Shown here: piece after piece, positions 1 to 64,000 of the stretch
Numbering within the stretch: the first letter of the stretch is position 1
Layout: each line of letters starts with the position of its first letter
Source: Vulcanimicrobiota bacterium
Lineage (GTDB): Bacteria > Vulcanimicrobiota > Vulcanimicrobiia > Vulcanimicrobiales > Vulcanimicrobiaceae
DNA length: 64,000 bases
Direction: 5' to 3'
Assembly (NCBI GenBank): GCA_963795855.1
Contig: CAWCIZ010000003.1
Coordinates: 256,001 to 320,000, forward strand
The notes under the pieces: model-generated
What the model saw: the letters and a program-made list of their open reading frames with translations, nothing else
What the model was told of the DNA's origin: nothing
Database searches by the model: none
Made by a program: the position numbers and the translations under genes

Positions 1-309
1 GAACGGCTTGACGAGATAATCGTCCGCGCCGCTGTCGAGCCCGCGCACTCTGTCCTCTACTGCATCGCGCGCGGTAAGCATCAAGAGCGGAGTCTGCACG
101 CCCTGCGAACGCGCCGATTTCGCGATCGAAAAGCCGTCGCGCGCAGGCAGCACCACATCGACGATCGCTGCCTCGTACGTTTGCCGAAGCAGATAATCCA
201 GTCCCGTATCGCCGTCCGGCGCAACGTCCACCGCGTACTTCTGCCGCTCGAGCATCGCCTGCACCGCGCCGGCGACCGAAGGATTATCCTCGATCACCAA
301 AATGCGCAT
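1..309 (-). CDS. OmpR/PhoB-family response regulator (N-terminal receiver; runs off window start)
   Basis: Manual translation MRILVIEDNPSVA...AIVDVVLPARDGF...LMLTARDAVEDRVRGLDSGADDYLVKPF; ATG 2 nt downstream of the previous gene's stop. Confidence 0.93.
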   Translation of the reverse strand, partial: MRILVIEDNPSVAGAVQAMLERQKYAVDVAPDGDTGLDYLLRQTYEAAIVDVVLPARDGFSIAKSARSQGVQTPLLMLTARDAVEDRVRGLDSGADDYLVKPF

Positions 310-311
310 GG

Positions 312-1445
312 CTAGAGATTCGGCGGCCAGGGCGCGCCCACCGTCAAGGCGGCGCCGAAATGTCCGGTCCCGCCGATGGTTTGCACTTCCTGGAAGAGTA
401 AGCGCGCGTGCGGCGTGACGTGGAAAGCCGCGTAGTAGATGACGTCTCGAGCCGTGAACGGCGAGGCGGCGGCGTCGTAACGGACGCCCACGTAGGTGTG
501 GGGCGTCGGATAGTATTTGAACCGCACGTATCCGCCGCTGCTGCCGACCACGGTACCGAACCCGTCGGCGTCGGCATCGCGGCCCCACCATTGTTCCGCC
601 TGCAAATCGAAGCGGCCGGCGACCGCGTGCAGTAATGCGCCGGCTCGGCGGTATCCGTCCGCGAATCCGCCCGTTCCGGCCGGCACGATCCAGCGCGTTC
701 CCGAAATCCACTCCCCGCCCAGCGTCACGCCGCGTGCGACCGGCGCGCGCAAAAACAGGCCGATTTCAGGCGACTTCGCCGAGGTGGTCTCGCCCGTAGC
801 CAGCGGCTTTCCCCCGTATGCGGAACCTTTGTATTCGCCGGTCGAAATCGTGACGTCGCCGGTCACCGCGCCGGACGTACGCTCGAGTTGTACGCCCCAG
901 CGCGGCGAGGAGAGCGCGAGATCGTTCAGGCCGACGTGACTTCCGTAATACCCGTACTCGGTGAGATCGTCCAAACGCTGACCCGGCGATTGGGCCAGCG
1001 GCAATTCGAAGAGCCCAGCGCGGTACAACGACTTCGTATGCGGGTTGTACGTGGCGAGATACCCCAAAAAGAGCGCGCTCGGACCGCCGCCTGCGCCGAG
1101 ATTGTAATGCACGAACACGCTGATTCTGCCGATGTCCGCGTTCGAAAGAAGCACGCCGCCCGGAGAGAAGCGGCGGCTTCCGGGAACGGGATCTTTTTCG
1201 TATTCGAGTTGATACCGCAGCGCGATTCCCGTCGTGCCGTGCTTCGGAAGCGGCAGTTGATAGCCGTGCGCGCGAAACGAAAGTCCGAATGCATTGAGTT
1301 CGGGGAGCACCGAGTGACAGGCGCCGCACTGCAAACGATACCGCTGCGCGAAAAGCGGAATGGCGCTCGCGGGCTGTGGACTTGTGGCGAACGCGGCGGC
1401 GAGCAGCGCAAAAAACGCAATCGCGCACGCGAATTTACTGCGCAA
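312..1445 (-). CDS. Cyc2-like fused monoheme cytochrome c / outer-membrane beta-barrel protein
   Basis: Signal peptide followed by AIPLFAQRYRLQCGACHSVLPELNAFGLSFRAHGY (PxFA...CxxCH...PxLxxFGxxF), then amphipathic beta-strand-like sequence; TTG start at 1445 inferred from overlap with the upstream stop. Confidence 0.75.
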   Translation of the reverse strand: MRSKFACAIAFFALLAAAFATSPQPASAIPLFAQRYRLQCGACHSVLPELNAFGLSFRAHGYQLPLPKHGTTGIALRYQLEYEKDPVPGSRRFSPGGVLLSNADIGRISVFVHYNLGAGGGPSALFLGYLATYNPHTKSLYRAGLFELPLAQSPGQRLDDLTEYGYYGSHVGLNDLALSSPRWGVQLERTSGAVTGDVTISTGEYKGSAYGGKPLATGETTSAKSPEIGLFLRAPVARGVTLGGEWISGTRWIVPAGTGGFADGYRRAGALLHAVAGRFDLQAEQWWGRDADADGFGTVVGSSGGYVRFKYYPTPHTYVGVRYDAAASPFTARDVIYYAAFHVTPHARLLFQEVQTIGGTGHFGAALTVGAPWPPNL

Positions 1446-1908
1446 CGATCGCTCCCCGCATGGGCGCGCCGTAGTGGAAGAAGCAGCCAAACAAATACGT
1501 GCCGGGCGCGTCAATCCGTATCAGCTGCGAACTCTGTCCGGCCTGCAGCGCGCCGCTGCTCCACGCCGACGAAACGGCGCTGCCGGCCTGCGTCTGCGCG
1601 CTTACGCTGAACGGCGAACTCGCGGGAAACACGGCGGCGCCGGGAATGGCGGTAGCCGTATGCGCAAAGCCGTCGGAATTTACGAATTGCACGAAACTCC
1701 CCACCGCAACGTTCGTTTGTGCCGGCGCATAACCGGCTGACGCGCCCGCCGGCAGCGCAGTCGTTGCGGAATGCAGCGTGAGATTGATGTCGATCTTGGC
1801 GATCTGGGCGCCGCCCGGCGAGACGCTCCCCGTCGTCGCGGACCCGGGCATGCCGCCCGGAGTGCAGGCCGTCAACAGCACGAGCAGCGCAAATCCGATC
1901 CATTTCAT
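1435..1908 (-). CDS. cupredoxin (plastocyanin/azurin-like) lipoprotein
   Basis: MKWIGFALLVLLTAC lipobox; type-1 Cu ligands H(TAT)...CFFHYGAPM. Confidence 0.88.
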   Translation of the reverse strand: MKWIGFALLVLLTACTPGGMPGSATTGSVSPGGAQIAKIDINLTLHSATTALPAGASAGYAPAQTNVAVGSFVQFVNSDGFAHTATAIPGAAVFPASSPFSVSAQTQAGSAVSSAWSSGALQAGQSSQLIRIDAPGTYLFGCFFHYGAPMRGAIVAQ

Positions 1909-2456
1909 CGGGCAAGCTCCACGAGTTGATCGCCGAGGGCGGTCGAGGCAAGCATCGTTTTGCGCAACTGGCCGCGGCCGTCGATGAAATACACGAACGT
2001 GGTGTGCACGTCGGCGTAGCCGTCGCGCCCGCGCTGCGCCACGACGCCGAACGCGCGCATCACCGCATGAACGTCCGCGCGCGAACCGCCCGCGACGATC
2101 CACGTTCGCGGATCGGCCTGGAACCGGCGCGCAATGCCGCGCATGTCGCGCAGTGAATCGTGCTCCGGATCGAGCGTGATCGTGAGCAGTCGGACGCGCG
2201 CGTGAGTTTCCGCTAAGCGGCGCGCGGCTTGCGCGAACTGCGCGTTGATGAGCGGACACGCGTCGGTGCAATGCGCTGCGACGAACGTCACGACCAGCGG
2301 TATTCCGCGCAGCGTTTGGAACGTGAACGCGTGTCCGTTCTGATCGATCAGCCGCGGCAACCGCAGGCAGGATGCCGTGCACCCGGCCTGCGCGGGAAGG
2401 GCAAGCGCGAACGCTGCCAGGATGGCGAACGCGCTTGCCCGGATGACGCTGGGCAC
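1905..2456 (-). CDS. SCO1/SenC copper chaperone
   Basis: LIDQNG, CTDAC (CxxxC), ITLDPEHDS, distal H(TT)FVYFID; GTG start inferred. Confidence 0.9.
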   Translation of the reverse strand: MPSVIRASAFAILAAFALALPAQAGCTASCLRLPRLIDQNGHAFTFQTLRGIPLVVTFVAAHCTDACPLINAQFAQAARRLAETHARVRLLTITLDPEHDSLRDMRGIARRFQADPRTWIVAGGSRADVHAVMRAFGVVAQRGRDGYADVHTTFVYFIDGRGQLRKTMLASTALGDQLVELAR

Positions 2457-2457
2457 G

Positions 2458-3066
2458 TTAGTAGCCGTAACCACCGCCCGGCGGGGGCGAATTGCCGCTG
2501 CTGGGCTGCGGCGTGGCTTGCGGTCCCGGCGTCGCGTTTGCACTCACCAACAAGATGTCGCGCATGCTCGGCGCAACCATGTAGTGATAAGCGCAACCGA
2601 TGTAGTAGGTGCCGGGCGTCGACAGCGTTACGCTGACCGTGCCGCCCGGAGCGATGGTGCCGCTCGTGTAATGTCCGTCGAGCGACGTGCTTCCCGACGC
2701 GCTCGTCGAGAGCGCCGGACTTGCGGGAAACGCGCTGGTGCTCAGCACGTTCAGCGTGTGCGGCGTCGTCGACGACAGGTTCTTAAGCGTAATGACGGTA
2801 CCCGGCGCGAATGCCAGTACCTGCGAATACGTCTGCTGCGTATATCCGCCGAGAAGTCCGTACGGTGCGGTGCTCACCGTACCGATCGCGCCGCTCGGGA
2901 GAGCGATTCCGATGGTTTGCGATGAGACCGGAGGTGGTGTAGAACCGCCGCCGCCTCCTCCGCCGCCCGGCAGTGGTGTGGTGCCTCCGCCTCCGCCTCC
3001 GCCGCATGCGGCTAGCAGAGCGGTAAGCGCGAATAGTGCAATGAGTGAGTCTCTGAGTCGAAACAT
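2458..3066 (-). CDS. cupredoxin lipoprotein with Gly/Pro linker
   Basis: GGAGGAGG RBS; LAAC lipobox plus poly-Gly; PHTL...PGTYYIGCAYHYMVAPSM Cu ligands. Confidence 0.88.
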   Translation of the reverse strand: MFRLRDSLIALFALTALLAACGGGGGGGTTPLPGGGGGGGGSTPPPVSSQTIGIALPSGAIGTVSTAPYGLLGGYTQQTYSQVLAFAPGTVITLKNLSSTTPHTLNVLSTSAFPASPALSTSASGSTSLDGHYTSGTIAPGGTVSVTLSTPGTYYIGCAYHYMVAPSMRDILLVSANATPGPQATPQPSSGNSPPPGGGYGY

Positions 3067-3130
3067 ACGCCCTCCTCCAAACCGTGTAGTTCGGGAAGAG
3101 CGTAGAATCAAGAAATGAAAAAAGTTTGAA

Positions 3131-3949
3131 TTACGGTTTCGCTATCGCGTCGCGCATCGCGATCGCCAGATTCTGCAGCGCCGCATCGCTTTGGGCGTCG
3201 CGCGCCGCCGCGTCGAACGCGGCGCGCGCCTCCGCGCGCTTGCCGCGGCGAAGGAGCACGGTTCCCAGTGCAAAGCGTGCGCGCCCGTACGACGGCGCAA
3301 GGTCGAGCGCGATTCGCAATTCTTGTTCCGCTGCCGCATAACGGCCTTGCTGCACTTGCGCGAGTGCAAGGTCGTAATGGGCGAGCGCGTATTGCGGATC
3401 GGATTGCAGCAACTGGCCGAAACTTGCACGAGCCGCCGCGGAGTCGCCCTGACGCAGCGCGGCAATGCCCTCCGAGTACAAAGCGCGCGCCGAGTCCGGC
3501 GCGAGCGCGACGAATTTATCGGCCACGGATCGCGCTTCGCGCAAATCGCCGCGCGCAAGATCTACCGCAATCAAATTCGCCATCGCGGCAAGAAACTCGG
3601 GGTCGCCGGCAAGCGCCGAGCGGAAAACGCGCGCCGCGTCGTCGAGCCGCTGCAAGTGCGCGTACGCGATTCCCGCATCGTAGTATGCCGTAGAAAATTG
3701 CGGTTCGGATGGACGCAATGCGATGACACGTTCGAATTCGGCGGCCGCAGCGGCCCACGCGCCTTTTCGCTCCGCGTCCAGACCGAACACGAAGCGCTCG
3801 TGCACCTCACGCGCTTGCGCGAGCGCCCGCAGCGCGCGAACGTCCGTCGTGCGGGGCGGCGGCGTCGAGGTGCCGTACGTCTGCGCGCGGGCCAATGCGG
3901 TGCTTGCCGCGAGAACGATCAGCGCCGCAGCGACCCTTCGAAACGTCAC
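3131..3949 (-). CDS. secreted tetratricopeptide-repeat protein
   Basis: Signal peptide; repeated AxYxLG/AxxxDP TPR pattern. Confidence 0.85.
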   Translation of the reverse strand: MTFRRVAAALIVLAASTALARAQTYGTSTPPPRTTDVRALRALAQAREVHERFVFGLDAERKGAWAAAAAEFERVIALRPSEPQFSTAYYDAGIAYAHLQRLDDAARVFRSALAGDPEFLAAMANLIAVDLARGDLREARSVADKFVALAPDSARALYSEGIAALRQGDSAAARASFGQLLQSDPQYALAHYDLALAQVQQGRYAAAEQELRIALDLAPSYGRARFALGTVLLRRGKRAEARAAFDAAARDAQSDAALQNLAIAMRDAIAKP

Positions 3950-3951
3950 GC

Positions 3952-4206
3952 TTACGGCGCCGCGGAGTCGGGAAGTTCGGCGTCGCGCCAATGCTTCGCG
4001 GATGCCGCTTGCTCCGGCTTGCACGCCCAGCCCTTGCGGCCGGCTTCAGTAATCGGGCCGAGCAGCGAAGGAGCGGCCGACGGCTGCAGCGCGCCTTCGA
4101 GCGTCGATTCGACCGAAGCGGCGCCGGCAATACCGGCTGCGGCGCCGCCGGCGGCGGCGGTGAGCAGCACGGCGCACAGCACGACGCGAACCCAGAGCCT
4201 TGACAT
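3952..4206 (-). CDS. small exported hypothetical protein (84 aa)
   Basis: MSRLWVRVVLCAVLLTAAAG... with GGAAGAG upstream; stop 2 nt before the TPR gene start. Confidence 0.6.
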   Translation of the reverse strand: MSRLWVRVVLCAVLLTAAAGGAAAGIAGAASVESTLEGALQPSAAPSLLGPITEAGRKGWACKPEQAASAKHWRDAELPDSAAP

Positions 4207-4239
4207 CTCTTCCAGTATAGCCCAAGGTCTGAAGAATAC

Positions 4240-6038
4240 GTGAATCGCTGCCTGCTTGTGCTGTTCTTGCCTGCCCTGCTGGCGGCGGCTCCCACGCCGC
4301 TCGTGGTCGGCACGGTTCGCGATCAGGAAGGCGCGCCGGTTGCGGGTGCGAGCATTCGCTCCGGTACGAGCAGTACGCAAACCGACGCGCAAGGCACGTT
4401 CGCCTTGCAGGCCGCGAACGTGCGCAGACTCGCAATTACGTGTGCGTACTGCGAACCGCTCATACTTGCGGTGACGCCGGACGAACCGGTCGTCGCACTC
4501 GTACGCCGTTACAACGCGCTCGCGCAAGAGACGCCCTCCGAACGCGACGTCGCATCCGTGCCGTACGCGCACGTCGAATCGGTCGCTGCGCTGCGTCCCT
4601 TCTCCGTGCTCGAAAACAGACTCGGCTCCGCTTCCCGGACCGCAACTTTCCGATCGCGGACTCTCGTCTCGCGGCATGCTGGTGCTTGCAAACGGGATCC
4701 CCGCATACGACGTCGCGACGAATCAATCGCCGTTCGTTGCATTTCCCGCGTATTCGGTTCGTAATATGTCGTGGTTCTCTCCGAGCGAGGCGTTTTCGTA
4801 CGGGGACTTGGCCGGCGGTGGAACGCTGCTCGCACAGACGTACGGCGGCGATTCGCCGGACGTCGTCGCGGCCGGCGGCAGCAGCGCGGTTCGCACGGGT
4901 CAATCGTTCGAAAACGGCGCCTGGTCGGCGGCCGGCTCGCATGAGGCGCAGGACGCGCGCACACGCGCCGATGGTTTCGTCCGCGTACCGCTTTCCGACG
5001 CCGGGCTCTTTTTCACGGCCGCCGCGTCAGGCGATTACTCGTCGAAAGCCGAGCAAGATCTCGATACGTCGAACAGCGGAATCGCCGCCGAGTACGTCAG
5101 TTCCCGTGCAAATCGCGTCGACGCATCGCTTTCCGCGGACGGCGGCGGGTATAGCGGCGACAGCCCTTACGCGACGTATTCGGCCAGGTGGAGCGACGTG
5201 CAGGCGCAAGCGGAAGTTGCAACGCAGACGCGCGTGCAATTCTTTGCCGGCGCCGCCGGGCGCGCGTCGAGCGGCTATTACCGAACTTCCGATCCGGCGC
5301 TGCCGTTGACCGCAGGCACGGTCGGGCAAACGCGGCTCGATGTGGGCGCGCGAACCGCCGGCGATCGCTTCAGCGCGCAGCTCGGTATCGGCGCTTTCGG
5401 CATGCAGTACGCCGGGGGTTCGGGCACGGCGCCAAGCGCGTTCGACGGTGCTGCGTTGCTGCCGTCGTTTTCCGGATCGTATGCGTTCGACCCGCACTGG
5501 ACGCTGCGTTTGCAGGCCGGCGGCTCGTTCACGCTTCCGACGATTTTGGAGGCGTTCGTGACTCCGCCGGAAACGCCCGCGCTGCTCTTCGATCGCAATT
5601 TTTCATTCGTGCAAACGCTCGAATACGGCGACCTGCGGCGATTTCGCGCATCGGTGACGACGGCGGCAGAAACGGTGAGCGGTCTCGACCGCGGAACGAT
5701 TCATGCCGCAGGCATTTCCGCAGCGTGGCAGTTCGCACCGGCCCTATCGCTGCGAGCATGGATCCTGCGAGACAACGATCTGACGCAGCCGTACGAGGGG
5801 GTATATCGTTTCGGAACGCCGCCGGCACCCGCGACCGTCGGTTCGTATTGGATCACGTACGAAGGCCCCGGCATGCGGCTCGATGCAATTTATAGCCGCG
5901 ACTTGCTCGACTATCGCGCGGATCCGCATCTCGATTTGTCGATTTCAACGCCGCTCGGGAAGCAGACTGCGCATTTTCGCGGCGAGCGAGCGGCGCGCGG
6001 GCATCCGCTCCTTCAGCATCGGGTTACGGAATCAATAA
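4240..6038 (+). CDS. TonB-dependent-receptor-like outer membrane protein with N-terminal carboxypeptidase-regulatory-like domain (two apparent frameshifts, ~4620-4680 and ~5965)
   Basis: GTVRDQEGAPVAGASI...TDAQGTF; plug-like MLVLANGIP; barrel strands LPSFSGSYAFDPHWTLRLQAG; the alternative frame ends ...RSFSIGLRNQ* at 6038. Confidence 0.7.
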
Positions 6039-7756
6039 CCCGCAGCAAGGCCTGTGGAGCGACGCCGATCGGTGCCGCCGTACCGAACGCCGCTTGCCGG
6101 ATCGACGAGCACCGCCTGCGCGGAGCCCCATGACGGAACTTCCCGGAACGTATAACCCATCGGTTTGAGCTGCGCGAGCGCGTTGCCGTCGAGCGCTCCC
6201 GGCTCCATTTCGACGCGATCGGGCAGCCATTGCATGTGCAGGCGCGGCGCGTTCACCGCTTGTTGAACGTTCATGCCGTAATCGATGACGTTTTGAATCG
6301 TGCTCAGAACGATCGTGATGATGCGCGATCCGCCCGGGCTGCCCGTTACCATGAATAGTTTGCCGCTTTTCGTGACGATCGTCGGCGTCATCGACGAGAG
6401 CGGGCGCTTTTCGGGCTGGATGTCGTTTTGGACGCCCTGAACCAACCCGAACATGTTCGGGGTGCCGGGCTTGCTGGTGAAATCATCCATCTCGTCGTTG
6501 AGAAAAAAACCCGTGTCGCCCGCGATGACGCCCGCACCGAACAGATCGTTGATCGTGTACGTAACCGCAACCGCGTTGCCCCACTTGTCGACGATGGAAT
6601 AGTGCGTGGTATCGTCGCCCTCGTGCGCCACGGGGCCCAGCCCCGGATGTACGTCGACCGACGGCGTGGCTTTTGCGGCGTCGATCGACGCACGCAATTT
6701 CGCGGCGTAATCAGACGACAGCAAATCCGCCACGGGATTTTTCACGAACGCCGGATCGCCCAAATACGTATTGCGATCCGCATATGCGCGCCGCTCGGCT
6801 TCGATGACGTAGTGAGCGCTCTGAGCGCTGTGCCAGCCCCACTCGTGCAACGGATACGCCGACAGCACGTTGAGAAGCTCGCAGAGCGTAACTCCGCCTG
6901 AACTCGGCGGCGGCGCCGAGATGACGTCGTATCCGCGGTAGCTGCAATGCACCGGCGCAGGCTCGTCGACGGCGTAGCGCTTGAAATCGTCCATGGAGAG
7001 CATGCCGCCGCCTTTGTAGCTCGCATCGACGATCGCTTGTGCGATCGGCCCGTCATAGAACGCGGTAGCGCCGCTTGTCGCGATAGCGCGCAGCGTAGCA
7101 GCGAGTTGCGGCTGGCGAAGCACCTCGCCGGCTTGCGGCAAATGTCCCGTCTTCATGAATATCGCACGCACGTTGCGTTGATTCGCGATCGTGTACGCGC
7201 CGTTCGCGCTTGTGGAAGACGCCTCGTTGAAAATTGCGGCGTCTCCGGGCTCGATACGAAATCCGCCGGCGGCCAAATGAATTGCGGGTGCCATCAGCAC
7301 GCTGCGCGGCAAGGTCGCAAAATCGGCGCGTGCCCGCTCCATGCCCATGACCGTGCCGGGAACGCCCACCGCCAAATAGCCTTTTGTGCTCGCGCGCGGC
7401 TCGATATTGCCGGCGGCGTCCAAGTACATGTGCGGGTTCGCTCGAAGCGGCGCCTTTTCACGAAAGTCGATGAAGCGCTCGTGCCCGTCGTGCATGCGCA
7501 CGAGCATGAATCCACCTCCGCCGATATTGCCGCAGCACGGATCCACCACGGCAAGCGCGTACCCAACTGCGATTGCGGCGTCGACCGCGTTGCCGCCGCG
7601 GCGCAGAATGCTTACGCCGGCTTGCGTCGCGTAACGCTGTTCCGTTGCAACCATTGCATGCGGCGCGCTCGCGGGGTGAACGCTTTGCCACGGCGGCGCC
7701 TGCGCGGGCGTGGCGGCCAGCAACACCGGAAGCGCAAGTAAGGCTCGCCTAATCAT
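6032..7756 (-). CDS. ggt: gamma-glutamyltransferase
   Basis: GGNAVDAA, GNIGGGGF, TTHYSIVD nucleophile, NDEMDDF, RPLSSMTP, GSPGG. Confidence 0.96.
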   Translation of the reverse strand: MIRRALLALPVLLAATPAQAPPWQSVHPASAPHAMVATEQRYATQAGVSILRRGGNAVDAAIAVGYALAVVDPCCGNIGGGGFMLVRMHDGHERFIDFREKAPLRANPHMYLDAAGNIEPRASTKGYLAVGVPGTVMGMERARADFATLPRSVLMAPAIHLAAGGFRIEPGDAAIFNEASSTSANGAYTIANQRNVRAIFMKTGHLPQAGEVLRQPQLAATLRAIATSGATAFYDGPIAQAIVDASYKGGGMLSMDDFKRYAVDEPAPVHCSYRGYDVISAPPPSSGGVTLCELLNVLSAYPLHEWGWHSAQSAHYVIEAERRAYADRNTYLGDPAFVKNPVADLLSSDYAAKLRASIDAAKATPSVDVHPGLGPVAHEGDDTTHYSIVDKWGNAVAVTYTINDLFGAGVIAGDTGFFLNDEMDDFTSKPGTPNMFGLVQGVQNDIQPEKRPLSSMTPTIVTKSGKLFMVTGSPGGSRIITIVLSTIQNVIDYGMNVQQAVNAPRLHMQWLPDRVEMEPGALDGNALAQLKPMGYTFREVPSWGSAQAVLVDPASGVRYGGTDRRRSTGLAAGY

Positions 7757-7847
7757 TATGGCAAATTCCTCTCCAGTGTCCGTTCGAACTTGGCAAATTC
7801 GCCGAAGCCCTTCTTTGCAAGGCGGTCCCGGCACTGCTCCGAGGTAA

Positions 7848-8192
7848 TCATACGGGCTTGCCCTTCTTACGGGGGATGCGGCGCAATGCTTCAACCGCGC
7901 CCGCTACGTCCGGGTCGGCGAGGGACAGACGCAAGAGCAGCGAGCGCAGCTCGCTGAACGCAAAATAATGCGGGTTCAAGGTGATTCGCCGTTCACGACC
8001 GCTGGTTCGAATGGCGAGAACGCCGTCAGTCTCGAGCGCATCGACGATTCGCTGCACGGACAACAACGGAGCCTTCAGAACGCGCGCGACTTCTCGAGCG
8101 TACGTCTCTTCCAGAAGGGCAATGCACACCAGCACCTCTGTCCGGCGTCGGCTGCCTAGGACGCGGGACTTTGCGCCGATGGGGCTTCTCAT
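7848..8192 (-). CDS. small winged-helix (ArsR/MarR-like) DNA-binding protein
   Basis: YAREVARVLKAPLLSVQRIVDALETDGVL...GRER; GAGGA RBS. Confidence 0.75.
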   Translation of the reverse strand: MRSPIGAKSRVLGSRRRTEVLVCIALLEETYAREVARVLKAPLLSVQRIVDALETDGVLAIRTSGRERRITLNPHYFAFSELRSLLLRLSLADPDVAGAVEALRRIPRKKGKPV

Positions 8193-8206
8193 AGCGTCCT
8201 CAGCTC

Positions 8207-8248
8207 CGACTACAATTGCGTAGTCGTACGACTAAGATATCGTAGTCA
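8207..8248. promoter_or_regulatory. tandem palindromic operator candidates
   Basis: CGACTAC-N6-GTAGTCG (8207-8226) and CGACTA-N8-TAGTCA (8229-8248) lie between the divergent wHTH gene and pnp. Confidence 0.65.
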
Positions 8249-8320
8249 GAGCGGGAAGTCCAGGGATTTCCCCGAACCCGCCACGGTTCAATCAAGAGCA
8301 ACAATAAAGTAGGAGTAACC

Positions 8321-10558
8321 GTGCCAGAGTCCGTCTCACTTGAGATCGGCGGGCGCACGATGACCATTGAAACCGGCGAACTCGCGAAGCAAGCGAACGG
8401 GTCCGCGCTGGTTCGTTATGGCGATCAAAACGTCGTGCTCTGCGCCGTCACCGCCTCCGAGAAACCTCGTGAAGGCATCGATTTCTTTCCCCTGACCTGC
8501 GATTTCGAAGAAAAAATGTACGCCGCCGGAAAAATTCCGGGCGGATACATCAAACGCGAAGGGCGTCCCCCCGAGCATGCCGTCCTCAGCTCGCGGCAGA
8601 TCGACCGTCCGATTCGTCCGCTCTTCCCCGACGGCTTCCGCAACGACGTTCAAGTCGTCGCGACCGTTCTCTCCATCGATCCCGAATTAGACGCCGACGT
8701 GCTCGGCGTCTGCGCGGCCGGCGCCGCGCTCGCCGTTTCAGACATTCCATTCGACAAAACCGTGGCCGCGGTTCGCGTCGGACGCGACGAGAACGGCAAC
8801 TACGTGTGCAATCCCACGCTCAAACAGTACGAGACCGGCGGGATGGACATCGTGATTGCCGGCACCGCCGATGCCGTCATGATGGTGGAAGGCGGCGGCA
8901 ACGAGATCAGCGAGGATGACTTCCTGGGCGCGGTCGAGTTTGCGCACGACAACATCAAGAACATCGTCGCATCGATAAACGAGCTCGCGAAAAAAGCCGG
9001 GAAGGCCAAGCGCGAGTATCCGGTTCAGCGCGTTAACGCCGACCTCGACAAGTGGGTGCGCAAGACGTTCCGAAAAGACGTCGCCAAAGCCATGCGCGTG
9101 GTCGACAAGCAGTCGCGCGAAGCGGAATTCGACAAACTCTCGATCGAAGAGGCGATCGCGCGCGCCGGAAACGACACGCAGATCAAAGCGCTGCTTGAAG
9201 ATCCGGCGCTTGCCAAAGATTTCGGCAAGATCGTCAAGAACATGGAAGAGGACGAACTGCGCGTCATGGTAGTGGACGAAAAGATTCGTCCCGATGGCCG
9301 CAAGCCCGACGAAATCCGTTCGATTTGGTGCAAGGTGCACTACGTGCCCCGCGTGCACGGTTCCGGGATATTCACGCGCGGCCAAACGCAAGTCTTCACC
9401 GCCGCGACGCTCGGATCGATCAGCGATGCGCAGCGTCTGGACGGCATCGTCGCACTCGAAAACAAACGCTACATGCACTTTTACAACTTCCCGCCGTTCT
9501 CCGTGGGCGAGACGCGGCCGATGCGCGGACCGGGCCGCCGCGAAATCGGTCACGGCCACCTTGCGGAACGCGCGCTCGTCCCGGTGCTTCCGCCGAAGGA
9601 AGAGTTTCCGTACACGCTTCGTCTGATGAGCGAAGTGCTCGAGTCGAACGGTTCCTCTTCAATGGCGTCGGTGTGCGGGAGCACGCTGGCGCTCATGGAC
9701 GCCGGCGTTCCGATCAAAGATCACGTCGCCGGCGTCGCGATGGGATTGATTCTCAAAGGCGACAAGTACGCGGTTCTGACGGACATTCAAGGTTTGGAAG
9801 ACGCGCTCGGCGAGATGGACTTCAAAGTTGCGGGCACCAAAAAGGGCATCACCGCGATTCAAATGGACATCAAGGTCCAGGGCGTCACGCTCGAGATCAT
9901 GCGTGAAGCGATGGTGGAAGCCAAGAAGTCGCGCTATTTCATCATCGACAAGCTCGCGGACACGATCGGTAAACCGCGCGAGGAACTTAGCAAGTTCGCG
10001 CCGCGGATGATCGTCGTGCAGATCAATCCCGACAAAATCAAAGACGTCATCGGGCCCGGCGGCAAGGTCATCAACAAGATCATCGAGGAAACCGGCGTTG
10101 ACAAAATCGACATCGAGGACGACGGCAAGGTGTTCATCACTGCGCTCGACGGCGAGTCCGCCGACAAGGCGCGCGCCATCGTCGAATCGATTACCAAGGA
10201 CGTCGTGGTCGGCGAGACTTACATGGGCGAGGTTACGCGCATCATCAACATCGGTGCGTTCGTGAAGATTCTGCCCGGCAAGGAAGGCTTGGTGCACATC
10301 AGCCAGCTCGCGCCGACGCGCGTCGAAAAGGTCGACGACGTCGTCAAAGTCGGCGATGAGATCATGGTAAAGGTCGTCGAGGTCGACAACCAAGGCCGCA
10401 TTAATCTCTCGCGCAAAGCCGTGCTTGCGGGGACGTCCGGCAACGGCGCCGGCGCATCCGAACATGGCGGCGAGCCCGCGCGCACCGGTGGTGGACAGCA
10501 CGGGGGCGGCGGCGAAGGCGGCCGGCGTCCGCGCAGGCCGCGGCGGCGCCTGGAGTAA
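8321..10558 (+). CDS. pnp: polyribonucleotide nucleotidyltransferase
   Basis: AKQANG, AAGKIPGG, RREIGHG, ESNGSSSMAS, KH (IGPGGK) and S1 domains; AGGAG RBS. Confidence 0.99.
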   Translation: MPESVSLEIGGRTMTIETGELAKQANGSALVRYGDQNVVLCAVTASEKPREGIDFFPLTCDFEEKMYAAGKIPGGYIKREGRPPEHAVLSSRQIDRPIRPLFPDGFRNDVQVVATVLSIDPELDADVLGVCAAGAALAVSDIPFDKTVAAVRVGRDENGNYVCNPTLKQYETGGMDIVIAGTADAVMMVEGGGNEISEDDFLGAVEFAHDNIKNIVASINELAKKAGKAKREYPVQRVNADLDKWVRKTFRKDVAKAMRVVDKQSREAEFDKLSIEEAIARAGNDTQIKALLEDPALAKDFGKIVKNMEEDELRVMVVDEKIRPDGRKPDEIRSIWCKVHYVPRVHGSGIFTRGQTQVFTAATLGSISDAQRLDGIVALENKRYMHFYNFPPFSVGETRPMRGPGRREIGHGHLAERALVPVLPPKEEFPYTLRLMSEVLESNGSSSMASVCGSTLALMDAGVPIKDHVAGVAMGLILKGDKYAVLTDIQGLEDALGEMDFKVAGTKKGITAIQMDIKVQGVTLEIMREAMVEAKKSRYFIIDKLADTIGKPREELSKFAPRMIVVQINPDKIKDVIGPGGKVINKIIEETGVDKIDIEDDGKVFITALDGESADKARAIVESITKDVVVGETYMGEVTRIINIGAFVKILPGKEGLVHISQLAPTRVEKVDDVVKVGDEIMVKVVEVDNQGRINLSRKAVLAGTSGNGAGASEHGGEPARTGGGQHGGGGEGGRRPRRPRRRLE

Positions 10559-10574
10559 GCGACGCAGTAAACCG

Positions 10575-10610
10575 CACGGGCCCGCAGAAATGCGGGCCTC
10601 GTGTTTGTTT
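10575..10610 (+). terminator. rho-independent terminator after pnp
   Basis: GGCCCGCA-GAAA-TGCGGGCC stem followed by GTGTTTGTTT; overlaps the next GTG start. Confidence 0.7.
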
Positions 10611-11452
10611 CGCAGCGGTCGGTTTTGGTTACCGGCGCATCGACCGGCATCGGCTATGCGTGCGTGCAGGCGATTTCCTATGCCGGCTTCATCACATTCG
10701 CCGGCGTGCGTACCGAGGCGGATGCCGAACGCGTTTCATCGCTGCACGCAAACGTGCGTCCGCTGCTGCTCGACGTCACGATACCGCAGCAGATTACCGC
10801 CGCCGCGAATGCGATACGCGTTTCCGGCGCGCCGCTTTGCGGTTTGGTGAACAACGCGGGCGTGGCGGTTGCGGGCCCGCTCGAGTATCTGCCGCTCGAA
10901 GATTTTCGCCGCCAATTCGAAATCAACGTCTTCGGCGCGCTCGCCGTTACGCAAGCGATGCTGCCGCTGCTTCGAGCGAGCGGTAACGCGCACGTCGTCT
11001 TCATGAGTTCCGTTTCGGGTCAGATCGCGCCGCCGTTCATCGGTCCCTATGCCTCGTCGAAGTTCGCGGTGGAAGCCATGGCCGACGCGCTGCGCATGGA
11101 GTTCTCGCCGTTCGGCATTCGCGTCAGCGTGGTGCAGCCCGGTAACGTCCGAACGCCAATCTGGCAAAAGGGACGCGACGCGAAAGACGATCTCGTGAGG
11201 CGAATGCCGCAGGACGCGGTAACGCATTACGGCGAGGCGGTCGATGCGCTCATGCGCGCCACGCAGCGCGAGGAACACTCCGGAATCGAGCCGGATCAGG
11301 TCGCGCGGGCGGTATTGCACGCGCTGACCGCGGCAAGGCCGAAAGCGCGCTACGCCGTCGGCAATCCGCCGGCATGGCAGCGCCGGTTGGCTTCGTTGCT
11401 GCCGGAACGCGCACGCGATCGGCTCATCTTACGCTCGATCAGGCGCGATTAG
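10601..11452 (+). CDS. SDR family oxidoreductase
   Basis: TGASTGIG, NNAG, YASSK. Confidence 0.93.
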   Translation: MFVSQRSVLVTGASTGIGYACVQAISYAGFITFAGVRTEADAERVSSLHANVRPLLLDVTIPQQITAAANAIRVSGAPLCGLVNNAGVAVAGPLEYLPLEDFRRQFEINVFGALAVTQAMLPLLRASGNAHVVFMSSVSGQIAPPFIGPYASSKFAVEAMADALRMEFSPFGIRVSVVQPGNVRTPIWQKGRDAKDDLVRRMPQDAVTHYGEAVDALMRATQREEHSGIEPDQVARAVLHALTAARPKARYAVGNPPAWQRRLASLLPERARDRLILRSIRRD

Positions 11453-11922
11453 GGTTTTTGATAGAACAGCAGCAGGGTTCCGTTGTTCACGTCCGCGCCG
11501 ACGACTTGCGTAAGACCGATTTTGTTGTCGGCGAGAAACTGAGCAACGGTAATGCGCTGATTCGAGCTGCTCGTGACCGTGATTCTGGCGAGCGCGTTGC
11601 GCAGACTCGCAAGTTGCGACTGATTACGCGTCATTGCCGTGTTCAAAGTGGATGGATCGGAGCCGCTCAATTGCGCGACGTCGACCGGCTTGATGGCGTT
11701 CGCGGAAGCGCCGTTCATCGATTGCACCTTGCGGATCTCTGCACGCATGTTGTTGAGCGAAGAAATGACCTGCGCGAAATTCGGTTCCGCGGCGTTCTGC
11801 GACCCGGTTATGCCCGTCGATGGCGGCGGGTTCGGCGCGGCGGAGGGTGGCGTTTGTGCCGATGCTATTGCGCTCGAGCCCAACACCGAGAGAGCAAACA
11901 GCACCGAAGCGAAGTTCTGCAT
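11449..11922 (-). CDS. secreted hypothetical protein
   Basis: AGGAGG RBS, signal peptide, Pro-rich linker. Confidence 0.8.
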   Translation of the reverse strand: MQNFASVLFALSVLGSSAIASAQTPPSAAPNPPPSTGITGSQNAAEPNFAQVISSLNNMRAEIRKVQSMNGASANAIKPVDVAQLSGSDPSTLNTAMTRNQSQLASLRNALARITVTSSSNQRITVAQFLADNKIGLTQVVGADVNNGTLLLFYQKP

Positions 11923-12003
11923 TCCGGACCTCCTAGAGTGCCGGATTCTTTGCCCTGCTCCGCGCCGGTTAAACGATTCCGCCGCTCGCCTACACCACTT
12001 GGC

Positions 12004-12291
12004 CTAATGCGGCGCAAAGCCGCGATACGGCTTGAGCGGCAGGACGGATTGCACCTCCGCCATGCCGCGCTCGATCATCGGCAGTTCGTGCAAAATCTGC
12101 TGCACGGCTTCGAGAGAATCGGCTTCGAGCAGCAGCACGCCGCCGAGCGCGTCGCCGCGGCTCCAAATGCTGCGAACGATGCCGCGAGTGTAGAGCGAAC
12201 GTACCGCTTGGGCCTCCGGTTCGAGCACGGTCGCGAACTCTTCTTCGGAAAACGTCTCGGTGCGGCGACGAACGATGGCGAGAAGTTGCAT
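12004..12291 (-). CDS. muconolactone delta-isomerase-like dimeric alpha/beta-barrel protein
   Basis: E..AVRSLY..GIVRSIW...LEADSLEAVQQILHELPM. Confidence 0.75.
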   Translation of the reverse strand: MQLLAIVRRRTETFSEEEFATVLEPEAQAVRSLYTRGIVRSIWSRGDALGGVLLLEADSLEAVQQILHELPMIERGMAEVQSVLPLKPYRGFAPH

Positions 12292-12292
12292 G

Positions 12293-12667
12293 CTACGGCT
12301 GCAGGTTCACCACTGCGTCAACCGCTACCCCGTATTCACGGTGTAACGTGCCGCCGGCGCGGCTGATTGCCGTAACCGGCACGAGCGTGTCGATTCTCCA
12401 GCCGTTCGGAGCGTTCGCGGACAGTTTGACGACAGCGCGCGTGGCGGCAACGCGCGATTGCGCGCCGATGATTTGCGCGTATCCTTCGGCCGTCCCACCG
12501 GCGCCGACGATAGGAACGACGCGCGACGCTTCGCGATTCGCGACGCCCGCTGCTCCGAGCAATGCGTTCACCGCTCCGTCGATTGGGCCGAGTATTTCGC
12601 TCTGTTGGGCTGCCGCCGTTCCGGCGACGAATGCCGCGACGACGGCGGCGAGCAGCACGACTTTCAT
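12293..12667 (-). CDS. secreted hypothetical protein
   Basis: MKVVLLAAVVAAFVAGTAAA signal peptide; stop abuts the next start. Confidence 0.7.
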   Translation of the reverse strand: MKVVLLAAVVAAFVAGTAAAQQSEILGPIDGAVNALLGAAGVANREASRVVPIVGAGGTAEGYAQIIGAQSRVAATRAVVKLSANAPNGWRIDTLVPVTAISRAGGTLHREYGVAVDAVVNLQP

Positions 12668-12717
12668 AGCGCTCGAATTCAGGATGACAATGCGAAACCC
12701 CGTCAAAACAGGCGGCG

Positions 12718-14227
12718 ATGGCCTATGATTCGCTGCGCGCGTTCGTCGACGCCCTCGAGCGTTCGGGCGAGCTGCACCGCATAGACGTTCCGGTCGATCC
12801 GCGCTTGGAAATCAGCGAAATCACCGACCGCGTCGTCAAAGCGGGCGGCCCGGCGCTGCTCTTCACGAACGTTCAACGCTCGCGGTTTCCGGTTCTCACC
12901 AATCAATTCGGGTCGCGGAAACGAATGACGATGGCGCTCGCAGCGAGCGATCTGGACGAGGCCGCCGATCGTATCCGTAAGCTGCTCGATTTTTCCATTC
13001 CCGCAAGCGCCGGCGAGCGCATCGGCAAATTGCTTTCGCTTGCGCCGCTCGCGGCGGCCCTACCGAAAACCGTCAGCGCGGGCAGTTGTCAGGACGTCGT
13101 GTTGGACGATCCCGATTTAACGCAGACTCCCGGTGCTGACGACGTGGCCGCTCGACGCCGGCCCGTTCATCACGCTTCCGCTCGTCATCACCAAGGATGC
13201 CCAGTCGGGGCGTTCCAACGTCGGCATGTACCGCATGCAAGTGTACAATGCGCGCGAAACCGGCATGCATTGGCAGCGGCACAAGCAGGGACGAGCGCAA
13301 GCGAAGACGTGGGGCGACCGCGTGCCCGTCGCCGTTGCGATCGGCACCGATCCCGTTCTCACGTACGCGGCAACCGCACCGCTCCCGCCGGTCGTCGACG
13401 AATTTGCATTCGCCGGACTGCTGCGCGGAAAACCCGTAAAACTCGTGCAATGCAAAACGGTCGACTTACGCGTTCCGGCCGATGCCGAATTCGTGCTCGA
13501 AGGATATGTCGACAACACGGATCTGCGCACGGAAGGGCCGTTCGGCGATCATACCGGCGTTTACAGTTTGGCGGATTCGTATCCCACGTTTCACGTGCAG
13601 TGCGTAACGCATCGGCGCGATCCGATCTATGCTGCCACCGTGGTCGGAAAGCCGCCGATGGAGGACGCATGGCTCGGCAAAGCTACCGAACGTCTTTTCC
13701 TGCCCCTGCTGCAAATGGTTTTGCCGGAAGTCGTGGACATGAATTTGCCGGTGGAAGGCGGCTTTCACAATCTGGCAATCGTTTCGATCAAAAAGTCGTA
13801 CCCCGGACACGCGAAAAAAGTAATGAACGCGCTATGGGGCCTCGGGCATATGATGATGCTCACGCGCGTCCTCGTCATCGTCGACGAGGATATCGACGTG
13901 CAGGACCCCCGCGCCGCAGCATGGTTCGTGCTCAATAATTTGGACGCGCAGCACGACCTGGTTTTGATGCCGGGTCCAGTCGACGATCTCGATCACGCAT
14001 CGCCCATGCCCGCGCTCGGCATGAAGATCGGCGTGGACGCGACGCGCAAAGATGCAGCGGAAGGGTACCGGCGGGAATGGCCGCCCGATATGGTTATGGA
14101 CGTCGAAACGCGCCTGCGCGTGAGCGAACGCTGGAAAGCGTACGGGCTCGATCGGATCGAACGCTCGCTCAAACCCGACGCCTGGTCCGGACAAGGTCCC
14201 GAGGCACTCAAGCGCTTATTGTCGTGA
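12718..14227 (+). CDS. UbiD-family decarboxylase (MqnL-like, menaquinone futalosine route); frameshift ~13125
   Basis: MAYDSLRAFV...GGPALLF in one frame; NVGMYR, EGPFGDHTGVY, GKPPMED in the next frame. Confidence 0.9.
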
Positions 14228-15093
14228 AGATGGTCGCGGGCACACGAATATTTCTCAAAGAAATTCGCATCGAGCACACGCTCTTTGCATTGCCGTTCGC
14301 GTACGCCGGAGCGGTATTCGCAGCGCGCGGCGTTCCTTCGGTGCACGCGCTCGCGTGGATCACGCTCGCCGTTCTCGGCGCGCGGACGGCGGCAATGGCG
14401 GCGAACCGCTACTTCGACCGCGACATCGACGCGCGCAATCCGCGCACTGCGCGGCGCGCGCTCGCGAGCGGAGAGATGCCGCCGGGAGCGATGTTGTGGG
14501 CGTGCGCGCTCGGTGCCGCGCTTCTCCTCGTGTCGGCGTGGGAATTGAATCCGCTCTGCGTGAAATTGCTGCCGATTGCGGCCGCCGGCGTTTTCTTGTA
14601 TCCGCTCTGCAAACGTTTTACGTGGCTGACGCATTTCGTGCTTGGAGCGGTGGACGCGCTCGCCCCGCTCGGCGCATTCATCGGCATTGCCGGAACCGTT
14701 ACCTGGTCCGCCGCGCTGCTGTTCTGCGCGGTGACCGTCTGGGTGGCAGGGTTCGACATCATCTACGCGCTGATGGATTTGCCGATCGACCGCGCGCAAG
14801 GGATTCGCTCGCTGCCGGCGCGCTTTGGAGAACGAAGCGCGAGGGTTCTTCCGATGCTGCTCCACGTTGCGATGATTGCACTGCTCGCCGGAGCGGGAGT
14901 TCTTGCTCGTGCGGCTTGGCCATACGGCCTCGGCCTGGCAGCCGCTATTGCGCTCGTCGCATATGAGGAGCGCTCGTTCGGCGCAGCGGAGAACGTGTAC
15001 GTCCTGAACGAGCGGATTTTTACATCGAATATGGCGTTCTCGGTCGTTTTTCTGCTAACGGTCGTCGCCGGATTCACGTTGGGACGAGTGTGA
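14224..15093 (+). CDS. UbiA-family prenyltransferase (MqnP-like)
   Basis: IEHTLFALPFAY, NRYFDRDIDARNPRT, GFDIIYALMD. Confidence 0.92.
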   Translation: MKMVAGTRIFLKEIRIEHTLFALPFAYAGAVFAARGVPSVHALAWITLAVLGARTAAMAANRYFDRDIDARNPRTARRALASGEMPPGAMLWACALGAALLLVSAWELNPLCVKLLPIAAAGVFLYPLCKRFTWLTHFVLGAVDALAPLGAFIGIAGTVTWSAALLFCAVTVWVAGFDIIYALMDLPIDRAQGIRSLPARFGERSARVLPMLLHVAMIALLAGAGVLARAAWPYGLGLAAAIALVAYEERSFGAAENVYVLNERIFTSNMAFSVVFLLTVVAGFTLGRV

Positions 15094-16256
15094 GCATGCA
15101 TCGCAAAGACTTTTTGCTGTCCGGCGCCGCGACGGTCGCCGCTGCGGCCGTGCCCCGAATCGCGCGAGCGCAGTTCAATTCCACGTTGCGTCAGCAAGTT
15201 ACAATCGCCGTAAACGCGCCGCTTTCCGGCGACGCGGGATCCGCCGGGCGGCAAATTGCAAACGGCGTGCAAGCGGCGGTGGATGAAGCCAATCAGTACG
15301 GCGGTTCGTATTCGACCGCCTATAGCATGCGTGCGTTCGACGATATGGATGCGCTCGCGCAGTCGATGGTCAACGTGCAATTCGCCGCCGGCGATCCGAC
15401 CGTGCTTGCCGTCATCGGCGGTCCGGACGGGTCGCTTATTTCCGCCGCGCTTTCAACCTACGCGAACCAGCAAATGCCGCTGCTCGTCCCGGGTTCCACC
15501 GCCGATGCTATTACTTCGCAAGGGTACCGCATGGTGTGGCGGCTCCCGACGAAAGATTCGCTCGAGGGACAGCTGCACGCGCTTTTCGTCGCAAAGCGGC
15601 TGCATCCGAAAACCGCCATCGGCGTGACGCAGGACGGTGATTACGGATTTCAAGCGGCCAACGCGTTCGCCGCACAAGCGAAGCGTTCGGGTATCGCCGC
15701 CGACGGATTTCAATTCCCGTACCAAAAGCCGGACTACGCGGCTGCCGCCAAGCGTATCGCGGACAAAAAACCGGACTACGTTCTGCTCTGCGGCACCACG
15801 GATGCGATGGGCCCGCTCGTGCCCGCGCTGCACGCTGCGGGATATACGGGCAAACTCGGGGCCACCGAAGGTTTTTACAACGAGGCGACCCTTTCCAAAT
15901 ATGCGGATGCCTTCGCCGGCGGCTTCATCTCGACGTCCTTCCCTCCGTTGGAACGCGCGCCCGACGTACTGAACGCACTGAGCGACTTCCGCTCGCGTTA
16001 CACCGTCACGTCGCTCTCCGCCTTTGCGTACGCCGCGGCGCAGATCGTGATCGCCGCGTCCAAGCGTACCGGAGCGACGAACCGGCTCGCGACCATGAGC
16101 GCGCTGCAGGCGCCGACGTCGTACAACACGATCGTCGGATCGTTCCAGTTTACGCCGACCGGAGATCCGGTCGATCCGAACCTCTATTTTTATACGATCG
16201 ACGACGGCAAGTTCAAATATGCCGCGCCGTACCACCCGACGAGTTTTGTGCTGTAA
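15090..16256 (+). CDS. branched-chain amino acid ABC substrate-binding protein (LivJ-like), Tat-like signal
   Basis: HRKDFLL signal; APLSG, DYG, G..F...GD motifs. Confidence 0.88.
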   Translation: MSMHRKDFLLSGAATVAAAAVPRIARAQFNSTLRQQVTIAVNAPLSGDAGSAGRQIANGVQAAVDEANQYGGSYSTAYSMRAFDDMDALAQSMVNVQFAAGDPTVLAVIGGPDGSLISAALSTYANQQMPLLVPGSTADAITSQGYRMVWRLPTKDSLEGQLHALFVAKRLHPKTAIGVTQDGDYGFQAANAFAAQAKRSGIAADGFQFPYQKPDYAAAAKRIADKKPDYVLLCGTTDAMGPLVPALHAAGYTGKLGATEGFYNEATLSKYADAFAGGFISTSFPPLERAPDVLNALSDFRSRYTVTSLSAFAYAAAQIVIAASKRTGATNRLATMSALQAPTSYNTIVGSFQFTPTGDPVDPNLYFYTIDDGKFKYAAPYHPTSFVL

Positions 16257-16382
16257 CGTGGTGCGGCGGTCGGTGAGCCGACGGGCTCGGCGCGACCGTT
16301 TCTTCGTCCTCGAGCATGAGCACGAATCGCAGTTTCCATGCGCCGAGCGCGATGCAGAATTTGGCTCCGAACAGTTCCATTT

Positions 16383-17417
16383 TCAAGCCTCCACGCGGCG
16401 CCACTGAGCAACCGCGAGCGCGACATACGCAACGCTGAGAGCGCACAGCACGCCGGCACAGCCGGCAATCGGCAGCAACGCGTTCGAGCGTCCTCCGCTG
16501 CTGTGCGAAAGGTAGGCGAGGGGATCGATATAAGAGAGCGCTCTGAAAATCGCATAGAACCATGCCGCGACGCCGTTGACCGCTGCCAAAGAGTGCAGCG
16601 CGTCCGCGATTCCAGGGACCAGCAGCGCGACAAGCCACCCCAATCCGACGACGATTCCCGGACCGCGCTTGAGCGAGGCGCTCGCCGCAGTGATGCAGGC
16701 GTACCACGCAATCGGCAGGGCCAGAGACAGGACGATCGTCCAACCCAAATCCGATCCGTAAGAAAAGCGCGGAACGAAGAACAGGAGAGTCGCAATCAGC
16801 ATTACGGCGAACGTGAGCAACTGCGAGAAGAGAATCGCAACGGCATCCACGACCGCGGCCGCGACGGCATAGTGCTCGCGCGAAACCGGTTTCGTCCACG
16901 CGACCTCCAAATGTCCGTCGTTATCTTTCGAAAGAGCGCCTCCGAGCAGCGATGCGACGATCAACCCCATGAGTATCGTGATGAAAAAGCAGATTCCCAG
17001 ATCGAACGCCGGGACCGAGGGATTGTAGTGAATGATCGTGCGGTCGAGGGGTCCGCGGGTGGTCTCATGGATCGAAACGCTGCCGAACGAAAAATCTTCA
17101 TGGCTTCCACTCGCGCTTTTGGGTTCGGTCACATCCATGTCGACGCGGCCGCTGGGCCGCTGGAAAATCTCCGCGTGCGTACGGCGCGGCGGATCGTTCA
17201 CGACAATATGCGTCGATCCGTCCGCGAGCGTCGTGCGCGTCACGTGCGCCGTAGGCGAGTGCTGAAGTTCGACGGGCCAGTTTTGGATCGACCCGTGATG
17301 ATGCGTCGCGGCGACGATCCGAACGATTATCGCGCACAACAGAAAGATGCCGAGCAGAATCGCAGCGATACGGACGGCGCGCTTTGCCCGCGCGTATTCG
17401 GCGAAGTAATACATCAT
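16383..17417 (-). CDS. ABC-2-type exporter permease with extracytoplasmic insert
   Basis: Multiple TM helices; G.L...WTKPVSR motif; follows the ABC ATPase. Confidence 0.82.
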   Translation of the reverse strand: MMYYFAEYARAKRAVRIAAILLGIFLLCAIIVRIVAATHHHGSIQNWPVELQHSPTAHVTRTTLADGSTHIVVNDPPRRTHAEIFQRPSGRVDMDVTEPKSASGSHEDFSFGSVSIHETTRGPLDRTIIHYNPSVPAFDLGICFFITILMGLIVASLLGGALSKDNDGHLEVAWTKPVSREHYAVAAAVVDAVAILFSQLLTFAVMLIATLLFFVPRFSYGSDLGWTIVLSLALPIAWYACITAASASLKRGPGIVVGLGWLVALLVPGIADALHSLAAVNGVAAWFYAIFRALSYIDPLAYLSHSSGGRSNALLPIAGCAGVLCALSVAYVALAVAQWRRVEA

Positions 17418-18325
17418 TTCGAAGGAACCCCGCTCTCCACGATGTCGGCCGTCTGGCCGGCATCAACCGCATTCAGGAAAATATCTTCCAAATTTAAATC
17501 CACGATGCGCACGCTTTGAGCGCCCATCGCGCTGAGCCGGCGCGCGAGATCGTCGCTGCCGCCGGTGACGGTGAGCCGGAAGATGCGCCCCGTCTTTTCC
17601 ACGCGCGTTACGCGCGCGTCGTTGGCCACGCCGTTGAGGGCTGCAGCATCCGATTCGAAGATCGCTTCGACGATTTTGGAATCGGCCTTCAGATCGTCGA
17701 CGGCGCCGGAGAGCGCGATGCTTCCGCTCTTCAGCACGGCGATGTGATCCGCCGCGCGCTCGACTTGACCAATCTGATGCGATGAAAGCACGATCGTCGC
17801 GCCCTGTGCCGACGCGTCGATCATGAGTTTCAAAACCGAACGCTGATTGATGGGATCCAGACCGCTCGTCGGTTCGTCGAGCACCATGATCTCCGGCTCG
17901 AGGGCGAAGGCCATCACGACCGCTAACGCGGTGCGCATCCCCTTCGACATGTCGCGCACGCGTTTGCGCGCGTCCAGCGAAAAGAGCTGCATCAATTCGT
18001 CAGCCCGTTTTGCGCTGTATCGTTTGAATGCGCGTTTCTGCATCTCGAGATGCTCCGCGGCGCTCATCCAATCGTACAACGCACTGCGTTCCGGCACGTA
18101 AGCCAGTTGTTCGAACATCGGCGGCGTAAGCGGTTTGCCGTCGAAGCGCACGTGGCCGGAGCTCGCGGCGGCAAGCCCGAGCATGCATTTGAACGTACTG
18201 GTTTTACCTGCGCCGTTGGGGCCGAGCAGGCCGAACACCGATCCGGTCGGGATTTCGATGCTCACATCGTCGACGGCGGTGAAAGTTCCGTACCGCTTGG
18301 TCAGACGCTCGATGGAAATGCTCAT
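17414..18325 (-). CDS. ABC transporter ATP-binding protein (YtrB-like)
   Basis: GPNGAGKT, MSKGM, LDEPTSGLD, SSH. Confidence 0.96.
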   Translation of the reverse strand: MSISIERLTKRYGTFTAVDDVSIEIPTGSVFGLLGPNGAGKTSTFKCMLGLAAASSGHVRFDGKPLTPPMFEQLAYVPERSALYDWMSAAEHLEMQKRAFKRYSAKRADELMQLFSLDARKRVRDMSKGMRTALAVVMAFALEPEIMVLDEPTSGLDPINQRSVLKLMIDASAQGATIVLSSHQIGQVERAADHIAVLKSGSIALSGAVDDLKADSKIVEAIFESDAAALNGVANDARVTRVEKTGRIFRLTVTGGSDDLARRLSAMGAQSVRIVDLNLEDIFLNAVDAGQTADIVESGVPSK

Positions 18326-18720
18326 TGTTCCTCCGGAAACCACCGCGCGAGCGCGGCCTCGAAGAGTACGCGGATGTTCGCGGCGTTCAAGCCGATCGAC
18401 TTCGCCTCGCGAACCGCTTGCAGCAACGAATCGGAGGCCACGTCGGAAGCCGCTGCGCGCGAATTCTCGACCGAACCATTGCCTCGCACGAACGAGCCCC
18501 GTCCGGGGGCCGTCTCGATGATGTCGTCGCGTTCCAGTTCGCGATAGGCGCGCGCGACCGTGTTCGGATTCACCGTGAGATCGAGCGCGAGCTGCTTGAC
18601 GGTGGGGAGCTGCTCGCCGGGGGCGAGGACTCCAAGGGCCACGGAGCGCTTGACTTGCTCGATGATCTGCAGGTAGATCGGAACGCCGCTGCGCGGGTCG
18701 ACCGTGAGAACGGCTGGCAT
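18322..18720 (-). CDS. GntR (YtrA subfamily) regulator
   Basis: PIYLQI...LPTVKQLA..LTVNPNTVARAY..LE..G.GSFV; short C-terminus. Confidence 0.95.
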   Translation of the reverse strand: MPAVLTVDPRSGVPIYLQIIEQVKRSVALGVLAPGEQLPTVKQLALDLTVNPNTVARAYRELERDDIIETAPGRGSFVRGNGSVENSRAAASDVASDSLLQAVREAKSIGLNAANIRVLFEAALARWFPEEQ

Positions 18721-18729
18721 GGCGCCGAG

Positions 18730-18846
18730 TTAAAGCTTCGGGCCCCAGCCGAGGAAAAGACCGCCGGACTGCTGCTCCAGCGGGAAGGCGGGACGGCGCG
18801 TTTCGCCTTCGATATTACGGACTTGACGGTTCAGACGGATGGTCAT
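18730..18846 (-). CDS. small peptide, GWGPK family copy 1 (38 aa)
   Basis: TAGGAG RBS; MTIRLNRQVRNIEGETRRPAFPLEQQSGGLFLGWGPKL*. Confidence 0.75.
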   Translation of the reverse strand: MTIRLNRQVRNIEGETRRPAFPLEQQSGGLFLGWGPKL

Positions 18847-18887
18847 CGCTTTGCTCCTAAATTCCGCACTAGTGTCAATCTGCTGTC

Positions 18888-18905
18888 GTACTAGTACACT
18901 AGTAC
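18888..18905. promoter_or_regulatory. YtrA-type operator palindrome
   Basis: Perfect GTACTAGT-AC-ACTAGTAC upstream of the peptide-gntR-ABC operon; extra CACTAGTG at 18867-18874. Confidence 0.75.
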
Positions 18906-18936
18906 AATAGCACATTATCGCAAGCCGTCAAGCCCC

Positions 18937-20265
18937 TTGGTCAAAAAAAAATCCCGGCCGTGGTATAAACAGCGCATGCCCGGCCTCTTTCGAGGGTCCT
19001 GCGACCTTACGTTTCGCGGCGAGCGGCCGGCGTTTTACGCAACGCTGCTTTTCGCACTCCCCGCGGCCGCCGCGATCGGCTTCGTCATCCATGAAGAGAT
19101 CGGCATCTCGCAGGTCGCGCTTTTTCTGGTGATCGCGATGGTTTACGTCACGCTTGGGCGCGGCCGGCTCGTCGGAACGAGTGTGCGCATTCACGAAACG
19201 CAGTATCCGGAGTTGTTCGCGGTGGTCAAGCGCTGCGCAGCCGCGCTCGACTTGCCGATGCCCCTGGTTTTCGTGCGGGAAGACTACAACGTTCCCGTGC
19301 TTGCGGTGGGATTGGGCGAACCGTATTCGCTCGTCATTTCGAGCAATTGGATCGAGCACTTCAAGGAAGACGAACTGACATTCATGGTGGGGCGGGAGAT
19401 CGGACACATCGCTTCGGGTCACACACGCCTGACGTCGCTGCTCAGCGTGAACGGAAACGAAAATGCGATCGTGTCGCTCGTTTTCGGGGCGTGGCTTCGC
19501 AAAGCGGAACTCACCTGCGATCGCGTGGGCCTGCTCTGCTGCGGCAGCGTCGACGCCGCGACGCGCGGGATCGCGGTCGCCTCTTTTCATCATTTCGCTC
19601 GCAAAATCGACCATCGAGCGTTTGCGCGCCAGCATCGCGACGCCGGCATGGACGGCATTTTCCGGCTCGGCGAATGGCTCGGCGCGATGCCGTACGCGAC
19701 GACGCGCATCGACGCAATGCAGGCGTTCTCCGTTACGGATCTGTACCGGATGCACGAGCCGCGCTTCGCACGGCCGGACGCACCCGCACCGGTTCATGTC
19801 GTGGAACGCGGCGAAACGACCGTGAAGAGCCGCGACTGCGCCGGGTGGTGGCGGCGTTTCTGGGCCTTCGTCCTCGATACGATCGTCGTGGGCGCCATTG
19901 CCAATATCGTCACGCTGCATGCGGAGTCGCTCAAGAATCAGACGACGGTGCTCTTCGGCAACGTTCACGTCGCGGTGAGCGGCACGTGGTGGCTGAGCAC
20001 GCTGGGATTCCTCGTCTACTGCACGGTTCTCGTTGGCCTCGTGGGTCAGACGCCCGGAATGCTCGTGGCTGGACTGCGCGTCGTACGCACCGACTTCGGG
20101 CGACCCGGCTTCGCACAATCGTTGTGGCGCTACGCGTTACTGATTTTGCTGTGTTGGTACATCGTGCCGCTCAGCCCGTTTTCACGCGTGTATGCCAGCG
20201 ACAAATGGTCGCGTACGCGCCTGATCAAAACCGAGCGCGTCCTCGCGCGAACGGCTACCGCGTAA
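18937..20265 (+). CDS. M48 peptidase-like domain fused to RDD domain
   Basis: QYPEL, EL.F..GREIGH, RKAELTCDR, then AGWWRRFWAFVLD...GQTPG..VAGLRVV (RDD); start may be 18976. Confidence 0.85.
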   Translation: MVKKKSRPWYKQRMPGLFRGSCDLTFRGERPAFYATLLFALPAAAAIGFVIHEEIGISQVALFLVIAMVYVTLGRGRLVGTSVRIHETQYPELFAVVKRCAAALDLPMPLVFVREDYNVPVLAVGLGEPYSLVISSNWIEHFKEDELTFMVGREIGHIASGHTRLTSLLSVNGNENAIVSLVFGAWLRKAELTCDRVGLLCCGSVDAATRGIAVASFHHFARKIDHRAFARQHRDAGMDGIFRLGEWLGAMPYATTRIDAMQAFSVTDLYRMHEPRFARPDAPAPVHVVERGETTVKSRDCAGWWRRFWAFVLDTIVVGAIANIVTLHAESLKNQTTVLFGNVHVAVSGTWWLSTLGFLVYCTVLVGLVGQTPGMLVAGLRVVRTDFGRPGFAQSLWRYALLILLCWYIVPLSPFSRVYASDKWSRTRLIKTERVLARTATA

Positions 20266-20743
20266 TTTGCGTCTGCAACGCGTTGCTCATACGGTTTAAC
20301 GCGTTGACCATGCCGATGAGCGACAGAATTTCGACGATCTCTCCGTCGTCGTAGTGCGTGCGCAGTTCGCTCCACAACGTTTCCGGCAGCGCACGCGCCT
20401 CGCGGGTCAGCGAAACTGCAGTCGATAGGGCTGCTTTTTCACGCGCGCCGAACAAATCGCTGCGCGCAAAATCCCACAGCGCGTTCAGCGAGTCGACGCT
20501 CACGCCTGCAGCGCGCGCTTCCCGCCGGTACGCAACGAGTGCCGGTTCGCAGAAATTCACGGCGGACACCATTGCCGCGCAGAGCGCTTTGGTCGCCGCA
20601 GAAACGGTGCCGCTTCGAATGACGACGCGCAGATAATCGGCCGCTGCGGCGGCGATCTCGGGGCGCGCGGCGAGCGTCGCGAAGAGATTCGCGTCGGGAA
20701 CTTCGCCCGTGCCCGGCGCGGCGAGCGCGGGCAGCCGAGGCAT
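20255..20743 (-). CDS. carboxymuconolactone decarboxylase/AhpD-family protein
   Basis: NLFATLA.RPE, VSAVNFC, REKAAL, HYDDGEIVE, NRMSNAL. Confidence 0.85.
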   Translation of the reverse strand: MPRLPALAAPGTGEVPDANLFATLAARPEIAAAAADYLRVVIRSGTVSAATKALCAAMVSAVNFCEPALVAYRREARAAGVSVDSLNALWDFARSDLFGAREKAALSTAVSLTREARALPETLWSELRTHYDDGEIVEILSLIGMVNALNRMSNALQTQITR

Positions 20744-22167
20744 TACGCCGGACCTTGCGTAAACGGCCTGAATCGCGCGTCGTCGCGCACCGGATCCATA
20801 CGCGGGTCGATCGCGAGCATGCCTCCGAACTGCGAATGCTGCGCGCGCCGCAGCATCTGGAGCGCTTCGCTGCGCCGCCCCATGGCGACCAGCGCCGTTA
20901 TGACGTCCTCGGGGTCGACGGCGTCGTTGGCCATGCCCGCTTGCGCGACGCGCAGCTCCGCCGCCGCGTCGGGGTAATCGTGCGATGCCGCGTAAACGTG
21001 CGCGAGAAGGGCGGCGGCTTCGAGCCGGCAGGTTGCGCAGCTCGCGCCGTAACGCTGATACGCGGCGATCGCCGAGCGATAATCTCCGAGCGCCTCGTAT
21101 GCAAGCCCCATCGCTTGATACGCATCGAAGCGCTCCGGCGAAAGGTCCAGCGCCTGCTGCGCGTACCGCACCGCCTGCGTATACCGTCGGGACATATAAG
21201 CGGCTTCGGAAAGCCAGTCGGTCGCGGCGACCGATTCGGGATCCAGCACCGCGGCCTTGTGCAATTCGTCGAACGCCTCCGACCCGCGTCCCTCGCGAAG
21301 CAGCGCCATGCCGTACCACTGATGCGCCGGAGCGTACGCAGGGTCGAGCGCAATAGCGCGCCGGTATTCGATCTGTCCGGCGACGGCGTGGTGCTGCTTG
21401 ATTTCGACTAGGCCGAGCGCGGCATGCGCTTCTGCCGAATCGGAATCGAGCGCCAACGCTCGGTCCGCGTAGGTTCTCGCCCTGGCGAAAGCCCGGGTCT
21501 TCGTGATTGGGCCGAAGCCGTAGTCGCCCTCGATCGCGTACGCCACCGCTAGCCCGGCATAGCCGAGAGGATTGTGGGGATCGCTGGCCGTGACTTGATC
21601 GAAGTAGCGCAGACTCTTGCTAATCCCGTCGGCAGTCCGCTGGTTCCAATAGAACTTGCCCATGGAGTAGAGTCGCGCACCGTCCGGCGAGAGTGCAGCG
21701 GCGCCACGTAAAGGCTGCCGCGCATGCGCGAGCCCGCCGACCGCCACGCCGAGTAGCAGTACGATCGCCGCAGCAGCGGCTGCAAGTGACGACCAAGCAC
21801 GGCGCCGGGGCCGCTCGGTGACCGCGGTCACGTCCGGAGCCTGGGCAGGTATATCCGCCTCTTGGCTGACGGGTGCGGTGAAGCGGTAACCGCGCCGCGG
21901 AACCGTTTCGATGGCGTCGCGCTCCCAACGGAGCCGAAGGGCCTTCCGGATGACGTAAATGTTTTGAGCGAGGTTGGCTTCTTCGACGAATCCTTCGGGC
22001 CAGACGCGTGCGAGCAATTCGCTCTTGCTCAGTATGTCGCCCGGATGCTCGACCAGTGCGAGCAGCGTCTCAACCACCTTAGGACCCAAGGCGATGGGTG
22101 CCTCACCAAATGAAAGCATCAGTGGTTCTCTGTCAAGCCGAAACGGCCCGAACCGATACCTCGTCAT
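20743..22167 (-). CDS. CadC/ToxR-like winged-helix + TM + TPR regulator
   Basis: MTRYRFGPFRLD...VWPEGFVEEANLAQNI..IRKAL..IETVPRRGYRF, one TM helix, TPRs; GAGGAG RBS. Confidence 0.9.
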   Translation of the reverse strand: MTRYRFGPFRLDREPLMLSFGEAPIALGPKVVETLLALVEHPGDILSKSELLARVWPEGFVEEANLAQNIYVIRKALRLRWERDAIETVPRRGYRFTAPVSQEADIPAQAPDVTAVTERPRRRAWSSLAAAAAAIVLLLGVAVGGLAHARQPLRGAAALSPDGARLYSMGKFYWNQRTADGISKSLRYFDQVTASDPHNPLGYAGLAVAYAIEGDYGFGPITKTRAFARARTYADRALALDSDSAEAHAALGLVEIKQHHAVAGQIEYRRAIALDPAYAPAHQWYGMALLREGRGSEAFDELHKAAVLDPESVAATDWLSEAAYMSRRYTQAVRYAQQALDLSPERFDAYQAMGLAYEALGDYRSAIAAYQRYGASCATCRLEAAALLAHVYAASHDYPDAAAELRVAQAGMANDAVDPEDVITALVAMGRRSEALQMLRRAQHSQFGGMLAIDPRMDPVRDDARFRPFTQGPA

Positions 22168-22444
22168 CAGCGCTCCTCTTTCCAACTCTCGCCGATGGGA
22201 TTTCTCATGTCCGCAGGCTCGCGCCTTGCTGCGGGCGGATGCGGCCCCGGCGGTGCACCCCGTAACGGATGAACGCCGCGCAGCGTGACGCAGTTCGTCA
22301 CGAAACGCATTCAAACCGTCACACTATTTTACGCGAAACGATTTGCGAAATGCGCATGAAACAAAAGTTGTATGCGTGCAGTAGAAGCGGGTGTACATTA
22401 CGGATGGAACGCGGGTGCGTTCCTCGCTAAACAAAGGATTTATT

Positions 22445-22606
22445 GTGAAAATCGCTGCGAAACAGCAAGCGAAAAACCAGGAAAAGCCGCAAGCGCGTCC
22501 CACGATCTCCCTCGAAAGAGTGTTGACGACCGGACCCGACACGTCTTCATTTGGAGGCTGGGGTCCAAAAGTGAGCGCCGGTAACTTTTTGAAAAACTGG
22601 AATTAA
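22445..22606 (+). CDS. small peptide, GWGPK family copy 3 (53 aa as assembled)
   Basis: AAAGGA RBS then GTG; MKIAAKQQAKNQEKPQARPTISLERVLTTGPDTSSFGGWGPKVSAGNFLKNWN*. Confidence 0.6.
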   Translation: MKIAAKQQAKNQEKPQARPTISLERVLTTGPDTSSFGGWGPKVSAGNFLKNWN

Positions 22607-22646
22607 TCGCGATTTAAAGTTTCACTCATATCGCTATGATATGAAT

Positions 22647-22759
22647 GAAAAACGAGCGGCGTTGTCCTCCACCAACGAAGCTCGTTCGACTCCTACCTCG
22701 TAGAGTGCAGCAAGACGGGTTGGCGATGTCTCCACCATCGCCAACCCAAATTTTTTTTT
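22647..22759 (+). ncRNA. candidate small RNA (or structured 3' UTR) with three hairpins and CUCC loops
   Basis: TATGAT -10-like box 22635-22640; stems at 22651-22686, 22689-22706 and 22717-22747; T-tract. Confidence 0.5.
22717..22759 (+). terminator. rho-independent terminator
   Basis: GGGTTGGCGATG-TCTCCAC-CATCGCCAACCC followed by AAA and a T-run. Confidence 0.8.
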
Positions 22760-23733
22760 ACGATACGTACGGTTCGTTCGGCGCCACCGGCGCGAGTATG
22801 CGATCCATCTGCGCGAACGTCGCCGCATCGATGTCCAAATCGCCGGCAGCAGCATTGTCCTTCACGTGTTCCGGCTTCGTCGCACCGGCGATCACGCTCG
22901 TGACCGCGGGCTGACGCAAGCACCACGCCAACGCCAGTTGCGACATGCTGCAGTTTGCGCGTTCTGCGAGCGGCCGCAAACGCTGCACGGCATCCAGCAC
23001 CGCCTGATTGAAATAGTCCTCCATCATGTCCGCGTTGGGTCCCGCCGCGCGCGTTCCGGATTGCGGATGCGACGCATCGGTATATTTGCCGCTCAGAATC
23101 CCCATCGCAAGCGGAGACCACACGACGTTTCCCAATCCGTAGCGCGCGCACGCGGGAAGGACGCGATCCTCGATGCGGCGCCATAACGCGCTGTATTGCG
23201 GCTGATTGCTGATCGGTACGGCCCATCCGCGCGCGCGGCACACGTTCACCGCGGCAACGATTTGATCAGCGTTCCACTCCGAAACGCCCCAATACAAAAT
23301 CTTTCCGGCGCGTACGAGGTCGTTCATCATCTCGCACGTTTCTTCGAGCGGCGTCGCGAGATCGTAGCGGTGGCATTGGTAGAGATCTACGTAGTCCACC
23401 TGAAGGCGGCGTAGCGAGTGATGAATCTGATCGCGAATGTGTTTGCGCGAAAGCCCGCGCTCGTTCGGTCCGTCACCCATCGGAAAATACACCTTCGTTG
23501 CGAGAACCAGCCGATCGCGCGGCAACTCCTTTACGATCGGCCCGAGCACTTCTTCAGCGGCACCGCGCGCATAGACGTTCGCCGTATCGATGAAATTGAT
23601 GCCGCGCTGCCACGCCTCCAGCACACACGTTCGCGCGATGTCGGCGCCGACGTTTCCGCCGTATGTCAGCCACGACCCCAAACCGACTACTGAGAGTCTG
23701 CAAACCGGAATGTCCTAACGATCGATATCGCAT
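22758..23733 (-). CDS. aldo/keto reductase (Kv-beta-like); frameshift ~23695
   Basis: MRYRSLGHSGLQ / GLGSWLTYG, DTANVY, DLYQCHRYD, GVSEW, WSPLA. Confidence 0.93.
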
Positions 23734-23741
23734 TTCGAGCG

Positions 23742-24560
23742 CTACGGCACCAAGATGCGAAGCGCCTTCGGCACCACGTCAAACTCAGCCGGCGTCAATC
23801 CGGCCGGTTCGCCATCCGCGCTGACGTGATGCGGGTGATGCGTCGAGATCGAAAAACGCGCGGCTCTCCGCGTGCGCAGGCCTCGTCCGGAGGACGGATC
23901 GCGCGCGACGATTTTTCGCACCACGGCGAATGCGTCGAACCAATTTCGCGGCTCGACACTGTACAGATCGAGCCATCCGTCGTCGATCGCAGCATCTTCG
24001 CGTTCGATTATGCCGCCGAACCGCGCGTTGTTGGCAACGGTTATCTGCACCGTCCGGCACGATTCGCGTTTCCCGTCGAATGCGATTTCGGCGAAGAACG
24101 GCCGAATGTCGCGAAGCGTCTGCAGCGTGGTCGAAACAACCCCTAACGCGCCGAAGCGCTGCTTGAGCTCGGGCGTTTGCCGTCTTGCAATGCGCGCCGA
24201 AACGCCGATGCTCGCTTCGTTGACGAAATAGCGGCCGTTCACCCGGCCGACGTCAATCGCGCGCGTGCGGCCCCCCGCGATCACCGAACAAGCCGCCGAG
24301 ACGTCCAGCGGAACGCCGAGCGTCTTTGCCAGATCGTTGAAGGTGCCCAGCGGCACGATGCCGAGCGGTGCGCCGCGTTCCAACGCGAGCGGAATAGCGC
24401 CGATGACGGTTCCGTCACCTCCCGCTGCGATGACCGCGTTGCACGGCTGCGCCGCATCGTTCGAACACTCGATGCCCGCACGCTCGAGCATGCTGCACGC
24501 GGCGGCGCCTTCGCGCGCGCCCAAACGCGAGCGCTCGTTCACGATGAGAAGAGCTTTCAA
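23742..24560 (-). CDS. YegS/DAGK-family lipid kinase
   Basis: AGGDGT, PLGTFNDLA, IDVG, DDGWLD, DGE. Confidence 0.93.
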   Translation of the reverse strand: MKALLIVNERSRLGAREGAAACSMLERAGIECSNDAAQPCNAVIAAGGDGTVIGAIPLALERGAPLGIVPLGTFNDLAKTLGVPLDVSAACSVIAGGRTRAIDVGRVNGRYFVNEASIGVSARIARRQTPELKQRFGALGVVSTTLQTLRDIRPFFAEIAFDGKRESCRTVQITVANNARFGGIIEREDAAIDDGWLDLYSVEPRNWFDAFAVVRKIVARDPSSGRGLRTRRAARFSISTHHPHHVSADGEPAGLTPAEFDVVPKALRILVP

Positions 24561-24613
24561 CGAGCTCCCTTTACCCGCGGGACGCGGCGTTTTCGCCGCA
24601 GAACGACGGCGCG

Positions 24614-25936
24614 GTGCTGCTGCAGCGCCGCCTGGGAGTCGTCGACTTCACGCTCATCACGATCGGGTCGGTCATCGGTTCCGGCATATTCCGCAACCCG
24701 GCCCTCGTTGCGCAGCGCGCGCACGCGCCTTTCCTCATCACCACGTGCTGGATCGCCGGCGGCCTGCTCGCACTGATCGGCGCATTCGTGTTTGCAGAAC
24801 TCGCGGGTCGCAGGCCCCTCGACGGCGGCCTGTATGCCTACCTTCGGGAGGCGTACCATCCGGGCGTCGGTTTTATTTTCGGATGGATGATCTTTTGGAT
24901 TCTGTATACCGGCGGAACGGCAGCGTCAGCCGTGCTCTTTGCCGGATATCTCGCGCCCGCGCTCGGCGTCACTGCAGACCCACGGCTCGTTGCCTGCCTT
25001 ACCCTTGCGTGCGTTACCGCAATCAATGCGCTCGGCGTGCGGCAAGGCGCGGGATGGCAGCATTTTCTCGTCGTTCTCAAGGTTTGCGCGATCGGATCGC
25101 TGATCGTCGCAGGGTTCGCCGCGCATCCGATAGCCGCGCACGCGTCGACGCTGCCCGAACTAGGTAAACCTTGGCACGTCGCCGCGGCTTTAGGCGTTGC
25201 GATGCTGCCGGCCTTGTTTTCATATAACGGATTCCAATCGGCGACGTACGTTAGCGCAGAAGTGCGCGAACCGGCGAATACGATTCCGCGCGGCATGCTG
25301 CTCGGCGTGAGCGTCGTCATCGCGGTGTACATCCTCGTGAGCACCGGATGTTTGCGGGTGTTGGGACCGGCCGCACTCTCGGCGTCGCCGACGCCGGCCG
25401 CCGACGTTATGCGCGCGGCGTTCGGAACGATCGGCGAGCGCGCGATCGCGATCGCGATCGCGCTTTCAACGCTCGGATTCATGAGCACCGCGATTTTGGT
25501 TGCGCCTCGCGTCTACTTCCAACTCGCAGAGGATGGGATGCTCTTCCGGCAGGTCGCTTGGGTCCACCCGCGCACGCGCGTGCCGATCGTCGCGATCGTG
25601 ATGCATGGTGCAATGTCCGCAGTGCTGGCGGCAAGCGGAACGTTCGAGCAAATCGTCAATTGGGTAACCCTCCCGAGCTGGTGCTTCATCGCGCTGGCCG
25701 CGCTGGCAATTTTCATATTCCGGCGGCGCGATGCCAATCTGCCGCCGCCGCGCGTCCGCGTCCCCGGCCATCCTTGGACGACGCTGCTCCTGATCGCCGC
25801 GGTAGCAGGCGTCGTCATCGCGGAGATCGCCATCTATCCGCGCGATTCGCTCTACTCGATCCTCGTGCTCGCCGCCGGCGGGCTGGTCTACCTGACGTTT
25901 TTCAGTTTTCGCCGCTATCGGGAATGGCGCGCATGA
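24614..25936 (+). CDS. APC-family amino acid permease
   Basis: IGSGIF, FAEL, GG.YAYL, 12 TM pattern. Confidence 0.93.
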   Translation: MLLQRRLGVVDFTLITIGSVIGSGIFRNPALVAQRAHAPFLITTCWIAGGLLALIGAFVFAELAGRRPLDGGLYAYLREAYHPGVGFIFGWMIFWILYTGGTAASAVLFAGYLAPALGVTADPRLVACLTLACVTAINALGVRQGAGWQHFLVVLKVCAIGSLIVAGFAAHPIAAHASTLPELGKPWHVAAALGVAMLPALFSYNGFQSATYVSAEVREPANTIPRGMLLGVSVVIAVYILVSTGCLRVLGPAALSASPTPAADVMRAAFGTIGERAIAIAIALSTLGFMSTAILVAPRVYFQLAEDGMLFRQVAWVHPRTRVPIVAIVMHGAMSAVLAASGTFEQIVNWVTLPSWCFIALAALAIFIFRRRDANLPPPRVRVPGHPWTTLLLIAAVAGVVIAEIAIYPRDSLYSILVLAAGGLVYLTFFSFRRYREWRA

Positions 25937-26273
25937 TGTCGTGGGCGAGCGCGTTCGCACTCTGGTCCGGGGGAAGTTGAACGGCGATCCGCGGAAAGCG
26001 TTCGCCGTGCGTTTCGATGACCAGACACTCGCCCGCGCCGCTCACGTCGCAGAAGATGATGCCGTACGGATTCGCGAAAACGCCCGCGCTCTTGAGCATG
26101 CCGAAGTTCAGGCCTTCGAGTTTGTACTGCAACTGCAGGTCTTCGAAGTCGCTCACGTATGCGTTGACGACGTGCGCCAACGGGATGTGGAACGAACCGT
26201 GAAATGCCAGGAGCGAGTCCAGTAAGGACAGTTTTATGGTGAGAGTATCGTCGACGATCGCTACGTCCGCCAA
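25902..26273 (-). CDS. hypothetical protein (PH-like fold suspected)
   Basis: GGAG RBS; LLAFHGSFHIPLAHV pattern. Confidence 0.7.
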   Translation of the reverse strand: MADVAIVDDTLTIKLSLLDSLLAFHGSFHIPLAHVVNAYVSDFEDLQLQYKLEGLNFGMLKSAGVFANPYGIIFCDVSGAGECLVIETHGERFPRIAVQLPPDQSANALAHDIMRAIPDSGEN

Positions 26274-26388
26274 GTTTCACGCTCCGTTTCAAGAGTTTCC
26301 GGCGTTTTCAACGGCTCCATTTTTTCGGCCTCTCGTGTTGTAAATGCGGCCGTGCATGGGAACATTTGATGACCAAGGGAGAAATGCT

Positions 26389-26697
26389 ATGCCTGGTACT
26401 GCAAAGAGCAAATCGCGGACCTCTCGCAAGAAGTCCGCAAGCAAGAAAGTAAAGCCGGCTTCCGGTCTGAAAGCGAAGGCGAAGAAGGCCGCGGCGCCGT
26501 TGAAACGTGCGGCAAAGAATCCGAAACGAACGGTGAAGAAGGCCGCGGAAAACGTGCACGATAAAGCTTCGAGCGCGCGCAAGGTCGGCGAATCCGTCGT
26601 ATCGGCGGGCGAGCTCATCAAACAAACCGCCGACTTTGTGGATGCGATGGCTACGCGTGCGGGAAAGCGATCGACGGGGGCACGCACCAAGAAATAA
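26389..26697 (+). CDS. basic Lys/Ala-rich histone-H1-like protein
   Basis: MPGTAKSKSRTSRKKSASKKVKPA...AKKAAAP; GGGAG RBS. Confidence 0.75.
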   Translation: MPGTAKSKSRTSRKKSASKKVKPASGLKAKAKKAAAPLKRAAKNPKRTVKKAAENVHDKASSARKVGESVVSAGELIKQTADFVDAMATRAGKRSTGARTKK

Positions 26698-26725
26698 GGG
26701 CCGGCATTCCTGGGAGTGCCGGCCC
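26698..26725. terminator. hairpin between convergent genes
   Basis: GGGCCGGCATTCC-TG-GGAGTGCCGGCCC. Confidence 0.6.
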
Positions 26726-26734
26726 CGAGTCGAT

Positions 26735-27103
26735 TTAGAATTCCACGTCGTACAGATAGGAACCGGCGACCCGTTCGCAGTTGGAAGTTTCCGGCGTAAA
26801 GCGTGTCAGACGTGCGGATTGAAGCGCCGCGTCGTCGAGCAGCGCGTTGCCGCTGCCGGCGTAGAGTCTTGCGCCGATCAGGTTTCCGGACGCGTCCAGA
26901 TCGATCTTGACCTGCGAAACGCCGCTTGCACCAAGTTCGGCTGCCATTGTCGGCATCTGCCAGAACGGCGTTCCATCCACGCCGGCAGCAACGTCGCATC
27001 CCGGACGCGAGCTGACGACGGCTACGTGGTGCGAGAATGGAACCATCGTTATAGCGGGCACTGCGGCAGCGGCCGCGACCGCTGCAACTATCAAACTAAG
27101 CAT
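26735..27103 (-). CDS. secreted TonB C-terminal-domain protein
   Basis: GAGGAG RBS; signal peptide; G...VKIDLDASG...GSGNALLDDAAL..AR..RFTP. Confidence 0.82.
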   Translation of the reverse strand: MLSLIVAAVAAAAAVPAITMVPFSHHVAVVSSRPGCDVAAGVDGTPFWQMPTMAAELGASGVSQVKIDLDASGNLIGARLYAGSGNALLDDAALQSARLTRFTPETSNCERVAGSYLYDVEF

Positions 27104-27219
27104 TGCGATCTCCTCATCGTCGCCGCGCGCGGTGCGTGGCGACAGATGGAGCGCTCGATCTCGGCAAGATGTAAGAGGGGGTACGGGAGGGGTACCCCCT
27201 TTTACTCGCGACCCGGCAT

Positions 27220-27357
27220 CTACAGTTTCGGGCCCCAACCGGGGAAAAGTCCGGTATTGACCGGCCGAATGTGGTGCACCAGGTGCGAACGTTCTTGGTC
27301 GTCGCGCTGCTCGGTCTCGTCAGCGGCTTGCAGTTTGCGATACACCTTGGGGGACAT
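27220..27357 (-). CDS. small peptide, GWGPK family copy 2 (45 aa; not in the ORF track)
   Basis: AAGGAG RBS 6 nt before ATG; MSPKVYRKLQAADETEQRDDQERSHLVHHIRPVNTGLFPGWGPKL*. Confidence 0.75.
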   Translation of the reverse strand: MSPKVYRKLQAADETEQRDDQERSHLVHHIRPVNTGLFPGWGPKL

Positions 27358-27586
27358 CTTGCGCTCCTTCAACGGCTTCAAATCGAGCCGATGAATCAAT
27401 GCTAGTCAGATGCCGTCGCGCGGCCGTCCGAAGATCGTCCTGGCGCCGTTTTTTTTATGGCGGTCAAGCCCACTCGCTAGGTGAGTCTCCCTTACGGGTT
27501 AGAGTCACCGGCGCCGAGGCAGAGCGTCCAGGCTGGCTTCTCCGGGTTTATCGGAATCGGAGCAGTGCGGCCCACATCGTGGTGCC

Positions 27587-28816
27587 TCAAAGTGAACTCT
27601 GCGGGTGCAGAACGGCAGTTGGAAACCCGGCGTCATTGAGACGGTCGGCGATGAACGTCGCATCTCCGCGCTCGCGCAGTTCGAGCATAAAATCCAAAGC
27701 AGCATCGCGGGAAGAGACATCACTGAACAGGCGCCGGTGCGCTAAGTCAACGACGTTCGCACCGGCCTCGGCAATGAGCGCTGACACCGCGGAAAGCGAG
27801 CCGGGACGATCGGCGATCATCACCCTGATGCACGCCACCATGCCGGCGCTTAGGCGCGCTCGGGTAATGACGTTTGCGAGAAGAGAAGGATCAATGTTGC
27901 CGCCGCTAAGCACGATCCCGACGCGCCTTCCCGAGAAACGTTCGGCGTGCACCATTAAGGCCGCCACGCCGGCTGCGCCGGCTCCCTCGCTGACCAATTT
28001 TTCCTCTTCGAGCAGCAGGTAAATCGCAGATTCGATCGCTTCTTCCGAAACCAGTACAACGTCGGCAACGTACCGGCGGACGATTTCAAGGGTGAAGCGC
28101 GAGACCTTTTGCACGGTGATCCCGTCCGCAATGGTCGGCATACCGGCAACGGGTTCGAGGCCCTGGATAGCGCGCTTGAAATGCGGTTGATGCGCGCTCT
28201 GAACGCCGATGATCGTGACGTGCGGGTTGATAGACGTTGCCGCGACGGCAACGCCGGCGATAAGACCTCCTCCGCCGATCGGGACGATCAGGACATCGAG
28301 GTCGGGGACGGCCCCCAACATCTCGAGTCCAATCGTGCCCTGTCCGGCGACGACCGTTTCGTCATCATAGGGATGTACGAACGCCAAGTTACCTTCGGCG
28401 GCGATCGACCTCGCGCGGGCTTCACAGTCCGCCAACGGCCCGTCTTGCAGAACGACATCAGCGCCAAACTTCTGCGCTTCACGCACTTTGATCGCGGAGG
28501 TCGCCGAGGGCATCACAATCGTCACCGGGATTCCTAGCCGCCGGCCGTGGAACGCGACCGCCTGTGCGTGATTTCCGGTGGACGCCGCTACGACGCCGGG
28601 CGCCCCGGCTTCTTTAAGGCAAAGCAGCTTTAGCAATGCGCCACGCTCTTTGAACGAACCCGTGCGCTGCCTGTTCTCGAGTTTTAGCCACACCTCGAGG
28701 CCAACGAACTGTGAGAGGCGCGGTGCAGTCACCAATGGTGTCTCCACAATGCTGCCCCTAATAAGCGCCGACGCTCGCGCGATCTGCGCCGGCGTAATGC
28801 CTATTTGAGCAGGCAC
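27587..28816 (-). CDS. threonine/serine ammonia-lyase (PLP) with C-terminal ACT domain
   Basis: KLEN..RTGSFKERGA, STGNHAQ, PIGGGGL, SGGNID, DRPGSL. Confidence 0.93.
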   Translation of the reverse strand: MPAQIGITPAQIARASALIRGSIVETPLVTAPRLSQFVGLEVWLKLENRQRTGSFKERGALLKLLCLKEAGAPGVVAASTGNHAQAVAFHGRRLGIPVTIVMPSATSAIKVREAQKFGADVVLQDGPLADCEARARSIAAEGNLAFVHPYDDETVVAGQGTIGLEMLGAVPDLDVLIVPIGGGGLIAGVAVAATSINPHVTIIGVQSAHQPHFKRAIQGLEPVAGMPTIADGITVQKVSRFTLEIVRRYVADVVLVSEEAIESAIYLLLEEEKLVSEGAGAAGVAALMVHAERFSGRRVGIVLSGGNIDPSLLANVITRARLSAGMVACIRVMIADRPGSLSAVSALIAEAGANVVDLAHRRLFSDVSSRDAALDFMLELRERGDATFIADRLNDAGFPTAVLHPQSSL

Positions 28817-28819
28817 AGT

Positions 28820-31504
28820 CTACATCCGATATTGCACGGTGAGCATCGCTTGCCTGTACGGCATTCCGTAGAGTTCGCTGCCTTGCTGCAGTGGGCTCGT
28901 ATCCGTCCCGAACTGATTTTCCGGTTGGTACACGCCCAATCCGATTAGGCCGTAATTCGTTGCGATACTGTTGAACAGATTATTGATGCCGAGATTAAGG
29001 GTTATTGGACCCCACGTCTTACCTAACGCCAAATTCGCGTAGTCATACGCTGGACGATTGTAGTTATTATTGCCATCGATATGGTAGCCGTCAAAGCGGA
29101 TATCGACGCCCGCGTCATTTTGGTACTCCAGCCCGATTGAGGCCTTATGCAGCGGTATACCAAAAATTTGAGCGCCGTTGATCGTTGTGAGGTTCTGCTG
29201 CAGGATGTCGTCGGGAACGCCCAGATACGCTGCCGACTGCACGTCGTACATATAGTCAGTCATGAGGTGACGTGCTATGCGTACGCGCCCCGAGAGTTCA
29301 ATGCCGCGATAACGGCCTGCTGCAGCGTTATACGTTGTGTTGACGTTCAGGTTCGCAACCGTTGGATTGGGAATGTTAGCGCAGAGTTGAGAAATGCGGT
29401 TGAGGTAGAGTTGGATAATCGATGGCGCTACAGTCTGTCCGACTGCGGTGAACGGTAGCGTTCCTTCGAAGTACGCGCCTTGCTCGTATGAGTCGTACAA
29501 ATTGATTTGAATCGTGTCGTCGCCGGCGAAGCGGTGGCCGTATGCGAGCTCCATGTCCGTCGCCTTTTCCGGCTGCAGATTGCGATCCGCAACGTCGCCG
29601 ATCGTCGTCTGCAGATTGCCGGAGCAATTCGGGAAGACGCTGCCGATGTTACCGTTCACCGTCGGAGGCGCGAAGACGAGCGCGGGCTGCGGTACGCTCA
29701 CGGAATGTCCTCCGGTCAACCGGAGAACGTCCGCATCGGTCGGCCGGTACACCACGGAGAGCCTGGGATCGAGCGAGGTGACCGGCGTCACGTTGGCACG
29801 CTTGAGCCAGAGATTGGCGAAGAACGAAAGGCGCTTGTTTAGGAAGTACTCGTCGTTCGCGAAGATGCCGTTATCCGACATCGTATACGGGGGGGCCCAG
29901 CCAATTTGCGGCAGAGATTTTCCCGGCTGCGAGTAGATGTCCGGGTATTGATCGTAGCGCACGTCCTGACGCTCGCTGGAGAATCCGAAGCCGAAGTCGT
30001 TGCGCGCTCCGGAGATGTGGTCCGCTATGAGAAAACCATGAGTGAGAAAGAAATTGGTACGAAAAAAACTCGAGTCGATGAAGCGGTTGAAATCGGTAAC
30101 GTAGTTATCGACATAACCGTCGATCGTGACCTCGTTGTTCGCGCCTAGCCGCTGGGTGAGGCGGGCATCGTAGTCCTGATTGCGGATCCCCTGAAAAGTG
30201 CCGGGTCCGCCGCCGGCCGGCCCCGACGTGTCTTGCGCATACTGCTGCGGGGAGAGACAACCATAACCCGCAGGCGAATCATTGATGATGGCTATAGCGC
30301 CCGTACATGTTACGCTCTGGCCGTTTCCGAGCGTGACCGATGTCGTATTGCCATTCGATGAAAGAGCCTGCTGTGCGTTGTAGAGCTGGAATGGGTACGT
30401 AACATAGTCGTTGTCGCCGTTGCCGGATTTATCTTCCCAAACGTTGGCGGCCCAGCCCGTCACCGTCAGTTGTGTTGACGGGCTAAAGGCATAGCTGAGC
30501 TTGAGCAAGTCATTTCGCAAAGTATAGTCGCCGGCAACGACGTACGTGTTCGCGGCGAGATTCGCAGCGGAGATATCGTTGCCCAATAGACCGGTTTGCG
30601 GAATAACTTGCGGAATGAAACTTCCATACGTACCCTGCACGGCGTGCATCACCGCGTAGCCTAGTTTTCCGAATGTCCCAGTCGCCTGTAATCCCGTAAG
30701 AAGTTTCCCATCGTTGCCGATGCCTTGCTCGATAGTGAAGGAAGGCTTCGTGGTAGGATTGCTTGTTTGATAGTTTACGGAACCGCCGATCGCATCGACA
30801 CCAAACAATCCGGAGGCACCCGAACCGTAGATGACTTGGATTCCGCTCAGTCCGTAAAATGGCGATATTTGCGAGTCGAATGTATGGAACGCATTTACGG
30901 CGGAGCCAAGCGGCCCGATGCGGTGTCCGTCAAGCAGCGTGGCCGTCTCGCTGGGGTTATAGCCGCGTATGCTGATGAATTCATCATCGCCGACGGAGGC
31001 ACTGGTCTGGGGCGTAACGCCGGCTATGCCGGTCAGCGCGTCTGCGGCACGGATGTAATTCTGCTGCTGTAGTATTTGCGGCGCGATGTACTGATTGATC
31101 GTCGTCGATGTCTGCAGACTGCTGCGGCCGCCCACGGCCACCGACGCAATCGTACGGACTGAGCCCGCATTAAGCGAGGTATTAGCGTACGCGGTCTGCC
31201 CGGCGATGACCACAACGCCGGAGATTCGCGCGGGCTGATAGCCGGAGCGTGAAATCGTCACGGTATACAGCCCTGCAGGCTCGCTTTGGAACCGGAACGT
31301 TCCGTCGGCATGCGTGATGGTTTGCGCAACGACGTGCTCCCCGCTTTGGAGATCAACTTGCGCATCGGATAGCGGCAAACCGTTGCTCGCGTCCACGACT
31401 TGACCGGAGATGGAACCGTTCTGCGGTTGGGCAGCTCCCGCAGGCACTGCACTCCCCGCGCACAGCAAAATCACGGCCGTTAGGGCGAAAGCTAATCGGC
31501 GCAC
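28820..31504 (-). CDS. TonB-dependent receptor
   Basis: Carboxypeptidase-regulatory-like N-domain, plug (ISIRG...LLDG...GGSVN), LQPEKA, NNLFN, C-terminal VQYRM. Confidence 0.93.
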   Translation of the reverse strand: MRRLAFALTAVILLCAGSAVPAGAAQPQNGSISGQVVDASNGLPLSDAQVDLQSGEHVVAQTITHADGTFRFQSEPAGLYTVTISRSGYQPARISGVVVIAGQTAYANTSLNAGSVRTIASVAVGGRSSLQTSTTINQYIAPQILQQQNYIRAADALTGIAGVTPQTSASVGDDEFISIRGYNPSETATLLDGHRIGPLGSAVNAFHTFDSQISPFYGLSGIQVIYGSGASGLFGVDAIGGSVNYQTSNPTTKPSFTIEQGIGNDGKLLTGLQATGTFGKLGYAVMHAVQGTYGSFIPQVIPQTGLLGNDISAANLAANTYVVAGDYTLRNDLLKLSYAFSPSTQLTVTGWAANVWEDKSGNGDNDYVTYPFQLYNAQQALSSNGNTTSVTLGNGQSVTCTGAIAIINDSPAGYGCLSPQQYAQDTSGPAGGGPGTFQGIRNQDYDARLTQRLGANNEVTIDGYVDNYVTDFNRFIDSSFFRTNFFLTHGFLIADHISGARNDFGFGFSSERQDVRYDQYPDIYSQPGKSLPQIGWAPPYTMSDNGIFANDEYFLNKRLSFFANLWLKRANVTPVTSLDPRLSVVYRPTDADVLRLTGGHSVSVPQPALVFAPPTVNGNIGSVFPNCSGNLQTTIGDVADRNLQPEKATDMELAYGHRFAGDDTIQINLYDSYEQGAYFEGTLPFTAVGQTVAPSIIQLYLNRISQLCANIPNPTVANLNVNTTYNAAAGRYRGIELSGRVRIARHLMTDYMYDVQSAAYLGVPDDILQQNLTTINGAQIFGIPLHKASIGLEYQNDAGVDIRFDGYHIDGNNNYNRPAYDYANLALGKTWGPITLNLGINNLFNSIATNYGLIGLGVYQPENQFGTDTSPLQQGSELYGMPYRQAMLTVQYRM

Positions 31505-31571
31505 ACTGATACCCTCTTTCAGGCCGGCATAATGACGTCCGGCGCCAGGATCAGTGTACGGCGTCCCGCGC

Positions 31572-31615
31572 TGGGGAGCATGGGGCATTCCCCATACCGG
31601 GCTGCAGCCTCCCCA
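31572..31615. promoter_or_regulatory. TGGGG/CCCCA inverted-repeat operator candidates
   Basis: ATGGGG-CATT-CCCCAT (31580-31595) nested in TGGGGAG...CTCCCCA, between the divergent receptor and regulator. Confidence 0.5.
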
Positions 31616-31646
31616 TGCCGTCCGCATCGTGCTACGATAACTCAAG

Positions 31647-34402
31647 ATGTTCGTCAGCGACCGCACCGCGAATCTGATCGGCCGGCGCGTGGAATTAGAG
31701 GCCCTCTTCGATCGGTTTCGCCCCGCCTGCGAAGGTCACGGAGGCGCGGTGCTGATCACTGGCGACGCCGGAATCGGCAAGAGCCGGCTGATAAAGGAGT
31801 TCCTTACACGGATCGACCTTCAGCCGTGCCGCCGCAGTGTGGGCCAGTGCCTGGAGTACGCGCAAGCGCCATATCACCCGTTTCTCGAGGTGTTGAGGAC
31901 ACTAACCGGGACCGTTTCGACGGAGCTGCAATTCGGCCACGATACGTTCACGCGGGAGAATACTGCAGAAATTGGGCGACGGAAATTAGAGGCGTTCCAG
32001 TCCTTCGAAACGACCATACAAAACTTGGCGCGTTCTCGTCCTTTGGTCGTCGCCGTTGAGGACGCGCATTGGGCGGACATTGGCACGTTGGAACTGTTGC
32101 AGTACATAGTTCCACGGCTTGCGCCCAGGCGTGTCCTCCTGATCATTACATGCCGCGTCGGCAACCTTTCACGGACGCACGCGCTGCCGGCTGCGTTGGA
32201 GAGATTGGCACGCCTCGGGGCCGAATGCCTGCACCTTACGGGGCTGGGCGAAATGGAGACGCGGACCTTAATGTTGCGGATGCTTCCGTCGCCCGGTTCG
32301 GTGCCGGCCGAAACGTTGGCACGCATCGCGGAGATCGCCGATGGCAATCCGCTGCTGTTGCAAGAATTGCTACGCGGCGCGCTGATGCTGCCGGGTAGCG
32401 CAGCGGCGGATTTACGGTTCCCGTCAAATTTGACGGATACTGTGGCGGAGCGACTAAGCCGTTTGGAACCGTCTCTTCGCAGCGTCGTCGTACAAGCATC
32501 CGTCATTGGCCGACGCTTCGATTCGGAAACCCTGCGGGCGGTGGCGAGGCGGCCGGAACGCCTGATCCTCGAAGCCCTGCGACAGGCACGCGACTTACAT
32601 CTCATAGCCGAAGATGCCCTCACCGGGACTTGGTACGAATTCACGCACGAGTTGATCCGAGGGCTTGTCTACCGCCAGTTGCTTAAACGCGAAGCTCTCC
32701 CGCTACATGCGCGGATCGCGCAGCATTTGGAGCGAAGTGCCCACGCACCGAATCGAATCGCCGAATTGGCGTATCATTGGGCCGCCGCCGGGGACGCTAA
32801 AAAGGCGGTACACTATAACGCGCTAGCCGGCGAGATGGCAATGAACGTTCATGCGCATGGTGACGTCGCTCGTTTTTATCGGCGCGCTCTCCAATTTGCG
32901 CCGGATTCCGGCGTGCTCCGCGGTGAACTCTGCGATCGATTAGCATCGGCACTCTACGTTGGAGGCTTTGCCGAAGAAGCCAAGACGTGGTTTGACGAAG
33001 CAATCGCACAGTTTGACTGCGCGGATGACGATCAGCGTGTAGCGCGCATACTGCTGCGCCGGGCGCGCCTTGAGTTTTTCGAAGCGCGAGCGGAGACCAG
33101 TTTGGCCCTGGCCAATCGCGCGTTGCAAAGCTTTCGGTCCCTCTCGGAAGTCACTTCTGTGCTGCTCGAAGCGTATACGGAAGTCGCACGCTACAACGTG
33201 ATTCTTGGAAATTACATCGAAGCGATGACATGCCTCGAGCGCGCCGAGAGCCTGTCAACCGTAAATGGAGCCGCATTACCGGTTTATTTCCATGACGTTC
33301 GTGCAATCGCGTACGCTCACTTAGGCCGCGACAATGAAGCAATGGAAGCTTTCAGAGACGCCGGCGCCGCCGTCGAGTCGTCCGACGTTGAAGCGCAACT
33401 ACGCGTTTGGAACAATTATGGATGTAATGCTTCGTGGCTCGGGCATGCAGAGGAATCGATCGAGGCGTATCGGCGGACGCTTGAGCTATGCGAAGCCAAC
33501 GGCTTTTTGGTTCGGACCGCCTTTTCAACGTTGGGTCTGGCAAAAGTGATGACTCGATTGGGTCGATTGCATGAGGCGCGCACATTCGTGCACACCGCTA
33601 TCGAAGTGGGGCTTACCACCCAGCTTAATCGCATCGTCGCCGCAGAGGTGGGGATACCGCTTGGGATTGTCTTGAAAGACGACGCGCTTCTCACCCGACT
33701 CGCCGATCCGGCACTGCTCGATCATGCGCTGGAGAACGGCTCTGACTGGTTGGCTCCGCTGACCGGAGCTTTTGTCGATCTTGCGCTGCTGCGTGGCGAC
33801 CTTGAACAGCCCCACGCATTGCTCCATCGGGCGATTCGCCGAACGCGCACCGCGGATCACGCATGGCGAATGCTCGTGCTTACCGCGGCACACGGATGCG
33901 CCGGCGACATCCAACTGGCCAGGGAAATACTCATGCGCGCGCCGTCGACCGACACCACTCTCGCCGGTAGCGCCTACGCTTGCCTCTTTCAATCACACAT
34001 TGCGCTGCGCGACGGTCTACGCGAGCGCGGCCGCGCCCTTGCCCGCGCCGCAGCGGCGTATTTTGAACGATTGCGGTGGCCGGGCGAACAGGCCGCCGCA
34101 CTAGAGCCTCGCCGGTCGCCGAGCGGAAGCGGCAATAATCTACAAGCGTATTGGAAGTAAGCGTGACACCGAACGTTTAGAAGAGCTCGTAACCCGTAAA
34201 CGCCGCGGCCGGCCCGGCACCAGAGCTCACTCCAAGAGAATCCGAGATCGCTACATTAGCGGCGGCCGGATACTCGAACAAGGCAATCGCGGCATCGCTG
34301 AACCTCAGCATTCGTACGGTAGGCCACCACCTGGAGTCGGTATTTAACCGATTAGATATCCGCTCTCGTTCGGACCTCGCCGAATTTTCAGCGCTCAAAT
34401 GA
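31647..34402 (+). CDS. LAL/MalT-like regulator (AAA ATPase + TPR-like + LuxR HTH); two frameshifts near 34105 and 34195
   Basis: GDAGIGKSRL, VEDAHWAD, GNPL, F.HEL; shifted frame ELTPRESEIA...GYSNKAIA..LNLSIRTV.HHL..VF.RL. Confidence 0.9.
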
Positions 34403-34488
34403 TCATGCCGCAAATTAGGCCACGCTTTTTTCGAGAGTTTTCTGCCGTCTTAAGCGCAAGAAAGAAAGCTGCCATCCCTATCGCATTG

Positions 34489-35823
34489 CTAAGCGGCTGC
34501 GACGGCGAGCGCGGAGTGCGCCAAATCCAACGCGCGCCGTTCTTTGATTAGCAGTAGTGCGGTAACCGAAATCATCGCGCCGGCGAACAGGTAGAGGGAT
34601 AACACCCACGACGCGCCGCCGGAGAAGTGCAGGAGCGCCGTACCGACGAACGGCGTAAGCCCGCCGGCAAAAATCGATGCGCCTTGGTAACCGATGGATG
34701 CGCCGCTGTATCGGACGTTGCCGGCGAACATCTCCGCGAAGAGCGCGGCCAACGGCCCGTACACGAATCCATTCGATGTGTAAGCGAGACATTCTGCCAG
34801 GACGATGAGCGGCCATTGTTTCGTGTCGATGAGCGCATAGATTGGAAATGCCGCGACAAGCATCATTACAGCGCCGGCAAGACACAACCGCCGGCGGCCG
34901 ACTCGGTCCGATAACCATCCGGAAACCGCGACGGCCACAAAAAAGGCGACACCGCCGATCATTATCGCGTCAATGATCTCGCCGGCTGGTAATTGCAACC
35001 GTGAGTCGGGCCCGGATGCGTAACTGATGAGCTGCGTTCCGTAGAGATAGCCCATATTTGCAGTGAAAAATGCACCGCCTGCGAGTAGAATCGATTTCCA
35101 CTGCGTGCGCAGAACGGTCGCTACGGGCCGGTGAACGATCAGCGCAGCGTGTTTGATGTGTTCGAAGGCGGGTGACTCCGTGACGGTTAAGCGCACGACA
35201 AGGCCGGCAACGACTAAAATCGCGCTCAATAAAAACGGGATGCGCCAGCCGTATTGGAAAAACGCCGGCGTCAGCTTTCCACTTACGGTAAACGCAGTGG
35301 TGACGGCGACAAAAACCGCGGATGAGAGGATGGTTCCTAAAGGTGATCCGAGTTGAGGAAACGCGCCGAACAAGCCGCGGCGCTGCGGCGGCGCATGCTC
35401 CGTCGCCATGAGGACTGCTCCCCCCCATTCGCCTCCGACCGCAATGCCTTGGCAAGCGCGCAAGGCCGTCAGCAGCAACGGCGCCCATATTCCGACTTGC
35501 TTATACGCCGGCAAAACGCCAACCAAGAATGTTCCTGCACCCATGAGCGTGAGCGTGAGCACGAGCATTGTTTTACGCCCGATACGGTCGCCGTAGTGTC
35601 CGCAAATCATTCCGCCGAGCGGGCGGCCGAGAAACGCAACCCAAAAAACCGCAAATGAGGCCAAAAGACCCAATTTACCCTGAGCCGGAAAAAAGACCGT
35701 TGGAAACACAAGCGCTGCCGCCGCGCCGAATATGTAAAAATCGTACCACTCGATAGAGGTGCCAATAAGGCTTGCGAACGCAACAACGTAGGGCGATTGA
35801 CGGCGAGCGGCAGTGATATCCAT
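34489..35823 (-). CDS. MFS transporter, metabolite:H+ symporter (ShiA/ProP-like)
   Basis: IEWYDF, GDRIGRK, GGEWGGA, GWRIPF. Confidence 0.95.
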   Translation of the reverse strand: MDITAARRQSPYVVAFASLIGTSIEWYDFYIFGAAAALVFPTVFFPAQGKLGLLASFAVFWVAFLGRPLGGMICGHYGDRIGRKTMLVLTLTLMGAGTFLVGVLPAYKQVGIWAPLLLTALRACQGIAVGGEWGGAVLMATEHAPPQRRGLFGAFPQLGSPLGTILSSAVFVAVTTAFTVSGKLTPAFFQYGWRIPFLLSAILVVAGLVVRLTVTESPAFEHIKHAALIVHRPVATVLRTQWKSILLAGGAFFTANMGYLYGTQLISYASGPDSRLQLPAGEIIDAIMIGGVAFFVAVAVSGWLSDRVGRRRLCLAGAVMMLVAAFPIYALIDTKQWPLIVLAECLAYTSNGFVYGPLAALFAEMFAGNVRYSGASIGYQGASIFAGGLTPFVGTALLHFSGGASWVLSLYLFAGAMISVTALLLIKERRALDLAHSALAVAAA

Positions 35824-36025
35824 GCGACCCTCGCTCTCAGTGCGCACCATCGTAACATGTTGCGCCGCTGTACGCTACCGAGTTGGAATGCTTAGAGCAT
35901 CTCTCTATGGTTGGGGTGACCGCGAGAAGCAGCGATTTCCAGAAAATATGTTTGTTGACCGCGCAGTTTCCATTTAGTGGAACGCGGTCGGCCAATTTAA
36001 TGGATAAACCGTAACACCGTAAAAC

Positions 36026-36109
36026 TGCCCAGAAAGGGACTCGAACCCCCACGGCCTTGCGGCCACTGATACCTGAAACCAGCGCGTCTACCAATTCCGC
36101 CATCTGGGC
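36026..36109 (-). tRNA. tRNA-Leu (CAG)
   Basis: GCCCAGATGGCGGAATTGGTAGAC...TTCAGGT...long variable arm...GGTTCGAGTCCC...CTGGGCA; CCA not encoded. Confidence 0.96.
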
Positions 36110-36192
36110 TTGCGACCACCCGCGATTCGTGACCTGAACGGCCACCCCTTTCATGAAACCGCGCGTCCGCGAAAGGGGTTGACGGTCGCACC

Positions 36193-37119
36193 ATGTCCGC
36201 TTCCGTACGTTTTATAGCCGGCGAAGAGCCGGTCAACCCGCTCGACGCCTATTCGCAGGCCGTCGTGCACGCCGCCCAAACCGCGAGCCCCTCCGTCGTC
36301 GCAATCGAGGTTTCGAACGGGCGCCGCCGCGCCAACGGTTCGGGGTTCATCTTTACGCCCGACGGGTTCGTCCTAACCAATAGCCATGTCGTGCAAGGGG
36401 GCGATTCGATCGGCGTCTCGCTGCTCGACGGCCGGGAGCTGCCGGCGCGTCTGGTCGGGCAGGACGAGCACACCGACCTAGCCGTGCTGCGAATCGACGC
36501 GCCGAATCTGATCGCAGCGCGATTGGGCGACTCCGCGGCGCTGCGGCCGGGGCAACTGGTCGTCGCAGTCGGCAATCCCTACGGATTGCAGTACACCGTC
36601 ACGGCGGGCGTCGTCAGCGCGCTGGGTCGAACGCTGCGCGCGCAGTCCGGGCGGCTGATCGACAACGTGATTCAAACCGATGCAGCGCTCAACCCGGGCA
36701 ATTCCGGCGGCCCGCTCGTGGCCGCGGACGGCGCGGTGGTCGGCGTGAACACGGCGGTATTTCCCGGCCAAGGCATCTGCTTTGCAATCGCCGTCAACAC
36801 CGCCAAACTCATCACCGGTATGCTGCTGCGCGACGGCCGGGTGCGCCGCGGCTACCTCGGCGTTGCCGGACAAGACTTGCGCGATGGCGCTGGGCTGCTG
36901 GTGCTTTCGGTGGAACCGGGGAGTCCGGCGGAGACCGCCGGCTTGCGCGAAGGCGACGTTCTGGTCGCATTCGAACACGACTGCATCGGCGGCATCGACG
37001 ATTTGCACCGCAAGTTGACGCTGCTCGATCTGCGCCGGAGTTACCGGCTTACGTTCCTTCGTAAACGCGAACGCCTCACCACGCTGGTTTTGCCAATCGA
37101 CGCATCCGATACGCCGTGA
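36193..37119 (+). CDS. HtrA/DegP-like serine protease with PDZ domain
   Basis: [30 protein letters not shown]. Confidence 0.95.
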
Positions 37120-38294
37120 TCAAGCGCCTGCTGCCGATTCTGGGCATTACGTTCATCGACATCCTCGGTTTCAGTTTGCTGATCCCGCTGCTGCCGTATT
37201 ACGTAACGCACTTCGGCGCTTCGGCGGTTACGGTCGGCGTGCTGTTCGCGCTGTTTTCGTTCTGTCAGTTGATCAGCGGGCCGATTTGGGGCAACCTCTC
37301 CGATCGCATCGGCCGTAAGGGCGTACTCGTGATCAGCCAAATCGGCGCGACGATCGGTTGGGCGATGCTCGGCTGGGCGCCTTCGATTCTGTGGGTATTC
37401 ATCGCACGCATCGTCGAGGGATGTTCCGGCGGAAATATCGGCGTAACGCAGGCCTACGTGGCCGATTTGGTCGAGCCGAAACACCGGGCGCGTGCGTTCG
37501 CGTACATCAGCGCAACGTTCGCCGCCGGCATGGCGCTAGGGCCCGCGCTCGGCGCGGCCCTTTCGCTGCACGGCTACGCCATCACGCTCTACACGGCCGC
37601 CGGCCTGCAATTTCTCACGCTTGTGATCACGCTAATCGTGCTGCCGGAATCCCGCGAGAAAGTGGAAGGCGCGGTCGCGGGTCCCGCCGAGATTCTGCGC
37701 ACCTTCAAGAATCCCGCACTCGCGCCAAAACTCTGGCAGAAGCTCGCGCTTTCGCTCGCGCTCTACGGCTGGTTCGGCGTCATGGCCTTGTACTTCGCGC
37801 ACCAACTTCACTTCGGGTTGCGCGAAACGTACTTGTTCATGATCTATATCTCGGTGCTGAACGTGATCGTGAACGCGTTCTTGCTCGGCCGCGTTTCCGA
37901 TCGGGTCGGAAATCGCATCATGTCGACGGCCGGCATCGCCGCGCTGGTCTGCGCATTTGCGTTCGTGCCGTTCGTGAACACCGTGTGGCAGCTCGCAATC
38001 ATGTCCGCGTTTTTCAGCATAGGGATGGCGTTCGGCAACACGGGACTGATTGCGCTGATCAGCGGCACCGCTGAAAACGCGGTTCAGGGTACGGTGCTGA
38101 GCGTCACGTCGTCGCTCGACTCGCTCTCAGGAATTTTCGCCCCGCCGCTCTCGACCGGACTGCTCGGCGCGTTCGGCTCGCCGTTCTCCGCGGCGTCGTC
38201 GCTGCTTTTCGCGCTCGTCGCACTGCTCATGGGCCTGCGCGGCGGCAGCCTGGACGACGTGCCGCTCGCGCACGCTCAGCGCGACGTTGCGTAA
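37116..38294 (+). CDS. MFS drug:H+ antiporter (TetA-like DHA1)
   Basis: [16 protein letters not shown]. Confidence 0.92.
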
Positions 38295-39155
38295 CTAGGC
38301 GCTTTTCTTTTTGCGTCCGCCATCGGGACTCGCGCGATGCGCCGCGCGTTTGGGCGCGTGAGCGGCGCGTCCCGCTCGCTGCTTCTTGCTCTCCTCCAAA
38401 CTCTGCTGCAGAACGTCCATGAGGTTGACGACTTTCGCGCGCGCAGGCGCCTTTTTGGGCCGCGGCAACTCTTTGCCGGCGGCGCGCGCCTCGATCATCG
38501 CGAGCAGCTCCTCGTGATAGCGGTTCGTGAATTTCTCCGGTTCGAACTCGTCGACGCTCATCGAATCCACGAGCATCTTCGCCATCTTCATCTCGGGTTC
38601 GGGCAGTTTAACCTCCGCGGGAAACTCGAGATCGGATTGTTCGACCAGTTCATCCGCCCAATGCATCAGTTCCAAAACCAGCGCGTGACCATCCGGCTTC
38701 ACCGCAGCGATCGTTTCTTTCGTGCGGATGACCACCCGCGCTATCGCGACTTTGTTGGCGCGGGCAAGCGCCTCGCGTAAAAGGGCATACGCATGCCGCC
38801 CCTGCTTCGTGGGTTCCAAGTAGTACGGCTTGTCGAAAAACATCGGGTTGATCTTGTCGAGTTCCACGAACTCCAGAATGTCGACGCTCTGCGTGGCTTC
38901 CGGATTCACCTTTTTGAAGTCTTCGTCCGTAAGCACGACGTACTCGCCCTTTTCGTACTCGTAGCCTTTGACGATCTCGTCCCACGGGACGGGCTTGCCG
39001 TCTACGGAACAGACGCGCTCGTATTTGATGCGTCCTTCGTCCTTGGCATGCAGCATGTTGAACGAGAGTTCGTTGGCCCGCACGGCCGTGAACAATTTGA
39101 CGGGTATCGTCACCAGCCCGAAGTTAATCGACCCCGACCATATCGCGTGAGCCAT
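38295..39155 (-). CDS. ku: NHEJ protein Ku
   Basis: IWSGSINFGLVTIPVKL, VKGYE, PYYL, VVNLMDVL..SL. Confidence 0.97.
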   Translation of the reverse strand: MAHAIWSGSINFGLVTIPVKLFTAVRANELSFNMLHAKDEGRIKYERVCSVDGKPVPWDEIVKGYEYEKGEYVVLTDEDFKKVNPEATQSVDILEFVELDKINPMFFDKPYYLEPTKQGRHAYALLREALARANKVAIARVVIRTKETIAAVKPDGHALVLELMHWADELVEQSDLEFPAEVKLPEPEMKMAKMLVDSMSVDEFEPEKFTNRYHEELLAMIEARAAGKELPRPKKAPARAKVVNLMDVLQQSLEESKKQRAGRAAHAPKRAAHRASPDGGRKKKSA

Positions 39156-39203
39156 CGTTAAATTCGCTCTCTCCTTCCGCCCATCCGAGCAGGCGGATAT
39201 TCA

Positions 39204-40181
39204 TTATACCCTAGGCGCCTCACCTTGGCGGGAAGCCCAAGCGCGCTGCGCCTTTGCCAGCGCCGGTTCCAGCTTGGCCGGTTTCCACTTCCGCCCGCCC
39301 CACAAGTCGCCGACGCGCTCTAGGCGCTTGCGCGCATTGCGAAGCGTCCACTGGCCGATGAAGGCTTCCGGCGAGCTGCGCTTCTTCGCGAGCTCTTCGA
39401 CCTCCGACCAATCGAGCGGCATCGACACAGGCGCGCCGTCGCGCGCGCGAACGATATACGGCGGCACGACGGTTTTACCGCGCGCGACCTGTCCCCAATC
39501 CAAGTACACTGCGGTTTTCGGTCGTTTCGCGATACTGCGCTCCACCGTCGTGAGATCGGGCAGGACCGCCGCGACGTGCTCCACCGCGATCTCCGCAAAG
39601 CGCCGCGCGGTTTCGAAGTCGTACTGATTCTCGAGCGGCACGACCAGATGAAAGCCGGACGAGCCGGAAGTCTTCACCAGCGAGGGCAGACCTATCGCCG
39701 CGAGCTGGTCGCGAAACTCGAGCGTCACGCGCGCGAGCGTGCCGAGCGTGGTCTTCTCGCACGTGTCGAGATCGAACAGGACGTAGTCGGGAGATTCCGG
39801 CGTCGGCACGTGCGAATACCACACGTGCAGCACGATTGAGGCGAGATTCGCGCACCATGCAAGCGTCGCTTCGTCGTTGCACAGCATGTACGCGACTTTA
39901 CGCGATCGTTGATCCGCGGAAAGCGCTTGCGTCGGAATCCACTCGGGCGCGAATCGGGGCGCCTGCTTTTCGAAGAAAAACTGGGCGTCGATCCCGTCCG
40001 GCCAGCGCTGCAGCGTCAGCGGCCGGTCTTTGAGATGCGGAATCAGCCATTTCGCAACGCTGCGGTAGTATTCGATGAGATCGCCTTTGGTGTAGCCATC
40101 GCGCGGCCAAAGCACTTTGTCGACGTTCGAAAGCGAAACGGTTCGGCCCCCGATACTCGTTTCGAGCTTCTTCGGCGGCAT
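39204..40181 (-). CDS. stand-alone LigD polymerase (primase-polymerase) domain
   Basis: DKVLWP...TKGDLI.YY, R.PDG, FDLD, KTSGSSGFH, PVSMPLDW. Confidence 0.93.
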   Translation of the reverse strand: MPPKKLETSIGGRTVSLSNVDKVLWPRDGYTKGDLIEYYRSVAKWLIPHLKDRPLTLQRWPDGIDAQFFFEKQAPRFAPEWIPTQALSADQRSRKVAYMLCNDEATLAWCANLASIVLHVWYSHVPTPESPDYVLFDLDTCEKTTLGTLARVTLEFRDQLAAIGLPSLVKTSGSSGFHLVVPLENQYDFETARRFAEIAVEHVAAVLPDLTTVERSIAKRPKTAVYLDWGQVARGKTVVPPYIVRARDGAPVSMPLDWSEVEELAKKRSSPEAFIGQWTLRNARKRLERVGDLWGGRKWKPAKLEPALAKAQRAWASRQGEAPRV

Positions 40182-41857
40182 CAGGCGACTACGTCCGCGT
40201 CGATCGGCCGCTCGCGCACGCAGTCTTTCGCGCTCTTGTCCAATCGAAGACCCAGAAACGCCGGCTGACGCAAATATCCGTCGCGAGTCCATTCGGTAAA
40301 GCGAACCTGCGCGACCATCTTCGGCTCGACCCAGTGGGGCCGCGTATTGGAATCGACGCGATTCGCGAACGGCGAGGTCTTGCGTTCGATGCTCTTCAGA
40401 TCGGCCGTCAGGCTTTTCAGCAGTTTCGTGTTGAACCCGGTTCCCACATGACCGACGTAGTGCAGTTCTTTTCCGTCGTAGAGGCCTAAGAGCAGTGCGC
40501 CGAACCCGGTGCGGCTGCCGCGAGGTTCGGTGAATCCGCCGACGACGCACTCCTGCATCAACTGCGCTTTGATCTTCACCCAATCGCGAGTCCGCCGTTC
40601 GACGTAGTGAGAGTCGCGGCGTTTGCCGATGATGCCTTCGAGTTCTTGTTTTTCCGCTTGAGCGAACAAGGCGCAGCCGTTTCCAATCACGTGCTTGGAG
40701 TACATGACCAAATCCTCGTCGGCGATCGCGCGCTCGAGCAGATCTTTGCGATCCTCGAGCGGCGTTTTGCGCAAGTCCTTGCCGTCGGCGTATAATAGGT
40801 CGAACGCGGCGAATGTGAGCGCGTTGCGCTTTCGCGGCGCGCCGGCACCGCGGCGGCTCATCAAGGACTCTTGCAGGCGTTGAAACGACGACCGCCCCTG
40901 CGAATCCAAACTCACGATCTCGCCGTCGACGACGATGGGCAGCGTTTTCCACGCAGTTGCGAGGCTCTGGAGTTCCGGAAATTTCTTGAGCAGATCCAGA
41001 CCGTTGCGCGAAAGGAGCTCCGTCGTGCCGTCTTCGTGCACGGTGCATATAGCGCGATAGCCGTCCCACTTGATTTCGAATAGCCACTCGGCATCGTCGA
41101 ACGGCTCATCGACGAGCGTCGCCAGCATCGGCGTACTAATCGTCGGAATGGGGTCGCGCTTCCCGCGGTTCTTCGCCGCGCTCAGGCCTTTCGCGCGGCC
41201 CCTATCGGCTTTTTTTTTACTCGATATCCAATGCGGCGCTTTCGGATCTTCCGCGTACGACTCGACGGTGCGGCCGGTCTTGACCGACTTATTGTCCTTC
41301 TCGATGTTGTACTTCGTATTCACGAACTCGTCGTGATCTTTGATGAGCAGCCACGGGTCGCCGCTTTCCGTATTGCGGCCGCGGATACGCACAAGCGTGA
41401 ATTCGCCGCGCATCTTCTCGCCGTGCATGACGAATTTGATTTTTCCCTTCCCGATTTCCGCAGCAGCATCGTCGCCTTCTGCCAGGCTGTACGTGCCCTG
41501 ATCCCACACGATCACCTCGCCCGCGCCATAGTTGCCTTCGGGAATGATGCCCTCGAAAGTGCGGTAATCCATCGGGTGATCCTCGACGTGCATGGCGAGA
41601 CGTCGATCCGTCGGATTGAACGAGGGGCCTTTGGGAACGGCCCACGACTTGAGTACGCCGTCCGCTTCCAGCCGAAAATCGTAATGCAAACGGCTGGCTC
41701 GGTGTTTCTGAATCACGAAACGCAGCCGCGGACTACCCTTTTTGCGCGCGCCGCGCGGCTCGGGCGTCGCTTCGAAGTCGCGCTTTTTGTGATAGCGCTC
41801 GAGCGAACCGGACTCGCGTGTAGTCCGGTTCGCTCCGCTCTTCCTTGCTCCCGGCAT
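40181..41857 (-). CDS. ligD: LigD phosphoesterase + ATP-dependent ligase
   Basis: QKHRASRLHYDFRLE, SWAVPKGP, EIKWDGYR, EGIIGK, WVKIK. Confidence 0.95.
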   Translation of the reverse strand: MPGARKSGANRTTRESGSLERYHKKRDFEATPEPRGARKKGSPRLRFVIQKHRASRLHYDFRLEADGVLKSWAVPKGPSFNPTDRRLAMHVEDHPMDYRTFEGIIPEGNYGAGEVIVWDQGTYSLAEGDDAAAEIGKGKIKFVMHGEKMRGEFTLVRIRGRNTESGDPWLLIKDHDEFVNTKYNIEKDNKSVKTGRTVESYAEDPKAPHWISSKKKADRGRAKGLSAAKNRGKRDPIPTISTPMLATLVDEPFDDAEWLFEIKWDGYRAICTVHEDGTTELLSRNGLDLLKKFPELQSLATAWKTLPIVVDGEIVSLDSQGRSSFQRLQESLMSRRGAGAPRKRNALTFAAFDLLYADGKDLRKTPLEDRKDLLERAIADEDLVMYSKHVIGNGCALFAQAEKQELEGIIGKRRDSHYVERRTRDWVKIKAQLMQECVVGGFTEPRGSRTGFGALLLGLYDGKELHYVGHVGTGFNTKLLKSLTADLKSIERKTSPFANRVDSNTRPHWVEPKMVAQVRFTEWTRDGYLRQPAFLGLRLDKSAKDCVRERPIDADVVA

Positions 41858-41882
41858 TCTGCTGCCGTCCTACTCCGTCAGA

Positions 41883-42041
41883 CTAGAGGCGCGCCCCTCG
41901 TCCGGTCAAGAGATTGATGATCAGCAGAATGACGGCCACCACGATCACGATGTGGATGATGCCCCCGATATGCCACACCAAGAAGCCGAGCAGCCATAGG
42001 ATGAACAGAATGACGATGATCGTCCAAAGTATACCAGCCAC
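41883..42041 (-). CDS. lmo0937/DUF5670-like small membrane protein (52 aa)
   Basis: Manual translation MAGILWTIIVILFILWLLGFLVWHIGGIIHIVIVVAVILLIINLLTGRGARL*; GGAGG RBS. Confidence 0.85.
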   Translation of the reverse strand: MAGILWTIIVILFILWLLGFLVWHIGGIIHIVIVVAVILLIINLLTGRGARL

Positions 42042-42044
42042 GTG

Positions 42045-42257
42045 TTAGCCTCCACCGCCGGGATTGACGTGTGTCGTCGTTGTTGAGTTAGTTGCCGAAC
42101 CACTTGTCGATCCCGTGGTCGAACTCGTGACGGTCCACGGATGCCAGACGAATACGGCAATGAGAATGGCAACCAGCACGACAATCACGATGCCGAGCGC
42201 CGCCGCTCCGCCGCCGTGTTCACCGTCGCTGTGCACTACAACCGGGCCATCAGCCAT
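42045..42257 (-). CDS. small single-TM protein with Ser/Thr-rich tail
   Basis: AAAGGAG RBS; MADGPVVV...GIVIVVLVAILIAVFVW. Confidence 0.75.
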   Translation of the reverse strand: MADGPVVVHSDGEHGGGAAALGIVIVVLVAILIAVFVWHPWTVTSSTTGSTSGSATNSTTTTHVNPGGGG

Positions 42258-42345
42258 ACAGGTTCTTGCTCCTTTCGTCGTTGCAGTGCGCCACTTATAC
42301 CCACGACCGGCAAGCGCCAACGCGTTTACGAACGAAGGGTGCCTG

Positions 42346-42624
42346 ATGTGGAGCGCGCTCGGACTCGGCCTATCAATTCTGGTGTGCATAGCGGCGACGT
42401 ATAAAAGCAAGCGCGGGGGCGGCAGCTTTTACGCGAATGAAGTGTACGGGATGACCCCTAAATCGCATCGCGCTTACGCTGCCGTCAGCGCGCTCTTTGC
42501 CGCGCTCTTCGCGGTCTCGTTCTTCGTTCGGGTGGTTCCAACCGTGCCGCTGCTCGCGGCGTATGCGCTCGTCTTCCTCTTTTACGTGTCTTCGTTCGCG
42601 CGCGGGTTCAGCGATGAAGAATAG
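42346..42624 (+). CDS. small membrane protein
   Basis: Three hydrophobic segments; directly precedes the DUF255 gene. Confidence 0.65.
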   Translation: MWSALGLGLSILVCIAATYKSKRGGGSFYANEVYGMTPKSHRAYAAVSALFAALFAVSFFVRVVPTVPLLAAYALVFLFYVSSFARGFSDEE

Positions 42625-42638
42625 CCAAGGATATCGGG

Positions 42639-44351
42639 ATGCACTTTTCGCCGCGCCCGAATCGCGCCCACGAAATTGCCTGGATGTCCTGGGGCAGCGA
42701 AGGTTTCGAACGCGCGAAGCGCGAGGACAAGCCGGTTCTGCTCGCAATCTCGGCCGTGTGGTGTCATTGGTGCCACGTCATGGACGAAACCTCGTATTCG
42801 GACGAATCGGTCATCGCCGCGATAAACGAACGCTACGTCGCGATTCGCGTTGATAACGACCGCCGCCCCGACGTCAACGCACGCTACAACCAAGGCGGAT
42901 GGCCGACCACGGCGTTTTTGACGCCGGATGGAGCGCTGCTCGCCGGCGCTACGTATTTGCCGCCGGACCAGATGCGTCAAGCCCTCGAGCAGATCGCGCA
43001 CTTTTACCGCTCCAATCGCGAGGATATCGCGTTGCGCGCCGCGCAGATTCGCCGCCCTCGCGTCTATGAAGCCGCACCCGGTTCGGCACTGTGCGAGGAA
43101 GTCGTCGAAAAGGTCCGCGACACTGCTGCGCAGGCGTATGACCAGGAGTACGCCGGCTTCGGTACTGCGCCGAAGTTTCCGATGATTGACGTTTTGGAGT
43201 TTTTGCTGCAAGAGTATCGCGTGACCGGCGAGCAGCGCTGCTTCGACATGGTCGCAAAATCACTGCTCGCGATGTCCAGCGCCGGCATGTACGACCACGT
43301 CGAAGGCGGTTTTTTTCGCTACTCGACGACCCGCGACTGGAGCGTTCCGCATTTCGAGAAGATGACCGAAGACCACGCCGGCCTGATCCGGCTGCTCTCC
43401 ATCCTCGTGCGCACGACTCGCAACGACCGCTTTCGCCAGACGCTGCTCTCCAGCACCGCGTACGTGCGCAACGTGCTGCGCGATCCCGCCTCGCGTCTTT
43501 TCGGTGGAAGCCAAGATGCCGACGAAACGTACTATTCGCTTCCGTTGGAAGAGCGGCGCGCGATGGACGCTCCATATGTTGACCGGACGTCGTATTCGAA
43601 CTGGACCGCGGCAATGGCGGGCGCATTCGTGATGGCCGGCGACGCGCTCGAGGACGAACGCCTCGCGGCCGAAGGCGAGGCGGCGCTCGATGCGCTCCAC
43701 GACGGCATGCGCGACACGCCGGGTTTGCTCTATCATTTCATCGAGCCCGGCGGCGAACCGCGCGTTCGCGGGCTCCTCGCCGATCAGGCTGCGTATCTTC
43801 GTGCTCTGCTCGATGCCCACGAATACGGCGGAGCGCCGCGCTTTCTTGAACGGGCGCGCCGGTTCGCGCCGCTGCTGCGCGAACATTTCGGCGCTGACGC
43901 AGGCGGATATTACGATCGCGCGGGCTTTGAAGAAACGGTGGGCAATCTCGAGATCCGCGATCGCCCCTTGCCGGATAACGCGCTCGTAGCCGACTCGCTG
44001 CTACGGCTCGATGCACTCGAGGGCGACGCTCGCTACCGCTCGTCAGCCGAAGACGCCTTGCGTCTGTACGGGAACACGTACGAGCGCGCAGGTCTGTTCG
44101 CGGCACCGTTCGCACGAGCGCTGCGCCGCTATCTCTCACCGCCGGCCTACGTCAACATCGTCGGTTCTGTAGAAGCAACCGCGGAATTACGCGAAGCCGC
44201 GCACGCGCTTCCGGATCCGCTGCTCGTCGTTCACACCATCGAGCGCGACGGCGAACCGCTTGCGGCCTATCTTTGCCGGGGTACGGTGTGCGCGGCACCG
44301 GCGCGCACGACCGCCGAACTGCGCGAAGCGTACGAAACGCTGGCCGTTTAA
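42639..44351 (+). CDS. YyaL/DUF255 thioredoxin-domain protein
   Basis: WCHWCHVM, GGWP, APKFP, GGFFRYS, PHFEKM. Confidence 0.93.
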   Translation: MHFSPRPNRAHEIAWMSWGSEGFERAKREDKPVLLAISAVWCHWCHVMDETSYSDESVIAAINERYVAIRVDNDRRPDVNARYNQGGWPTTAFLTPDGALLAGATYLPPDQMRQALEQIAHFYRSNREDIALRAAQIRRPRVYEAAPGSALCEEVVEKVRDTAAQAYDQEYAGFGTAPKFPMIDVLEFLLQEYRVTGEQRCFDMVAKSLLAMSSAGMYDHVEGGFFRYSTTRDWSVPHFEKMTEDHAGLIRLLSILVRTTRNDRFRQTLLSSTAYVRNVLRDPASRLFGGSQDADETYYSLPLEERRAMDAPYVDRTSYSNWTAAMAGAFVMAGDALEDERLAAEGEAALDALHDGMRDTPGLLYHFIEPGGEPRVRGLLADQAAYLRALLDAHEYGGAPRFLERARRFAPLLREHFGADAGGYYDRAGFEETVGNLEIRDRPLPDNALVADSLLRLDALEGDARYRSSAEDALRLYGNTYERAGLFAAPFARALRRYLSPPAYVNIVGSVEATAELREAAHALPDPLLVVHTIERDGEPLAAYLCRGTVCAAPARTTAELREAYETLAV

Positions 44352-45496
44352 TTTCCGGTACGCACCAGCGCGTTCCAGAACCATACGCCGTAAAGGCTTG
44401 CGGCACAGGAGTACGCGATCAGCAGTTTTGCCCAAAGCGCGAGACGATCGCGCGCCGCAAGGAACATCAGCGCGACCAAGAACGGAATGAAATCGAGCGC
44501 GTGCCGCATGCCGTATTGCGCGAAACCGTTCACGTAATAGACGAAATTCGGAACGGCGGTGAGAATCGCCGCCAACCAGAGCGCAACCACGAGCCGTTGC
44601 GGACGCCGAGCGAAGAAGGCGTACACGAGAGCCGGACTCGTCCACGTCAGCGCCACGCCTGAAAACGAAGGACGAACCCACGGGAACGCGCTGGTGAACT
44701 GCGGATGCTGCACGAAGAACGACCACAGCTCGTACGGCAAGTAGATTAGACGAAACGGCGATCCGGACGGCATGCCGGCCTGATCTTGGTGATACCACGT
44801 CGTGTAGCCGGCGTCGGCGACCGTACCCCAGCGCACGAGGTTGTAGCGGATCCACAACACGGCCGCCGCGGCAAGCACTCCCGCAAAGCCGTACAGCGCA
44901 CCGCGCGAACGTTCGTCCTGCAGCAGCATCGCGGCGTACACCGGAATGGCGAGCGCCATCGTGAAGCGCGACTCCGCCGCACACACGGCCCAGAGCGCGA
45001 CAAGCCACCCGCGCCGTTTTCCGCAGAGTTCCACGAGCGCGAGCATTGTAAAGCAGACCGCAGCGACGTGCGCGACGAACCATACGTCGCCGAGCATCGC
45101 GCACCACGCGAGGTCCGTGCCGGCCAGCAGAAACGCGCAGATCCAGGCGTTCGCAGCCGGCGTCGCGCCGAGTCGTTCGCCCAGTTCCCATGCGGCGCCG
45201 ATCGCAACGCCCGCGAGAACGACGGCCAGAAGCGTTTGATTCGCCGCCGTGCCCGCAATGGCAACGTACGGCAGCAGCAGCACGGCCGGAAGCGGCGCTT
45301 CGATGACGTAATGCTGCCCATTGTAGCCAAGCGCGTCGATGTATGCGCCGGGCCACGTTATCCACGCATGCCCGTGCAAGAATGCATCCGCGAGCAGAAC
45401 GTAATTGTTGTACGGCGTCGAGCGGAAATGCGAGAGCAGCAGCGTGACGACGAAGCCCGCGATGCCTGCATACACTGCGCGGCGGGTGACGGTCAT
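44348..45496 (-). CDS. polytopic membrane protein, GT-C glycosyltransferase-like
   Basis: About 10 TMs, aromatic-rich loops, QYGMRH..D near the C-terminus. Confidence 0.7.
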   Translation of the reverse strand: MTVTRRAVYAGIAGFVVTLLLSHFRSTPYNNYVLLADAFLHGHAWITWPGAYIDALGYNGQHYVIEAPLPAVLLLPYVAIAGTAANQTLLAVVLAGVAIGAAWELGERLGATPAANAWICAFLLAGTDLAWCAMLGDVWFVAHVAAVCFTMLALVELCGKRRGWLVALWAVCAAESRFTMALAIPVYAAMLLQDERSRGALYGFAGVLAAAAVLWIRYNLVRWGTVADAGYTTWYHQDQAGMPSGSPFRLIYLPYELWSFFVQHPQFTSAFPWVRPSFSGVALTWTSPALVYAFFARRPQRLVVALWLAAILTAVPNFVYYVNGFAQYGMRHALDFIPFLVALMFLAARDRLALWAKLLIAYSCAASLYGVWFWNALVRTGN

Positions 45497-45519
45497 GCCG
45501 CCGCTGGTTCGGTCCGCGA

Positions 45520-46980
45520 TCAGCAATGTCCCGGCTTCAAGCGCACCGTGTAGATAGGAAACGCCGCGGATTGCGGACAGAGCAACAGGCGATGCGAACG
45601 CAAAACGGGCCGGCCGACGTAATAGACCGGACGGCGTGCCAACCATCCCGGCAGATATCGCACGTCTTGATAAGGCCACGCGATGTCTATCGTTCGCGCG
45701 CCGAACCTGCGCTCGACGTACGCAGCATAAGCCAGCGCGGTTCCTCGCGTCCAATCCGAAATCACGATCGCGTCGTTCGGTGTTTTCGCGCGCACTTCCG
45801 CAATCAACGGCTCCGCGCCGAATGCCGCCCGCGTGCGCGCGTCGGAATAATTGCCGACCAAAAGAAATGCGGCGGCGCCGGCGACGGGCAGGCGAATGAA
45901 GTTGCGGTAGCGCGGGTCCAACGTCGCCGCTCCCAGGCCGATGAGAATAGTCAGTGCGATCATCGGGATGAAGAAATACCGTTCGATTTCCACCACCGGG
46001 GGATACGCAAGCGCGAACGCCGCGGGGAGAAGCACCGAGAGCAGCAGTGCAAGCGCGACGACCGCTCTTCGCCGGAAGATCAGCGCAAGGCAAATCACCG
46101 CGGCGACCGCTCCCACCGGAGTGAATTCCGTATACATCGCCGCACCGAATGTGCCGGTTTTGGCGGAATACGCCGGAAGATCGAACATGCGCGCGATACT
46201 GCCGCCCGCGTTGAACTCCGCTCCCGTAACCAGTCGCACGAATCCATGCAGCGTCTGCGGGTTATCGGTGTTCCAGATCGCTGCGCCCGCGGGTTTGCCG
46301 ATGGACGGCGCCGGATCCAATCCGCGCGCAACGACGGCGTGGCTGCGCAGCGGTAAATACGCATAAAGCAGCAAAGGCGCCCCTGCGAGCAGCAAGCCCA
46401 GCGCCGCACTTCGCCAGGTGAACAGCCCGCGGCGAGCGGCCGCGAGCAGCAGCAGTGAAGGCAGCACGAAGAGTACGATGGGGTGCGTCGCCAAACCGAC
46501 GCCCCACGCTGCCGCGGCGGCGCCGAACGCCTTTGTGCTGCGCTCGTAGTAACCGCGCAGCGCGAAGTACAACGTCAACGCGCCGCAAAACGCGCTCATC
46601 GTATGAATCTCGGCGCGCGCGCCGTAGATCCAAAAATACCATCCGAATGCGAAGAGACAGGCGCAGCAGACCGCGGTTACACGGTCACGCGTACTTGCGG
46701 CTATCGCTCCGTAAACGAGCGCAACGCAGCCGATTGCCAGCAGCGTGCAAAACAACGAGACGCGCCATGCCGGGGTTGCAACGGGGAGAACATGCGCGAA
46801 GACGCCCGCAGAGAGGACGTAAGCCGGGAAACCCGTGGGATGCGGAATGCCGAAAATCCAGGCTACGGTTTGCATTTCGCCGGTATCCCAATACGCAATT
46901 CGGCCTTGCAGCGTTGCAAGGAACGCCGCTGCCGGAACGGCGATCCACAACAGCCCGAGACTGCGCGGAACGCGGTTCAA
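45520..46980 (-). CDS. DUF2723 (TMEM260-like) glycosyltransferase
   Basis: WDTGE...GIPHPTGFP.Y, AEIH, YLPLR. Confidence 0.88.
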   Translation of the reverse strand: MNRVPRSLGLLWIAVPAAAFLATLQGRIAYWDTGEMQTVAWIFGIPHPTGFPAYVLSAGVFAHVLPVATPAWRVSLFCTLLAIGCVALVYGAIAASTRDRVTAVCCACLFAFGWYFWIYGARAEIHTMSAFCGALTLYFALRGYYERSTKAFGAAAAAWGVGLATHPIVLFVLPSLLLLAAARRGLFTWRSAALGLLLAGAPLLLYAYLPLRSHAVVARGLDPAPSIGKPAGAAIWNTDNPQTLHGFVRLVTGAEFNAGGSIARMFDLPAYSAKTGTFGAAMYTEFTPVGAVAAVICLALIFRRRAVVALALLLSVLLPAAFALAYPPVVEIERYFFIPMIALTILIGLGAATLDPRYRNFIRLPVAGAAAFLLVGNYSDARTRAAFGAEPLIAEVRAKTPNDAIVISDWTRGTALAYAAYVERRFGARTIDIAWPYQDVRYLPGWLARRPVYYVGRPVLRSHRLLLCPQSAAFPIYTVRLKPGHC

Positions 46981-47648
46981 AATGAAGGCAAGGCGGGCGT
47001 GGGCAGCGGCTTGGGCGATTGAAACGTCGACTTCGGCAAGCGTGGCGGAAATTGATATGCACTGAACGTAATCCGCTCGCTCGCGGGCTTTCCCCGGATC
47101 TTTGCGTGCACGGCGGCGCTTACCGGCACCCAGTATTTTCCGGCTCGCGCAAACGCGACGGAACCCGTGCCGCTCATCGCCGCGGACGCGCTCTTGAAGC
47201 GAATTTCGGAAGGCAAGTACGTCCGGCCGTCGATCGTCATCCCGACCACCACGAACGAGCCTGTTGCGCCCAGGGGCACCGCCCTGTAAACGTACGAGTA
47301 ACCGCCGGCGCTGCGAATGCTGCGTAAAAATAAAAACGCGTATTCCGTCATGCGCGGCGCAAGCGTGTCGATCGTGTAGCGGTTGCGGTAGCGCGCGATG
47401 CGCGTGGTTTTGACCTTGAGCGTCTGACCGTCGACCTGCACCGTTTCATCCCGGACCAGTTCGCCGCTGCGATAAATCCGATGCGCCTGCTCGATCGTTT
47501 GCGGTCCGGCTTGTGAAACGGAATACGTAAACACCAGCGTCTTCGGAACGTCCGCCGTCAGCAAATGCGCGCCGTACCGCTGCAGAACGACTTGCGAGTC
47601 GAGCGGCGCGCTCGCGAGGGCGGCCGCCGCGAGCAGTGCCGGCAACAC
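46977..47648 (-). CDS. secreted beta-rich hypothetical protein
   Basis: Signal peptide; overlaps the alaS stop and the next start. Confidence 0.75.
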   Translation of the reverse strand: MLPALLAAAALASAPLDSQVVLQRYGAHLLTADVPKTLVFTYSVSQAGPQTIEQAHRIYRSGELVRDETVQVDGQTLKVKTTRIARYRNRYTIDTLAPRMTEYAFLFLRSIRSAGGYSYVYRAVPLGATGSFVVVGMTIDGRTYLPSEIRFKSASAAMSGTGSVAFARAGKYWVPVSAAVHAKIRGKPASERITFSAYQFPPRLPKSTFQSPKPLPTPALPSF

Positions 47649-50260
47649 TACGCGAGCACAGCCTCTCGTATCGCGCGCACGGCGCTATCCGCGCCTTCGG
47701 CATTTTTCCCGCCGCCTTGCGCCTGCGCGGGCTGTCCGCCGCCGCGGCCTCCCACGAGCGGAGCGGCAAGTTTCACCAAGTTGCCTGCGTGTACGCCCGC
47801 CTTCACCATATCGTCGCTCGCACTGACGAGCAAACTGACGCTGCCGTCGTCGACGCCGGCGAGCGCGATGACGCCGCTGCGCAAGCGTTGACGAATCGCA
47901 CTGCTCAAGTGCCGCAGCGCTTCCGCGTTCGCTTCGTGCACGACGGCGCCGACGAACGTCTTCTCTCCCGCATGCTCGGCGCGTTCGACGTAGGTTTGCG
48001 CGTCGGACGCCGCCAGCCGCGCCTTGAGTTCGCCGACCGCGCTCTGCAAATCTTTGATCTCACGCTGCATTTTTGCGATGCGATCGCCGACTTCGTCGGG
48101 CGTCGAAGCCAGTGATGCAGCCAGATCCGCAACGAGTTCCTGCTGTCGCTGCGCGTACTCTTCGGCGGCGCGGGACACGCACGATTCGATGCGCCGTATT
48201 CCGCTGCCGACCGAAAATTCGCTGAGGATGACGAACATGCCGAGTTCACCGGTCGAATGCGCGTGCGTTCCGCCGCAGAACTCCACCGACCGGCCGGCTT
48301 TGACCACACGGACGCGGTCGCCGTATTTCTCGCCGAACATCATGATTGCACCGCTCGCGCGCGCTTCCTCGATGGCCAGCACGCGCGTTTCGAGCGGCGT
48401 GTCGTCCCGAATCATTTCATTGACCCGCCGCGCAACGTCGCGCTTTTGCTCGGGCGAGAGCGCGCCGCCGGGCGAACGAAAGTCGAAGCGCATGCGGTCG
48501 ATGCCGACCCACGAGCCGGCTTGCATCACGTCGTCGCCGAGAACGTCTTTGAGCGCGCGCTGCAGCAGGTGCGCGGAGGTGTGGTGGCGGCGAATTTCCC
48601 GCCGCCACTCCGCAGAAACTTGCGCGCGCACGCCCTCGCCGACGCGAAGCGTTCCGCGTGTAAGCACGCCGTGATGTACGACAGCTTCACCTTGGAACTG
48701 CGCGTCGCTCACCTCGAAATTTGCGCTGCCGTCGGCAAGCGCCAGCGTACCGCGATCGCCGATTTGGCCGCCTTTCTCCGCATAGAACGACGTGCGATCC
48801 AAAATGATTTGCGCTGCTTCGCCGCTCTGCAGTTCTTCGGCTAGTTCTCCGTTTTTGAGAATCGCTACGATGTTTGCGTGCGTATCGAGCCCTTCGTAGC
48901 CCAAAAATTCCGTTTTGACTGCCGGCAATTCCGCGAGCGTTACGACGGCTCGTTTGGAGGCTGCATCGCGGCGCGCGCGTTCCCGCTGCTCGTTCATCGC
49001 GCGCTCGAAGCCCGCATGGTCGATGGTAACGCCGCGTTCGCCCGCGATCTCACGGGTCAGCTCCACCGGGAAGCCGTAGGTGTCGTGAAGCGTGAAAACG
49101 TCCTCGCCTGAAAGCGCCCCGCCGATCGAGACGCGCTCGAGCAAGTCGTCGAGCATCGCCATGCCGCGTTCGAGCGTGCGATCGAAGGTTTGCTCCTCCG
49201 CGCGCAGCGCGTTTTGGATGCGCGCGGCATTTGCGCGTAATTCCGGATAACCGGATTCGAGCGACGCAATCACCGCCGGGACGAGTTCGGTCAAAAACCC
49301 ATTCGGATAACCGAGGAGTTTGCCGTTGCGGATCGCGCGCCGAATCAAGAAGCGCAGGACGTAGCCGCGGTCGGTGTTGCTGGGATAGACGCCGTCGTTG
49401 ATGAGGAACGTAAGCGCGCGGGCGTGATCGGCGATGATGTTGCGCCGCTCCGCCTGCGCTTTTGCGGTCAGCGAAGTCTGTCCAACGGAAGGCTGCGCTT
49501 CGATGATGTCGGTGAAGAGATCTGTCTCATACATCGACACCTTACCGTTCACGACGGCAAGCATACGTTCCAGGCCGGCGCCGGTATCGATCTGTTTGCG
49601 CGGCAGCTCTTCCATCTTTCCCGCAGCATCGCGATTGTATTGCTGGAAGACGACGTTCCAAATCTCCACCCAACGATTGCCTTTGTTCGGGCCGTCGTCA
49701 TCCGGACTAAGCGCGTTTTCCACACCGCTGTCGTAGAAAATCTCCGTGCACGGACCGCACGGCCCCGTCGGTCCCATCGTCCAAAAATTGTCTTCGTCGA
49801 AGCGGCTGATGCGCTCGGCGGGCAGGCCGATGTCCTCGCGCCAAAACTGCTCCGCTTCGTCGTCCGACGTGTGAACCGTCACGGCGAGCTTTGCCGGATC
49901 CACGCGCAACGTTTCCGTCACGAAATCCCAGGCGTACCGGATCGCTTCACGTTTGTAGTAGCCCCCGAAACTGAAATTCCCAAGCATCTCGAGGAACGTG
50001 CCATGACGTCCGGTGCGGCCGACGTTTTCGATATCGCTCTTCGCCCCCGCCACGCGCAGGCACCGCTGCACCGTTACGACGTTGGTTGCAGGCGGCGGCT
50101 CGTCGCCGAGAAAGGCGGGCACGAACTGCTCCATCCCTGCGATCGTGAAAAGAGTGGTCGACATCGCGTCGGGGATCAGGCTCGCGGACGGAACGTGCTT
50201 ATGGCTGCGCGACGTAAAAAACTCGACGAATGCCGAGCGGAGTTCTTGGCTTCTCATCAT
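47648..50260 (-). CDS. alaS: alanine--tRNA ligase
   Basis: H.TFLEMLGNFSFG.Y, GPCGPC.EI, DTGAGLER, HTSAHLL, EFCGGTH, GGRGGG. Confidence 0.99.
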   Translation of the reverse strand: MMRSQELRSAFVEFFTSRSHKHVPSASLIPDAMSTTLFTIAGMEQFVPAFLGDEPPPATNVVTVQRCLRVAGAKSDIENVGRTGRHGTFLEMLGNFSFGGYYKREAIRYAWDFVTETLRVDPAKLAVTVHTSDDEAEQFWREDIGLPAERISRFDEDNFWTMGPTGPCGPCTEIFYDSGVENALSPDDDGPNKGNRWVEIWNVVFQQYNRDAAGKMEELPRKQIDTGAGLERMLAVVNGKVSMYETDLFTDIIEAQPSVGQTSLTAKAQAERRNIIADHARALTFLINDGVYPSNTDRGYVLRFLIRRAIRNGKLLGYPNGFLTELVPAVIASLESGYPELRANAARIQNALRAEEQTFDRTLERGMAMLDDLLERVSIGGALSGEDVFTLHDTYGFPVELTREIAGERGVTIDHAGFERAMNEQRERARRDAASKRAVVTLAELPAVKTEFLGYEGLDTHANIVAILKNGELAEELQSGEAAQIILDRTSFYAEKGGQIGDRGTLALADGSANFEVSDAQFQGEAVVHHGVLTRGTLRVGEGVRAQVSAEWRREIRRHHTSAHLLQRALKDVLGDDVMQAGSWVGIDRMRFDFRSPGGALSPEQKRDVARRVNEMIRDDTPLETRVLAIEEARASGAIMMFGEKYGDRVRVVKAGRSVEFCGGTHAHSTGELGMFVILSEFSVGSGIRRIESCVSRAAEEYAQRQQELVADLAASLASTPDEVGDRIAKMQREIKDLQSAVGELKARLAASDAQTYVERAEHAGEKTFVGAVVHEANAEALRHLSSAIRQRLRSGVIALAGVDDGSVSLLVSASDDMVKAGVHAGNLVKLAAPLVGGRGGGQPAQAQGGGKNAEGADSAVRAIREAVLA

Positions 50261-50340
50261 GGAACGATGGGGTATTTGGCGGCGCAGCGACGGATGCCCG
50301 CTTGCTGTGGCCGCTCGAGAGCGGGAACAACCTCGATGTT

Positions 50341-50736
50341 ATGATTGGAGCAATCGTCTTCGCCGCCGCAGTTGCGACCGCGTCGCCCGCTACCGGAGTC
50401 GGACCGCCGACCAGTCCCAAGCAGGCACAGAGCCATGCGTCGCGCGAGTTCTCGGGCATGCCGAAACCGGGGATGGGCACTTCACCGCCGCTGCTGCAGA
50501 AGTCGGCGCCAGCGCTGAACACGCACGCAACCGCCGGTCCGCTGTTGCGCAAAGCCGCGCCCGGGGCAAGCCCGAACAACGCCGGCCGCAACGCGCTGCG
50601 CTCGTTTTCAAGCGCGGGCACGCAGGCGAACCCTACCGGGCCCGGCATGGGCAACCAAGGCGCGCGTTGGGGATGGTTTGGGTTATTCGGAGTTCTCGGT
50701 CTGGTCGGTCTCTGGCGCCGTTACAGCGGCAGCTGA
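50341..50736 (+). CDS. WGxxGxxG-CTERM surface protein
   Basis: Signal peptide, low-complexity body, C-terminal WGWFGLFGVLGLVGLWRR. Confidence 0.85.
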   Translation: MIGAIVFAAAVATASPATGVGPPTSPKQAQSHASREFSGMPKPGMGTSPPLLQKSAPALNTHATAGPLLRKAAPGASPNNAGRNALRSFSSAGTQANPTGPGMGNQGARWGWFGLFGVLGLVGLWRRYSGS

Positions 50737-50739
50737 CGT

Positions 50740-51530
50740 TTACTCCTGCAGCACGTGGCGCAGTTTTTCGAGCGCCTTCTGCTGCAGCCGGGAGACGTGC
50801 ATCTGCGAAACGTTCAGCCGTTTCGCGATTTCGGTTTGCGAGACGCTTTCGTAGAAGCGAAGATACAAAATCACGCGTTCGCGACCGGTCAGCACTTCGA
50901 ACGCGCGCTCGAGGTTCGCTTTGTCTTCGAGCAAGGCAAGGCCCGCATCGGTCGTCCCAATGTAATCGGCGAGCGTTTGCGCTTTCTTGTCGCCTTCGCC
51001 GGAGAGTTCGGTGTCGAGCGAAAGCAAGTTGTAAGCCTGTCCCAGTTCCTGCGCTTCCAGAATGTCTTCTTCGGTTGCGTTGAGATGCTCGGCCAGCTCG
51101 GCGACGGTCGGACTGCGTCCCATCTTGACCGAAAGCTTTCGATCGCGCGGTTGACCGCCAAATTCAGCTCCTGCAGCCTGCGCGGAACTTTGACCGCCCA
51201 GCCTTTGTCGCGAAAATAGCGCTTGATTTCACCGACGATCGTCGGTGTCGCGTACGTGGTGAACTCGACGCCGCGCTCGAGGTCGAAGCGATCGATGGCC
51301 TTGAGTAATCCGACCGTACCGACCTGAATGAGATCGTCGAGCGACTCGCCGCGGTTCGCGAATTTCACCGCCAGATAGCGCACCAAATTCAAATGCGCGA
51401 CCACCAGTTCGCTGCGAAGGCGTTCGTAGTCCGGATCGTGAGGGCCGCGCTGCTTGACTTCGGCAAAACGCGCGAAAGCTTCGCGGGTCTTGTGTCGGTC
51501 CCAGCGTTCCTCTTCCGTGTGTTGGTGCAC
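50740..51530 (-). CDS. SigB/SigF-family sigma factor; frameshift ~51130
   Basis: DDLIQVG..GL.KAIDRFD, TYATPTI.GEIKRYFRD; GRSPT..ELA, SQ.EIA..L.VSQMHVSRL. Confidence 0.93.
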
Positions 51531-51962
51531 TTAGCTCGTTACTTTTTTCGTCATAACCAGATTCGTGCCGCGCTCGGGATGCACGTCGTATTCGACGGAA
51601 TCCATCAGGGAACGAATCAAGAATACGCCGAGACCGCCAACGCGCGGTTCGTCGACGCGGCGCGACGAGATCGCCTCCGGACGCGTGCCGCGCCCGTAAT
51701 CGCGAACGCGAACGGTGAGCGAGTCGGGCTCGGTCTCACACATGATCTCGATTTGGTCGCTTCCGTGCGCGTGCTGTATGCAATTGGTACAGGCTTCGGC
51801 GACCGCCAGTTTCACGTCTTCGATGTCTTCGATCGAGAAGTTGAGCCGGTTCGCGACGGCCGCCACCGCGAGACGTGCGACCGCGACCCACTCCGCCTTG
51901 CTCGGAATGCGCAGCTCCACGATCCCAAGGGATCGATTGGTGTGGGCAAGCGGCTGATTCAC
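51531..51962 (-). CDS. rsbW: anti-sigma factor Ser kinase
   Basis: DVKLAVAEACTN, D.G, GGLGVFLI..LMD. Confidence 0.9.
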   Translation of the reverse strand: MNQPLAHTNRSLGIVELRIPSKAEWVAVARLAVAAVANRLNFSIEDIEDVKLAVAEACTNCIQHAHGSDQIEIMCETEPDSLTVRVRDYGRGTRPEAISSRRVDEPRVGGLGVFLIRSLMDSVEYDVHPERGTNLVMTKKVTS

Positions 51963-52303
51963 ACGAGCGCCTTCATCGCGGCGTCTTCGTCGTCGTAGAT
52001 TCCGAAGATTTTCACCAGCCCGGTGATGTCGAAGATTTTCTTGATTTGGGGGTTGGTGCAGACCAAGTTCACCGTGCCGCCATGCTCGCGCACGCGCTTC
52101 AGTCCGCCGATCAGCACGCCGAGCCCGGTCGAGTCGATGTAGCGAACCTTCTCGAGATTGATCACCAAGTTGTAGTGACCCTTATCGATGAGGTCGCCGA
52201 TGGCGTCCTTGACTTTGGGCGAGGTGTAGACGTCGATCTCTCCGTTGAGATCGACGACGTACGTATCACCCTCAGCCTCTCGAACGTTGACTTTAATATC
52301 CAC
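51959..52303 (-). CDS. rsbV: anti-anti-sigma factor (STAS)
   Basis: GEIDVYT, YIDSTGLG, FDITGL. Confidence 0.92.
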   Translation of the reverse strand: MDIKVNVREAEGDTYVVDLNGEIDVYTSPKVKDAIGDLIDKGHYNLVINLEKVRYIDSTGLGVLIGGLKRVREHGGTVNLVCTNPQIKKIFDITGLVKIFGIYDDEDAAMKALV

Positions 52304-52311
52304 TCTCTCTC

Positions 52312-52644
52312 CTACGAGTCCGAAGATTGCCGCGACAAGTCGTCGCGGATGTGTTCCGCGCTCGTCTGACCCTCGTCGACCGCGGCGTTTATGTTTGAAC
52401 GAGCGTTCTCCACGACGTTTTTCCCACGTTCGTACAGATCCGTGGCTCTCGACCGCAAATCTCCCGTGGCGTCCACCGCGTAGTTACTCGCCTCGCGTGC
52501 CTTACCGACGATCAGATCGCGTGCGGACTCCTGGGTCAAGAGGTAGGCCGCGATGCCTCCCGCCATGGCGCCGAGCACGAAGCCGGCGAAAAATCCGCCC
52601 CCGCCCTTGCCGCCGTCATCGGGCGTCCTGCCGCCCTCGTTCAT
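52312..52644 (-). CDS. YtxH-like general stress protein
   Basis: GFFAGFVLGAMAGG.AAYLL followed by a helical tail. Confidence 0.85.
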   Translation of the reverse strand: MNEGGRTPDDGGKGGGGFFAGFVLGAMAGGIAAYLLTQESARDLIVGKAREASNYAVDATGDLRSRATDLYERGKNVVENARSNINAAVDEGQTSAEHIRDDLSRQSSDS

Positions 52645-53045
52645 GGGTTTTCTCCCGTCCGTTTGCCGTCGCCGCGAACCAAGCGCCGCACCCCCGCCGT
52701 GATTCCTCCGAGGGTTGCCCCGACGTTCACAATCGCCGGCGCGAGCGCTTCCTGCGTCAGTTTTGCGCTGTGAGCCGCGGAGCCGGCTACCTGTTCCAAC
52801 GAGGCGACGACGCCGGAGAGGCGCGCGATCGTCTGATCGGCGGTGTCGGCGATGCCGCCCACGTGGGCAAGCGTTTCGCTGACGGGCTTGCCGAGCGCCG
52901 CTACCTGTTCGTCCACGCCGTCGAGCGTCTTGTCCAGGCGGCGAAGGGTGCGGGCCAAGGCGACCATAGCGATCGATACCGCTACGCCGACTAAAAAAAC
53001 GCCGACGCCAACGCCAACATCCAAAACGATAGCCCAATCAAACAA
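52641..53045 (-). CDS. DUF948/YoxC-like membrane protein
   Basis: N-terminal TM plus coiled coil; precedes the YtxH-like gene. Confidence 0.8.
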   Translation of the reverse strand: MFDWAIVLDVGVGVGVFLVGVAVSIAMVALARTLRRLDKTLDGVDEQVAALGKPVSETLAHVGGIADTADQTIARLSGVVASLEQVAGSAAHSAKLTQEALAPAIVNVGATLGGITAGVRRLVRGDGKRTGENP

Positions 53046-53108
53046 ACTTTGACCCTCCGTCTCGATGTACCCGGACGTGAACCAACTATTCCCCGATATG
53101 CTTCAAGT

Positions 53109-54273
53109 TTACGCTGGGGCGGGAGAGATCGACCGCAAGTCCGTGACCGCTTGTTCGAGTATGTCCGCGGCACGGTCCATCTCTGCCTGCGATGTGTCGC
53201 GTCCGAGCGAAAAGCGGATGACCCCGCGCATCCACCGCTCCTCCAAACCCAGGGCGGCGATGACGTGGCTAGGCTCGATAGCCCCGGAGGCGCACGCGCT
53301 GCCGGCGGAAACTGCGATGCCGTCCAGGTCGAGGCGCATCAGCAGCTGCTCCGAGGCGACGCCGAGAAAGCTCAGGTTCGAAACGTGCGGAGCGCGCAGC
53401 GCGTGCAGCCCGTTCACGCGGACGCCGGGGATGCGTTCGAGGAGACGTTGCTCGAAGCGGTCGCGCAACGTGCCGACCCGAGCGGCGGCCCCAGTGCGTT
53501 CGTCCGTCGCCAGTTGCAAAGCCGCGGCCAAGCCGACGATACCGGCAACGTTCTCCGTGCCGGCGCGCTTGCCGAATTCCTGGCTTCCACCGTGCAATAT
53601 TGGCACGATGGGCGTCCCATCGCGGACGTAGAGCACGCCGCTGCCCTTCGGGCCGTAGAACTTGTGCGCTGCAAGTGAGAGTAGATCGACGCCGAGCGAA
53701 GCTGACGTCAACCGGCAAATACGCCGCCGCTTGCACGGCATCCGTGTGAAAGAGGGCGCCGCGCCCGCGCGCGATGGCCGCGAGTTGCGCGATCGGCTGC
53801 ACCGAGCCGATTTCATTGTTCACGTACATGACGGAGGCCAGCACGGTGTCGGGCCGCAGCGCCGACGCAAAAGAGTCCGGCGAAATTCGGCCTTCGCTAT
53901 CGACGGCAAGCAGTGTGACCTCCCAGCCGTCGTCCCGCAGCGCTTCCAAACTGTGCAGGACGGCGTGATGCTCCACGGCGGTCGAAACGATGTGCCGGCC
54001 GCGATGACGAACCGCGCGCGCCGTGCCGGCGATCGCCAGATTGTCCGCTTCCGATCCGCCGCCGGTGAAAACGACCTCCTTGCTTTTTGCGCCCAAAACT
54101 CGCGCCACGCGTTCCCGCGCGTCGTCCAACCCCGCTCTAGCGGCGCGGCCTTCCGCGTGCACCGAACTGGCGTTGTAACCGGTCTGCGCGAAATACGGCA
54201 GCATCGCGTCGATCGCTTCCGGCCGCACCGGCGTAGTGGCCGCATAGTCGAGATAAATTCGTTCGGAAGTCAC
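53109..54273 (-). CDS. iscS: cysteine desulfurase (IscS/NifS-like); frameshift ~53700
   Basis: YLDYAATTP, HTDAVQ, AHKFYGPKG, GSACASG. Confidence 0.93.
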
Positions 54274-54350
54274 AGGCGATTCTCAGAGAGCATTTCTATA
54301 CTGGCGTTGTGCGAAGCTCCATTGCACACTCCGAGAAGTAGCAACGGGAA

Positions 54351-54389
54351 AGGCGGTCCGGCACCACAAAAGCCGGGCCGCCTCTTTTT
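54351..54389 (+). terminator. orphan rho-independent terminator on + strand
   Basis: AGGCGGTCCGGC-N9-GCCGGGCCGCCT-CTTTTT; G-U pair works on + only. Confidence 0.65.
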
Positions 54390-54394
54390 GTGCC

Positions 54395-54547
54395 GCGCGG
54401 CGAGATGCTCGGTTCTGAAGTCGCTCGCAAAATCACCTCCTGCGATTTTGCTGCTTCTCCGCTTTTTCGAAAGAACGAAGTTTGGAAATCGACGTCCTGT
54501 CGAGTTCGAAAAAGTCGCAGACTTCCGAACCGAGCATCTCACCGCGC
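54395..54547. repeat. ~150-nt element with long terminal inverted repeat and internal hairpins
   Basis: GCGCGGcGAGATGCTCGGTTCtGAAGTC ... GACTTCcGAACCGAGCATCTCaCCGCGC. Confidence 0.75.
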
Positions 54548-54563
54548 TGACGTACCGGGAAGT

Positions 54564-55835
54564 TCATTTTCGCTCGTCGCCGCGATCGCCCGGCGAATAG
54601 TACTTGCGATCGCGAAGGTTGTCCGGCAAGTTTTGCTGTTTGACGCTATAGTCGTCATGCGCGTAATGGTACTCGCGGCCGTAGCCGAGTTGCTTCATCA
54701 GGCCGGTGGGCGCGTTGCGAAGATGCAGCGGAACAGAGTCGTTGCGCGTGCCCTCGACGTCCGCCATCGCTGCGGAATACGCACGTCCGACGCTGTTGCT
54801 TTTCGGCGCCCGTGCTAAATACAGCGTGGCGTGCGCAAGCGGATAAAAGCCTTCCGGCATTCCGACGAAATGCACGGCCTGCTGCGCGGCAATAGCGACG
54901 GATATCCCGCGTGAATCCGCAAGTCCGACGTCTTCCGACGACAAAATGACGAGCCGGCGTGCGATGAAGAGCGGATCCTCTCCGGCGTCGATCATACGCG
55001 CAAGCCAATAGACTGCGGCGTCGGGGTCGCTCGCGCGAATGCTTTTGATGAACGCGCTGATGACGTCGTAATGCTGGTCGCCGCCTTTGTCGTACGATAT
55101 CGCCCGGCGCTGCATCGCATCTGCAACGACGGCAGGAGAAATGATGCTGCTGCCGTCAGCGTCATGCGGCGCTGCCGCCGCGGCAAACTCCAGCGTTCCC
55201 AGCGCGCTGCGCGCGTCGCCGTTCGACAGCGTCACCAGCGCGGCGCGCGCCTCCGGCTCGAGACGAATCGGGAGCTTACCCAAACCGCGATCTTCATCCG
55301 CGAGCGCGCGGTCGATCAGCACGCCGATGTCTTCATCGCTGAGCGCTTTCAAAACGAATACCCGCGACCGTGAAAGCAGCGCGGAGTTTACTTCGAAGGA
55401 CGGGTTCTCGGTCGTTGCGCCGATAAGCGTGACTACGCCGCTCTCGACGTAAGGAAGCACGGCATCTTGCTGCGCTTTGTTGAAGCGGTGAATCTCGTCG
55501 ATGAACAGCACCGTGCGTTTTCCGAGCGCGCGCCGATGCTGCGCCTCGGCCACGACCTTACGCAAATCCGCCACGCCGGCACTCACTGCGGAAAGCGATG
55601 CGAAATGCGCTCCAGTCATCCGCGCAATGATTTCCGCGAGCGTGGTCTTTCCGGTTCCCGGCGGTCCCCAGAGGATGAGCGACGGAATCGTGTCGGTTTC
55701 AATTGCGCGGCGCAGCGCGTGCCCGGGCCCCACGATGTGTTCCTGTCCGACGAACTCGTCCAGCGAGCGCGGCCGCATGCGGGCGGCGAGCGGTTCCGTT
55801 ACTGCGGACGATGACGAGAACAGCGAGGGTTCCAC
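54564..55835 (-). CDS. rarA: replication-associated recombination protein A
   Basis: [40 protein letters not shown]. Confidence 0.97.
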
Positions 55836-55839
55836 GCGA

Positions 55840-56478
55840 TTACGGTATCTTCGGTGCCTTGACGGTTATCGGTTTCGGAGTCGCAATCGAGGGCGTGATG
55901 CCGGGGAACGTTACCGTAACGTTGCTGTGCGCTTCACCCATGCCGGTTTGCGTGTTGTACGTTGCAGCGTCCGCGTCCAGCGTGCGATCCGCCTGGACGA
56001 CGTGCACTTTCCCCGATAAGTCGAGTTGGTGCGTCGCGTCGTTCAGATGCGCGCTCTGCGCTTGCACGTCCGTGTCGCCCTGCACGAAGTGCACGTTGCC
56101 CGTCGCATCGTACAGGTGCGCGTCATCGTTGAGATGCAGCATGTCCGCAGTGAGCGTCGCCGGTCCGCGCGACTGCGCTTGCGTCCCTTGCGCGCTTTTC
56201 AAGCCGAACGTGCCGCTTGCGTCGTGAACCGTGACGTTGCCAAAAAGCGAGGCATGGTGCTGTTTGTAATTTCCGGTCGCGCGATTCGCCTCAATCGTCG
56301 ATCCGTCGGCGCGCGTCATCGATACGTGATCCGGTGCGGAGAACGCACCGGTCGCGAGGTTCGCGCTGAGCCGGTCGGTCACGAGATTCCACTCGCCGAT
56401 TTTCGCCGCAGGTTTCGTTTGCGGCGCCGCTGCGAGCAGCGCGGCGAGAACCGCCGCCGCGGCGATTGGGCGGATCAT
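55840..56478 (-). CDS. LptA/OstA-like beta-jellyroll protein
   Basis: Signal peptide; repeated L.AD..., GNV.F.QG motifs. Confidence 0.8.
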   Translation of the reverse strand: MIRPIAAAAVLAALLAAAPQTKPAAKIGEWNLVTDRLSANLATGAFSAPDHVSMTRADGSTIEANRATGNYKQHHASLFGNVTVHDASGTFGLKSAQGTQAQSRGPATLTADMLHLNDDAHLYDATGNVHFVQGDTDVQAQSAHLNDATHQLDLSGKVHVVQADRTLDADAATYNTQTGMGEAHSNVTVTFPGITPSIATPKPITVKAPKIP

Positions 56479-56969
56479 TGCTGCAATTGCACGTGCCCGT
56501 ACAATTGCAAACCGTGCGTCGCTCCGTTCATCACCGCGCGATCGGCGTGGACGTCGCTTCCACCCTGCATGAAATGCACGCCGCCCGTTGCCACGTAAGT
56601 CTTCGTCATACCGTCGATCGTGAGGTTCTCACACGTCAGCGTCGCCGGAGCGTGCGACCCCGACTGTCCGGCGAAATTGGTGAGGACGCCGTTCGTATCG
56701 TGCAGCACCACGTTCCCCGTGAGCGTTGCTTTCTTCTGTTTGAAGTTTCCGACGGCCCGATCCGCTTGAATGGTGCTTCCGGGACGCGTGAGCGTGATCG
56801 GCAAGGGTGCAGTAAAATCGCCCGTGTCCCAGTTGCCGATGTCGAGCTGCCCTGTGGAAACGTGCCAGTCCGACAATCCGAAGCCGACGGCGCGTCCCTG
56901 CGGCGCCGGTTTCGGCGCGGCGGCCGCAAGCGTAACGGCGAGCAGCAGAGCAACGATGCGTATTTTCAT
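56475..56969 (-). CDS. LptA/OstA-like beta-jellyroll protein (paralog)
   Basis: ATLTGNVVL, ATGGVHFMQG, ADRA..N, LYGHV. Confidence 0.8.
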   Translation of the reverse strand: MKIRIVALLLAVTLAAAAPKPAPQGRAVGFGLSDWHVSTGQLDIGNWDTGDFTAPLPITLTRPGSTIQADRAVGNFKQKKATLTGNVVLHDTNGVLTNFAGQSGSHAPATLTCENLTIDGMTKTYVATGGVHFMQGGSDVHADRAVMNGATHGLQLYGHVQLQQ

Positions 56970-57628
56970 GACGGCGTCCTTCGAATCACGGCGTGACGTG
57001 TGACCGGCCCCAGCAGTTCGGTTAGCCGCTCCAGCGAGACAACCCCTTCGCGCAGCATCGCCGGCTGCGGACCGGTCATGTCGATGATGGTCGACTCGCG
57101 CCGAAAGCGGGTCGGGCCATTTTCGACCAGCAGATCGGCGGGCGGCAACGCGTTCCAATCTCCATCGCCGAAATACGCGCGTTCGCCGCTGAGGTTGGCG
57201 CTGGTCGCTGCGAGCGGCCCGCACCGTTCCAGAATAGCACTACAGAGCGGATCGTCGGGAACCCGGAAGCCTAGCGTGGGAAGTCCCGCCGTCACGTCCT
57301 GATCGATGAACGCAGGTTTGGGGATGATTATCGTCACCGGACCGGGCAAAAGACGCCGGCTGGCCGCGCCGACGTCGCGATAGTCGTGCGCATATTCCAG
57401 AAATTCCGCGGCGCTCGCCAAGTGCAGCGTGAGCGGTTTGTTCGCCGGACGTTCCTTCGCGCCGTAAATTCGGGCGATCGACGCAGCGTTATATGGATCG
57501 CAGCCGATTCCGTACACGGTATCGGTTGGAAAGATGACCGTACCGCCGTGCAGCACCACGCCGGCCACTTCCTCAACGACGCGGCCGTGCGACTCCTTGC
57601 GCGCATCGATGACATTCGCAACTTTCAC
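56966..57628 (-). CDS. tsaC: L-threonylcarbamoyladenylate synthase (Sua5/YrdC)
   Basis: PTDTVYG, K.RP..KPL, PGP.T, TSANLSG, STIID. Confidence 0.94.
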   Translation of the reverse strand: MKVANVIDARKESHGRVVEEVAGVVLHGGTVIFPTDTVYGIGCDPYNAASIARIYGAKERPANKPLTLHLASAAEFLEYAHDYRDVGAASRRLLPGPVTIIIPKPAFIDQDVTAGLPTLGFRVPDDPLCSAILERCGPLAATSANLSGERAYFGDGDWNALPPADLLVENGPTRFRRESTIIDMTGPQPAMLREGVVSLERLTELLGPVTRHAVIRRTPS

Positions 57629-57673
57629 TCTTCGGGTTCATACCCCGCGAATGCGTGCGAGCCTCTCGGCGCG

Positions 57674-58663
<990 letters not shown>

Positions 58664-58785
58664 CTACTTGAAGGCGCTCCGCCCTAGGCTGCGCGCCCCC
58701 CACTTTCGGGGGGCCGCCAAAAACTCATGGCGCCTCAATGTTTGAGCTTTGCAAACCTCCCCGAGGGCGCGGCAAACACTGTGCT

Positions 58786-60150
58786 CTAGCTGGATTTCGC
58801 GCGGGTCCGAGGATACGCGCTCGTTTCGAAAAGCCCGTTGGGCTCGAGGAGCGGAGTAATGCCGCTTGCCCGCTGTACCTGAGCGCCCAGCGCGGACAGC
58901 ATCTCTTCCAGGCGTTCGTAGCCGCGGTCGATGTATTCCAGACCGATGATCTCGGTTTCGCCGGCCGCAGCTAAGCCTGCCACGACGAGCGCGGCACCCG
59001 CGCGAATGTCCGGCGCTTCAACGGGCGCTCCGGAAAGGCGATCGACGCCCTTGACGACGGCGGTGTTGCTTTCCATCGAAACGCGAACGTCCGCGCCCAT
59101 GCGAGCAAGTTCGTTCACGTACGAGAAACGCGCGTTGAAGATCGATTCTTCGACCACACTGTTGCCGGGAGCCGTGCATAGGAACGACACCATTTGCGGC
59201 TGCAGATCGGTGGGGAAGCCCGGATACGGCGCGGTGAGAATATCGGTTCCTCCCGTCAGCGCGTCGGCTTGGACGCGAATCCAGTCGTCACCTGACGTGA
59301 CGCCCGCTCCGCACTCTTGCAGCTTCAGACTCAACGCTTGCAGATGTTCGGGCAGGCAAGCCGTGACGGTGACATCGCCGCGCGTCGCCGCACCGCACAG
59401 CAGCAGGGTTCCGGTGACGATGCGGTCCGGAATGATCGTGTATTCTACGCCGTGCAGATCGCGAACGCCGTCGATGACGATCGTGTCCGAGCCGGCGCCG
59501 CGAATTCGCGCACCCATCGCGCACATAAAGTCGGCAAGGTCGGCCACTTCGGGTTCCATCGCCGCGTTGCGCAGCGTAGTGGTTCCGTCGGCCAGGACCG
59601 AGGCGAGCATCGCGTTCTTCGTTGCGCCTACGCTGGGCGTGCGAAATTCGACGTCCGCGCCTTGCAAGCGTTTTCGTTTCGACGTTGCGATCAGGAAGCC
59701 GCCCTCGTTTTTCACCTCGCATCCGAGCGCGCGAAATGCGTGTTCGTGCATGTCCGTCGCACGCGTGCCTAAGACGCATCCGCCCGGAAGCGGCACTTCC
59801 GCGCGTCCGAAGCGTCCGAGAAGCGGACCAACCAAATCGAAACTCGCCGCGAGTTTGCGCACGAGCGTGTACGGCGCTCGGTGTGATGCGACGTTGCTCG
59901 CATCGATCGTGACGGTACCGTTGCCTTCGTACCGCAGCCGCGCGCCGAGTGCTTCGAGCAGCGACCACATCACCGACACATCGGTGATGTGCGGAACGCG
60001 GTGGAGCGTCACTTTGCCTTTTGCAAGCAGCGCCGCGGCCATGATGGGCAGCGCCGCGTTCTTCGCTCCGTGCGTGCGCACAGAACCTTCGAGGGCCGCG
60101 CCGCCGCGCACGCGCAGCGTTGTTTCAAGGCGATCGAGTGTGTTGTTCAA
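58786..60150 (-). CDS. murA: UDP-N-acetylglucosamine 1-carboxyvinyltransferase
   Basis: GAKNAALP, PGGC.LG.R, SVGAT, PGFPTDLQ, DRGYE. Confidence 0.97.
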   Translation of the reverse strand: MNNTLDRLETTLRVRGGAALEGSVRTHGAKNAALPIMAAALLAKGKVTLHRVPHITDVSVMWSLLEALGARLRYEGNGTVTIDASNVASHRAPYTLVRKLAASFDLVGPLLGRFGRAEVPLPGGCVLGTRATDMHEHAFRALGCEVKNEGGFLIATSKRKRLQGADVEFRTPSVGATKNAMLASVLADGTTTLRNAAMEPEVADLADFMCAMGARIRGAGSDTIVIDGVRDLHGVEYTIIPDRIVTGTLLLCGAATRGDVTVTACLPEHLQALSLKLQECGAGVTSGDDWIRVQADALTGGTDILTAPYPGFPTDLQPQMVSFLCTAPGNSVVEESIFNARFSYVNELARMGADVRVSMESNTAVVKGVDRLSGAPVEAPDIRAGAALVVAGLAAAGETEIIGLEYIDRGYERLEEMLSALGAQVQRASGITPLLEPNGLFETSAYPRTRAKSS

Positions 60151-60638
60151 ACGAGTTTACTATCCTCGAGCGGTTCGCACGTGAGTACGCGCGCGTCGTA
60201 AGGGCCTCCGCGCAATTCGAGCTGCATGCCGCCTGCGGGCGTCGTCCGGACGAACACCTCGCTCCATTGGTTTCCCTCGAGCTCCAGCAGATCCGCATGA
60301 TTGCCCTGGAGCATCCCGGCGAAGCGGCGGTGTTTCGCGTCCGCGAGGCGCACTCGTCCGTCGGAGTAAAACCCCGCGACCAAGTCGACGGCGTCGTCCG
60401 CGGCGCGATAGTAGCGCGCTCCCGAATCGGCGGACTCGATGATGAAGACGCTGCGGCGTGGCTGCGCTTGTTCCCGCGGAGTTGTTTGGGGCGCCGGTTC
60501 AGGCCTAGGCGGAGGGGCGGCTCGATCTCCAGGAACCGCGCAGCCGCGGCGATCCATGACGACATAGCCGGCGAACGCCAGAGCCGCAAGCTCCAGCGCG
60601 ATACCTGCTAAACGGGTCCAACCGGGCGCACGTCGCAC
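60147..60638 (-). CDS. membrane-anchored hypothetical protein
   Basis: N-terminal TM; stop overlaps the murA start. Confidence 0.65.
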   Translation of the reverse strand: MRRAPGWTRLAGIALELAALAFAGYVVMDRRGCAVPGDRAAPPPRPEPAPQTTPREQAQPRRSVFIIESADSGARYYRAADDAVDLVAGFYSDGRVRLADAKHRRFAGMLQGNHADLLELEGNQWSEVFVRTTPAGGMQLELRGGPYDARVLTCEPLEDSKLV

Positions 60639-60660
60639 CGTTCCGAGGTTCGACGGCGCG

Positions 60661-61075
60661 CTAGTGGTGTCCGGTCAGGCGAAGTTTAGCGTTCGCAAAG
60701 TCGATGGCTGCTTGCTCGCGCGCGAACACGTGCGGCTCGCCCGCCGCCTTCTGCCGTTCCGTCGCGTCCGCAAGTTGGGCGCGCGCTGCCGCCACGTCGA
60801 TTTCTTCGAACCTGAGCGCATCGTCCACCAGCACGGTCACGCGATCGGGAAGCGCCTGCATAAAGCCTTCGCTGGTTGCGAGACTCGAGGCGGCGCGGGA
60901 CGCCGTTTTCGACGATGTTCGCGCGCAGCACGCCCGGCTTGAGCGCACTCAAGAACGGCGCATGGTGCGCGAGAATGCCCTCTTCACCTTCGGTCGTCAC
61001 GGCGATCACCAGCTCGGCGTCGCCGTCGAAGATCACTTTCGTCGGCGTAATGAGTTTAAATGGGACGGTACTCAT
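60661..61075 (-). CDS. atpC: ATP synthase epsilon subunit; frameshift ~60880
   Basis: LITP, GE.GILA.HAP; second frame EGFMQ...VTVL..DA...EID. Confidence 0.93.
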
Positions 61076-61117
61076 GTTAAAGGGCGCTCCGGCCCACGCT
61101 GCGCGCCCCCGCGCCTT

Positions 61118-63592
<2,475 letters not shown>

Positions 63593-63593
<1 letters not shown>

Positions 63594-64000
63594 TAGAAGC
63601 TCTTGTTGAACTCCGTCAGCGCAGACTTCCAGGTTCTTCTTGGTATCATCGGTGAGCTGAGCGCTTTGCGCGATCGCCTGCGGAACGTCCGGATGCTTTT
63701 CGTGCAGATACGCGATGAAGCCGCGCGCCCAGTTCTGCAGCCGTGAGGTTTCCACGTCGTTTACGAAGCCCTTCGTCGCGCCGTAGATGATCGCGACCTG
63801 ATCTTCGTTTGCCATCGGCTGATATTGCGGCTGCTTGAGCAGCTCGGTCAGCTTTTCGCCGCGCATCAACTGCATCTGCGTGGCTTTGTCCAAATCGCTG
63901 GCGAGCTTCGCAAATGCGGCGAGATCGCGGTATTGCGCGAGCTCCAGTTTGAGCTGACCCGCGACGCTCTTCATCGCTTTCGTCTGCGCCGAACCGCCGA
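63593..64000 (-). CDS. atpA: ATP synthase alpha subunit C-terminus (partial; frameshift ~63625 fuses it to atpG in the ORF track)
   Basis: GSAQTKAMKSVAG.LKLELAQYR, LKQPQY; the corrected frame ends ...FNKSF* overlapping the atpG ATG. Confidence 0.96.

Follow-up and report, generated by a model that had tools for sequence, protein, structure and literature searches.

Short FxGWG-motif proteins form a family near-universal in genomes of the Vulcanimicrobiia and head transcripts of unrelated regulators

YtrG, encoded in the ytrGABCDEF operon of Bacillus subtilis, is a single-transmembrane (TM) protein that acts as a product and not as a toxin (PMC13729164, partial text). Its arrangement, with an ORF of about 40–45 aa as the opening cistron, followed by a YtrA repressor and ABC genes (PMC13729164, partial text), recurs in the window analysed here, a stretch of 64,000 nucleotides from a Vulcanimicrobiota bacterium. 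Unlike YtrG as presented there, the peptides of the present family are hydrophilic and multi-copy, a motif defines them, and most of them lie away from ytr operons. A second related arrangement is PSM–PmtR–PmtABCD of Staphylococcus aureus, likewise composed of small peptides, a YtrA-type GntR regulator and an ABC exporter (PMC5080381, partial text). The FxGWG peptides differ from that system, so far as it is described there, in that they are not hydrophobic, occur in five genomes that lack a close YtrA and are only putative ligands of the repressor.

The FxGWG peptides are a real, unnamed family of 30–60-residue proteins, near-universal in genomes of the Vulcanimicrobiia, a class of soil bacteria. 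The family motif, F-x-G-W-G-[PV]-[KR]-[ILVF], occurs 1–6 times per genome in 148 of 151 genomes of the class (labelled Eremiobacterota or Vulcanimicrobiia), whereas outside the class its frequency in the rest of the phylum equals the background level; it is a good marker for the class. A six-frame search of the source genome (G000) with F.GWG[PV][KR][LIVMF] yields 5 matches in 6.1 million positions, against 0.036 expected, and none in the reversed or the complemented genome. The three copies of the preliminary description are therefore joined by two outside the window (G000:C1:541029(-) and C1:579114(+)) and by far more across the class. Viral contigs, searched with a narrowed codon pattern, contain no motif match. 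The earlier statement that the family is undescribed is borne out, as Pfam, NCBIfam, PDB and the literature give no match: the three window peptides (Pfam and NCBIfam) and seven more (NCBIfam) reach no family above cut-off, 73 members searched against Pfam give only two single chance matches, the best PDB hit has an E of 1.4, and the ESM Atlas gives a best value of 0.80 without a family and nothing at 0.9. Likenesses to the WhiB GVWGG turn and to an FGGWG.R stretch in PH-like domains of bacteria were dropped, as Pfam lends them no support.

F, G, W and G are invariant in 73 of 73 aligned copies, at a mean column identity of 19%, and in 218 of 218 database proteins, although the profile used for that search weights these residues. 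The conserved part comprises the C-terminal ~16 residues, R-x-x-hydrophobic-x-x-P ... F-x-G-W-G-[PV]-[RK]-[ILVF]. The motif is under purifying selection at the peptide level, as had been argued from codon differences within the window: in nine gap-free orthologs of copy 1, pN/pS is 0.61 over codons 2–17, 0.17 over codons 18–29 and 0.11 over codons 30–38, and within codons 18–38, of 21 columns per codon position, 8 vary at the first position, 0 at the second and 15 at the third. An RNA-level reading of the motif is ruled out, because all synonymous codons are used and no pairing is conserved. The sample held 114 motif matches, two of which (L079 and L104) were dropped as chance before counting, leaving 112; one match in L115 had no start call. 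Copies ending at the motif number 73, and the other 39 are extended by 1–11 further residues or by a whole protein. Position 6 of the motif, which the search pattern restricted, is basic (R or K) in 105 of the 112, and the commonest C-terminal ends are PKL, PRI, VRI and PRL. The composition includes 10.5% Pro and 9.4% Arg; among 110 peptides the maximum 15-residue hydropathy is 1.43, which denotes no hydrophobic segment, and the median charge is +2. No signal peptide was found in the short peptides, nor does an N-terminal signal or TM segment precede the motif by 30 aa or more. An AlphaFold monomer of copy 3 has a pLDDT of 62 and no structural elements. Shine-Dalgarno sequences (SDs) are strong (median -7.3 kcal/mol; -4.4 or lower in 99 of 112).

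The three ORFs of the window, with the motif codons quoted for them earlier and an SD each (AGGAG, AAGGAG and AAAGGA among the copies), were all recovered in the sequence. Copy 1 (38 aa, ending LFLGWGPKL; 18730..18846, minus strand; SD AGGAG) is the first cistron of a ytrA-ABC operon, and its stop lies 9 nt upstream of the ytrA start. The operon continues on the same strand with a YtrA/PmtR-like GntR repressor whose own SD is weak (18322..18720), an ABC ATPase (17414-18325) and an ABC-2-type permease (16383-17417). A sigma-70-type promoter, TTGACG-16-TATTGT, is predicted at 18904..18931 (minus strand), with the same layout in orthologs. Adjoining its -10 element is a palindromic GTACTAG..CTAGTAC box, read by eye (18888..18905), which is conserved upstream of YtrA-linked copies and may be the YtrA operator. 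Such YtrA-linked copies, first cistrons of ytrA-ABC operons, make up 35 of the 112 sampled; all 35 stop exactly at the motif, as do all four of those found by starting from ytrA, and in 28 of the 35 ytrA starts 2–14 nt after the peptide stop. At these loci the SD of ytrA (median -3.5) is weaker than that of the ABC gene (median -9.3). A close YtrA ortholog is present in 144 of the 151 class genomes, and both well-assembled motif-free genomes (G044, 98%, and G070, 96%) also lack one. YtrA is the obvious hub, yet it cannot be the sole partner, because the motif persists in five of the seven genomes that have no close YtrA ortholog (G011, one contig, 97%; G024; G159; G025; G026). A model of copy 1 in complex with the YtrA dimer scored 0.00 (controls not folded) and carries no weight either way.

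Copy 2 (53 aa; 22445..22606, plus strand; own SD) carries the motif as FGGWGPKV and then continues for ten residues (SAGNFLKNWN), so that the C-terminal position claimed for the motif holds for copies 1 and 3 and not for copy 2; tails among the copy-2 orthologs measure either 1 residue or 10–11. The gene is divergent from a wHTH-TPR regulator and convergent on an aldo-keto reductase. Its conserved promoter region, TGAAACAAAA ... GTGTA[CGA]A (22357..22396, plus strand), has a -35 element that is presumably ECF-like, judging by the usual consensus. The 3' UTR contains a conserved structured RNA with two covarying hairpins (22617..22715, plus strand); covarying structure and anti-Shine-Dalgarno loop together extend over 22617-22747. 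This loop, CCUCCAC, occupies 22666-22672, and the linker, UCGUAGAGUGCA, is invariant. Helices 1–4 are paired at 86–96%, double changes occur in 20 of 24 pairs, the loop is unpaired (0.65–1.0) in 24 of 24, and folding gives a z of -7.2. A terminator hairpin with a second loop, CUCCACC, and a U-run closes the transcript (22717..22760, plus strand); covariation is not claimed for it because its alignment is poor (33–54% paired). The linker has only two non-self 11-mers in the source genome. Without a match in Rfam and confined to one FxGWG subfamily, that of copy 2, the RNA is a new sRNA candidate, and copy 2 is likely a dual-function transcript that specifies both the peptide and a predicted 3'-UTR sRNA.

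Copies 1 and 2 are also 4–10 kb apart in other genera (L093, L115, L118, L122, L133 and L134), contrary to the first impression that the loci are all unrelated; the closeness of copy 3 is particular to this genome, its distance from copy 1 in G005 being 1.2 Mb. Copy 3 (45 aa, ending LFPGWGPKL; 27220..27357, minus strand; own SD) is preceded by a GGACG direct repeat, read by eye (27425..27440, minus strand), that is also found upstream of copy-3 orthologs and fused TonB_C genes and represents a putative site for a SARP/BTAD-type activator. On its 3' side lie a GC-rich hairpin (27177..27199, minus strand), replaced in orthologs by a hairpin of different sequence, and, 116 nt behind the peptide gene, a secreted TonB_C-domain protein (26735..27103, minus strand). 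A search for longer homologs gave three matches, all ordinary copies with a wrong start, and fusions were therefore sought from the genomes instead. Six other genomes encode a TonB_C protein whose signal peptide is preceded by the fused motif (fusions listed: G165, G163, G287, G147, G140, G020 and P0076); the motif is intact and directly precedes an h-region (mean hydropathy 2.2–2.9) and an AxA site. None of the 11 branches of the TonB_C domain tree is starred, and the TonB_C protein of the window is at most a putative split form of the fused lineage. Copy-3 orthologs and fusions are linked to a large SARP/STAND activator. Four copy-3 orthologs lie upstream of a YcaO gene, and these loci carry an ORF of 102–106 aa of their own, a likelier YcaO substrate than the FxGWG peptide.

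Across the class, the regulators whose transcripts begin with a copy belong to at least seven unrelated types (YtrA, PadR, BlaI-like, CGNR/ABATE, ECF sigma, SARP/STAND and wHTH-TPR), promoter signatures differ by neighbour type, and some copies adjoin TPR regulators. The gene calls for neighbours come from a custom codon model and are wrong in some cases (one copy-2 ortholog, for example, was called co-oriented). Among 110 short copies, 81 are upstream of a co-oriented gene, within 45 nt in 59 and further off in 22; the other 29 face a convergent gene and have no co-oriented gene to control. In one convergent group, present in several genera, the gap measures -14 to 29 nt at five of the six loci. 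Neither secA, secDF nor yidC was found downstream among the neighbour families (80 of ~105 representatives scanned).

These contexts suggest, tentatively and with somewhat less than even confidence, that soluble micro-proteins are a shared output of many stress regulons and that the motif docks in trans on one class-wide partner. The peptides would be soluble and unstructured and produced in common by many stress and envelope regulons of the Vulcanimicrobiia, with every regulator type keeping a copy as the first gene of a transcript under its control, presumably expressed and induced by stress through its own operator. The free N-terminal half may act as a spacer and the C-terminal ~16 residues as a short linear motif that binds, in trans and on the cytoplasmic side, a partner common to the class, on which unrelated stress signals would converge. 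In fused genes the signal peptide would keep the motif on the cytoplasmic side, and its cleavage would then set the motif free. A short linear motif for a common partner, one of three possibilities raised in the preliminary description, fits all contexts. The motif is kept whatever follows the gene and tails vary, in favour of this reading; against it, most short copies precede a co-oriented gene, YtrA-linked copies stop at the motif as a termination-linked leader would, and conservation rising toward the C-terminus is equally the pattern of an arrest peptide. More speculative, and rather improbable, is the idea of a portable, class-wide peptide module placed behind unrelated stress-regulator promoters, attached also to signal peptides and sRNA transcripts, and acting throughout on one central machine, in its boldest form the terminating ribosome, with the peptides as endogenous apidaecin-like release-factor traps and a general stress brake.

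The main rival places the action on the ribosome and is doubtful, though to be taken seriously: the nascent or just-released peptide would stall the ribosome at or near its own stop, either as an arrest leader or by trapping release factor like type II proline-rich peptides, and would tune coupled translation of the next gene or titrate ribosomes and release factor. At ytrA, a stall would cover the start and lower the repressor, and the short spacing and weak SD of ytrA are consistent with this, as is the leader position of most copies. The commonest C-terminal ends echo the penultimate Arg and terminal Leu needed by apidaecin (PMC11347161, PMC11549390, partial texts). Copies also stop at the motif in 52 of 59 coupled cases versus 9 of 29 convergent ones, but the association vanishes when each neighbour family is counted once (7 of 11 versus 8 of 18, p 0.45), and motif codons show no conserved pairing with the ytrA start (15 of 34 in the YtrA group above shuffles, p 0.29). 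An arrest leader, as proposed earlier, fits the leader-type copies and fails with the variable tail, with the next start not being covered by any conserved hairpin in the YtrA group, and with the 29 convergent copies, which have no target in cis except the 3' RNA of one group. A free motif end is missing in the extended copies, fusions have the motif before and not after the signal peptide, and the N-terminal localisation signal typical of monitoring substrates (by the criteria in the available part of PMC10987492) is absent.

It is quite unlikely that the peptides are ligand or cargo of YtrA-ABC, binding the repressor as inducers or being exported by the transporter as PSMs are with PmtR/Pmt, with other regulons feeding in. 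PSMs are amphipathic helices, whereas the FxGWG peptides are not hydrophobic. The most conserved copy does head the ytrA-ABC operon, close YtrA orthologs are widespread, and PmtR is among the best NCBIfam matches of the window GntR, below cut-off, with a precedent in S. aureus (PMC5080381, partial text). The five genomes that keep the motif without a close YtrA argue against this reading, and the joint loss in G044 and G070 is partly trivial, because losing the operon removes a copy. A precursor of a RiPP or exported signal with the FxGWG end as its core, also suggested earlier, is very unlikely. The invariant end is aromatic and Gly-rich, and some copies precede YcaO or adjoin TPR regulators, but the variable part is where a leader would be, tails vary, the YcaO loci offer their own candidate substrate, and signal peptide, hydrophobic segment and class-wide maturase are all lacking: in a search covering SPASM radical-SAM and YcaO, SPASM radical-SAM is above cut-off in only 18 of 41 genomes and not in the source genome, which at 86% completeness also has no YcaO.

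Annotation has missed, or left as 'hypothetical', a near-universal multi-copy family of a widespread soil class. That at least seven types of regulator reuse one invariant motif points towards a site at which bacterial stress signals are integrated; if the peptides act on a protein partner, that partner would be a new hub, and if they act on the ribosome, bacteria would have their own equivalent of the insect peptides that inhibit translation.

Like the arrest peptides SecM, ApdA/ApdP, CliM, TnaC and PepNL (for part of them PMC10987492, partial text), the FxGWG peptides are short ORFs with C-terminal conservation, often upstream of a gene; unlike them, they have no localisation signal, no sec/yidC target among the neighbour families scanned and, in the YtrA group, no conserved sequestering hairpin, and many have no downstream gene. 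Neither GWG nor Eremiobacter occurs in the available main text of PMC10987492. Apidaecin, a type II PrAMP, shares the free N-terminus and the richness in Pro and Arg and may share the fixed C-terminus of Pro/Val-Arg/Lys-aliphatic, but as described it is an insect peptide with PRPPHPRL and without FxGWG, and a third of FxGWG copies are extended (PMC11347161, PMC11549390, partial texts). Copy 2 resembles CcaF1/CcsR in combining a small protein, 3'-UTR hairpins with anti-SD loops and an alternative-sigma-type promoter (PMC8034643, partial text). CcaF1 is a DUF1127 protein, whereas the FxGWG family has no DUF1127 match; the copy-2 loop is CCUCCAC, whereas the loops of the CcsR cuckoo RNAs are CCUCCUCCC (PMC8034643, partial text), and the copy-2 RNA, absent from Rfam and limited to one subfamily, is a single unit with an invariant linker. 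Finally, copy-3 orthologs and fusions recall AfsS behind AfsR in Streptomyces, where a small protein gene is under a large SARP/STAND activator (PMC6988585, partial text), as is presumed for them; no sequence likeness to AfsS was found and, unlike AfsS as described there, the FxGWG peptide is used by many regulator types.

The FxGWG peptides (F-x-G-W-G-[PV]-[KR]-[ILVF], 30-60 residues) form a genuine, undescribed micro-protein family that spans the class; the motif is invariant, its use oddly modular, and we infer the function. The three ORFs of the preliminary description, copy 1 (18730..18846, -), copy 2 (22445..22606, +) and copy 3 (27220..27357, -), are all present in the window sequence with Shine-Dalgarno (SD) sequences and the codons attributed to them. 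The motif had been placed at the C-terminus, which does not hold for copy 2, where 10 more residues follow it. By the proposed six-frame scan, the genome that the window comes from (G000, 3.06 Mb, 86% complete) carries two further copies on contig C1; the relaxed motif matches 5 times vs. 0.036 expected, and never in the reversed or complemented DNA of this genome. Along copy 1, pN/pS runs from 0.61 through 0.17 to 0.11 from N- to C-terminus (nine gap-free orthologs), and every synonymous codon of the motif is in use among 112 copies; the constraint thus lies on the peptide, as had been argued.

With a degenerate DNA pattern, the motif is found in 148/151 genomes of the class (Eremiobacterota or Vulcanimicrobiia labels), 1-6 times each (reversed control, 7 matches). 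Elsewhere in the phylum (69 genomes), 11 pattern matches stand against 16 in the control, and the one inspected closely contains no ORF. The pattern under-counts, because all four orthologs of ytrA (encoding a GntR-type repressor) that were located by way of ytrA itself are preceded by a copy; the ends of these copies include GPKA, GVSI and GVTL. It is absent from G044 (98% complete), G070 (96%) and G077 (72%), where no copy suggested by a profile search was convincing. Among the 80 loci listed in a separate scan of one genome per species, 76 are family members and 4 are chance matches. The listed members are labelled Eremiobacterota or Vulcanimicrobiota (66), unnamed bacteria (6) or otherwise (4); the last share the gene layout of the family and are possibly mis-binned or mis-labelled. 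Protein searches yielded 98 representatives at E up to 0.001 and, separately, 216 near-length proteins; the latter are all annotated just "hypothetical protein" and come, among others, from records of Ca. Eremiobacteraceae, Cybelea and Baltobacteraceae. FxGWG occurs in 218/218 database proteins, with the stop at the motif in 195. Up to five of the genomes counted are marked unpublished (G014, G036, G061, G075, G146), and three of these contribute rows to alignment A1; no individual claim depends on them. The view that the motif belongs to no described family stands: Pfam, NCBIfam, PDB and Atlas hold no matching family, and a literature search, mostly among open papers, listed none that describes it.

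Genomic contexts were read in 100 regions from 41 genomes, hand-picked among the pattern matches listed; with G000 they give 114 motif matches, 112 of them retained. By a home-made gene caller, some of whose calls are wrong, a co-oriented gene lies no more than 45 nt from 59/110 short copies and further away from 22, and 29 face a convergent gene. Neighbors that recur are YtrA-type GntR with ABC genes directly downstream (35), divergent ECF sigma genes (13, with DUF4097 or DUF6249 genes downstream) and divergent CGNR/ABATE regulators (12); wHTH-TPR regulators, PadR, a BlaI-like repressor and BTAD-STAND activators also recur. Read by eye, each neighbor group has a distinct upstream signature (TTGACA plus a GTACTAG palindrome, GGTTA/TAAC boxes, ACTAA-TTAGT boxes, TGAAAC-N16-CGTA, GGACG repeats), and these boxes would presumably pair with the neighboring regulators. 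Among the G000 copies, the YtrA type is represented by copy 1, the ECF-like type by copy 2, the GGACG type by copy 3 and the BlaI-like type by copy 4. A Peptidase M48-RDD fusion gene (18976-20265, +) diverges from copy 1, an arrangement repeated in 6 sampled loci. G011, a genome in one contig, retains a YtrA-type peptide (L086), although no close ytrA was found in it. In L270 and L064 the copy is coupled, 5 nt upstream of an ECF sigma gene; one of the two lies on a short contig labelled Acidobacteriota, suggesting mis-binning or transfer. A recurrent ~55-aa ORF (..GFEVYDRT.DGYLVR..; no Pfam match) adjoins several copies (L085:2697-2864, L077, L002 near 7860-7990).

In six genomes under four genus labels (G165, G163, G287, G147, G140, G020), and in P0076, the coding sequence runs on past the motif without a stop into an h-region of hydrophobic residues, then an AxA site and a TonB_C domain. 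The promoters of the fused genes are of the GGACG type, as is that of copy 3, which has a separate TonB_C gene 116 nt downstream; a TonB_C tree supports neither side on whether this gene is a split form of the fusion. In four other genomes the place behind the copy-3 ortholog is taken by a 102-106-aa ORF and a YcaO gene, so the downstream gene is exchangeable and the peptide is retained. Such pairs, divergent from a BTAD-STAND regulator (L183:1719-3129, L185, L184, L120:3671-5187), are a candidate RiPP cluster; the small ORF frequently ends DGF..C and has no Pfam match. Also in the window lie a Lys/Ala-rich, histone-like 101-aa ORF (26392-26697, +; no family match) and a 123-aa ORF (25902-26273, -; no Pfam or NCBIfam match), which presumably resembles a PH-type domain.

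In the 3′ UTR of copy 2, two hairpins (22617..22715, +) followed by a terminator are predicted (z -7.2). A two-part RNA pattern matches once each in 24/301 genomes (control, 0), and in 23 of these an FxGWG ORF ends 45-89 nt upstream of the loop; the single case without one is L192 (G333:C5:257183). Pairing in helices 1-4 reaches 86-96% across the 24 sequences, and 20/24 pairs show double changes, above shuffled and slid controls; the terminator hairpin aligns poorly. For the CCUCCAC loop, an unpaired state is predicted in every sequence. A covariance model matches 15/150 genomes (once in G000), and 6/6 matches outside the training set follow an FxGWG ORF. Rfam has no entry that matches this RNA, a candidate new sRNA. 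Its invariant linker (..CGTAGAGTG..; 22697-22709) resembles the copy-2 promoter box GTGTA[GCA]AGT (22391-22396), so that promoter mimicry, or a function at the level of DNA, is conceivable.

In composition the peptides are hydrophilic and slightly basic, with much Pro, Gly and Arg; their SDs are good, and structure prediction, on copy 3, gave no fold. Because the motif persists where no gene follows, whatever the tail (0-11 residues), and within signal peptides, we tentatively favor a product that would act in trans via a short linear motif, not a ligand with a required free carboxyl end. Action on the ribosome is possible, if doubtful: the leader position, the weak ytrA SD (median -3.5 vs. 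-9.3 kcal/mol for the ABC gene), the stop fixed in 35/35 YtrA-linked copies and a P/V-R/K-aliphatic end recalling apidaecin (PMC11347161, PMC11549390) agree with it, but the stop-context association lacks significance when assessed per family (p 0.45), and the ytrA start is not covered by a conserved hairpin.

That YtrA is the hub is unlikely; it occurs in 144/151 genomes and is missing from both well-assembled motif-free ones, yet the motif persists in five genomes that lack a close YtrA. A RiPP precursor or export signal is highly improbable, as the maturases examined include no shared one. A stand-alone PqqD/RRE gene is flanked by ABC-like genes on one side and by an unannotated 274-aa ORF on the other (L216, G000:C2:119707-122904), with no FxGWG copy nearby.

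For the RNA behind copy 2, the mode of action may be likened to that of CcaF1-CcsR (PMC8034643), without membership of that system. For the peptide itself, the nearest positional analogue is YtrG, the small protein before YtrA in Bacillus subtilis which, unlike the FxGWG peptides, is a transmembrane protein.
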